Source of the DNA: Epiperipatus broadwayi
Lineage: Eukaryota; Animalia; Onychophora
Assembly (NCBI GenBank): GCA_028023455.1
Contig: JAQFVV010000010.1
Span: 6,076,001-6,140,000, forward strand
Direction of reading: 5' to 3'
DNA length: 64,000 bases
Numbering within the stretch: position 1 is the first letter of the stretch; each line of letters opens with the position of its first letter. Below the pieces are notes generated by a model, which saw only the letters and a list, made by a program, of their open reading frames with translations, ran no database searches and was not told the origin of the DNA. The translations under genes and the position numbers were made by a program. Positions 1 to 64,000 of the stretch are shown here, piece after piece.

Positions 1-835
1 AATCCTTGTTTGCACTGCTTTATCCTTATTTAAAGATAGTAAAAATTTTCAAAAAAATTACTTCTATGCACTTGGATTAAATGCTTTTTATACTCTTTGT
101 TTTTATTTTGTTTCATTAACAGTTTTGACAGATCTACAACCTTCATCAGAGCTAAAAAATAATTTTAATATAAATATTAACATTAACCTTTACATACATT
201 ACCTGATTTTAAAATATTATCATAAATCATAAATAAGTTTAACCATTTTAAAAATTAAAAAAATAATTACATATACATATATAGATAAAAACAAAAACGT
301 TTTTTATTTTAATTTGTTAGTAAAATAAGATAAAATCAAAGATTACAAAAAGCATTGCATCTAAATGCAAAGAAATGGTTTTATGAATTTTTTAAATATT
401 TTTAAATAAATGACATGTGATTAGATTGTTGAAACAATATTAAATTACAAAAATATTATATTAAAATTTGCACACAAAAAAATTAATTATAGAAATATTA
501 AAAGTTAATTCATAAAAATATAATTATCAAATACACTTTTAGTTATAATTCATAAAAATATAATTATCAAATACACTTTTTGTTAGTCTGATAATGAATG
601 GAAGGTTAAATCTCAGCATAGTAGGAAATAATTAAGTAATAAAAATAAAGCTAAAACTTGTGGGGAAATAATTGATTATTACAAGCATTAATTCATCTAC
701 ATAATAAATTAAAATTTACATTGACAGCAAGCAGAAATTGATTGTTTCAAACAACTTCTAGAATCTTAAATGCATTGCATTTCTTATTGTCAAATATAAA
801 TTTACATCTTACTGTCCAAAATATGTATTTATATA

Positions 836-1335
836 TATGAATTCATAGTATTATTTCTGAAAGCTTCCTTGTAGTAAAAATATAATACTTAAATAACTGA
901 TGTTCAGTACAATAACAAATAATTTCCTCAGAGCTTCTTCTTTCTCAAATCATAAGAATGTGATTTGAGAAAGAAGAGCTCTGGGGAAAGTACATATTAT
1001 TGTATTGAAAGTCAGCTATTTAAATATTATATTTTTATTATGGGGAAGTCTGGAAATAATACTATGAATTCATCATTTATCCACGAGAATATTAGAATTA
1101 ATATATATATATATATTCATAGTATTATTTTCAAGAGTTTCCATGTAATAAAAATATATAATAGATAAATAGCTGATGTTTCAGTATAATAACAAGTACT
1201 TTCCTCAGACCTTTCTCAAATCATAAGAACATCAGTTATTTAGCTATTATATATTTTTATTACAAGGGAGCTCCCGGAAAAATAATACTATGAATTCATT
1301 TATCCATGAGAATATTAGAATTAATATATATATAT
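836..1335. repeat. Diverged local tandem duplication (~240-bp unit)
   Basis: atgaattcat...gaatattagaattaatatatatat and ttctcaaatcataagaa each occur twice. Confidence 0.7.
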
Positions 1336-2891
1336 ATGTTCTAACTTGATGTGGTTCCAAGAGTAAGAGAGAGCATAATTCAATTTAGACAGTATTAAAA
1401 TTATGTATTCTGAGATCATTAAAAATAGAACGTAGCTAAAAAACAAAAAAGGTAGTCCACTGTATCTTCACATTAACAAAAGATTCAACATAATTAGATT
1501 GAATTATTATATAAAAAAAAAATGCTTCTATGAAATTAAATAAGATGAGAACAAATTTTAAATTTGACTGATGATATATTATCAAGCTTTGAAAGCAACT
1601 TAAAAATCATTCTCAAAATAAGATATAGCAAAATCGATTTATGAAAGATCTAGATTTAAACAAAAAATATATTATTTGGGCAGTTAAAATAAATAATTTA
1701 AAAATTGTAATCCTTTAATAATAATTTAAAACATTTTTCTCTATAGAATATATATTTTTCTATAATTCCTATTAATCAGATGAAGACAAGTAAGATAAGG
1801 CTAAAATGTTGATGTCATGATAGCATGGAACAATATATTAGTACAATTCATTAGTATGGCTAATAAAAATTTGGCAATTTCTAATAACTGAACAAAATAA
1901 CAACTTCTTTAAATTTTCTCAATTACTAGATTTCATTATTATTCTTTTTGCATGAATTAGAATTAACTTAAGTAAAAAAAAAAATTTTAATATTGAATAC
2001 ACACATCTTTAAAAATAACAATAAATAAATTGATATATATATATACATTCAAAAATAAAATTAAAGAAAAAAATATGTAAATGTATATAAAGAACTTTAA
2101 TTTACCTAAGTATTATATAAAAATTTTCTTATTATGACAATCAATATGAATTTGTACTTTTGCAGTTTTAATATCTATTTATAATCAATATAAGAATATT
2201 AAGAAAAACTTGTATAAATATATATATAGTCAATTGAACAATAGGCTTTTAAATCACACCAATAAATTTACTAACTTTTTTCCTAGTTATTAAAAGTTAA
2301 TATTTTGTTTTATAAAAAAAATAGATTTTTTAATTTTTTTTATAAGATCTAACATTGTTTTAAAAACAAAATTTTAAATCTACTCCTTTTTTGAATTTTC
2401 ATCTACTTTTTAATAGCAGAAATCACTTTTATTTCTTATTTTCTAAGGCATTTAATTGTAAAGATTTTTTTTTTTTTTAATTTAAGCAGAATCTGTTATA
2501 TATATATATTAATCATAATTACATATGAATATTTTATACCTTAAAAAATATTAAAGAAAAATGTAAAAATGTAGTATACAAATATCAATATGTAAAAACA
2601 GGCCTATAATAAGAGAATATGAGATGTGTTGTTGAAATATTACTACAAATTTACTTAACCTAGAAAAGCAAAAAACTTAATCCACATTCATTTTTGGAAA
2701 ACTTTCATTTTAATATATTCAATCTCCATAAGAATACTTTTTGCTAACTCAATATCCATATTATGAAAATGATGGTGAGTGCGATCTTGATGAAATAGAT
2801 GATATAATAATTAATCACATATATGTGAACGGATATTATTTTGTAAAGATATATATCATTATTATAATACTCTAAATTTACTACTACTTAC

Positions 2892-2969
2892 TTGGAATTT
2901 AGAAAGATCTACTTGCAATGATTTAAACTTATTCTGTTCTTCCATCTGCCGATGTTCTAATCGCTGAAT
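2892..2969 (-). CDS. Tango1: Tango1 exon 9, coiled coil (IQRLEHRQMEEQNKFKSLQVDLSKFQ)
   Basis: Acceptor tttttag|, donor |gtaagt, 78 nt, phase 0-0. Confidence 0.82.
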
Positions 2970-3149
2970 CTAAAAATAAAAAGATATAGGTTATAACATG
3001 ATATATATGTATTTTTGTTGATGCTCAATTTTTTATAAAATGCACATTTTAAAACATTATTATTTGGGTAATGTTATAAAAAATAATGCATGTTCTTTTA
3101 GATAGGTGTATTCTAGTAAAGAATAATATTAAGTTTAGCATTTTTAATA

Positions 3150-4300
3150 AATTATTAAAAACAGATGAATGAAAAATGGAAGCTACAAGATTTGAATATA
3201 AAAACTGTGCATAGATGTGCTTATTTAGGAAGTGAATGAGGGAAAAGAGTATTTGATAAAATTAGGAAAAAATTTTAATAATAATAATAAAAAAATTTAA
3301 GGGATATACATTATTTACCTATAACACACAGTTTGTCACATCTTATAAAAACTGGGATTCCAGATTTAATATATGACAATGAGTCGATATGTTTGGGGAG
3401 AAAAATAATGGATCCTATGAAAAAACTTAAACAAAAATTGAGAATTATACATTTTGAGCAGATGTGTGGATGGAAATGGAGGTTATTTAAGTAAAAATAG
3501 ATCTCTAAAATATCTATTATAAAGGAGGAAAAGAATAATTATAGTTTTTTGATAAATTATTACTTGCGGGCAAGAATAGAATTATGGAAAAAAGATTTCA
3601 TTGGATAACATGAATGCTGTTTTGACAATAATAAAATTAGCACTAAGGAAAGAATGATTCATTGTAGAGACTGAGGTTAAACATAATGTTATTTAGGAAT
3701 AATAAAACTTGTATAGTTTTGAAATAAAAATAAATGTAAATAGAATTCAAAAAGAAAATAGGTGATAAGATGAGAATATTAAGAATAAGCACTGTACAGG
3801 AAATTATAGAGTAAATTAATCTTTGGAAATCAGATAACTATTACTATAAAAGCAATGATATATATATAAATTACAGTGATAACAGGTTTTTAATAATAAA
3901 TATTTATTTTGCAGTCCATTCAAATTAGATTTAATAGAAAAGCTCTTAAATGTTTTGTTGGGGTGTCATTTTATATGGAATGAAAATGTGGACAATTAAA
4001 GGAGAAAAGATTGAGAGGTTTTGAAATTGATTTGGAGAAATATACATTGGAAAGACAGAATTAACAATATGTTGAAAAGAATAAATGAAAAATAATTACT
4101 TAATAAGGAAATTATAAAGAGAAACTGGATTGGTTATGTCCTTCAAAATAAGAAAATGCTGAAAGAGACTGCGAAAGATAAAAAATAGAAGATGGAGAAA
4201 AGAGAAGTTGATTGATAATCTCAACAAAGTAAGAAATTATGAATATTTAAAAAATAGAGCAACGGGAAAGAAAGACTTGAAATAATGAACCAGTTTTAGT
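3150..4300 (+). mobile_element. Decayed RTE-type LINE 3' fragment
   Basis: Degenerate YLGS, VILYGMKMWT, WKDRINN, WIGYVL motifs typical of the RTE RT C-terminus. Boundaries approximate. Confidence 0.6.
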
Positions 4301-5249
4301 AGACAATTCATAATGATAACATATAAAAAAAATAAAATGCCAGCATTTATATTCATTTAATACAATTAATTAAGTGAATACTTTTTATTTACCATTTAAA
4401 AAAAGGTGTGAAATCATGTACAATTAATACATATAAAATATAACAATCATTAGCTTTGAATAACAATATAATATTCCACATTTATTATTTGCAAAATGTA
4501 TGTGTGTATATATACATAAACTATAAATAAATATTAGAAAATACAGTAATTAAAATTTGTTAAAAAGAACAAAAAATATAAACGTCAGTTGTTTTAATTT
4601 TACTGAAAATAAAATCATAGTAACCATGTATAAAATTGCATACAGTTAAACAAATCAGCAAGATCTAAAATAAAAATAATTAAGGACATTAAGTTGTAAT
4701 GTCATAGCTTTAGAATAAAATTTTGATTAATATATAATGTGTTTTCTATATATATGTTTAATGTTCAATGTACAGAAATAAATTGTTTCAATAACCTGTA
4801 TGTTATTTCATAATGTTTATTAAAATCTTAACCCAATACTGGGAAATTGACTGCTATTAAAACTAAATTGAGAGTATATAATATTTAAATTTAAAAACCA
4901 AAAGTAAATATTTGCATGTTTTATTTTTTTAAATCCATGCTCACAAATACTGCTAGGATCAAAAATATGTTTGATTTTAGATGGTGGTGCATTACTTGTG
5001 AATAACAAAAGATTTATGCAAAATAAAATTTGATTTATGTAATTAACAGTTTCAAATATATAATTCAAAGGATAGCACTGAAAATCCTAAAATATATTGG
5101 AAATTATTAAAAATTGTATTAAAGGCATACATACTTAAAATCTTATATTTTTGTAATATTATTAAACATGAAAAAAAAAAAGTATTGTAAAAAAAAATAT
5201 GTTGTATTAATGAAATAAGATAATTAATTTATTTGGTAAACAGCATTAA

Positions 5250-5750
5250 GATGTTTATCAATATCATCCTGGGCAAATGGAAATTTGGCATATGAATTTT
5301 GGAAACCATGTTTTTTGGTCAACTAAGTAAACTGGTTATAAAAGGATAAAAATCATTTTCATAAAGTTGTCAGAGTTGTTGAACAATTGTTAAGTGAAAT
5401 TTGAAATCAAGTTGCAGCTATGAATTTGAAATTCAGTTGGAAGTTAAAACTAATGATAAAATTATGAACTTTTTCAGTGTGACTGTTATTGTCTACAAGA
5501 TAATTGGTCGTAAAGTTTCTAGAAGTGTGCTAAGGATTAATCTCATGCTATACAATTCTTTGGAAGAACCTACAAAGTTAAGCCCTAAAATGATAATCTG
5601 TGACCTATTTGATTGTCTGTAATGTTAATCTGAACTACAACAAGCTTGATCTGAAAAATTGCCTGCCTAAAAATAAATTGAGACTCAAACATCATGATGG
5701 ATTCATGAAACAAGTTTACAATCTAAGGAAAAAGCAATAACAGGATAACA
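5250..5750 (+). mobile_element. Decayed mariner-type transposase fragment
   Basis: ORF 5401: ...SVTVIVYKIIGRKVSRSVLRI resembles mariner LG-x-RKVSARWVP. Confidence 0.4.
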
Positions 5751-6046
5751 GATAACCCTGCTGAAAATTCAAATAATATTTTACATAATTTGGATATCAC
5801 TACCAAAGAAAATAAACAAATCTTCAAAATAGCTTAAAGATATAACAATACAAAGTATTTAAGATAATGATAGCATTTGTAATCCAAAAAAAAAAACAAT
5901 ATTACACATATTAATTTTTTTTAAACATGTAAAGTTTTACATATTATTTTTTGAAAGGTGAAATTAATGAACAGTAGCAATTTTATTTTTTGCAATATTT
6001 GAAGAGTAACTTCTGAATTTTTAAAATTTAAACATTCTAAACATGT

Positions 6047-6278
6047 TAACCCACTAAACATCACATGATCACTATTTCTTATGCTAGCACATTACTGTTA
6101 TTAAAACAGGCAAAACTCTCCATACAGTAGTATAACTCAGTGCCAACCAGAAACTAGTCTAGGGATATTGGATGAGTAGGCACTAGATAGGGATTTTATG
6201 CAAAAGCCTTCTGGCATCCATTGATTACTCTGGTTGGCATTGAGTGGCACTACTGTATGGAGAGTTTTGCTTGTTTTA
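6047..6278. mobile_element. Truncated copy of the hammerhead repeat family
   Basis: Tail motif ccactaaacatcacatgatcac, short inverted arm, GAAACTAGTC-TAGGGATATTGG half-ribozyme; 13-bp TSD attct(a/t)aacatgt. Confidence 0.8.
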
Positions 6279-6304
6279 ATTCTTAACATGTAACAATAAA
6301 TTAC

Positions 6305-6393
6305 CTTTCGATGATTTTTTTCAATTTCAACTTCTAAAGATTCTCGAATTTGTTCAGCTTGATATGCTCTTTTTTCAGCAGTTGATATGCGAT
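6305..6393 (-). CDS. Tango1: Tango1 exon 8, coiled coil (N-RISTAEKRAYQAEQIRESLEVEIEKNHRK)
   Basis: Acceptor ...ttttttaatatgaag|AT, donor AAG|gtaatt, 89 nt, phase 1 to 0; charged helical composition. Confidence 0.8.
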
Positions 6394-9300
6394 CTTCATA
6401 TTAAAAAAATAATAACAAACCTTTTAAAAAGATGAATATTAACACAAAATCATAAGAATTTTTATATATAATTTTTAAAATATATTCATAAAAAAATTAT
6501 CATTTGCAAATAAAATAATTAGAAATATATCAAAATTTATTTTGAACAATAACTGACATATGTATATATATTCTTGGCATATTGGAGATTGAATCAGATT
6601 GCACAATAGTTTATCATTACATGCTGCTTGCTTAACGCAATTTATTCTGGAAATTCAATTTTAAAGCTATATTTAAAACTTTTTATAAACCCTTTACATC
6701 ATTAGGATTTAATAGATATCGACTAGAATAACAATATATGATAGTTTTCTTAATCAAATTTCTTTAAAAATATCAACATTTTATAAAGTAATCACATTTG
6801 CTGAATGTTTTTAAGACAAAAATTTACAGTCAACAAGTAAAATATGTAAAATATCTTTATTTATATGAATTTAAAAAAAGAATGGGGAAGTATGGAGGTG
6901 TTAATTATAAAGATATTACACACGGGACAGAGAAAGGTGAATAACTCCGTGTTTGTGTAAATTTAAAAAATCAGGTATATTAATCTTTAACTGAGGTTTA
7001 AAGTTTATATCTGTGCTAAAGATAATCTCTAGTTTTGAAAATGATTAGTAATAATCACTATTGTATTTATTTGAAATGGATGGCATCAAAGTTGTGAGTG
7101 GAGGGAGTTTGACATGGTAAATGAAAATGTAACAATAAATTAATAACCTAACTGATGTGAAATTTTTCTATTTTGTACTTTAAAGTTTTACACTTCCCCA
7201 ATAACTGGAAATATTTTTTTCTAAATCACATTTCCATAAAAAAAAATGGTGGGGAGGGGGGGGGGGTAATAAGTTACAATGAAATTAATACCAGAAAATT
7301 AATAACTTTTTTAAAATACATTTCAATTAAAAAAAAACAACTAATTGATATATTTTTATAATATTTATTTCTCTTCCTATTCAATAAGTTTTTTTAGACT
7401 ATTTAAAATAAAATCACAATTGTATACTGCTTGGGATTATTCAATCTTATCAGCTATCATAAACAAGTGAAATCTGTAACTGTTACTATATTTATCTATA
7501 AATTATGTTATAAAGAACTTAAATAGCAATGGATAAATATGAACGATCATCATCAACCATGATTACATAATTCTGTAAAATTAACATAAATGGGGATCAT
7601 AATTCCTATAAATAAAGAATAAAATTGTTGCATATATTTTTATATACTGATATTGTAATAAGTTACATTCATGACAAGTTAATGATCTTTTTTTTTAAAG
7701 AAAAAAAAAGTATCCAAAAAAAGAATTAGTTATGCATATTAGATCTATTGTCATACTAACAATTAACAATAACCAAATAATAATTAATTATTTAAATATA
7801 TTCCTTCAATTTCTTGAACTATAACCCACATTTCTCAATCTTTAGTTAAACTAGCAGTATGGATTCCTTTAGATGTATGTAGAAGTACACATACACACAA
7901 TATTGTGTTAATTATAAATTATAATTTTTGAATTACTTTTTAATTCTACAAAATAATAGTATTAATTTTATCAATTATAAAGTTTTCATAAGTTTTGTAA
8001 AATTATTTATCACAAAAGAAATGTTTTGTTTATTTATTTTTTGTAGCAAGCATTCCTTTTCCTCTTTTCTTTTAAATATTACAAAACAATCAAGTTAAAA
8101 TTATTGCATATTCAATTAGCTGAAGAATAAAAATTGTGATGAGTTAATATATCCAGATTTTTCTGACAGAAAATAAGAATTATTACATTTTTACTTTTTA
8201 ATAAAAAAGAAACATATCTGAAAGGATTATCAGGAAAGAAAAATCTTTTTTTTTTTAAAACCTGGTAAACTTTACCATTTTACTAATAGTACTAATAATA
8301 ATTGAGATATAGTGCTAATTAAAATAAGACTTAAAAACATATTTTACTTTTCATGAAAAAATTCATTTTATTATTCTACAAAGCATTTTACCGCCATAAG
8401 GAAAGTTATTCAGTATACAAGTGCACAAAGAGAACTCCATTAAACTCTCTAAAGGAAAGGAAAAATAATAATAAAATTCACTTTATTACTGGATTTGAAG
8501 GGGAAATGTTTTTAAAAAGAAGGAATATCAATATAATTCACTTCCTGTTATAATATGTTAGTCCCTAATGCCCAAAATAAAATATTCAAACTAGATAATG
8601 AGTAAAAGTAATATAAACCAAGAAAGCTTCTACTAGAATATACTAGAAATAAAAAATTAGTAAAATATAAAAAAGCTTTCAGTGAAATAGTTAAATAATA
8701 CTTCAACAATGATCACAGAAGTAAAGATATGAAAGCAATTTTACTTAAATAGATATTTCAGTAGTAGTTATTTGACTTAAAAATCATTCAGTCCAATCCA
8801 ATGGATACTTTTAAAAAGATGTTAATCAATAAAATAAGGATCCCAAAAACTGTGGCCTATTTCAACAAAAAGGAAAGTTTAATCTTCTTTTATATCATTT
8901 TGCGTAACTCTGTAATTTAATGTATAGAAGAAAAAATTATTATTGATAATTTATTATAATTAATAATTTATATATATATATAAAGAAAGTACATATATGT
9001 ATGAATCAAATGTTAGAGTATACATGAGGATATGAAACTTTAATAGTAATTTAATTAATACTAATTTTAATTAATAGCTCATATACATTTACAAACTATA
9101 GGTTGCATCAGCTATTTCACTTATTTGTATCTAGAAAGGTAAAAAAGTCATTTCTAATCATTATAATTTTTATTGGCATTACTTTTGATATTTTAAAGTT
9201 TGATTAAAAGAATGTAAATTCCATTCCTGAAAATTGTAATTATGGGGATCACTTGAACATTATTTGTCATTTTTCTTAATCAAGTGAATTAATTATCTAT

Positions 9301-10950
9301 TTAAAGAATTTATATTTGAAAATGAGTTTATGTATGATCTCTCTTTTTAATATGTACTGGTGTTAAAAAAATACTTCTTTAATTTTCATAATTCAAATAT
9401 TTAGTTTTACATCTAAATTACACCTTTCCCATGACATCAGCTGATATTGCTTACTGATTGAGTGCATCAAGAGTAGGCTTAAGATCATGAAATATAATTA
9501 CTTGATGGCAAACTGACCCAAAGTCTCATGACAATCATTATTTATGTATTATAGTAATAAATGTTTAGCAAGTGGAATTGAATGCTGTTGAGATATAGAT
9601 TTAAATATTCCTACTGTTAAGTATATTTGCTACGTACATAAGTACATTTATTAAGAAAAAAATTAAGTTTGTAATTCATAATCAAATGGGATATTAAACC
9701 TGGATGAGACTTCATTATATTTCCATGATCAGTCACCAAGAAGTCATTCTCTCCTTTCCTTAATTATGCTTGTTACAAACAATACGCATTAATGATTTTA
9801 TTTTTATTATCTATTAATCCTAAGGGATTTATAATATTTGTGTGATATTAAGAATGACTTGACTATTTGTTTAACTGTGAGTTTAATTTAGCCATATGAT
9901 TAGTATTATTTATCATAGTGCCTTCAAGGAAATCATGCTGGAGGAATATTGACTCATTTAGCATTGCTCTAATAATGTATGGGAGGACCGATGACCCTCA
10001 TACACGGATACATCTCTTGTGGTTACAGTATCATGTTACATAGCTGTTAGTAAGAACAATATCATTCATCTGAATTACATTTAAACCCAAACAACATTTT
10101 TGCAGCACCTTAATTTGGCAACTGAATAGGGGAGCAAACAAATCATAGTTCATTACAATAAATATTTTTTTTAATGTGAACAAAAAGTTGGATTAAATAA
10201 GCATAACGTTTTGAGTTTTTTTTAAAAAAAAAACAAAACAATTACATGTCACCTTGCTTTCTTTTTTTTTTCACCAATGACAATTTAACTTTCAAATTTA
10301 AAGTAAGCTTAAAAAGTGAATCATTTTCTTTAACACATTTACGAATATCTTTTTTTATTAATTTTTAAACAAACAGTTAATGAAGATTTGCCAATATTTT
10401 TCAGGACTTTCACTTTTGTAAACTAAAAGTGACTTCTACTTTTTTTGTGTATATCACTATTTGCACAGCCAAGAAAAGTTAAATGATCCTTTAAAACAAG
10501 AAAAAACTTTTCTTTTTTTATTTGCTTTTAAAAATTTTAATGGAATGGAGAGTATTAGCACACCTCAATGTCATTAAAAATTAATTTTGGAATATAATCA
10601 CATTCAGCATTCAAAAGTTTGTTTCACATAGGAAAATCATTTTATTTTTAACTGCACTATACTTTTTTGCTTGAATCTTTCCATTTTATCAGGGATCGCA
10701 GAATATTATCCAAAATATTTTCTTTTTTGCAGATATTGATGACAACATGCAACATATTATCACAAAATTAACACCAAGAAATACCTATATTGCAGGGCAC
10801 AAAATTATAAAATATGACAATAGCTTATACAAAAATCTACGAAAAAAAGTTAGAAAATATAACCTGTAATAAAATAAAACTGCACAAGTATAAATCTGTT
10901 TTCAGTCATTAAAAACAAAAAAAATAAATATATCTCAAAAAAAAACTTAC

Positions 10951-10981
10951 TAACTGTAGCTGTAGTTTCTTTAACATGTCT
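10951..10981 (-). CDS. Tango1: Tango1 exon 7, 31-nt micro-exon (RHVKETTATV)
   Basis: Acceptor tttttacag|, donor A|gtaagt; supplies the phase 0 to 1 shift needed between exons 6 and 8. Confidence 0.75.
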
Positions 10982-12157
10982 CTGTAAAAAATATATATAA
11001 TTTTATCATATATACATTACATATATAAGCATTTATATAATAAATATTATATTTTCATGGAAACACAAACAAGTTGTCTGTGGACTAAGAAATAGGGCAT
11101 TAATCTCCTAAACAATTAAAAATATTTTTAGAACCATTGTGTAAGAATTTTTTTAAGCAGCTTTGTGGAAAGGGAAATACTATTCCCAAGTCCAAATCCA
11201 AGTCAAGTAAACTTTTTTTCAGATTCCGAACAGAGTTAGTATTTTTTTTTTTTTGGGTGGCCATCCATAGACAACCTGGCTGATCATTAAAATTGGTCAG
11301 CAAGTGGATATCTAGCATCAAATTCTTACAACCTTAATAATTGACAAACCAACTACATAATGCTTTTTCCTCCATATTTCTCTGTGAAGGGCTGCTATCT
11401 CGATATAATTATAATTTTCAAGAAACTCTTACTTACATGATTTACTACTTGTATGTAATAATGCTTATTTTTTCTTTTATTTTATTTATTTAAATGTTTC
11501 CAAGTAATAACTATCAAATATTATAATACAATTATAAAGTTGGAAAAAATTCAGCTTTTGCTGTAAATGATACTAACCATTATCAATAACAGCTGAATAT
11601 TATTCTTATATTCATTAATATTGAAAAAGATTATCCTTTTGGAATAAAACTCTAATAAAAACAGTTTTTAAAAAAAAAATCTGCAAAGTATTTATCAGAT
11701 GCTTCTCAAAAAATTGATAGTTCCATATTTAATATTATTTGAAAAATTTTATGAAGATAGATCTAATTAAATTTGCTCCAGAATGAAAATAAATGTTACA
11801 GAAATCTTAATTCATTTTGAGCATAATAACAATAACAATATAAAAAGTACTTCTCTTCATCTTGCCCTAGAACTATCTACCATAATCTTGGTAATCAACT
11901 GATACCAAATACAATAGTGCTATAATATTCACAAATTTCAGACTGTTTTCTAGTTTTTGTCTTCTTCAGTGAAAATTCAAGCTTCAAATCTAGAACTAAT
12001 GCACTTATGCATCCAGTAGCCATTTTTTTTATTCATTTATTTATACTATTCAACTAAAATTAAAAATAAAATCTAAGGTTTTGTACCTAAGTCAATCCAC
12101 ATTATTACAATTTTCAAAAAATCTTACTCTACTAAATTATTCCTTCTAAAAAAGTTT

Positions 12158-13079
12158 GGTAATACAGCATCGATTGATCCACGCCATAAAATAGCACTGT
12201 TGCTAGTGAAAAACGAATAGATATAACGTTACCGGGCTGATTTGATTATTATTATTTTGTAATGTTATCGTGTTTTTTTTTTTTTTTTGGATCGTATTTT
12301 CTTTTTTTTTTAAATAAATAAATTGATTTTTAAATATTTTTTTTAATACGTTTTGTAAAAACCTTTTTTTTCTTTATTTTTTTTGTAAAACTTGTTGTTT
12401 AACAAAATTGGATTACGGTCTTTTTTTTTTTTTAAAGTAACTTTTTTTTTTCGCTTTTGATTACGGTCTTCTTTTTTTTAAAGTAACTTTTTTTATTTTT
12501 TTTTTTGGCTTTTTACTTTCATTAAACTACCACAAAGGCAGTTCTTCTGGGTGAGGATAATATTTCTCTGTTGAAGAAAGGCCACCGCATCTGCTTCTGT
12601 AATCTGCCATTGAAATGTTTGATCTCGAAAAAGTGTTGGAAAGTGCGCGACTTGATCGTGAACTTTGCCGAATTGTGACTAACACTCCTCATTAACTGAA
12701 TTCTGACCCCTGACAACGAAACCAGGGGCGTTTGGAAAATCGTTACAATTTTTACGAACGAAAATAAAAAAAAATACATCGAAGCCAAAAAAAAATAAAA
12801 ACGTTATAATATAGTTTTCGAATTCAAAATACAGAAACCTTCACATCATACGCTGTACAATAGTTAAGAGTAATGTCTATAGAGAGTCTTGCATACTTGT
12901 CGGTAATAATGTTCAACATATTAGAGATATTGGGGTAATGGGTGCACTTCAACATCTTAGAGGTTGAACAGTTTACTAGGCCGTAAGATCTATGAGCAGC
13001 CTTGTAAACAGCATATTTATGTGCTTTAGCATAGAAACAGCGCTATCTTATGGTGTGGATCAATCGATGCTGTATTACC
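12158..13079 (-). mobile_element. Non-autonomous Merlin-like DNA transposon
   Basis: ~45-bp imperfect TIRs starting GGTAATACAGCATCGATTGATCC; 8-bp flanks aaaagttt/aaaagatt (7/8); internal minus-strand frame WQITEADAVAFLQQRNIILTQKNCLCGSLMKV resembles Merlin/IS1016 transposase N-termini. Confidence 0.6.
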
Positions 13080-13581
13080 AAAAGATTAAATACTTCCAAT
13101 TACTAACCATTAAATATTATAATAGTTATAAAGTTGGAAAAAAAAAATCATTTCTTGCTAAAAGATGATATTAATTAATATTAACAATGGCTGAATTTAT
13201 CATTTAGTTTTCTTTATGTTTTAGAGACCTTTTTATATTATGTACATATAGGCCCTTTCTACCCTTTGGCTGAAAAAATTTACTACCAACAATATCATAT
13301 GACTTACTATAATCCTAAGTAATCAATGGAGACCAGATGATATTGTGCTATAATATTCACATATCCAAATCTATTTCTAACTTTTGTTTTCAACAGTGAG
13401 AATTAGAATTCTCTGGAACTAATGCATTTATGCATCATGTTTAAAACAGTCTGGCAATGTGGATATTAAAGTAATATACTATCAGGTATCATAAATTATT
13501 CAGGCTAACAGGAAATAGTTCTAGAAAACCATATGAAAAAGTCATGTGATGTTGTTGAAGGGATGTAAATAGATAGAAGGT

Positions 13582-13733
13582 CTTCAATTAACATAAAATT
13601 AAACTATTTAAAATATATAAAAATTAATCTGGTAATCAAATCTATATAATTATGGAAGGTTTTCAATTAGCATAAAATTAAACTATTTAAAATATATAAA
13701 AATTAATCTGGTAATCAAATCTATATAATTATG
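13582..13733. repeat. Tandem duplication, 2 x ~79 bp
   Basis: ttcaatta.cataaaattaaactatttaaaatatataaaaattaatctggtaatcaaatctatataattatg is repeated. Confidence 0.9.
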
Positions 13734-14518
13734 CAAAAAAGTGGCTTGGGTTCAAAACCTAAAAATTTTCTTGAATTTCCAGCTATTAACATGAATAATA
13801 CAAAAAGCTAAAGTGACTGCTAGATGTATAAATTCATTGTTACAATTGTGAATCCTTAAATCCTTACTAACAAAAGCAAAATCCAGAAACTTGTGTGATG
13901 TGGATATAATCATCAAGTCCACTGACTATACTCAAGCATGCAGAATAAGAGATATTCATGAGATGTTGGTAATAATATAAATATATCAATGGCAAATTTT
14001 GAAAAAAAAATCCATAATGTGAGGAATGTATTTAAAATTATATACTTTAGTTTAATATTTAAATATTAAATTTCCAATTAGTTATTAATTATTAAGCTGT
14101 TTTCAGAGGTTTTTTTTTTTTTACTCTTCTTATTTTAACAAATTGTAGTATAAATATTATATATTTGATTACTAAGGATTTATAATCAAAATACTAAAAT
14201 AGCAATAAATGATTTTTTAATTGCAATCATTATTTTGCATTTACAAATATTAAAAATCAATATAAAAAATTTTAGATTTTTTTTGGTTAAAAAGTAATCA
14301 AACACTTATGATAAAAACTTGTACTATTTAAAATTTTAAATAATACTATTTTTTTTTTCCATACAATTACATGCCAAATATGTGTACCACAATATATATT
14401 AGCTATGTACATATGTATACTATTTTAAACACCCCATAGCTATATCTTTCAGTCACATTCTGTCTTTAAGTAAAGAAAAGCTTGAATTTTACAGCCCATT
14501 CAAAAGGAATATATATAC

Positions 14519-15411
14519 ACCTGGGTCTCGTTTTATGTGGATTATTTTAAGGCAATTTTGAAGTTATGCGATTCATGTTTCTTCTTAATATCTTTCATAT
14601 TTCATTATATTTATTAGATATCAAGAAATTTAAATTATTAATAACTTATTTTGACTTAAAATACTTTTTTTTCCAAAAATATAACGTTATATTAGCAGCT
14701 AACGTGAATATGGCCTGAAGCTGTATTTAGAATCTTAGTCTATGTAAATGTAAATAACCTACTTATACTAATGAGTAAATAATAATAAATTTATACTTAT
14801 GTATAAAAATATCGCAATAAATATTCAAAAATTTTAAACTTTTAAAACGTATTTTGTTAGATGTAACAGAAATAAATAATTTAGATTTTTAAAATAAATA
14901 ATAATGAAGATTTTATTGATTTTGCAAACTGAAAATAATCTTTCTAATGTTAATGTATAATGTTTTTGTTTTGATTACTAAGGGTTAATATAAAAATAGA
15001 AAACCATTAACACAGCACAAGTCTGAAAGTGGCGCTAGTTGTACATCATGTCACGAATCTGATTTCTTACTAGTTCGCAAACGAATGCATATTGTCAAAT
15101 AACGGTAATGATTAAAATATATATGAAAAAATGTAAAATTAAATACTGTAGTCAATAAAAATATTCAAAAAAGTTTGTCTTGTATTAATTTTTTTCAAAT
15201 ATTTGATATTTTTTATTAATCATACTTTATTTCCTTATTTTTTTAATGTGAATTTTAAAGTAATTTTTCTTGTTGCTTTGCTTTTATGCAGATTTCTGAA
15301 AATTACATAACCTATCCACCATTTTTCAAGGTAAGTTAAGTTTATTTTTGTGTGATTTCTTTTGTGCGTATTTTCTGAGGAACCTATCTACCGTTAAAAC
15401 GAGACCCAGGT
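14519..15411. mobile_element. Probable MITE with short TIRs in TA context
   Basis: acctgggtctcgtttta (14519-14535) is the exact reverse complement of 15395-15411; both ends abut TA runs. Confidence 0.45.
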
Positions 15412-16024
15412 ATATATATATATTATGTGTGTATATAAACACAGTTGCAAAAAAAAAACTTTTATGTTTGCAACACATTAGATTATCTATTAAATTGTAC
15501 AACTTGATTAGTAGCAATCAATATATAAATCTTATATTCTTATGACGTATTGACTTTAAATTTGTAATACAAGGAATCCATTTATATTTTATGTTTAAAA
15601 AATATTATAAATAAGGCACACAAATGTGTGAACATTACTTTCAATCACAATTTAAAAATATTTAGAAAATTGTAGCATCTATTTGTACATTTTATTAAAT
15701 TAAATATTTTTAATGATTAAGCTTAATAATATAATGAGCATACTTATAGAAAAAGAATATCATTTTCATGCCTCATTTTAAATAGTATATTTTCTTACTT
15801 TTTGTATTGATAAAAAAAGTAATTAATGAAACTTCTTCAGTATCAATTTGAATTACTTTTAAGTAATACCATCATTTCTTAGATATTATTTGTAAAAAAA
15901 TATAGTTTATTTCATTCAACAATATAATTAATTTTAAGAAATCAATATTTAGCAATCAGTCCAAATTTAAAACTCTAATCATAATTAAATCTTTTTAAAA
16001 AAAACTATTATATGAAAATCTTAC

Positions 16025-16174
16025 CTTGTGAATGGTCATTACAATTATAAAATAGATGAAAGCAAGAACAGCTAAAATAAAAAGTCTACGCACAGGAAAT
16101 CCTAGTAATTCTTTTTCAGACAAGAATGTAGAATGAAGAATAATATGAGTAATCACTGATACATCAGCTGGTAA
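16025..16174 (-). CDS. Tango1: Tango1 exon 6, membrane segment (LPADVSVITHIILHSTFLSEKELLGFPVRRLFILAVLAFIYFIIVMTIHK)
   Basis: Acceptor tttcag|, donor AAG|gtaaga, 150 nt, phase 0-0; ~18-aa hydrophobic helix. Confidence 0.88.
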
Positions 16175-19100
16175 CTGAAAATTTAAAAAAATAAAAAAAA
16201 CGTGCATATTATAATAATTTCTGTTTTTAATCAGCAAAATTTAAAAACTTCTCTCATACTTTAATAACTATTAGTTGGTACAAAGATTTATGTTTTAAAA
16301 CATTTTTATTCTAAATAAACAATACAAAATGATTTATAAATAATATAAAGCTAAAATACAAAAGTATAATAGAGAAAATAGATATTTTATATATAAGATA
16401 TTTGGTGCTTTACATTTATTCTTTTAAATCTATTTTGTTTAATTTTTTTTTTTTCTTTCACTAAATATATTAAAGAATTACATTAGAACTATCACAAATC
16501 TTACATTCGAGTGTTTTTATTATATAAATTCAGCTATCTTTTGATTGTTGATTTAATGTTATTACATTTTTTATAAAGTTTAAACTATATATATTTGTAT
16601 GTGTATATATCAAGTATTTTATAAATCTGATGAGTTAAAATTATATTTTTAATATAACTATAAAAGAAATATATAAAAAAATTAATATATTGTTGTTTAT
16701 TTATTTTGATCTAGAACAATTTTATTTTATGACAATTATCGTAGAATAGTTTAACTTTATAAAAAAAGTTAATACTCATAATATTCAAGTTCATTACTTT
16801 AGAACATTCTACCAATTTTACATTTCTTTGAATAAAATTATTTTGTGTAGCTTTTCACTTCAGAATACTCAATATAACAGTAGTATTCTTAGAATCTATG
16901 TTCATTTTTTGAAATTTTGTACTATCTCATTTTTTTGAAAAGAATCATAATGGTAATGGTAATCTAATTATTCAGATTGTTAGCAGACTCACCCTTTCAA
17001 AATAGAATAAATCTTTGAAAGTAATACCAGATCAATACACATGCTTCCTATGACAATACATCTACAGAATCTAAAATATGATATAACTTCCAAGTATTAT
17101 GCTTATATGTAAATATCACAATATACCAAATGCAAGTCCAATTAGAGTAAATTTTTCATGGAGTATTTCATAATAATATGTTTAATGTGAATAATTAAAA
17201 AGAAAAATGTTATAATTATCAAATACCCAGAAGCTGAATCAATATTTTTTGTCACTTTAATTCTTTATAAATATACTAAAAGTTTAATATTGTATTTTAA
17301 ATTGAAACTTATTGAAATAACATCAAAAAACTTTAAAATAAAGAAGAACGCTAATTATATCTTCCAATAATATAAAATGGAATTTTTAAGTTAAGATGGT
17401 AAATTAACTTATATGAATTTAATCACAGATTCAACTATCTATCAGCTATAATATATCATTGGCAAAAGATTTACATCAGTCAAGAGAGTTTCAAATTTAA
17501 ATATGTTTAGACATTATCTGATAATACATTTTATTTATGAGGACTTAAAGAATTTGAATTGTATCCCCACAATAACAAAACCTTAAAAGAACAAACCTGG
17601 TGAATTAATTCTGACTTTTTAATATCTCAGGAATAATAGAAAGAGGTTTCACTATACTTAATGTTTAATCTTTTCAAGTGATTCGGTTTATTGAAATGCT
17701 TCTTATTACAAATCACTATGCATCATTATACAAAGTTGAAAAAAAATCTAGCTTTGCTGAAATTGACATTAACCAATTTTGATAACAGATGAGCATTAAT
17801 AAAATTGAAAAAGTTAGTCTTTTGAAACAAAATTCTAACAAAATCAGTTTATTAAAGAAAAAATTGCAAAGTATTAATCACATTTTCAAAAACTGTTTCT
17901 ATATTTAATATTATTTACATAAAGATTCAATCAATTAAATTTATTCTGTAGTGAAATCAGATATTATAATAATCTTACTCATTTTAAACATGATTACAAA
18001 AACAATGTTCTAATGGTCCATAAGTCATCATCAAGCAGGAGAGATTTAAACAAGATTCAAAGAATCATGTATATGTATAAATATATTATAAAACAAATCC
18101 TTATCATAAAACCAATAATCATCATCATAGAACCTCATTAATCATCACAAGATCAATAAGTGAATAAAGAACGAGTATGGACTTTAAAGGCAATTAATTA
18201 CCTTAGTGCCATCTACCTAATTCCATAGAGAACAAATAGATGTCCACACAATATAGATGTTTTATTTTTATTATTAGTCTGGTATTGATTTCTTGATTTC
18301 ATATGGTAAATTTCATCTCAATCTCAAATTTACCTCTAAAATAATAAATTACACAAAAACAGATTAAGTAAGAATATATAATTTATTAGTATGTTAGTAT
18401 TGTATGCGTATATATAACTTTAACCAGTGCATTTATATTTTTATTTGAATTAGGTTTACCACTTTTAATACAGCTTGTCTTCGATGTCAATAATTTTACT
18501 TATTTCTTCATTATTTTAATAGACTTAGCTTTTATTTTGCATTTACTACTTACAATCCAAAAATGTTTCACTGAAGTGTGCGTGTGCAAACAGAATATGA
18601 CATATATTCACATTTATCTAATTTAACTATCCTATGCTGAACCATAGTAATGCAACCTCATTAAGTATTTCATTCTGAATCTGTGGTAAGTATGGAAACT
18701 GTTATAATCTATATTACCAGTCATATTTTATTATATTTAAATAGAAAATAATGTACTAAAATGATCATAATGCACCAGTAATTAGACTTGGAATGATATA
18801 GTCAAATCTCAAGTGACAATTATTAAAAATGAGAACCATCTTCCTTTTATATCAAAGCACTCACATTCTAATGGCTATTTCACTCCAGACAAAAGATTGA
18901 TTCAGAAAACTTAATTTCATGGCTGCTGTAAATTTATTACCATTTAACTTCAATTAGCACTTCACATATCCTATATTCCATACACACATATGAACAGAAT
19001 AACTTTTATACTAAAACCATCACTGATTCAATATAATTAGATTATCTTTATTATTTAACTCAAATACTTATTTTCTTCAAAATTAAATGACATCAGCTCT

Positions 19101-22100
19101 ATACAAATATTTTCTTAATCATTTAATATCAAATCTTATTACTTCTCCATAATATAATTTACTCGTAAACATCTCATAATTAGTTTTCATTGTTGAGTTT
19201 CTGCCTTAAAATGAAAGCACAGTTAAACACTTATTTTCACATATAAATATAAAATAAACACTTATTAAACATTCTTTATGTTCTTAGCACAAATATTTTA
19301 ATTTGCCCAGGATATATATGGTTACATTTATTTAATAAATGTTAGTACTAGACATATACACACACACCTATATGTTTTGCATAATACAATGAATCAACTT
19401 ATCTTCAACTAGTGGACTTGTTCAGATTCCATCTTAATTTCATTGGATTCAGCAATTATCACTTATAACCAATGGATATATAAGATATATTCAATAGCAG
19501 AAACAAGCCAGTAAGTGATGATGTTCAGTGAAACCGATAGTTTTCATTATGGAAGAGGATTTGGTTATATATAGGTAATCCATTTGGAGGTAAAGTCGGT
19601 CAACAACCAAATACATAACTGTCAGAGCTGAATATCAGTATTCATATTGTCCACTATATTATTAAAGCAGAAAGGCAAATTCATGATAAAACAATTGGAA
19701 GCTGCTAGAATAGAAACATGACCCAAGGCAAGTTATCATAGTATAGCTGGAAGTATTACGTAAATCTAGAAGAGTACCTGAGTCTCTTCCTTCAACAGTT
19801 GCATGGCAATGACATGCTACACTAATCAACCATATCAAACAGGTTATCATTTGCATATATTGTAAATATATATTGTATATAAGCTGAATAAAATATTTAA
19901 TCTTACTTATACGAGTCAGTCACATAATTTCCAAGTTTGTAATATAAAACCTCAAATCATTTCTTAAAAACTTTCTAAGACATCTAATATAAATTACTTT
20001 AACTGATAATTTAAATGATTTTTTTTTACACTCAACTGGCCGATCATCTAAGGAAGTTTAACTTTTACTTTAATTATCTTTTGAAAGCCATTTGGAAAAG
20101 GAAAAAAAAAATTTTTCCTATTTTCATTCTAAGTTAAATTTACTTGATTTGTTGTTTTTTTTTTAAATTGCATATTTATAAAAATGAATCATTACTTAAA
20201 CAAGGTATATACATAAAATTTTCATAAAAGACATATTTCTAGAAATCATCATTTTAAAAACTAACAATATTTTCATTATTTATTTTAGATCAGATCATTT
20301 AACTAACTTCTGTTCAATTTGAGTTTGTAACATAGTTCAAAATAAGCATAAACACCTTTACATCTTTGGGTCCATATGTACATATTATTAGCTAGTAATT
20401 TTTCTTGACAATATATTTTTTTCTTTTTTTGTCTTAAGTAATAATGAAGCTTCAGGATTTATAAAATTACATCATGTTCATTTTCACATTTTATTATAAT
20501 CACTAAAAGGAATTTTAAATTGGTCATTTTCTTGAATCATAGATATAATATCTTTCTGGTGAAAATTTGCTTTTCTATCCTATATTTTATGTATTGCTTA
20601 CTTTTAGAATTTTCTTCATGGCACTCCTAAGTAGGCTGCTGTTATTCTTCCTTTATATCACACAGTGTCACTCCTTTCACAAGCTAGAACTCCTTAAAAC
20701 TTTTTGCTTATTTAAGCCTTTGTATATTTTTTTTAAATCATGTGCTTTCTTCATCTAAATTTTTCTAGAACAATATTATCTCTAGGATTTCCAATTAATA
20801 TAATTAATCTTTAAATATAAATAAGTATAGAAGAGTTATTTTTAATCAAACCAAATTCATAAAAGAATTCTTTAAAACTTAATCCAGTATTATTATAGGA
20901 TCAAATTTTAATTAAAACATTTTTTTTTCTTGAATACCAAAATATTTTATTAATATCTCAATTTTTTTTTTTGATCCAAACAATTTATTATAGTCTTCTC
21001 TTTTAATAATGATATACTATAAAAGAATTCCTTTATTTTAAAAAAAAAAATCTTTTAACAATCTAGCCAATTTAATTAAAGCACAATCTTAAGAAGAAAA
21101 AAAATTACTTTTAGTTTTTTTTTTTCATTTAAATATTTATTAACAAAAAGTGAAATATAAATTTCTTTCCACTAACATATTGAGTGAATATAATTTGAAT
21201 ATATGTCATCTCTTTGTTTCTTTTAAAGGATAGTGTCTGTACTAAGTATTTTTATACACACACACACACACAAATGTATATTGAACCTATTTTCTTAAAT
21301 GTTTTAAACTATTAATTTAGCAGTTCTATCCTTATGTATTTTGACTTTAATCTAACCATATAAATAGTGCTTAAATCCCTATTGCTATTCCTGCTTACTC
21401 CATATGCCTTGGCAATAAAACACTGTTTCAGTATATACATGAATTAACGATTAATCTTGAAAATAAATTTAGTACTGTGAAGAATATATTTCTTGTTAAA
21501 TATTTACACATTAAATTTAATTGATTGATTATATTAATTAAAAGTAACTAATATTGTCTTCATGAATTCTTTTTTTTTTTTATTAAATTATTTTAATAAA
21601 TCATAATTATTCCAAAAAAAAACCAGGGATCAATAATTTTCAAATTGTACAATTATTTTGTTTTCTGCAATTTTAAAAATACTATAAAAAATAATTAAAT
21701 AATTACGATGCAAATTTGCATTATTTAAACAGCACTTTGAAAGAAAAAAAACAGAATTTAAAATTTTATATATTGGATTTAAATTATTAAATAGTATTTT
21801 TAAAAAAACACACAAGCATACCAACATTCTGTGACATTTCAACTAGTATATGTTATACAATATCAAATAATTCTCCAATCAATATATATTTATCCACATA
21901 CTTACACACAAACATATAGGTAAAAAGTGATAAAATAGCCCATTACTCTCCATAAAGAAACAGTGCACCAAGTTAATCAACTACAAGATGAGAATTTGAG
22001 TAAATATACCTCAGAAGAAAAAAAATGCAAAAAAACTTTTGTATAATAATATCCCTCGCCCAAGCAAATCTGTTTGGTTAGTAGCAATCAAGATATAGTT

Positions 22101-22689
22101 CTTTAAAACTATACTCTTTAATATATAATACAGAAAATCATTTTTAAGCTCAAATAACATCAACAACAGATAGAAGAATGTAATCATTATTTTCAATAAT
22201 AATTTAATTACAATTGAAAAATTCTAACACTTATTCATCTATTTTGTAAAATTAAATATAATACTTTTTTTTTTAATAATTATTAAATCAATTAATTTAA
22301 TTTAAGTTTTAAAAAAATCAAATTTTAAAAATACTTGTAATTTTATTCAAAGAAATTAATTTTGAAATTTTTTTTTAGAAAATTTTCATTGAAAAATATT
22401 TCTGGTATAAAAATATGACTTTATTTCTCAGTTAATTATAATTTTTAACAATTTATATTTTAATTACATGAAATTGTCTATTAGAAAATTTTTTAATTTC
22501 TTACTAAAATTTATAATAATAATAAAATATTTAAAAAGAAATCTTTTACCAAAAAAAAAAGGCAAAAGTTTACATGTTGATATTGTTTTATTAAAATCAG
22601 AATTGCAAATTTAAAAATGGAATAAAAAAAAATTATATACTAATAAATCACAAGACTTTGAATTAAATATTTTTATCTATTTGTATTAA

Positions 22690-23720
22690 CAGCATACTAT
22701 TTTATTCATATCTTTTATGCCACCTATTGGAAGCTTTAGTAACTAATAGATGATGGATGATAGTGCTTATTAAATTCAGTGCTGTCCTATCCAATATCCC
22801 CAGAATAGCTTCAAGTTTATGACTTTATCAGTGAGGAACTTTGGGTCTTGGAATAATGTAGTTGGATTTTTAGAATCTAATACATCTTCCTTCTTGTGAC
22901 CATCATTTATATTGTTTTTTAATTTTCAAGTTATCAGTTCAAATTGAAAAACATATATTTTCAATCTAAGCCAACTTACTTATATAGTCATATAGATCTG
23001 AAACTAGTTAAATATCTATATACTATGGTGTCCTTAGTTTTTAAACAACTATAAGCACTTTTATCCTGTGACCAGAATTGATATAAAACTAACAAAATAT
23101 ATCTTTATCACATGACTTCAATATACTCATTGCTGTTTCAGCAGCATACTTTTTTCTTCACACCACTATCCTACCTACTGTAAGCTTTAGAAACTAATAC
23201 ATGCCTGATGATAGTTAATAAATCCTTATTCAGTGCATGGAGGAATGAAAAAAAAAGCATGCTGCAGAAACAGTAACGAGTAAGGTAAAAGTCATGTAAT
23301 AATCATGCAACATTTATTGGTTTTATATCAATTCTGGCACAGGTTAAAGATGAATTATTGTTGTTAAAAAACTAAAGATGCCATAATATTTAAATACCGA
23401 ACTGATTTTAGATCTACGACTATTCAGCTTAGATTGAAAAACATTTGTTTTTCAATTTAAACTGATAATTTGATTGTTAAAAAGAGAAATAAATGACGGT
23501 TGCTAAAAGGAAGTTACATCAGATTCTAAAGATCCAAAATGCATTGTTTCAAAATTCAAAGCTCCTCAGTAATAAAAACTAGTCTGGGGATATTAAATAG
23601 GAGATCGCTAGTTTAGATTTATTATGTACTATCAACTGTCATCTATTAGTTACAAAAATTTACAGCAGTTGACCAAGAGGGTGTGAAGTATGCTGCCGAA
23701 CCTCAATGACTATGCTGAAG
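22690..23720. mobile_element. Old, diverged palindromic copy of the hammerhead repeat family
   Basis: Degenerate hammerheads at 22791-22845 (-) and ~23556-23595 (+); body motifs ttttcaatctaagc / gcttagattgaaaa in inverted orientation. Boundaries approximate. Confidence 0.6.
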
Positions 23721-24368
23721 TTAATTATTTAAAAATTTAAAAACATGTAAAAATTTAATTTAGAGAATCAAAAAATTTTAAAGAAAAATAAAAAAAAGAG
23801 ACTTATAAGAATCTTTTTAGAATTAGATATATGTTAAAAATTAAGCACATAATATATAAAGAATGATAAATATAAAGATTTATTATCTTATAAAGCTTTA
23901 GCATATTCTTTTTGATAAAAATGTCATAAATAATTTAAACCTATTTGCATATATGTAGGATTATGAAAAAACTTTTCTTAAAGACTTATTTTCAAAAAAA
24001 ATAACTTTAACGGATTGTGGAGATTATATAGCCCACCCAATTTGCAGCTATGTCAAAATCATAACAGATATTGTGTTAAATCTTACTGCATTCTTAAAAA
24101 ACAGACAACTTAATACATTTGCATAGTTAAAATTTCTGAAATAGTTCATGATTCAAAGGAACAGTAAAAAGTTACAATGGAATTTGATAAGTTTTAATGT
24201 TTTTTATATTTTCATGTTTAGAACTGTTTTTAAACTTGAATATGTATAAAGGCAATATTTATTACACTTTATTCAAACAAATATAAAAGATATTAATTTT
24301 TAAAAAAATGTGAATGCTATTACATATGTAAATACTCTTAACACAAAAATCAAAAAATGCATACTTAC

Positions 24369-26785
24369 GCTATCAAGAGCAAGACTCCAATAATGTTTTA
24401 CCAAATTGTTGTACTGATTAGTCATCTCTTGCCAAACATTTTGAGATTCTTCCTTCTTATGCTCATACTCTGTATTACTATCATTAAATTCAGTATTATG
24501 TTCATCTTCTACCTTTGGTAATGAGTTATCCAATTCATTATTTATTGCATTGTCATTTGTAGTGGTTTCCATAACAGTATTCGTAGTATAAGTATCAATC
24601 TTTGAAGCTGGTTCAGATTGAGGTTTCAAGGTTGATAATTCATTCTCTTCATTCTCTGTAAATAAGTGACTTTCAAAATTATCTTCTACTTTATTATCTA
24701 ACTCATTTTCATCATTATCATGAGGATAAATATTTGACGAATATGTTTGTTCTTTCTGCTTATTATCTAGCTCATTTTCATCATTATCATGAGTATAAAT
24801 ATTTGATGAATAAGCTTGTTCTTTCTGCTTATTATCTAACTCATTTTCATCATTATCATGAGTATAAACATTTGATGAATATGTTTGTTCTTCCTGCTTT
24901 ACATATTCTTCATTATTTTTATTTTGTTTCAATACTGATTTCTGATCTGAATCTACACTTATCTCTTGTCCATTCTCCAAAGACTTAGAGTTTTTAGCAT
25001 TAGAATCATCATTATTAACTTCTTCATTTATAGAGTCTTTAAAATTAATATTAGCAGCTTTCTCATTTTCAATTGTGGTGTCAACTTCATTCAAATTTTT
25101 AGAATTTTCTGTATCACTGCCATATTGAAGAAGCGAAGAAATAGCATCAAAGAAACCTAAAGTGGGAGCAACACTTTCAGGAAGACTGTCTATAACAGAT
25201 GAACTTGAGGTTTCGTCATTTGTAATAACATAACTTTTAGAAGGAGAAATTTCAATTGATAATGATGGTGATATTTGTATTTTCTCTGGTAAATTATCAA
25301 AGTGAGAGATTGTACTAATTTGTATTGAAGATTTTAATTCATCATCTCTTCTATTGGAAAATTTTAATTCATCATCACTTCTACCAGTATCAATCCTTTC
25401 TCGCTCTAAATTATCAACTTCATTAGATGTATTAATATCTATCGATGATTTTAATTCATCATCCTTTCTATTTGTAATAATGGTTTCTTGTACTAAATTA
25501 TCAACTCCATTAACTAATAATGATGGTTTCTCTACAAAAGCTTCCTCAACATTTGTAGTCTGCATAACTATAGCTGTTGGTATAACATCATCAACAATAT
25601 CTACTGGAATTAATGTTCCATCAAAAAGAACTTGAGATGGTTTCACATTATCAGTGTTCAAAATAATTTTGGAACTTATTGTTGAACTTATCACACTTTT
25701 TTCAATATTATATAATCTATCAAAATCAGTAAAATCATTGTTTTTAGTTAATAAAGAATCCCCAGTATAATCGGAAGATTCAGAATAGTCAATTGAAATT
25801 TCTTTATCAGATACATGATCAAGTTGTATTTCTTCAACCTTTAAAGCATCTATATTTGTTCCATGTGATTTTTCAATCTCATTTTCTGTAATATTTTTTT
25901 CCAATTCTTCAGAATAAAATTTATCATTTACAATAGTGTCTAAAGTTGGAGTTACCTCTTGTGAAATAGATTTTGAAATGTCCAATTCATCAGAAAAAAA
26001 AGTTTCTTTTTTATCAGATTTCTCAGGTGGATCAATTTTTTCAGATGATTTTAATTTTTCAGGATCTTCTAAAACAATGGCTTCAATTTTAACAAATTTA
26101 TCTGGAAAAAATGTTTCTTTTTTCCCTGCGTCTTCAGATGGAGCAATATTTTCATTTTTAATTAAAAAATCATTATTAATCAAAGACTGTGTTTCATCAT
26201 AGGAAGTTAAATCTAATGCCTCTTCATTTATGTTTTCATTATGTATTTCTGAATCCTCTAAGGGAACATCATCTTTATCTTCTAATGTATTTGCAGATAA
26301 ATCAGAATCAACAGAAGTTTTATCAGAAAGAGGCAAATGATCATCTGCTACTTCCAACAAATCTTCATTGTCAGATGAAATTTTATTAGTAACATCAGTT
26401 TTGTAATTAGCATCCTCTTCCAATAATTCCTTTTTAGATTCTTCAGTGAGAGCATTCTGATTCCCATCATTAGTATCATTAGATGAATCGGTAATTTTCT
26501 CATCAAAGTTTATAGTTGAATTTACCATACTATCTAACATCTCATTATGGTCATTTGTTGCATCATGAGTTTCAGTAGTTTTTTTATCCAAGTTTTCAGT
26601 TGAATTTATAATATCATGATCACTTGTAGCATCTTGAGAAATGGAGTTTATATCAATTTTGTCACTGTTTATTTCAAATTGTTTTAACCTCTTTTCATCA
26701 ATTTCTTTCGGGGAATTCTGAGATGCTTCAGATAATGGAATATTTTCTGCTGATGAATACGTATCTTCTAAAATCTTGTTCAAAT
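24369..26785 (-). CDS. Tango1: Tango1 exon 5, large acidic low-complexity luminal exon (2417 nt)
   Basis: Corresponds to the 827-aa ORF 24300..26783; acceptor atatag|AT (phase 1), donor AGC|gtaagt (phase 0). A large luminal exon is typical of TANGO1. Confidence 0.92.
24691..24897 (-). repeat. Coding tandem repeat, 3 x 69 bp (23 aa, KQKEQxYSSNIYTHDNDENELDN)
   Basis: Units start at 24691, 24760 and 24829. Confidence 0.95.
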
Positions 26786-28999
26786 CTATATTTCAAAAAT
26801 AAAAATTAAAAATGTTTTAATTTACATTTAATCTATTTCTTTTTTAAAATAAAATGTTGTGCTAAAATAAAAGATTAGTTATATTTATTATGCTCTTGTT
26901 CTTTTTAGATTATTAAAACAATCATTAAATATTTTAGTATGTACAGTTAGTAAATTATTTTATATAAATACATAATTGATTGATTTTCTTTTTTTTTTTT
27001 TTTTTGTTTGTTTGTTTTAATGTAAAACTATTTTTACTTATTTACAATATAAAGTGATAAACTCTATGATGGTTAGTCACTATAAAAACAATTTAGCCAA
27101 CTAAATATATTATGAAATAATTAATATATTCATAGTTTAATGTTCTGGAAATATTTCCTTGCAAAATTGATAGGAATAAAAAAAAATCCGTAAGAATTAT
27201 ACAATTATTTCCAAATGAATAGATCAGTATAAAACTTTTATATAAACATAAATCAAATTGTGAAGAGAAGTCATAGATGCAACAAATTATTTTTAATATA
27301 CCACATTGAATAATCAAATAAATAATGGAATTGGTTTGATTTCATTATTAGTAAATAAATATAATCATTCTAATTTTTTTTTAAAAATTAATTTAGTTTG
27401 TATCCATATCACAATGATGCCTATGTTGAATAACTCAAATCTGTGTGTTTCTAAACTACAGGTAGTGCTGTTAAACCATTTCAGCATTGCTTTGTATTCA
27501 TGTGTGTGGGTGTATATATATATATAAATACATATCTGACATCTTGTGCTGCAGCAAATTTTTCTTTCTGAGCAGCTTCAATAACATCATTTATTGTAAT
27601 TCTCTGTTATATTCTATCCTCAAATATATTCTCACAGTGAAAGCAATCATTATGGTATCTTTTTGAATTCTCTGACATAATCTTGGCAATATAAATGGGT
27701 CTGTTCTTCATTACAAAAATCATACTTAAGTTTATACTACAAGAAACATTTTTTTACTGCTTCACTTATAATAGCAGATTCAATAACATTATCCATTTAA
27801 CAGAAGAATATAAATTGAAGATCATATCATCAGTTGGTAACTTATGATCTTCAAATTATTATAAAGCACCTTTAAATGAACATTTTGCAGAATGGTAAGC
27901 AATAAATTTGGCAAAATGACAGTTCTATAATAACTAATTTCAAATCTATTAGTTTAATAAACAAATGTGAAATCAATAATAAACCTATAGATATGAGTTG
28001 CAACGTTACTAATCTAAATACAAGAGATATTACAATTAATTTATGTAATTTACTAATAAATAGATTAGGAAATATATAAAATAGGCACTCAATAATAGTT
28101 TGGTAAAAAACTAATTGTGCATGTGATGATATATGTAATTGTAGTGACCATTAGTAAAATTAAAAAAGGATAAAATATAGGATGATTTGCAAATCAACAA
28201 AGCTGAATTATACATTTAATTAATAACAACCAAGTCCATTAGATTTATGTGAATAAGTGATCTTTCTTTTTTTACAAGAACATATAAGTATATTATATTC
28301 TTTTGCTGTCAAACAATAACTTTAATAATAATATCTCAAATATAATCAGTAATTAGCTGAAACATATTTTAAAAAGTTAACAAAAAAAATGAGGCATCAA
28401 TACCATATTAATTTACTTACTATATGATCTGTGTTTTCCTTTGTAATGTGTTCAAGATCAAATAAAAAGTATTATTTAATTAAATTTTAACTTATTCTAA
28501 CAAAATCAAATCTGGCAATCATAAAACTTTTAAGGGCTCTTTTTGTAATATTGTCTGAGTTCAAATCATTCTGAATTATTGAAAATCACTATCAAGTGAA
28601 GTTTTATTGTGGTTTGGTGTATTTTATTAACATAAAAAATTCCAGGCCAAACAATAATGATTCAGTGTTCAAAGAACTGTTAAAAAAATTAATCTCAATT
28701 ATGTAATAAAATTTTGTTTTATAAAAAATATCTCTTTACTGCAACCTTTTAAAAATCACATTTTTGATTTCCAAAAATATCAATACTATTATATCTGGCT
28801 TGATATTGCAAATTTAATAAAAATATATATCCAACAGGGCAGTCTTCCCAAATATTTAAATATTAACCATAACTCTTATATACACCTACACACACACACA
28901 CATACAGAGAGAGAGAAATAAAATCACCTAGTCATAGACACTTCTTAATATTAATCTATTTAGTATCATCTTATAATCAGTGCTGCTGTATTTTGATAA

Positions 29000-29990
29000 A
29001 CATTCTTCAGAATATGACAATATCCCAAGTCTATATGTTAATGGCCCAAAGCTCTAATCATTGTAGAAATCCATATAAAATCAAATATTTTTCATACTTT
29101 ACAAATCCAAAGTTTCATATTCGTCTATCCTTTTTATAAGCTAGGGAACTAAAAGTAAATAAATGAAGATTATTTAAGTCATCTTTGCAGATGAGATATT
29201 TTTTTTTTTTGCCAAATAATGTCAGAGTTTCAGGAAATTTGCAAGTAGGACTAATGGCAAATACTAAAAAACCTAAAATAATGTTGTTCAATGGATTTTC
29301 TCAGAACAAAAAAATCAAGATTGATAATCATAAGTCAGAAGTTAATAACTACAAATATCTTGGTCAGATTATTCATAATGAATGAAATTAATTATAGAAT
29401 TAATTGGAAGGAATGCTTGTGGTATAAATAACTGGTATTAAAAGGAAAGATGCTTATATTTCACTATAAACCCATCAACACTCCTTTAACACTTTAAGCA
29501 AATAATTTTATTTATTATTTGCTTAAAGTGTTAAAGGAGTGTTGATGAGTTTATAGTGAAATATAAAAAGAAGCAAAATATAGAGGGAGAAAGAAGAAAT
29601 GGATAAGAGTTATATATGAAAGATGCTTATGTGATATTGAATCTGAAAATTTTTAATATATTTGTTTTACCTTTTCTTGTTGTAGATCTGAGACTTGGAC
29701 CCTTAACATAAGAACAATAGGGACAAAATGAAATACATTAGCAAAAGAAAAAACAAGTCTCATTGACATCACTGAAAGAATTAAAAGACTAAAATGAGCA
29801 TATTGCTAGAAGAAATGATAATATATGAATAGTTGAACTTTTTAATTAGATCCCAAGAAATTGCAAAAAATCTAGAAAGAGAATATATGTAAGATTGATA
29901 GAAGAAGTAAGATTTCTGGTATGATGTAGAGAAGTAATGTTATGGATCAGAGAAACTTGATTAAATGTGAAGAGACATTCATCTTATGGG
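29000..29990 (+). mobile_element. Decayed RTE LINE 3' fragment
   Basis: GLMANTKKPKIM...YKYLGQII (ORF 29185), later SETWTL and HIARR motifs. Confidence 0.7.
29454..29566. repeat. Near-perfect inverted repeat (about 48-bp arms, 16-nt loop)
   Basis: ttatatttcactataaacccatcaacactcctttaacactttaagcaaa and its reverse complement, one mismatch. Confidence 0.9.
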
Positions 29991-29999
29991 TCAATATTA

Positions 30000-31750
30000 G
30001 TTGAAAATGATGATATATATATATATAAAGAAGATTGCCTTGACAATAATTTGAGATTGTTGATTGTTATTGATATTGCGATTGTCTAAGTGTTGACTGG
30101 TTTAATAATTATATATATATGCATGAACAGACATAGATAACAATGGATAACTAGATAGATAGATGTAGATATATAAATAGATAGATCAATAAATAAGTAA
30201 AAAGACAAATGCTTTTCTATTTATGACTAAGTAAAAGTTGAAAGAAAGATTATGACTAGAGAATGAGATAAGTAAGCAAATGGGGAGAAAGTAGAAAATA
30301 AAATAGGGAGAAAAAGTGTTAGTGAGGGGAGTAAATAAGAAAGCTAATAGAGAGAATAAAAGAGAGGTAGATAATGAAAGATATAGAGAGGTAGGTAGAA
30401 CAGTAAAAAGGGAGGAAGGAGAGGTAAGAAGAGATAGATTGGCAAAGACAGACATACAAACAAATAGATAAATATAAATATGGGAAGCAGGCAGAGGTAA
30501 AAAGAGAGATAGATTGTCAAAAACAGACATACAAACAGATAAATATTAATATGAGGAAGGTAATTAAGGAGAAAGGCAGGCAGGGGGACAAAAAAAAATA
30601 GATGTCTATAGAAAGGTGAATAAATAGATAGTTAGGAAGAAAGATAGAAAGGTGGCAATATGAAATTAGAAAAAAAGGAAAATAAATAGAAAATATAAAC
30701 TTAAATAAGTAGATATTTAGATAGCTATTTATAGAGGGGGAGATAAACAGAAAAAAAAAGGGAAAGATATGTATGTAGGGAAGTAAGGAGAGAATTAGTT
30801 AAAAAACAGCAGACAGATAGATAATAAGAGAGATAGATATAAGTAGATAGAGAAGTAGACATAGTTAGAAAGATAGATATGAATAAATAGAGAAAATTAT
30901 AGTTAAATGTACAAACACAAACAGATAGGTATAGTGAAAGATTGGTAGATAAGCAAAAAAAAAAAAAATAGGGAGGAAAGAAAAGAAAGGGGAGAGGGAA
31001 GGAGAAACAAAAAATGGGAAAGGGAAAAGAGAGGGTGAGAAAAGGAGACAGATAAATAGATAGATAGATAAGTAAAAAAAACAGATAAATGAAGAGGGAA
31101 TTGACCATCTAATGAATATACAGAAATAGAGAGGGATCATTGGGTATAAAGATGGATCAGTAGACAGATAAATAAGAAGGTAAGGAAATAGATTAGAGAT
31201 AAGTGGATAGTGAGATAGGTGAGTAGATAGATAGAAAGACAGTTAAGAAGGGAGATACATAGACAGATAGAGGCAGATAGATAGTTAAGTATACAGAAAA
31301 TTCAATATAAATAGATGGGAAGATAAGTATTTAAACAGAAGGATAATTAAGTAAGGAAGTACATAGGTAGATAGTGAGGAAGAAGAAAGCAAATAGGGAA
31401 AAAGGAGAAAAAAGACAAACAAATAAATAGGTAGATAGGTCTTTAGTTGCTAAATAAGTTAGATGATGAGTCAGTGGGTGTACGAGTGAGTCAATCAATA
31501 GACCAAATGATCAATGGAGTAATCAATGGATAAATAGATAGGTAGTTTAAAAGATGGGTGGTGAGATAGGAAGGATAGGTGGGTAGATAGATGTGATAAG
31601 TTGGTGAGTGAGAATAATTATATCAATCAGTTGATAGGTTATATAGAAATGTAGAAAGGTGGGGAATAGAAGTTAGGAGAGAGGAAAAATGAATAGTTAG
31701 TTAAATGAGCAGCTAATAAAATGGGTAGATAAATATGTATATGTAAAAAA
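30000..31750. repeat. Purine-rich degenerate (ATAG)n/(AG)n low-complexity tract
   Basis: Strong A/G bias on + with many atag/agat units; source of spurious F/L/S-rich minus-strand ORFs. Confidence 0.85.
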
Positions 31751-32229
31751 GAAATTATAGGAGCAATAATGATTTTTTCATTAACTGCACATTTCATCCA
31801 CATATCAGATTCAAAGACAGTTTTATCTTTTGATCATTCTTAAATTGGTAATAAAATGATTTCAGATAAACATATTACACTATGTACATTATATATAATA
31901 ATTACAGCACTGTGTATATTTTATCTCTTAATCTGCCTTTGGAAATGACCTCAGAATAAAATTTACACTAACTGAATCTAATATGTAAAATGAAATATGT
32001 GGTGCAGCTTAAATAAATTAAAATTATTTTAGCATTTAAAAACCTTTCAATTAATCAAAATTTATAATATATATATATATAAAATAACAAAATGAAGTGA
32101 TACCAAATGATCAAAGTACTGCCTATATTTTTTATAAACAATTGCTACATTGATGACACAATCAAACTAAATTCTGTAGAAAAGTGTTTCAGGTACAATC
32201 ATTCTTATTTAACTGGCTCAAGCTAATCG

Positions 32230-33180
32230 TCAGCAATATTTTCAATTATTATCAATATATGCAGGATGAAGGTCTCTCCAAGTTCAATCAATCTTGTCCG
32301 ATATCTAGCTTCTCTTCTCCACATAACACCGGCACTTTTCCTTATTTTAATCCATCACTGTGGTCTCTTTCTAAGTATTTTACAATCTCTTGAAATCCAG
32401 TTTAAGATTTCAACTGTCATCTATTTATTATCATCTCTTCTAGCAATATGTCCAGCCCAACTCCACTTCAGTCTCTTAATTCTTTCAACAATGTCAGTAA
32501 CGCATTTGTTCTCTCATCCATGTATTTCGTTTTAGATCTCTTCTTGTTATTCTTAACATGCATCTCTCCATACTTCCTTGAGTGATCTGAAGTCTCTGTA
32601 TTGCTTTTTTGTTAAATGTCCAAGTCTCAGATCTATAAATAAGAACTGGTAAAACACATCTATTAAAAAAACCTTCATTTCAAATATCACATGATCACTA
32701 TCTCATACTAGCACTACTATATGGAGAGTTTTGCATTTTCAAATACTTAGATATATTTCCTTATAATATTATTTCTACCAAAAGCACTCCAAGTTTTAAT
32801 TCTATGATTAATTTCATCCACTATGTTTCCATCTGTAGTAATAATATGACCAGAGTATTTGTAATAGTTAATTTCTAACTCACTATTACAATCTTTATTT
32901 TCTTCTTTTGAGAAAATCCATTGAATATTACTTTAGTCTTTTTAACATAACTCTTTTATTCTCTTCTATAACTTTCCTTACTAGTTTACAATTATACTTT
33001 CTTATGTCATTATCAACTTTTTCATACCATTTTTATAAAATCTGAGATATTCAATCCTTCTTAATGTGTAATTTCTATATAGTTTCATCTAAATATATAT
33101 AAATCTTATAGAGAGTAAACCCAGCTTTTAATATAAAAATAAAATTTACTTTTTCAGAAATATCACTTTCAATAATTAAA
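32230..33180 (-). mobile_element. RTE LINE 3' fragment, same family as 29000-29990
   Basis: CVLPVL..SETWT.NKKAIQRLQ...MERCML...KW.WAGHIARRDD on minus; nucleotide similarity to 29270-29440. Confidence 0.75.
32687..32734. mobile_element. Minimal (48-bp) copy of the hammerhead repeat family inside an RTE fragment
   Basis: tcacatgatcactatctcatactag joined to cactactatatggagagttttgc; flanks atttcaaata / attttcaaata. Confidence 0.65.
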
Positions 33181-33614
33181 TAAAGTTGAAATTATGTATT
33201 TAACATACATAATTTTAATAATCAAATTATGAAAATAATTATTAAATAATATATAAAATATTTTTCTGGACACTTTTTATTCCAAGTTAAGTATAAAAAT
33301 CCCAATTGTGGTTGAAGAAAAGTTATTTTTTTGACTTTTTAATGCATAAATAAATGCAATCAATTTTTAAGTATGTAGATATTTTTTATAATTATTCTTA
33401 TTTAAAACAAAAAATAAAAACGATGTTGTAGTTTGTGTAATATTTTAAAGAAAATTCATGGAGCATTAAAATTTAATTCCAATATAATTTTATTTATGAA
33501 AGAAATGTTATAAAACAAAGAAACTTTTACAATCAACTGAAATATATTTGTTTTTATTTTTATTTTAATTGGTCATTATTACTTTTTATGTAACCATTTT
33601 TTTTAAATATGTGA

Positions 33615-33712
33615 TGTGATGCACTATGACTTCTCCTTAAACGGAGTCAGGAATCTCTCAGCAACTATGTCCAGAGAAACCTGTTAGCCACCTTACCTTC
33701 CCTTTCCATAAA
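33615..33712 (-). mobile_element. 5'-truncated copy of the same LINE 3' UTR
   Basis: gcactatgacttctcctt...ccagagaaacc...tagccac matches 55212-55300. Confidence 0.6.
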
Positions 33713-33940
33713 AATGTTTGAAAAATATACTGCCCTCTAGTGTTCATCATTGAAAATTTACTGAACAGATATCAACATTTGAAATTTGATCAGTCAACAA
33801 ACTTAGAATATATAAACTACTTGACAACCTTGAAATCTTTCAGTTATATTGCATTATCATTGGTCGTTTACATGTACAATATTTTTAAAAAGTGTTTAAT
33901 AGAAATATGTTAAGACTTAATTACAAAATATATCCTAAAC

Positions 33941-36900
33941 CAGGCATGTCAAACTGGCGGCCCCAGGGCCGCATGCGGCCCTCGAAAGGATTTTTCATGG
34001 CCCTCGTCTAAGATGCTATGTAATAAAATGAAAACAGAACGATATGTTGCAAACAATAAATTAATTTTTTTTAAAAAGCTCTTATATTTAATTACATGAA
34101 CTAAAATATATACAGTAATTGTTGTCTACATACATAGCTAATTTATAATTCTCGGTTACACGCATAGCTTATGCCTTTATGATGATGAAGCATTTGAGAT
34201 ATGTGAATACCAAAGCTGGCAACGTTAATAATGTGCTGCTGTGCTTCCGAGAACATAAANNNNNNNNNNNNNNNNNNNNNNNNNNNAGCAATCCTATCTG
34301 CAGATATTGTTTTTTTCTTTGAATTGTAACAAAAGGCAGTTGCGCTAGTTTCTTTATCCGGATTGGTGTGTTAAAAATTTGCGGGTTGTTTCCTTTTATA
34401 ACTCATTCAAAAAATATAAGTAAACTGCTATATCCAAGAGTTTATATCTTTCTGAAACTAGTCAGACAGCATAAGAAATAACGAGCATGCATTTTGTTAT
34501 ATAATATTTTAATTATAATCAAACATGAGAAACAATAATATTTTACATATAAGTTAGTAACGATTACATTTCAGTTTGGAAAACACTAAAAGTTCTACAA
34601 TTTTACCAGTGTATGTTCGGCCTTGGGAAACTTTAGTGGCTTCGACCATTTCTAACCTACGGCCTTATGCACAGCTTTCTTCTTTGTCACATCTCTATCT
34701 TAATTGTCCGTGCTGGGAAGTCAGGACTGAGAGAGAGAGAAAAACGTAATCCGTACCTTTTATAGCTACCTCCATTTATCGAGCATAATTCCAGGAGCGA
34801 GAATCGATAGCAGCGCTCTTTTACATTTAAATACTAGAGTAGCGTTAAATTTTTACTGGCGTATTTTGCATAAACGTAGTTGCAATTTTTTAAATTTTAA
34901 AAATTTAAATCTAAAGCTCTATTTTTATTACAGAAAATGCCACTTCCAACGCTAAATAAAAAACGAAAGATTGATGACGAGGGAAGAAAATTTCAAGAAA
35001 GGTGGGAACTGAATTATTTTTGTGTGGAAGTGAACAATAAGATTACGTGCTTAATTTGCAAAGAAACTATTAGTGTTGCTAAAGAATACAATATTAAGCT
35101 TACATTATAGCACTAATCACGAAAAACAATTTTCGTGTTTTGAAGCTAAAATAAGAGAAGAAAATTAAAAACAATGAAGAATTCATTAAGTAGCCAGCAA
35201 GGAGTGCTTACAAAATTTATAAAAAGTAATGAATCAGTAACAAGAGCTAGTTATGAAATAAGCTATTTATTAGCAAAACATTCAAAAGCATTCACCGATG
35301 GTTCTTTAATCAAGGAATGTATAATAAAAGCTGCCGAATTTGTCTGTCCAGAAAAAGTACAAGCGTTTCGAGACATCTCATTATCAAGAAATACGGGGCA
35401 GATAGAATTACTGAAATGGCAGATGACATCACTTCGCAATTACAGAAAATATCTACCAAAATCCAGTTCTTTTCAATTGCTATTGATGAAAGTACGGATA
35501 TAAGAGATGTTGCACAAGTTGCTGTTTTTTTCGTGGTTGCGATAATAACATGAGGATCACCGAAGAATTGTTGGAATTCATCCCTCTTCACGGAACAACA
35601 ACTGGTGAAGATATTTTTGATGCCGTATGGAGCATTTTAGAAAAACTTAACTTGCCTGTTGACAAGCTTGTTTCTGTTACAACTGATGGTGCTAAATCGA
35701 TGACAGGTGAAACTAAAGGTTTTGCGCCACGACTAGCAAGGAAATTACAAGACGAATATCCAGATAAACCGAAAATCAAAGCTTTTCATTGCCTCATTCA
35801 CCAACAAGTTCTCTGTTTAAAATTATTAAAAATGGATCAAGTACTTAAAACAGTTACAAAGATAGTCAACTTTATTCGATCAAGAGCACTTAACCATCGC
35901 CAATTTACTTCGCTCCTTAAAGATTTAGAATCCGAATTCAAGATCTTCCTTATTACACAGAAGTTCGTTGGTTGTCCTGCCACAATGTCTTAAAGAGCTT
36001 CTATCTGATTTTGGAGGAAATAATATTATTTTTTGAAATGAAAGATGAAAACAACGAAAATATATCAATTATAAAAGATCCATTGTGGGTACAAGACCTA
36101 GCATTTTTAATAGATATTACAGGCCATCTGAATAATCTTAATATTACATTGCAAGGCAAAGATCAATTGATAACGAATATGTATGATGCAGTTGCAAGCT
36201 TTGTACAAAAACTGAATTTGTTTAAAAATCATTTGCAAAAGAACGTTTGACGTATTTTCCTACATGTGAGCAGTTAAAAGCACAAAATCAAAGTTGCTCG
36301 CTTTCACATCACTCTGCAAAAATTGAAAAATAAAAGACGAATTCGATAAACGCTTTGATGATTTCAAGGAGTTCGAAGAAATTTTTTTCTTTCACGGGAC
36401 CATTTGCCTTTGAAGTCGAAAAGCTCCGACTTCGATACAACTGGAATTAATTGATTTCCAGAATGATTCGATTTAAAAACCAAATATCGAGAAGTAGGAA
36501 CTCCGAAAATTTATTCCTATTTAGGTGAAAGATACCCGGAAATTAAAAAATTTGCTGCACAAATTTTAAGCTTTTTGGAAGTACATACTTATGTGAGAAA
36601 TTATTTTCATGCATGAAATTAAATAAAACAGCTTACAGATCAAGATTAACTGATAAACATCTATCTGCCATAATGAAAATTGCTTGTTCTCAGTCTTTGA
36701 ATCCAGATATTGAAAAACTAGTAAGAGGAAAACGCTGGCAAGTTTCCAGTAAAAACAATAAATTGTAGTTTTATAAATATGTAATCAGATAAAATAAATG
36801 TTTAAATAAAAGCAATACTATATCAATTGTATATTATTGAAGTGAATTCACTAAACTACATAATATGCTTTAATTACCCTATCTATATTCCTGCATTTTC

Positions 36901-37002
36901 ACTTTCAAAATACAATTTTAAGAAAATTTGTGTGATGTGGCCCGCGAGAATCTTACCAGTAGCATAAAGTGGCCCATTGTTTGAATGAGTTTGACATGCC
37001 TG
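33941..37002 (+). mobile_element. hAT (Charlie/SPIN-like) DNA transposon, 3062 bp
   Basis: 15-bp TIRs caggcatgtcaaact / agtttgacatgcctg, perfect 8-bp TSD tcctaaac (33933-33940, 37003-37010); N gap at 34260-34286. Confidence 0.95.
34937..36768 (+). pseudogene. Frameshifted hAT transposase (GTF2IRD2/SPIN-like)
   Basis: MPLPTLNKKRKIDDEGRKFQERW..CLIC..HY.TNH (BED finger), SIAIDESTD, TTDGA, HCLIHQ, EVRWLS, STYLCE, RSRLTD motifs spread over several frames (ORFs 35174, 35317, 35550, 35972). Confidence 0.9.
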
Positions 37003-37071
37003 TCCTAAACAAATAAAATTTCTAAGTTAAATAAACGTGTTTAAAAATAATTAATATATATACATTCTTAC

Positions 37072-37384
37072 CAGACGTTTCATCTTTATTATATTTAGGA
37101 GTAATTACTTCTTGAGTTTGCTGAGGAATAATTGTTTCATCTTTGGTTTTCATATTTATAGAAGTATCATCTTTATTTTGTGGTTTTGCAAGTACTAATG
37201 GGTTAACTATTTCTTCGGGCATTTTGTTTTCAACAGGTTTACTAGAATCAGGCATTTTGTTTTCAACAGGTTTACTAGAATCAGGCATTTTGTTTTCAAC
37301 AGGTTTACTAAAATCAGTTTTCACTTCATAATTAGGATTGTATCCTTCTGCATAATCTTTAACAAGTGTATCATCTATTGGAAC
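37072..37384 (-). CDS. Tango1: Tango1 exon 4 (luminal region, includes 3 x 11-aa repeat)
   Basis: Acceptor ttatag|GTT, donor G|gtaaga, 313 nt, phase 0 to 1; overlaps ORF 37022..37324. Confidence 0.85.
37218..37316 (-). repeat. Coding tandem repeat, 3 x 33 bp (11 aa, DSSKPVENKMP)
   Basis: Unit ggcattttgttttcaacaggtttactagaatca, nearly identical copies. Confidence 0.95.
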
Positions 37385-39479
37385 CTATAAATAATATTAA
37401 TATATATATATATAAAGAGAGAAAACATTTATATATGAATAAAAGTAAGTACAAATGTTTAATTCTTTGCACAAGAGAGATTACAATTACCAGGCAATGA
37501 TTTTATGATGAGATGATAATACTTGAGTGTTATTAATAAAAGTTGTTAATATTTGGCATTTTTTAACATAATTTAATCTAGCATATATCATAGAATTTTT
37601 TAAAAAAACCCAAGTATAATGGCTTACTGAGAAAGCAGAAATAATGAAGGAAAATAAAATATTTCTTGAATAAATTAACACATAGCTATACTAGAAATAT
37701 TATACTTCCATTGCAATTACTAAAATTATAGTAATAAACAGTAATCAATATTGTGATAGATTTAAATATGAATGAACACAAAACAAATATATAGTTATAT
37801 AGAAAAAGAGTGAAATAAAAAATAATGTTGAAAGTGCCAAGACATTCATTTCAATAGTGTAAAAGTAAAGATTAATGCTCAACAGAAATATCTGATTTAG
37901 CAGCCATTTTTAGTTTTATAGCATTCAAGTTAATGACTTAAGTTTTACCACTTTAAAATTTTTATATACATATATATAAAACTAGACAAGCATATTAGCA
38001 TGAATTCTAAACCTTAAGAGTGTTCAAGGTTTAATACTATTAATTTGAATGGGTTTTTTTAAAAAAAAAAAAATAACTGCTGGTTAAATATATGCAAATC
38101 AATGTTCTTTACTAATGAAGGCTTCTAAAAATTGATTACCTCTTTGGCACTATCATGATGATTCATGTTTATATAGATGACTATAAAGACATACAGAATT
38201 AATTATTACTGTTATTGCAATGTATATTGTCAGTGCATATTATCAATGCATATTATCTTGTATCAACTTTATATATTTTGTTGACAGATGGCTCTGTGGC
38301 TCTTTTTTTTGTTTATATAAAAACTGTTTCAAAGTGCATATTTCACACCATTATTTAATTACATTGAAATCAATTGAAAATGTTAGAATTCTGAATGATC
38401 AAAGATTTTATTTTAATTATAAGGTATTTCTATCAAGTAGGAGAGGATGAAGGAGAAGATTGGGAGAAAGTGAATAAGGAATCACTTTTATGAACTTGCT
38501 AAATAATAACCTTTCTTCTAATTCAAAAGCTATTATTTCTTTATATGATTGGAGATATATAAAGTGAATACATTTACATATAAAGAAAAAATGTTTGGGG
38601 ACAAGATTTATGAAATTTGCAAAAAACAAAAACATATTATGAATTCGTTTTTGTTTTTTTGTTGTTTTTTTTTGAGAAAAATAAAAATCAAGAAATAGAC
38701 ATGAAAGTATTCAAATAATGGACAATAGTTCTGGATTCAGGAAATGATCATCATTGAAAAGATGAAAAATATTTATTAATGTTAATAGTTGAAAACCTTC
38801 AGAAATACTCCAAAGAATTAAAAGTTACAAATCATTTTGAAATATAACCATACTTTGAAGATAGTTCAGATTTTTCTAATGAGATAAGACAATATATGCA
38901 GATAATATGAAATATGAAAATAATAAAAAATGACCTATTTAGAAAAACTAACTATTTGGAATTCTGTCAAATGATACAAGAATATAAATAAATATAATCA
39001 CAAAATGAGAAGCAAAGTCACACGAGAATAAAAATCTCAATAATATAAAACATTATTTAATAACTGAAACACAGGCTTATTATATACCTGTGTCTATATA
39101 TGTAATATATAGGGTACCCTATATATTATAAAACATTATTAAAAAAATAGGGATTACATTATGACATATGCAAAAGAATTCTAAAAAGAACAAGATAGTA
39201 ATGAAAAAAAAAAACTCTAAAGTAATCCATATAATAATGATAATATCAAATGAAATGCCAAGTTTTAAATGAAGAGATGTAAAATGCAATTAAATCTACA
39301 AAAAGTGAAAAAGTTACAGAAAATGAAGAAATCATTGTAGATATTTTAAAAGAAGATGATGAAATAGACAAATTGTAGTTTAATATATATTCCATGTATC
39401 TAAATAATAATGATACATCAGATGACTGAAAGAATACAATAGTACTATTAAAATTTAAAAAAGGGGAAAGATTTTAGGA

Positions 39480-40720
39480 ATGACAGATTTTTCAATTATC
39501 TATCAGTTCTACACAAGATATATAGTAAACCATACTGCAATTTCCACAAATAATTCTATATACAATTCCTTTTTTATATTTCATATCATCTCTTAATTTA
39601 TATTTACCTATTCATTTGTCAAAATTTTTACTATTATCCATTTTATGTTAATGCTTTTATCCATATAATTTTTATTTTTTAATAATATATGATAAATTTT
39701 AGAGAAATATGAAAGATTTATCCATGTTTTTATTATTCTTAGATCTGCTATTATTATTAATAATACAATTATTATTAACATTTGAAATTAGGTAATTTTA
39801 AGTCAATCAACATCACATGATCACCATTTCATATCCTTGCTCATAACTGTTATCAAAACAGGCAAAACTCTTTATACGTATTGCACAAGCCTTATGGCAT
39901 CCATTGATTACTCTGGTTTGCACTGAGTGGCAATAGTATAGGGAGCTTTGCCTGTTTTGTATTAGGTAGTTTATAATTAAAAAATATATTTTCAATACTC
40001 TTAGGGTTATGCCCATATTTTTTTGTATAATTTAATAAACTGTTCCTTTTGTAAAGTAGCTATACTTTTATCTGTATTACATCTATAATTTTTATGTTTA
40101 AAATTTTTAATAACTACCACCTTTTGTATCCATGCTTGTGAATCTATAGAAATTATTTTTCTTAATTTATCTTCTTTAATGAAATGTTTTAATGTATTTC
40201 TTTTATCATTATCTATAACATCAAACTCCATTTTTGTAGATTTAATATTATATATATATATATATTATTATTATTAAATTCTCTATACATATCGTTCATA
40301 GCTCTTTTGTTACCAATTATTAAGATATCATCCATATATCTAAAATTACATATTATTTTTTGATTTATTATTCTTTTTTTAATTATTTTAATTTCCAATT
40401 CATTAATAAATATTGATGACCTTAACTCACTAACTGCACAAATCATTACCTATCCTTTATGTATACTCCAATATTCATTATTGTGTTTAAAGTATAAACT
40501 ATTATGTGTTAATTTTAAATCTTCTTTTATAATATGTATTGTATTTATATCACCAATGTACATAGACAATTTCTGTATTAATATCTCATATACTTTTAAT
40601 TCTTGGAATATACATTTTCTGACATCCATTGTAAAATACCTTGGTTTCTATTGAGTTGTATCTTATTTAATTTACTTATGACAGAGTTTGTATTTTTAAT
40701 GCAAAATTAAAGTTTTATAT
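39480..40720 (-). mobile_element. Decayed Penelope-like element (RT + GIY-YIG endonuclease)
   Basis: Minus-strand peptides YFTMDVRK, LKLTHNSLYFKHNNEYWSIHKG, SIFINELEIKII, FRYMDDILIIG, followed by GIVYRIYCGNCSMVY (39534-39570); the RT then GIY-YIG order is diagnostic of PLEs. Many stops and frameshifts. Confidence 0.75.
39801..39960. mobile_element. Truncated copy of the hammerhead repeat family inside the Penelope remnant
   Basis: Family tail, short inverted arm and 3' body; flanks attaggtaattt / attaggtagttt. Confidence 0.75.
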
Positions 40721-40903
40721 ATATATATGTAAAGGTAATAAATCATTGAAACAAAAAGGAACTCTAAGAAATCACATGTTCTGCAGTGATGTTTCAAATC
40801 AAGATAAAACAGTTGAGTGTATTTTTTTCTTAATAGATCAGAACTTAAGCAACATAAATCCAGTGATCATGATCAAGTATATTTTTATTCTTGCAGAAAA
40901 GGT

Positions 40904-41017
40904 TTTTTTTTTTTCATTATGTCATAGCATCGGCCGGGAGGCGAACCCACAACCGCCTGCAGCCAACTACTTGCTTGCAAGACAGCTGCAATGATCTCTC
41001 GGCTAACAACGCTTGAC
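40904..41017 (-). mobile_element. Short tRNA-derived SINE or tRNA retrocopy with poly(A) tail
   Basis: GTCAAGCGTTGTTAGCCGAGAG (A-box-like)...GTGGGTTCGCCTCCC (B-box-like), A-tail, perfect 12-bp TSD tgcagaaaaggt (40892-40903, 41018-41029). Confidence 0.8.
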
Positions 41018-41361
41018 TGCAGAAAAGGTATTTTGTACAAAAAACTAGCACTAGTTTCAAAAGTACTTTCAAAAACATGTAGGAGGATTATATAAATGTG
41101 ATCGGTGTGATTTTAAAACTAGAAGAGGCAACAATCATTTAAAAGGAGTTTTTAATGTTTCATACAGAAGGAAAGTTTTACTACCTATACTGCCACGCTC
41201 CCATTAAGACTTAATTTTAAATTGCATTTAAAGATATACCATCCAAAAAATGCAGGAATATTTTAATATTATTTATGTATTTTCACTATTCTGAATTCTT
41301 CTGGTGTTTGACTCTTTTTAACTTCACATTTTTATAATTAATTACTTCATTTGCAAAGATA

Positions 41362-41505
41362 TAACCATTAAACATCACATAATCACCATTTTCCATGCTC
41401 TCAAATCCAAAGTACTTCACTGATGAAAACCATACGCTAAAAACTAGTCTATTGGATAACTAGACAATAGATAGGAATTTTAGGAATAAACCATCTTGTC
41501 TCTGT
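41362..41505 (+). mobile_element. Diverged copy of the hammerhead repeat family
   Basis: Tail motif plus CTGATGA (41420-41426)...AAAACTAGTC; 8-bp TSD caaagata. Confidence 0.65.
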
Positions 41506-42436
41506 CAAAGATACACAGGTCTGAATCATTTCAATCATTATTTTTCCAATTCTTTTTATTTCATTTATAGTTTTTAATGATCAATATATTTTTATCATTT
41601 CCCATGCCTCCACTGTATTTTAGCATTTTTTTAAAAGACTTGATGAATAAATATATTAATCTTCTAGATATTTATTTTCTAATTAATCTCTCATCAATAA
41701 TTTACAAACTCAATATTTATATTCATTGCACATTTTAGTAGTATTTCCATTTATTTGTAAAATACTTTTAAGATTTTTCACAACTAAATATTTGATTTTC
41801 TTATAATTTATTTTCAATTGGTTTAGCTATATTTTTTTTATTAATTTTTAAAAGTTATGTATATTTGTTTGATTTCAAAACAAAGCATTACATGATTACT
41901 TTAGCAATTTCTTTCTCTTAATTCGATATCGAACTCTACAAGCCATCAATGGATGAGAGATAATAGCGCAAACAGATTATTATAGCTGGTTTCTGGTTTA
42001 CCAGCTTTTTTTCAAGAAAGAAGCACTGATTATGCATTATATCCATATAATGGTCTCCTGTACTCTTATTGTGTAATTCAAGCTAATGGCTTAAAAAATT
42101 CCAGACACTTTAAGAAAGTGTAAGATGAATCCACTATTTATATAAATCTAAAAAAAGTCAAGAGCCGAAAATTCTGTATGGTAATCTATTAGTATTTCCA
42201 GCTTGTATAAAATTATTACTTATGCTTACAAAATTTTCTTAGAGATGCTGAGAAAAAGATTATGTTCAATGCACACTCACTTGTTGTTTTTCAATACTCC
42301 ATATATTTATCACTTTACCAAGATTGAAATGAACTCTCAGCAATAATATACCAACTCTTCACATACTGTTATGGTGATGATTGTCAATACATATGTAATA
42401 CTCTATGTGTGTAAAAATTACTAATTATATACTTAC

Positions 42437-42526
42437 TTTAGTTGGAACCCAATAATATAATTTTCCTTGAAAAATATAATGTTCTTGTACTAATGACTTG
42501 GGAAAATAACCAAATTTCCCATCAAT
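42437..42526 (-). CDS. Tango1: Tango1 exon 3 (IDGKFGYFPKSLVQEHYIFQGKLYYWVPTK)
   Basis: Acceptor tttatag|, donor |gtaagt, 90 nt, phase 0-0; GYFPK is the hallmark MIA-family SH3 C-terminal motif. Confidence 0.93.
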
Positions 42527-44119
42527 CTATAAAATAAAATAAAAAAGATATTTTTAGCTACTTATTTATATCATTTAATAGGCAATTTGTGGAGAAAATC
42601 TAAAAATGGTGCATGTTTTGAATTAATTTTATTTATCTAAATACATATAGTTTAATTTTTTATATAAATAAACAAATCATTATTATAAATTATTTTTTTA
42701 AAAATTTGAAAAAAAATGGATGTCGTAAGAAAGGTGAATAAAATTAAAAATCTTACACCACTTTATTAAAAGTATTGTTTTAATTAATTCATAGCTTAAA
42801 TCTGCCTAAGATTATATACATTTATTAAGCAATAGTAATTTTACTACATATAAAATGTAAACTATTTTTATAATGCAAGAAAAAAAGTATATATATATTT
42901 GTAAATAAATTATTTTAAACAAATGTTATAAGCTAATTTAATAAAATACTTAAATCCAGTAGAAAATTAAATCAAACTTAAGCAAATAAATAAATAATGC
43001 AAAAATATGTCTGTAATTTCACTTCATAATTGTTGAAGTATTTAATGTTATACATATTCCAACATGCAATGTGTGATTCATAAAAAAACTATCAAATCAC
43101 ATAAAATTCAAGCACTCAAAATAGCAGGTTGAAAATAAGTTCCATTCAACTGGCTTACAAGAATTTTTTTTTTGTTTATTTTATCAACTGGAAATCAATT
43201 TAGAAACCTTTATACCTGAATCAATGACTACCACTGTATTAACTATATAGGACATGTGATTGACTACATTGTGACATTAGAAAATTTCATGCTAGCAAGA
43301 GTTTCCCTTAATATTTAACTTTTTTTTTTCCTAAGCCGCATTTCTCTAAATTACAAAATGATATATTTGATATTTTAATAATATTTTTAAATGTAGATAG
43401 TTTAATCATATTTGAAATGGTCAAACTCTATAAATGGAGTTATAAATAATATAAATTACTTAAAACAATATCAAAAAGTTTCTTAATGAGTTATGGAATA
43501 ATATAACTAAATCTATCACACTATCTAACAAGTGTTAAATTTATATAAAGAGAATAGTAATTCTATTTTTAATGAGAAATTGACATAAAAGTTTTGTTAA
43601 TATCTCTAAATATAAATAAAAATGACATCTGCTTATGCCAAGTGTTAAATATGTGTTGTTGTTTTTGTCTTTTTTTTTTTGGGGGGGGGGGGGGGGTATG
43701 GACAGTAAAAATATACATATACTAGAATTTAGCAAAAATTAAAAAACCTTACAAAAATGTATTCAAAATTATAAACATGGTCTTCACATAAATTTTATAT
43801 GGTTGAACATGAATAACATATTGGAAATTTTACAATATAGCCATTAATCAACATATTAATTTTATTTTGTGGAAATGCTATATAGAATTCCTAAACACTT
43901 GTCTTATGCCAGCAAGGCAATGATTTTTACTCCTTTTTTAAATTAGGTAAATCCTTGGGTAGCTCCTCAGATAATGCAAATAGATAAATATAAAAATAAG
44001 AATTTAAAAGATATGACAACAATTTAAAATAAATGTAATTACTATCTAATAAGTGAAAAAAATTTTGAATGAATAAATGAAAGTTCACAAAGTTGCCTTC
44101 TCCCACAAAATTGTAATAA

Positions 44120-44218
44120 GCAATTCAAAATACAGCAAAACTCTCCATATAGTATTTTGAATTGTTTATAACAATTATTGTGCTAGTATGAGATAGTGAT
44201 CATGTGATGTTTAGTGGT
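44120..44218. mobile_element. Short copy of the hammerhead repeat family (ends only)
   Basis: Inverted arm start gcaaaactctccata plus tail ...gtgatcatgtgatgtttagtggt; perfect 13-bp TSD aaaattgtaataa. Confidence 0.8.
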
Positions 44219-46086
44219 AAAATTGTAATAACCATAACATCAATTATATTGTACTCTCTAGTCTTAAAAGTTGCCATTGTGCTTAGAAGAATGAAAGAAT
44301 ATTAGAAATTTTTATTAGCAACTCAAGTTTAATATTGTTTAATAATACTTTCCCAAGGATTTTATAGAATGAAGGCTTCAAAATATAAACAAAATTATCT
44401 GCAAATTTATAAAACATAAACTGTTTGTTAATATCAAACAAGTAATTGATTTAGACATGAGTTTTTAATTATATAATTGTTTCAAATATTTGATATTAAA
44501 GTTACTGAAACTCAAGGTAATGTATACTTTTACTTGGGCAATCAATTCCTGAATCTCACAGACCAATCCAAGAATCCGATCAAAACATAAGAAGCCCATT
44601 AAATATATAAATGCATACAAAAATCTTTAAGTCTGTTAAAAATTTATCATAAGTCATTTGAATAAGATATAAAATCTTTAATTTATAGCAACTTTGTTGT
44701 TAAAATTACTCAGATATGATTGCCATCCTCCAAGTAATTACTATTTCAGTGCTATATTATAGAGCCTATAAATAAACTCTGAGAATAAAAGCAGTTTTGG
44801 TTTATTCTTGAGACATTTCCTTTCTGATCAGTAATGATTACAGAAAAACAAGATCCTTTCAAATAATATACTGTATATGAGTAAAATTGAAATCATCCAT
44901 TAAATATAATACTTGGTTACTTATTTGAGAAGTAATGGCATCGTCCATCAGAAATGATAGATCTAGATATAGAAACTTTAGCTTTCAAGCCCACCATTCT
45001 ACTACTTATTTTTTTCTGTCTATTAAATTAACAGATTTAGAACTTAATCAGATATAGAAATTTGTGATTATTCTTCAAGATAAGATACCACATTTATTCA
45101 TATCACTTTAAACAACATAATTTCCTAATGATTTTCTTATTTAAAAAAAAAGATTTTTAAAATTTTATCAAAATTTATAAACAATAATATTTATACTTTT
45201 CTAACTTATGATAATTCAAAAATTATTTTATAAGATATAAAAATTTCAAAAGATTTTTGACTTTAATAATTGGTGAAATAAATTACTCTATATTAGCATC
45301 TATTAATGCAGGGTTTTTTTTATTTTTTAACAAATATATTATAATGTAGAGAAAACAGAAATGAAATGAGCATCAAGTTTGAACATAAGGGAATATAAAA
45401 CCTGAAGGGAAAGTTATGCAAATATTTTATTAATTATATAATTCTGAAATCCTGATCTTGATTCTCCATTAATAATTAGAATGATAACAATAATCAAACA
45501 CATATTTCCTTTCTGTAAATATCATATAAAAAAATTCCATAAAGAACATGAACTACACTTCCTGATCATCACTTTACAACCATCTATATAAGGACTGGAC
45601 TAAGAATCATATCAAGTAGCTTTCTTTATCATCGGGTTATACATACAAAATATGTTTCCAGAGTATCATTTTTCTTTTATGGGAGACTACCCTAATTCCA
45701 TATGTTAACATATCAACATATTTCTCAGTCAGAGTATAAGCATACCCAGAAACAAAAACAAACTAATAAATTTAAGTATACATTGGAAATGAGACAAGAT
45801 TTAAATGAGAATAGCATGGATATTAAATTTAGTTTTAAATAATAAAACCAAATAATTTATTAAACCAGTTTAAAAAAACATTATATGAACACAGATATAA
45901 TAACTGATAAGTCAAACAAATATTGTATAGGCATGCTCTTTTCAAATAAAATAATGGGATGCAATATTTAGCCAACAATTATTAAAACATCCAATTCTTT
46001 ATACATTAAATATAAATATAATTTTCAATAAATCAAAGCAATATGTAATATAATAAGAAACAAAATGGATAATAAAAAAAATCTTA

Positions 46087-46530
46087 ACATCAACATAATC
46101 ACCATTTCTTATGCTTGCTCAAGCTGTTAAAGCAGGCAAAACTCTCCATACTGTAGTACCACTCAGTGCAAGCCAGAATAATCAATGGATGCAAGGTTTG
46201 TGCATAAAATCCCTATCTAGTGCCTACTCATCCAAAATCCCCAGACTAGTTCCTAGCTTATAGCTATCATATTATTATGTTATCAATATCATTATGTTTT
46301 CAATTTTAAACTCATAGTTACTGGAAGGTTGCATTAAATCCTAAGATCTAGGTGCAGTGCTCTCAGATTCAAGACTCCTCACTGATGAAAGTCATAAGCT
46401 AGAAGCTAGTTTGGGGATACTGGATAAGTAGGCACTAGATAGAGATTTTATGCACAAACCTTTTTGCATCCATTGATTACTCTGGCTTGCATTGAGTGGT
46501 ACTACTGCATGGAGAGTCTTGCCTGTTTTA
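46087..46530. mobile_element. Two-armed copy of the hammerhead repeat family
   Basis: Inverted arms; hammerhead CTGATGA at 46382-46388 (+) and a partial one at ~46232-46270 (-); 11-bp TSD aaaaaatctta. Confidence 0.82.
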
Positions 46531-48215
46531 AAAAAATCTTATCCCAGATATAATTCATAAAATTATTGATCAGATTTCTAACATAGGAATATTTTAATAT
46601 TTATTTACTCCACTCTTTAATTTCTTAATCTCCAAGTTTGGATTTCATTGAATCCGCCACAGTATATGCTTCTTCATTCCCCTAAGTTAGGCTAACTTTT
46701 TGAATAATAGTAACAAATTTCTATCAGGATATAATTAAGATAGATTTAGCTTCATATCATTTATTAGGCTCTATTAATTTCAAGACAAAATTACATTTGA
46801 AAGGAAGTTTGAATTATAAAAGTATGTTTTAGCTCTATCATTTTTAATACAGGTAGTTATTGAATTGGATCATTTATCATAGTTATATTCTGATTTCTAG
46901 CTTTGTGTTGGCACTACATTTCAAGCACTCTATAATAACATGACAGAAGAAATCTATCATTGAATCCATGCAAGAAAGAATCTGAATTGATGTCATTCAT
47001 GGACAACCTCCGAAAGAAAGGGACTCTAGCTAAATATATGAATAAATCAAATGAATGATACCAAAAAAAGAGACTATTATATAGTCTCTCTGATCAAAAA
47101 TTGTTTTTTTCTCAGAATGTTTCTGTTTTCTTAGTTAATCCCATAATTACAAAACTTCAATTAAGTACAATTTATCCAAACCACTTCGAACACTTTTAGC
47201 AAAACTCTTAATATTATTTGTACATATATGCATACACCTAAAAGTTTTCAAAGTGATTTGGAGAAAATGTATTTATATAAGATATTACAGCAAAATAAAG
47301 AAAAGGGTGATTTTGGTAATATTTCTGAAAAAACTTCAATTACATATAATTAATTATAGTATTTTTACAAATTAACAAGTATATTCCTTTTTTATTTAAC
47401 TAAATATAAAATGAATTTCTAATAAATTATCCGCCAATTATTTTTGAACAAAATAAACTAAACTTTTTACATTTCTTTATAAATTATTGAAATCCATATC
47501 TTCATTTTGATTTTTGAAAATATGGATTTACTTTTATCTCTTTTATCCACAAATATAAATTTTTTATATATAAAATCTTCCTAAGTTATAAAAATAAAAA
47601 TTACATCAATATATAAATCCCCTAGGACCTTAAATAAAATTATTAAATATAAACTTTACTGAAATTTATCGTTACTAATTTTATTTATTTGAAATTAATA
47701 TATTTTATTTAATATTTATTAAATTGTATAATAATGGATAATCATTATCAGTAAGATAATGTTTGATCTGATTTTGCTATGTTTTATCTACTTTAAATTT
47801 TACTCTAGTAAACTCTTTCTGATTTTGAGTGAGTACATAAATGGATGAGCTCATAACATAATAAAGCTAATAAATTTACTTTCTGAGCAAGACCAATATA
47901 TATATAAATATTAAAGCAGCTTTATAGAGAAGTAATTGTGTGTTTTTTCTTTTATTAGTATATATATCAATAAATTTCTAATATAGATTACATGGAAAAG
48001 TAAAAACAAACTATTACTAACAATATTAAGTGATCATTCTACAAATGCCCTTTGATAGACTCTTTGGAGACATCGAACCTGCTTTCAGCATATCATTAAA
48101 TTAAATATATATATTGTATGTATAAAAAATGAATCGTTATTATTTTTAAAGAAACAGAAAATTTTGATTTATCAATATAACTATCATCTTAAAAAAATAT
48201 ATTGTGAAATCCTAC

Positions 48216-48349
48216 CTTTCCACACCACAAATCCATTTTAATTCCAGCAGATTTACAATGAATAAGAACCTCTTTGCCAGTAATAAATGACATCACATCA
48301 TCATGAATACTGGCATATTTACCAACTGTATAACCTTTGGAAATAGGAA
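48216..48349 (-). CDS. Tango1: Tango1 exon 2 (SH3-like domain: IPISKGYTVGKYASIHDDVMSFITGKEVLIHCKSAGIKMDLWCGK)
   Basis: Acceptor ttttag|, donor AAG|gtagg, 134 nt, phase 1 to 0; resembles the recalled fly Tango1 SH3 segment (SF...KSAG...LW). Confidence 0.92.
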
Positions 48350-48646
48350 CTAAAACAAAAAAATAAATAATATTATTGAAAAAATATATACATTCTTTAA
48401 TTTTTGCATACGTATATATAATCAAGCAATTAACTGACATGCTAGTTAATTTAAATGTATATATGTGTGTATATATATATATTTGTAAAGAGAAAAAGAT
48501 ATTAATCAAAACTTTGAATAAACACCACATATTAAAATAGCACTTGAATGCAATCTATGTCATAAATTAAAAATAGATTTAAAAATAACCTAAATGATTA
48601 GATTTCAATATTCAGTTTTTGTTACAAACTCGATAATTTACTGATT

Positions 48647-48934
48647 ACACAGAAACTAAACTCTCCATACATACAGTAGTACTCCTCAATGCAAACCAGA
48701 ATAATCAATGGACGCAAGAAGGTTTAGGCTCCTCACTAATGAAAGCCACAAGTTAGAAACTAGTCTGGAGATATTGGATGAGTAGGCACTAGATAGAGAT
48801 TTTATGCACTAATCTTCTTGCATCTATCAATTACTCTGGCTTGCACTGACTGCTGCTACTGTATGGAGTTTAGTCTCTGTGCAAACAGCTTGTGTAAGCA
48901 TAAAGAATGGTGATCATATGATGTTTAGTGGTTT
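48647..48934 (+). mobile_element. Copy of the hammerhead repeat family with tail on the right
   Basis: CTAATGA aagccacaagtta GAAACTAGTC TGGAGATATTGG at 48736-48777; flanks taatttactga duplicated. Confidence 0.8.
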
Positions 48935-51559
48935 AATTTACTGAATCACACTATCTACGATATTAAATACAAATACATGAATATTAAAATCTTAAGAGTG
49001 TTGAAACTTTCAAACTTTTCATTTATATGGTATAAGACATATGTAATTCAATCTCTTAATAATGAAACAGTCAGAAACTAATAACAATTATTATTCAGAG
49101 TCCATCGATTACTATTGCTTATGTAAATGAGTTCTAAAATTGTGTAGCAGAATGAATTAACGTAAATGTAATTAAAATTTTTATACAAACAATTATATAG
49201 TCAAATGCAAGTAAAGTACTTTTTTCAGTTTTATTGAAAATGCTTGTTTGATGGTGAACTGTGAAGAATGATGATTTTTGGAATCCTTTTAATATATTTT
49301 TAAACATTATAGGTCTATGATGCAATAAATTTTTTAAAAAGATTTTTTTAAGACATAAAAGTTTCATTCTAAGGAAATACAATTATTCAAGTTTTATTAG
49401 TATGCTTTAAATATTGTAGTAGTTATCCTGAACAGAATCCTTATTGACAGCAAAAAGAATGACAGGTTTATTATTCTATTCTGAATCTGTCAATAGATAA
49501 AATGATTAAGGCAATTAACACATTTTTAGCTTTAAGATAATTTGATGAAAATTATTATGAAAGTGGAATTTTTCTCTCATTTATGTGGGAGTTTTAAAAA
49601 AAATAGTGGAATTTGTCTCTCATTTATGTGAGAGTTTGAAGAGAACAATATGTCACGCGTTAGCCTAACAATGGAGAGTACATTAAACTTTCAAGAAGTA
49701 TTACATTTACAGTTATTTGCAGTAAAAAATAATTTTGACTATTAAGGATTATAATGCTGAAATGTGGTTTGATTACACACAAACACAATTTTTTCTTTAG
49801 TATTGTCCAATTATAAGCCTTTTGAGCTGACAGCTAATGGCTCACTGGATTGTTAAATCAAGGTTAATTGAAGAAAACATAGCAAACATCTACTTAACAT
49901 GATTTCTGATTATCCATAAGTGCCAATAAAGTAATAGAATCATAGTAGTTTGTCATCTTACTTTGGATAAAAAATTGTTATTTAAAACTGTAATAATCTA
50001 AATTCTGGTAATTATAAATGGGCAAAAAATGCTAGTAAAAAGAAATTTGAATATCATTCTATTCAACATTATTTGACTTTAAATCATGTTAGCATACAGT
50101 ATCCATTTCTTCAAGTTTCTTCTAGATGCCAGATTTATACAAGTGAATTGTGCATAATCATATTACTTGCAATTCTCACTCCACTTCTGTGAGATAGCTT
50201 TGTGCCACCAAATTCAGTGCAAAGTATAAGAATAGATTACAGGGTTGTTGTTATTTTTTTAAAAAAAAAAAAAACTTTAACAGATATTATAATATACTTG
50301 CTGTTCTGATTTGATTCTATAAAGTTTTTCACAATCGTATTAAATTATATAGAATGTAGTAGAGGATCTCAGAAAGAAAGCCATTCCATTTCCAAGATCT
50401 TGACATAATTCTATACATCCTATTATATAGATATGATCAGTTCTTTTACCAATAATTATCTTTCATGTTATTATAAATCATAATCAGAAAGCCTATGGCA
50501 GAAAAATCACTTGATAATGGTTCAGTAATTATAAATGTCTAACAAAGAATAGTTTTAGCAAAATGTAATTGTTTACTTTATCAATAATATATATATATCA
50601 ATTTAAAGATAAATCATGATTTTAATCCCATCATCATAATTCAACATATTCACCTATTATCAATCTACTGGAACATGAAGATCTTTACAAGTTTAATTAA
50701 GTTTATTTCATTTATAGCTCAAGCATCTTTTGCAATTCAATTATGCATTTTTTAGTAGAAGTATTGGGTGAGAGTGGACGTAAAGACTTGTTTTCCAGAT
50801 TCTCAACATCACCATTTCATGTAACAGTACAGAATTGTAGAGTACACTGATGAAGTGATTTGCTTATCTAAGAGATGGTAGATGTTCACATAATAATCAA
50901 ATTATTTATACTTCATGAATTACAGTCCTTCCATGATAGTACTACTATCTGGACTTCCAGACAAATTGGTTTCACAAGAGATTTAAAGCTTACAACTCAA
51001 CCCTTTTTAGACCATAGTCAGGATATCTAATATAGTACTAGGAATGATTCTAGCATTAATAACAATGTAGTCACATACGTACATATGTAGATTCCATAAA
51101 TAAATATAGAATGCAATGCAAAGATCAAAGAATCAAATATAAATTAAATTAATAATAATCTATATTTTTTGGTTAACATAATAAATAACAATGTGACGTT
51201 TTATTACAATATAAATTACATTTAAATACATGATTAAATGAAATGATGTACATCAATCTAGACATTGTCTGTTCTAAAATTAAATACAGAATAAATTTTT
51301 TATATTCATTTTTGATAGATTACTATGATGTACTGGCTTGATGCATTTCAATTTTATACCAATACTTTATACAAAAAAAAAAAAAAAATTAAAAATTCAT
51401 ATGTAACAAAATACTTTTGTGCAATAATTGAAATATATATTTTTTATAACTTTAAACAAAAAGTCAAAAATAATACTCTCCTCAGATTCTAAATATGAGT
51501 ATACATATAAAACTAGCTATTATTATTATTATTTTCTTTATACTTCAAAATTTCTTGTT

Positions 51560-51960
51560 TCGACTTGGTGACATCGATTCTTGATGTTTTATATAACTCC
51601 AATAACTTGACTGGTCTTTCCTTATTTCATATATTTTGTTAATTTGCATGTTGCTTCACAATTAGACAAGCATATTTTTAGAGCAGAGGTTTAAAGGATG
51701 TTTTGCCATTATTCTAAATTACGTAATTTGTCACTAAATATACAGTCCAGATGGAAAACTCAAGAAAACATATTGTGAAAATTATAGATTCTAGATTCAT
51801 TTGATTTTTGAGTTTAGAGATCTTTAACTGTCTCCCAAGTTCTTCAAAGTATTAGTCTTTGATAAATATTTAGTTTTTAATGAGGCCTCTTGGCTCAAAG
51901 AAAATCTAAAAGGGTAATGGAATGGTAAACATAAACCCATAATTAAGAAAATAAGAAAAA
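51560..51960 (-). mobile_element. Possible second Penelope remnant (linker and GIY-YIG region)
   Basis: Degenerate frames SKTNTLKNL, C-x2-C, GKTSQVIGV...HQ; heavily eroded. Confidence 0.3.
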
Positions 51961-52838
51961 CAAAATGGAAACATCTCTTAAATAAGAAAGTAATAAGATA
52001 AAATAAAATGAAAATCTTTAACTATTTTATTGACATAAGTAAATTAAGTGTTAATCTAATTACTAATGATCATGCATTAATACTGCAATTGGGCTCAAAG
52101 TCATTCAGTCATAGTTATTTATTGCATTCATTCAAAAGTTTTGTGTTCACTTGATAAAAAAATAAACTATAATGCTTCAATTGATTTTAATTCAAATTAT
52201 AATATCTAGTATATCAACGTCTATTGATGAAACGTCAAAGTGGGCAGTTAGTCTGTTTCTATAAGAAAATAGTATGCTTGCACAATTTCAGCTTCATAAA
52301 TATAGAAAATATATAACTTATACATAATTTGTTTATTCATTATATTTTGTAAAATTAATCTTTGTATTTTTAGTTTAATTCATGTTTATGCAATAGGAAA
52401 TGCTAAGAACAAATAAGAAATGCTTATTTTCATGAATGTTGTCACTATTTTTTGCTGTCGTTTTTTTCATAAATTTTAAGGTGAATTTAAACATTTCAAA
52501 TAACATTTCCATAAGATATTTTTTATAAAAATTTATACTACTCATAGCAATTTGGAGATTTTATTTTGTGTGTGTTAAAATCATTTTTTTTTAGCCTGAT
52601 AGCTAAAATGAACTATTTGTTTCTATTTTTCACTCTTTGTTTATTTACACAGTTTATAAATTATTTTCTAAGATTACTTTTCATTTTTAAAGTGCTGTTT
52701 ATAAAAAATTTTAAAGACTTAATGGTTTTTTGCCTTCATCTTTTTTCAGAAAAAACATTACCATTATTGAATTCTTCCAATAATTTGATATTAAGTAATA
52801 ACCTGTAGATTTATACTTTACGTTTGTCTTCAATATGA

Positions 52839-52912
52839 TAATATTAAATCGTGCTATCACATTTCCAACATAAAGCTTTACGTTGGAAGTGTGATAGCAC
52901 GATTTAATATTA
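52839..52912. repeat. 74-bp near-perfect palindrome
   Basis: taatattaaatcgtgctatcacatttccaac-a-taaagcttta-c-gttggaagtgtgatagcacgatttaatatta. Confidence 0.9.
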
Positions 52913-54249
52913 CAATAATTTGATATGCAAAAAGAATTCATAACAAGAAATATTGAATTTTTTAATATATAAAAGCATCTTTCACCACTGTTTCATTATC
53001 CTCCACTGTGTAATAGTTACATTACTGAAAAGTAATTCATATTTATATCTACATTTTTTTTGTTGTTTTCTTTTCTTTTCTACTTTCTTCTCTTTTCATT
53101 TACATTATATACACCATAGAAATTAAATATTAATACATACTTCCAACTATATTAACAAGTTAAAAGCAATGATTTTTTTTTTTTTTTCTATTTGTAGTTT
53201 TCTTTATCATTAGCCATTACTATTGGTTTGTATAAAAATATCTTTTCTTTATAATTATGTGTGGGGAAGATATATACAGAAATCTATTTACAAATGAAAT
53301 ATGCTAACATTTATGCACACATCTCTACACTTTTAGAACATTCTACAAATCTACATACATGCATATGCATTATATAAGTTTTCATTCATGTTTAACTGAC
53401 CAAATATTAGTTAAGTATACAGACATTTTGTAAACATTCATACTTTTTCTTCATTATATGTAATGTAATTAATTTCACGGATTTTGCTTCTATTTGAATT
53501 TTTCATGAGAAGTAAAATTATATGATGCACATGCGTGTTTAGATCGGTACATTATTATAAGGGTACAGAGAACATATTGTCTGCATTAAACATTTTATTT
53601 AAAATAAACATGTGTATTTGTGATTATAAAGAATATATTTATATTTTTTTTTAAACAAATTTATATTACTGATAAATAATAATATAAATTAAAAAATGAA
53701 AAAAAAAATCATTATTTTTAGCTTCATAATATTTATGGCTCAAACGTTCACAAAAAATTTGAGAACTGAAAATGACGAAAAGGGACATGATCTATGGATC
53801 TCGACCTCCAGTCTACCTTACTACCACTGTATTAGTTACAAATGTGTAATAAAATTATTATACTGTATAATGCATACTATAGTTAATATGAAAAGAGAAA
53901 AGAAAGTTATATAATAATAATAAAAAAAAACCTAGATGCTGCTATGAAAAATAGTCTGTGAATCTTCTCAATAATGTTACACTAGAAAGAGCAATACAAT
54001 ATTGCTGAAAAAACTTTTATATATTGAAAAATATTTGTTTATAATCTTTTTGCTTTTATTTTATGTACAAAAAAAACATAATGAATTATTTTTTACCATT
54101 TAATAATACTTTTTATTATTTAGCTATTTGGTAGCTTTACCAATAATTTCTATTTCTTCATCTACATTTTTTTTAAAATTGCTATAATATTGTATCATTT
54201 CCTACAGCATTTAAATTATTTTTATATTCAATTACATGCTTCGCACCTC

Positions 54250-55200
54250 CATTTAAAATTTCAAAATATTATTATTATTGGAATTATTTTTTTCTCAATT
54301 TTTACTATTATTATACTGTTTCACTTCATAATGTTATCCCTCCATCTTAGTGATAGTACTAAATGATTGCTGAAACAACTTTTCTTCTAATACTAAGAGT
54401 GGTCTATAATTCTAAAACAATACTCATTCTTTTTTATAGCTTTCCTTTCACAATTATATATTCTTATATCAACATTAACTTTCTTATTTTTAGATATTCA
54501 GTTCTTGTACCAGTTGTCTGTGGCGTTTCTTAAGAGAGTATCAGTTATCCCAATTCAAATCTGGGCCATTTTCAAAATCTATTAATATTTTTAAATGATT
54601 TAAGAGCATTTTAAAAATCAATTGCATATACTTCTTAATAGCTTTATTTTACATTAACACATATTTTACATCTCACTAATCAATGACCATTTCTTATATT
54701 TAATGTATTAAGCACATTATAATAACAGTATATCTTTTCTGTTAGTCAAAATGTAACCAATTCTGATATTCCTTCATTGTGGAAACTATCTTATCATTTC
54801 CAGTTAGCATTTTTTTCAAAAAATAAATTCATTTCTGGCTCTATCACCAAATTTACCCAAAAACACATTAACCATCTTTTAATCTTTTTTAAATTCTAGT
54901 ATAAATCTTCCATGATAATTTTAACATATTGTTTGATCTGATCAAAGCATTCTATATATCTACCTTAAAAAAAAAATAGGGATTTGTTGGCACATAAACT
55001 TGAATTATCTGCATTTGGTGTCTTATATTAAGCTAAACAACTAATTTTGCTATTATATTTAATATACCATCAATCTCATTATATTGTTCTGATATCTTTT
55101 ATTTATAATAAATTTCATTCCATTTCTACTTCCAATATTTGTCCCTTTATAATAAAATACAAATTCACTTTCCAATTAAATTGATTCTTTAAACTTCAAA
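54250..55200 (-). mobile_element. Decayed LINE AP-endonuclease region (RTE-like)
   Basis: FYYKG...FIINK...IAKL...MQIIQVYVPT on the minus strand. Confidence 0.6.
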
Positions 55201-55209
55201 AAGTAGTAG

Positions 55210-55700
55210 CACTGCACTGTGACTTCTCCTTATAGGAGAGTCAGGAATCCCTCAACAACTATATCCAGAGAAACCTCTTAGCCACTTTACATTTCCTTTC
55301 CATTCCCTGCCCTAAGTTTTCCCATATCCTGTCCCATCCCATTCCCACAACATAATCTTTGTCAACTCCATGGCCTTCATATCTAAATCCCCCTTATCTT
55401 TTCCCAAACCCAGCATAAAAACCAATAACCCACTTTCTGTATAATCACTTTGTTTACATTTATTCTTCCACAACGTCATTGTTTGTACCCTTCTGCTTTC
55501 AAGCATGTACATTTCATTAACAGATATCTAATACTTTCTATGCCTTCCTTATACAACTGGCAGACTAAATCACTCACATTTTCTATTTATGTGTATATTC
55601 CCTTGATGCCAAAGATCCTGTTCGAGCCTTAATAGGAAACTACTTTCCTTGCTATTATCATAAATTAACTCGCATCCAATGTTCCACTTACTTCTAGCAA
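55210..55700 (-). mobile_element. 3' end of an I/R1-group LINE (C-terminal zinc knuckle and 3' UTR)
   Basis: VCQLYKEGIESIRYLLMKC (degenerate C-x2-C...H-x4-C pattern); the 3' UTR is repeated at 33615-33712. Confidence 0.5.
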
Positions 55701-55719
55701 CTCTCTCCAAACAGCAGTG

Positions 55720-56060
55720 CCAACTAGTGCTAGCCATGGTAATTAATGAATACTAGAAGGTTTGTGCATCAGAATCTCTATCTAATGCTACTCATCCAAT
55801 ATCCAGACTAGTTTATAACTTGTGGCTTTCATTAGCGAAGAGGCTTGGATCTGAGAGCACTGCACCTAATCTTCTCCAGAAGCCATCTTTTTTTCTATTT
55901 CGCTAAATATAAAGTCATACAGATCTGAACTTAACTTCAGTGTCTATAAATTTTAGCAAGTTTGGTTTTTTAATAGCTAGTCACTATCATCCTTTAGCCA
56001 GATATGGTATTAAACCACTAACACGTCACATGACCACCATTTCTTATGTTTACATAATTG
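55720..56060 (-). mobile_element. Near-full monomer of the hammerhead repeat family in Tango1 intron 1
   Basis: Minus strand: tail motif, spacer, body, CTAATGA aagccacaagtta TAAACTAGTC TGGATATTGG. Boundaries approximate. Confidence 0.75.
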
Positions 56061-57479
56061 GCAGTAGTGCCACCCAACTTTACCATGTCCAATATTTAAT
56101 ATTAGACATTTAATATCAAATAGTTCTCACAATTCATGCAATTTCTTTCACTTTAAAGTGATTTACAATTATAGATAGCTAAAGGAAAGATTATCATTGA
56201 ATGATAATCTAGGTCAGTAACCACCAGATCCTTCATCATCTGACATCGATTGTTATGGCTGCCCTGGCTGCTGATTTAAAAGCTTCCAGAAAAAGTGCCA
56301 TAATTTAGTTTTGTCTATTACTATTGTAAACACACACACACGCACAACCATTCATTTTGCCTTCAATTAAATCCAAATTTAAAATCTATCATGCATCAAA
56401 GAAAAAAAACCATGTTATTTTTGCCTTAAACTCGAATGTAAAAGTCAGTGAAATTAGCATACTAATGAAGCATATTGGTGAGCAGTCTATCCATGTTTCT
56501 TTCAATTCCATCATAATAAAGGCTATAAAGATAAAAATATATAGAATGAATTTTAAAAATCTGCCCTTATTAGTTCACTCGAGGTTTCAAAGAGAAATCG
56601 GTACCTCATTTTTGTTAGTTAATAGCAAACTCCTTTTTTGAGAGTTATTTTATAATCAATGCATCAAAATTCATATCATCAACTATTGCAAACTTTATTC
56701 TCCAGCCAAAAATTACATATCGAAAATTAATCTTTAAGGGAAGAAGCACGACTGAATCTCTCTTTTCCTCCGTTAATTTTTGAGTTATTTTCTGGTACTA
56801 TGTACAGTATTGGAAAATCGTATCGTAAATCTGATAATTACTTTTCTATTTTTTCATTATTTGCGCATAGCAAGAAGATATTAAAAGGTCAATATTTCTA
56901 AGACTTTATTCTTAAAATCAGATTCTAAAAAATAATTGCAATTGAAAAAAAATTAATATTTATTTTATTACAATTAATTTTTAAAATTTTATTTTTTCCA
57001 AAGCGCAGACTAGTCAGCTGTTTATATCTGGAAACATGAAGCCTAAACAGCCTAAACAGTGATTACTTAAGTATAGCTCCCTCCCTCCCTACATGTATAG
57101 TTGCTACTTGGAAAAATTAACATCCCTTTTTCCTATATTCTCACAGTCACTTAAACAGTTGAGTTAGCATCTGAGTTACACCAGTATAAAATCTCATTTC
57201 CTGATCTACATATATTACTACTGTAGTTTCTTCTCCTTGGAAAGCATATTTCCTGGTATACTTTCCCATATAATAATAAAAACTTTAAAGCAACTATTAA
57301 TTTTTAAATTATCAAAAACTATTAATTTTAACCGTTTTCACAGAAATTACAAATAAAAATATTTTTTCTCATTGTACAATTAAACAAAACTCTGCCGAAA
57401 AATATTCAGTAATCAACAAGTAATAAACAATTAATACAATTATCTACAGATAATTGTCACATTCTTGATATAAACTTAC

Positions 57480-57585
57480 TCAGACATTGTCTATCAAAGC
57501 ACAAACGATAATTTGCTACAGCAGCATGGGAATACTTAAAAAAACTTAAAATAAATAATAGTAATAAAAACCTGCAAGCCGCCAT
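57480..57585 (-). CDS. Tango1: Tango1 exon 1: MAACRFLLLLFILSFFKYSHAAVANYRLCFDRQCL, signal peptide and first Cys pair of the MIA domain
   Basis: ATG at 57585, hydrophobic leader, C-x-D-x2-C motif, donor A|gtaagt (phase 1); 106 nt. Not in the ORF track. Confidence 0.88.
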
Positions 57586-57608
57586 AACAGCTCCGCATAA
57601 AAACTTTG

Positions 57609-57620
57609 GACACGTCATCT
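57609..57620 (-). promoter_or_regulatory. CRE/UPRE-like element GATGACGTGTCC just upstream of the Tango1 ATG
   Basis: Minus strand reads GATGACGTGTCC about 25-35 nt 5' of the ATG, in one of the few CpG-retaining stretches; resembles XBP1/CREB3(CrebA)-type bZIP sites. Confidence 0.5.
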
Positions 57621-57817
57621 TTAATAATAAATAATTTTTTGAGGTTATTTCGTCACTTTTACTTTATTATAGTTTCTAATTTAAATAAACACTTTTATCT
57701 CCCCCAACATTTTAAGATGATTATTATCTCATTTTTAAATTATTGAGCTTTAAGCTAAACTTGTTAGCGAGATTTATCTTTTTGTAAAGTTTATGTGAAA
57801 TATTCAAGTCAAAGTAA

Positions 57818-58622
57818 AATTATTTTATATTTTGTAAATTCTAAATGTATAATTTACTTAGATAATATGACATTGTTGTTATATTTAAACTTTAATTTTA
57901 AATGCGAGTAATACAATATTAAACAAATGCGCATAAAGCACTTTTTTTTTGTTGTATGAGAAGAGTATATAACTTAGAAATCTTAGGTTCTCTAAAATAA
58001 ATTTTAATTATATTTGTCATTTTTATATAGCCATTTGGCAACAAATATTTTTAGGCAACGGTCTTAATCAGATTTCCAAGTTTCTATTAACAAACAAAAA
58101 AAATGTTTAGATATTTTATTAAAGGCTCTTTCAATTAGAATTATCAGAGTAAAACAAAAATAGATTTAAAATGCTTTCTTAACTATGATGAAATCACATA
58201 TCTTAAATTAATTTGTCTAGTTCAGCGCATTCATGTTAAAGTAAAATTGCTATACATTTTGTAAGTTCTAAATTTATAATTTACTTATTAGATAAAATGA
58301 CTTGCTATATTTAAATTTTAAATTGTTTCGAAGAAAATTTAGCGAGTAACACAGTATTAAACGCGCAGAAAACATTTTTTCTTTGTCGTAAGAGAAGAAG
58401 CCTATACTTGGAAATCTTAGGTTATCTAAAATAAATTTTAATTGTTCGCTATTTTTACATAGTCATTTGATTTCCAAGTTTACATTATCAACAAAAAACT
58501 GGTTTAGATATATTATCTAAGGCTCATCCAAATATAATTATGGATTTAATATAACATTGTATATGCTTTCCTAACTGCTGAAATCATATAGCTTAAATTA
58601 ATTTGTCTAGCTCAGCGCATCT
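57818..58622. repeat. Diverged tandem duplication, 2 x ~400 bp, upstream of Tango1
   Basis: Shared blocks aaagtaaaatt, gcgagtaa.aca.tattaaac, cttagaaatcttaggtt.tctaaaataaattttaatt, cttaaattaatttgtctag.tcagcgcat. Confidence 0.85.
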
Positions 58623-61093
58623 AACTTAATGCATCAGTTCGGATTCTATGAGGTAGATATAAAAAATTATTGGCTTGTTATTTTATTATTTACTGTGATA
58701 ATCATAAAAGATACCAATAAGTCTAACACTGCTGTTCCTATCAATAAATGATGCGATTATCCTAAATGAATTTGCTCTTTGTTTGCAATGCATTCTAAAT
58801 GAGTTATGGTGGAATCCTTATATATTTTATTCCAAGGCTCACACACATATATCATATTGCAGAATATTATTTACTGTATTGGAAAGTGTATAATGCTTTT
58901 CAACCTGCTTACATAGATATTTATGGTTTTTATGTGTATAGTATACCTGAATAAATTAGGATTATAGCATAAAAAAATGATATTTAGCTATAAATGGAAA
59001 TTTGAAAAAACACATTGTGGTTGTATCCATTTATTCATTAAAAAACTAAAAAATTAGTCTGTGTTTTTATTTTTTTAAATAAAATGAGCAATGAAATATT
59101 CTTTAAAAACCCTCTGGATAATACTCTTCATTTAACGACCTTTTTTTCTATGAAAACAAAATAGTATTATTATCGGCAATTTGGTTATTTTGGTGTTTTA
59201 ACATCTGTATTGACTTTGGAATCTATGTGTTACCCCTATTTAAGAAAGATACTTTACAAATTTTCTAAATTTCATAAAGCTAGTTTTATCCTTGGATTTT
59301 TATTACATGAAATACTGCGCTTATCAAAAAGATTTAGAAGGATTATGTTTCATATTCAATTCAGGAGAAATATGTATGCAGTATATGATTTCAATGTAAT
59401 GCAAAGAAACATTATTAATAAATGTGCAATGCAGTGCTTCAGGATGAAAAATGACTGCTACCACTTTGTAAAATTGATTAAATTTACAAGTATTTAATGT
59501 TTTATTTAATTTTTTTGTTGTTGTTGTTGTTGTTTATTTACATTGGTAGTGTATTATTAAAATAGTGTATATCATTGTATATAGCAGTAATGATAACATT
59601 CAGAGTATTAAACCATACTTAGCATCACAAAATCATTGACTAGATATTATGTGATAAATTAATATAATGTATAAGTGGTTATAGGCAAACACAAATATAT
59701 TAAATGGAAAAAGTATCTGATGAGCATAAAATCTTTCACATCAAGAATTCACTCTGGTTTGTCTATAATTAAATAAATTCATAAATGTAATATTATTGGA
59801 TTAAATAAAGTTTTAAAATATAACATTTATATATAATGCATAACATTATATGGCTATGAGAATAGAATCATAAATATTTCATACTGATCAAGCATTAATG
59901 TGACATCTTTTATCGTAAAATCAATTCAAATTTAGGAAATAGTATCTTGTCTTAAATTGCAGAACTATATGTGTGGTAATAAAAAATAATGAATACTCTT
60001 TATAGTTTTTAGAAAAAACTAAACTGGCAGGCATGCCTTAAGTAGGGTCTTGAAGAATTTAATCCAGGTTATCCAAGTAGCTGGCTAATATGAGTTGAAT
60101 TAACGTCAATTACTCTGGTGAATATGTCTGGGCTTACTACTTAACAGATCTTATCATTACAGTGCATAATTGTTTGAACTAAAGTTTAAGAATGCAATAG
60201 AACTAACATTTTTGGTCCTGAACTTCTGATTATAATGGAAAAGGATAAATTTAATTTGAATAATCAACATGAAGACAAAAATACAATTGATTATGCAGCT
60301 GAGCTCCAGAGATTATCTTAGGCCTATGATTTTAAGCATTTCTGGAGGAGGCATTCAGAGATTGTTTTACATATGGTATGCGGGATACAAATTATGGATA
60401 CCAATACAACATTTAATTCAAACACCTTTCAAGCAAGATATGGCTAACAGCTATTATTTTTATTTAAAATATCAGTCCAAAATATATTGATGAGCTCGAT
60501 AAAAACATAATGAAAGAACAAGTGTCTGTTTAGTTCTGATTGCAAATAAATATTATGTAAAATCACAAATAAATAAAAAACTTGCTATTGTTATAAAAGA
60601 TCTCACACAGCCAGTCAGTGTTCACATATAACAATGTGTTGTTTATTCCAATGAAAGTGATGCATTGTAATTGCCTTCATATCAAAAAAGAAATGAGTAA
60701 AACAAAGATGGCAGTTGCTTAACATAGAGCATTCAGAAATGTCATCTTTTAAGATGCAAGTCATTATTAGCAGTATTTTTATAAAAATGTTGATTGATAT
60801 CGGCTCTGATGTTCTTCATTATTTATATTGTGCAAAAATAAAAAGCAAAGGGCAGTATTCCATCTGAAATATAAATTATTAATGACTATCAAAGCAAATT
60901 AAAACTGACAGTCACAAGAGACTAAACACATATAAACCACTAAACATCACATGATCACCATCTCTATACTAGCACATAATTGTTGTAAACAAAGGCAAAA
61001 CTCTCCATACAGTAGTGCCACCCTGTGCCAAACAGAATAATCAATGGATGCCAGAAGGCTTGTGCGTAAAATCTCTATCTAGTGCCTACTCAT

Positions 61094-61148
61094 CCAATAT
61101 CCCCAGACTAATTTCTGGCTTGTGGCCATCATCAATGAGGAGCCTTGG
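61094..61148 (-). ncRNA. Type I hammerhead ribozyme motif (C3U and C15.2U variants)
   Basis: CCAAGGCTCCTCA TTGATGA TGGC-CACAA-GCCA GAAA TTAG TC TGGGGATATTGG; stem I pairs cctca/tgggg and ccaa/ttgg across an internal loop. Confidence 0.75.
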
Positions 61149-61618
61149 ATCTGAGAGCACTGCACCTAGATTTTAGGATCTAATGCAACCTCCAGAAGCC
61201 ACCTTTTAACTCTACTTTACTACAAAACTATGAGAATGAAATTGGAAAACACAATAATATTTTCAATCTAAGCTCAGTAGCTTATATAGTCATATGGGTC
61301 TGAACTCAATTCAGCACCCATACATTTTGGTGTCTTTGGCTAGTATAGAGATGGTGATCATGTGATGTTTAGTGGTTTAACACCAATCCTGCCTAATAGG
61401 ATAGTGGTGGCTATGGTTTTTTAAGAGCCAAAGACACCAAAATGTATGGGTGCTGAATTGAGTTCAGACCCATATGACTATATAAGCTACTGAGCTTAGA
61501 TTGAAAATATTATTGTGTTTTCAATTTCATTCTCATAGTCTTGTAGTAAAGTAGAGTTAAAAGGTGGCTGGTGGAGGGTTGCATTAGATCCTAAGATCTA
61601 GATGCAGTGCTTCCAAAT

Positions 61619-61673
61619 CTAAGGCTCTTCACTGATGGTGGCCACAAGCCAGAAACTAGTCTGGGGATATTGG
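61619..61673 (+). ncRNA. Type I hammerhead ribozyme motif (A9G variant)
   Basis: CTAAGGCTCTTCA CTGATGG TGGC-CACAA-GCCA GAAA CTAG TC TGGGGATATTGG; predicted cleavage after GTC 61659-61661. Confidence 0.75.
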
Positions 61674-62152
61674 ATGAGTAGGCACTAGATAGGGATTTTA
61701 TGCACAAGCCTTCTGGCATCCATTGATTACTCTGTTTGGCACAGGGTGGCACTACTGTATGGCAAGTTTTGCCTTTGTTTAAACACATAATTGCCATTGT
61801 TAGTAGCATAGCAACTTAATGAGCTGTAAGTGGTTCAAGCCCCTAGGTTATACTTTAGTGAATGTGAATCAATTCTCTAATGTTTATATGAAGTAAAATT
61901 GGGATTGTTATCAAGATACATTTGTTTGTACATATATATAGTCTTTTAGCTGTTGAATATCACTCTTTCTGTTAAAAACTAATGTTTTCGAAGAGTCAAA
62001 CAGATTACATGCTAATGGCGCCATTGAATCATTACTTCAGGGTGAATGAGATATACTTATTGTACTTATTAGAAAAAAATGTATATGTGGAGATTCATTA
62101 ACTAAGACTTGCTCAATAATTACCCTTATCTTTAAATAGACATTTACTTTTC

Positions 62153-62445
62153 ACAGAGGCTAAACTCTTCATACAGTAGTGCCACCAATGCAAGCCAGAG
62201 TAATCATGGATGCAAGAAGGTTTGTGCATAAAATCTCTGGTGCCTACTCATTCATTATCCCCAGCTTGTGGCTTTCATCAATGAGGAGCTAGAAACTAGT
62301 CTGGATATTGGATAAGGAGGCACTAGATAGAGACTTCATGCATGAACCTTGCATCCATTGATTACTTTGGCTTACACTGGTGGTACTACTGTATGGAGAG
62401 TTTAGCCTCTGAGTAAACAGCTTGTGTAAGCATAAGAAAGCAGAC
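62153..62445. mobile_element. Two-armed, internally deleted copy of the hammerhead repeat family
   Basis: cagaggctaaactc...gagtttagcctctg inverted ends; split ribozyme halves (TTGATGA on -, GAAACTAGTC on +). Confidence 0.75.
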
Positions 62446-64000
62446 AAAATATTTTTAAAAATTTGACTTTTATGCATGCTTTCTTCAAATATTAGTTGAT
62501 GATGAAGCCTCAACAGCACTAGCCATTAATGGATAGTTAATTAATTAATGGATAATTAGAATTTGGAATCTTGATCGGTCCAGTCATTCCTGTGTCTGGT
62601 TGATCAACTTGCTGCTAGAATGCTGAGAAGGCATTCTCTATTTTGATGATTTCTGGATAATGGCTAAAAACACTTCTGAATACTACCAAAAAGCTTTTTA
62701 ATAAATCTAAAGAGAACAAAATTAACATTGTAGGGAACATTTTTCATCAAAAATAAAATAAATGCTGTATTAAAATGAAAAACGCTCGTGAACAAAAGAA
62801 AATATCCATACTTTTTTCTGGGATACATTAATTATTATGAAAGTTTTATTCAATACAAAACTGAAGCTCCTAAATTATTTTATCAGCTGCTAAATTAAAA
62901 AGTTGACTGGAAATGAGCAATAAACACAAACAAGCTGTTATCATATCAAAAAAATTAATAGCCAATTTAAAGTGGTTAGTTCTTTATGATAAAAAGATAG
63001 AATTGGTCTTGGGTGTGATGCTTATTCTAGGTATCTCTGAACAGTTTTAGCTCACCATAACAGATAAGCATGACCTATGCATTTATATCTCACAGTTTGA
63101 GTAAATTATTCTTAGAGAAATTTGCATTGATTTCAGGTATTAAAAAATTCTATTAATATTTTTATGAAAAATGGTTCTTATTATAAATTTTTCAAAATTG
63201 TTTTTTTTTATCTTTTTTTAATTTTTCAATATTTAATTTTTTTTCTTAGATGATATTTTTTTAATTTTATATTTATAAATAAACAGTTATTCACCATATT
63301 TATATTTGTGGTCTGTTAAAATACTTGGCAGTTTAAAGAAATTAAACTCATTAATAGGTGTTATTACGGCTTTATTACATCTGTGTATATATTATTTTAA
63401 TTATATTAACAGCAAAGTATGTTTCAGTCACACATTATATTCAAATAATATTTTACTTTGATGTCATTCTTAAGTGCATAATGAAATCATTTCAAAAACA
63501 CAATTGAACAGATGAAACATGTTTTCCCATTATTATAAAATAAACACATATTTGTTTCTAAACTTTTTTTTACATTATGATATTAATAATGTAGTACATT
63601 TTTACATATAATAAATGATTAAGCTAAAGAATTAAATTCTTGATTATAGTTTGTAGACACTATAATTTATACATATATAATACATATAAATGACGATATC
63701 CAGATTCATCTATTATATAATTAGTAATATTATCAACTGTTAATGAATATTATTATAAAAAATAATGCAGAGATTCTGCAAGCATTGATATATCACAAGA
63801 TTAATGATTAAACCAATAAAAAAGTAGGACAAATTTTAAATCTAAAAGTTGATTTGAGATTATAGTAGATGAGAAAATCAAAACTATTCAGACTAATGGT
63901 TTTTAAAGAATTTTTTCAAATGGAAGACAATTTCCTTGTATTCTTTTTGTTGATACAAACTGGTTTTTTAAAGATCTCGATGGCTTTTTCAATTTTTCTT

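Follow-up and report, generated by a model that had tools for sequence, protein, structure and literature searches.

Positions 60933-61781 of a 64,000-nucleotide stretch of the genome of the onychophoran Epiperipatus broadwayi (the whole stretch is referred to below as the window) raise two questions, namely what kind of element lies there and by what route it was inserted. A preliminary description had read the locus as a non-coding hammerhead element that was copied from a tandem or circular 455-nt template and inserted in the manner of a Penelope-like element (PLE). As to the kind of element, this reading is supported by the present analysis. The locus is very probably an old and inert copy of a high-copy, non-coding animal non-LTR retrozyme, inserted in trans by a PLE enzyme with reverse transcriptase (RT) and GIY-YIG activities.

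Anatomy of the insertion in the window

The locus holds a single insertion composed of two head-to-head arms of one 455-457-nt unit, both of them 5'-truncated (Table 1). In a repeat search of the window, 60986-61341 and 61426-61781 appeared as an inverted repeat with 93-98% complementarity, which bears out the earlier proposal of two divergent copies of one unit arranged as opposing arms. Read in minus strand order, the left arm passes from unit 88-443 through 12 nt, the reverse complement of 60974-60985, into unit 1-41. Since this arm crosses the junction between the tail of one unit and the head of the next, the unit length is 455 nt, and the presence of the linker between tail and head implies that the template exceeded one unit. 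Both points agree with the tandem or circular template of 455-nt units that had been suggested before.

The insertion and the direct repeat around it were also part of the preliminary description, which gave the target-site duplication (TSD) as 9 bp. The repeat is present, but its length can only be stated as 8-10 bp, as two ambiguous bases (TA) belong either to the element end or to the duplication. The two arms are only ~94.6% alike, which places the window copy among the older ones.

Table 1. Features of the hammerhead element insertion and its flanks, in window coordinates
Feature	Position	Strand	Observation
Target-site duplication, left copy, TAAACACATA	60923..60932	.	Direct repeat; exact 10-bp match between the flanks
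One-sided tail, reverse complement of unit 1-41, outer end of left arm	60933..60973	-	100% complementary to 61339-61379 (repeat search)
12-nt linker, unit 444-455, tail joined to head	60974..60985	-	Also found between tandem units at other loci
Left-arm body, unit 88-443, 5'-truncated at the centre	60986..61341	-	94.6% identity to the unit
Left-arm type I hammerhead motif, inactivated by C3->U (TTGATGA) and C15.2->U (ACTAGT to ATTAGT)	61094..61148	-	
Central head-to-head joint, 3 bp of microhomology (GCT)	61339..61341	.	
Right arm, unit 1-443; its outer end is the short one, without a tail	61339..61781	+	Matched over its full length on many contigs, at 94-96% identity
Type I hammerhead motif of the right arm, inactivated by A9->G (CTGATGG); G-U pairs are retained at two C->U sites in helix I	61619..61673	+	
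Target-site duplication, right copy, TAAACACATA; first two bases (TA) are possibly the last two of the element	61780..61789	.	

A high-copy tandem family in the host genome

A search of the host genome (5.6 Gb, ~25% GC) with the unit returned 4,598 candidate matches, the best of which share 94-96% identity and are spread over many contigs. The unit was mapped onto 30 loci, picked as the best matches to the window copy, so that the sample is not random. Tandem multimers, for which a genome-wide search had been proposed in the preliminary description, were present at sampled loci as arrays with a period of 455-457 nt (L008, L009, L011, L012, L016, L017, L021, L023 and L024); L009:669-1943 is a natural tandem copy. 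The tail-to-head junction of the left arm recurs in these arrays, which settles the question of whether it is unique to the window locus. In addition, the family is abundant in assembled contigs from at least four organisms, the RNA status of these contigs being a guess. ARAGORN found no tRNA-like part in the family. Unit positions 316-390 and 1-45 form its conserved blocks.

Units of the same arm are 97.3-99.6% alike and opposite arms are up to 99.8% alike, compared with a between-locus mean of 95.6%. Because units within an insertion are far closer to each other than units of different loci, each insertion represents one event that used one template.

Arms of 2-3.7 near-identical units are common. 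Wherever an arm is longer than one unit, the preceding sequence is another unit, up to 3.7 units, and never coding sequence. This observation bears on the explanation that no independent non-coding family exists and that the arms are what 5' truncation left of an autonomous PLE (solo pseudo-LTRs). Heavily 5'-truncated PLE insertions often consist only of terminal sequence (PMC8557442), and the AUG inside the core CUGAUGA opens a frame of merely 17 codons that might have been left over from a pLTR-ORF junction. Against this explanation stand the sequence upstream in the longer arms, which consists of further units, and the finding that none of the 20 PLE loci sampled in the same genome resembles the unit. 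We therefore regard the remnant explanation as improbable and treat the arms as copies of a non-coding tandem family in its own right.

The hammerhead motif

Each arm in the window carries a type I hammerhead with one or two core substitutions. The canonical core (CUGANGA ... GAAA ... UH, with helix I open) is absent from both window copies and present in the majority of the family. The canonical core that had been derived earlier from the two arms together is identical to the majority form in an alignment of 53 family copies, in which the intact core prevails. Likewise, no other form is as frequent in the sampled loci as the intact 55-nt motif, which was counted 20 times (for example, L009:1325-1379 on the plus strand). 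The 42-nt hammerhead segment that begins with CUGAUGA and finishes with helix I has 4,526 exact copies in the genome, compared with none for its reversed control. Since both of its hammerhead cores are mutated, the window copy is, judged by its sequence, dead.

In the hammerhead layout, helix I consists of 5 bp, an internal loop and 4 bp, helix II of 4 bp, and helix III is the palindrome ACUAGU. A structural descriptor that combined the core with a helix I of at least 4 bp and a helix II of at least 3 bp recovered every intact family copy and assigned 5-6 contiguous pairs to helix I and 4 pairs to helix II. When at most one core mismatch was allowed, its hits across the 64 kb of the window were limited to the two arms, and ~120 kb of other, unrelated loci yielded a single doubtful site. 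A 30-nt core pattern with at most three mismatches matched the window six times, compared with 0.13 matches expected. Covariation support for the helices is thin and amounts to one compensated pair relative to a related family in the window, in which pair 10.2-11.2 has changed from G-C to A-U and pair 10.1-11.1 has been lost.

Helix III comprises an A-U and a C-G pair around a 2-nt loop, a hairpin that the folding model disallows, in agreement with the earlier view that this palindromic stem is unfit to fold in a monomer. Because such a loop is forbidden, ACUAGU would pair only between two ribozymes, and the predicted cleavage would need a dimer or the help of a protein. The closing pair of helix II is U10.1-A11.1, while in hammerheads this pair is usually G-C. 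Recognition by the Rfam hammerhead models, which had been suggested as a check, failed: in a search run without a positive control, neither the gathering score nor a limit of E<=10 brought a match, and a 91-nt slice with an intact copy was missed as well. The likely reasons are the 2-bp helix III with its 2-nt loop and the U-A pair that closes helix II. 'Canonical' metazoan type I hammerheads are described as having a short palindromic helix III and acting as dimers (PMC4209133).

The RNA monomer, taken from one predicted cleavage site (at GUC) to the next, has a predicted fold of -157.6 kcal/mol (z = -5.5). Such strong self-pairing, like the multi-unit, near-identical arms, fits the retrozyme model with a circular RNA.

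Insertion footprint across loci

All 21 complete insertions in the sample have the same plan, with two arms whose 3' ends point outward and a variable central joint between them, and nearly all insertions at the 30 mapped loci are paired arms of this orientation. Arm length ranges from 0.1 to more than 3 tandem units. Every one of the 21 has an arm that stops at unit position 434-453 opposite an arm that continues to position 28-45 of the next unit, leaving a one-sided tail of ~50 nt on exactly one arm. Were the two ends chosen independently of each other, the probability of this one-tail pattern in all 21 would be at most 0.5^21. An exact flanking repeat is also present in 21 of 21 cases, with a length of 7-17 bp (median 13) and an A+T content of 85%. 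The central joints are overlaps of 1-6 bp or contain 0-10 nt of filler, and they fall at a different unit position at each locus. The orientation was also seen in a sample that had not been selected by likeness to the window arm: among the exact hammerhead matches, the first 100 by contig order contained 13 close opposite-strand pairs, and all 13 were oriented (-,+) with their 3' ends outward.

Inverted arms together with a target duplication have a superficial likeness to a fold-back or MITE-like DNA transposon, the arms then being its terminal inverted repeats, or to a satellite spread by duplication at the DNA level. Terminal inverted repeats of this kind do not account for arms of unequal length, tandem units inside the arms, or outer ends made asymmetric by a one-sided tail; the TSD length varies between 7 and 17 bp, and the copies are dispersed over many contigs. 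The DNA transposon reading is largely refuted by the unequal ends and by a central joint that is different at every locus, and we consider origins of this type very unlikely.

The features seen instead are a truncated 5' side, partial tandems, a second copy that is inverted and likewise 5'-truncated, a tail on one end alone, and an AT-rich target. Published PLE insertions are strongly shortened at the 5' side, include partial tandems, lie beside an inverted copy that has lost its own 5' part, and have a short tail on a single side (PMC8557442). For a PLE of the anole studied in vitro, both strands of an AT-rich DNA target are cut and extended, and reverse transcription has two neighboring internal start sites, the interval between which corresponds to the tail (PMC11167929).

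Penelope-like elements in the same genome

The genome contains more than 10,000 GIY-YIG candidates, some of them in open frames of 800-901 aa. Intact PLE ORFs with RT and GIY-YIG domains are encoded; at L043, for instance, an RVT_1 domain (E 1.3e-11) is followed by a C-terminal GIY-YIG domain (E 1.7e-9). Another PLE copy, at L044, has an inverted copy, a partial tandem and a 22-nt tail, a layout like that of the retrozyme insertions. As the footprint matches published PLE insertions and PLE ORFs are present in the genome, we interpret the element as a non-autonomous passenger of PLEs.

Mobilization in trans by a PLE RT/GIY-YIG enzyme, as put forward in the preliminary description, has both the footprint and the presence of the enzymes in its favor; the ORF-bearing parent that was also envisaged was not found in the 20 PLE loci sampled. 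These 20 GIY-YIG/PLE loci, five of them with ORFs of 800-901 aa, were taken from the >10,000 candidates. BLAST, local alignment against shuffles, the canonical hammerhead descriptor and a relaxed minimal descriptor revealed neither a recognizable hammerhead in them nor any significant resemblance to the unit.

Two candidates from this search were rejected. A 34-nt match to the unit beside the PLE at L036 belongs to a neighboring small insertion of a related family, and a hammerhead-like string at L044:6649-6690, at the 3' end of an AT-rich PLE ORF, is faint and does not rise above shuffles.

Proposed mechanism and form of the template

From the footprint we infer both the identity of the enzyme and priming from two strands. 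In the proposed sequence of events, the enzyme would make a staggered cut in AT-rich DNA, which would give rise to the duplication of 8-10 bp in the window and a median of 13 bp elsewhere. Reverse transcription would then be primed from both nicked strands on an RNA longer than one unit. On one strand the start would lie at about unit 443-450, and on the other ~50 nt further 3', near position 41 of the next unit, so that the interval between the two starts would become the one-sided tail. The two cDNAs would converge and stop at arbitrary points, producing the 5' truncation, and would be joined, with 1-6 bp of microhomology or a small number of filler nucleotides at the joint, into two arms with their 3' ends outward.

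As to the form of the template, the chances are about even between a circular monomer copied by rolling-circle reverse transcription and an uncleaved linear multimer. In the linear case, a tandem source locus would supply the template as an ordinary multimeric transcript, the hammerhead would be irrelevant to mobility and no circular RNA would be involved. The insertions themselves offer arguments for it, since multi-unit arms hold uncut hammerhead sites and the insertion termini lie 120-175 nt away from the predicted cleavage site. Furthermore, hammerhead mutants of the anole PLE left insertion in vitro unaffected, and unprocessed RNA was the main substrate (PMC11167929). On the other hand, 5' truncation of a linear template should reduce the number of units in each generation, yet arms of several units persist. 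The hammerhead core has also stayed intact in thousands of copies, and the monomer RNA is unusually self-paired, like the retrozyme RNAs that have been shown to be circular in other animals (PMC7229834). Taken together, we give the ordinary linear transcript a probability slightly short of one half.

A more specific account, offered tentatively and in our view rather doubtful, addresses the exactly-one-tail rule and the near-identity of the arms together. A dimeric PLE ribonucleoprotein would prime both strands using two adjacent and mutually exclusive starts on the RNA, which might be a 455-nt circle copied by the rolling-circle mode. If true, rolling-circle copying of such a circle would account for arms of several identical units, and its many natural copies would make the family a record of how PLEs integrate.

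Significance

Taken alone, the window locus is a dead copy of a common repeat; it is of little weight and should be masked. Unless it is masked, the long hairpin formed by its arms produces false microRNA-like matches. The sole Rfam hit in the region, to mir-743 at 61310-61457 (25 bits versus a gathering score of 67), is such a case and was discarded as an artefact of the head-to-head arms.

The preliminary description had left room for an undescribed family. The kind of element has already been described in animals, and the family is a further example of animal non-LTR retrozymes, clean rather than new in kind; a literature search found no text match to its hammerhead sequence. The thousands of young copies preserve a clean footprint with two fixed unequal ends, a variable joint and arms from the same template. 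This anatomy backs the recent proposal that animal retrozymes are mobilized by PLEs, and the copies can serve as a data set on PLE integration.

Comparison with known systems

Animal non-LTR retrozymes are small non-coding tandem units with type I hammerheads, with repeats of 150-450 bp and 'highly self-paired' RNAs of ~170-400 nt (Cervera & de la Pena 2020, PMC7229834). The present family has the features by which they are recognized: a small non-coding tandem unit, a type I hammerhead, a TSD of more than 4 bp, and neither LTR, PBS nor PPT. It also shares with them a GC content below 50%, a predicted self-paired RNA and a copy number in the thousands. It differs in its unit of 455-457 nt, which lies at or just above the published size ranges. 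In a 2026 preprint (bioRxiv 10.64898/2026.07.22.740005), retrozymes are argued to be non-autonomous PLE derivatives on the grounds of co-occurrence and pseudo-LTR phylogeny. The terms 'tail', 'head-to-head' and 'target site' do not occur in that preprint, and its sole 'inverted' stands in a cited MITE title.

The canonical EN+ clades of PLEs (PMC8557442, PMC11167929, PMC4209133) agree with the present family in that their insertions lie in AT-rich targets, contain partial tandems next to an inverted copy with a truncated 5' side, and bear a tail on one end alone; their hammerhead, too, is located upstream of the RT start region. In contrast to PLEs, the family has no ORF, its tail is ~50 nt compared with the published 30-40 bp, and its hammerhead is of the canonical metazoan type, whereas the 'minimal' type is reported for PLE pseudo-LTRs. 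With regard to the PLEs of the host genome, the 20 sampled loci gave no sequence link to the unit.

The hammerhead repeats of the newt satellite, schistosomes and cave crickets (listed in PMC7229834) resemble the family in their architecture. Each unit, a few hundred nucleotides long, has a type I hammerhead with a helix III too short to form in the monomer, for which action as a dimer is expected (PMC4209133). The copies described here are mostly dispersed short insertions with TSDs, as opposed to long satellite arrays.

Related hammerhead families in the window

The window holds at least ten additional insertions from related hammerhead families, with identities to the unit ranging from 64% to 95% (table). 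Several of these are small head-to-head pairs, each with a one-sided tail. Between families, conservation is strongest in the tail (unit 1-45) and in unit 316-390; helix II varies most. An 827-codon open frame also lies in the window; its acidic product is rich in Asn, Asp, Glu and Ser, contains repeats and gave no Pfam match. This frame is probably a large disordered exon from a host gene.

Features in the window and in two loci with Penelope-like element (PLE) frames
Feature	Position	Strand
Related hammerhead-family insertion	6044-6276	
Related hammerhead-family insertion	22789-23594	
Related hammerhead-family insertion	32682-32712	
Related hammerhead-family insertion	39798-39953	
Related hammerhead-family insertion	41363-41496	
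Related hammerhead-family insertion	44182-44218	
Related hammerhead-family insertion	46134-46537	
Related hammerhead-family insertion	48670-48936	
Related hammerhead-family insertion	55707-56044	
Related hammerhead-family insertion	62153-62411	
Open frame, 827 codons	24300-26783	-
AT-rich PLE	L043:4301-7003	
AT-rich PLE	L044:2237-7108	

Composition and truncation ends

The element at 61339-61781 has a G+C content of about 41% (given as 0.41 by Infernal for 61310-61457) compared with 23-29% in the surrounding region, which may reflect RNA-structure constraint or youth. A transcript reading through both head-to-head arms would fold back into a hairpin whose stem spans about 356 bp.

At the central joints of the 30 best-matching loci in the genome (L001-L030), 9 of 49 inner, 5'-truncated arm ends fall within 16 nt (unit 302-317), inside hammerhead helix II and GAAA. 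This cluster does not coincide with the hammerhead cleavage site, located after unit 323; its ends may lie where reverse transcriptase halts at the G+C-rich hairpin. Two of these loci, L006 and L010, are 99.8% identical including their flanks and occupy separate small contigs (C1695 and C1958); they are probably either one sequence assembled twice or the products of a recent segmental duplication.

An AT-rich PLE family

An extremely AT-rich PLE family with frames of 901 and 875 aa was found in two sampled loci (L043 and L044) and is apparently intact. No recognisable hammerhead was found in its non-coding part. The copies stand in tandem, repeating about every 3,135-3,150 nt. The whole protein had no Pfam match; separate domain queries detected both the reverse-transcriptase (RVT_1) and the endonuclease (GIY-YIG) domains, RVT_1 being followed by a C-terminal GIY-YIG.
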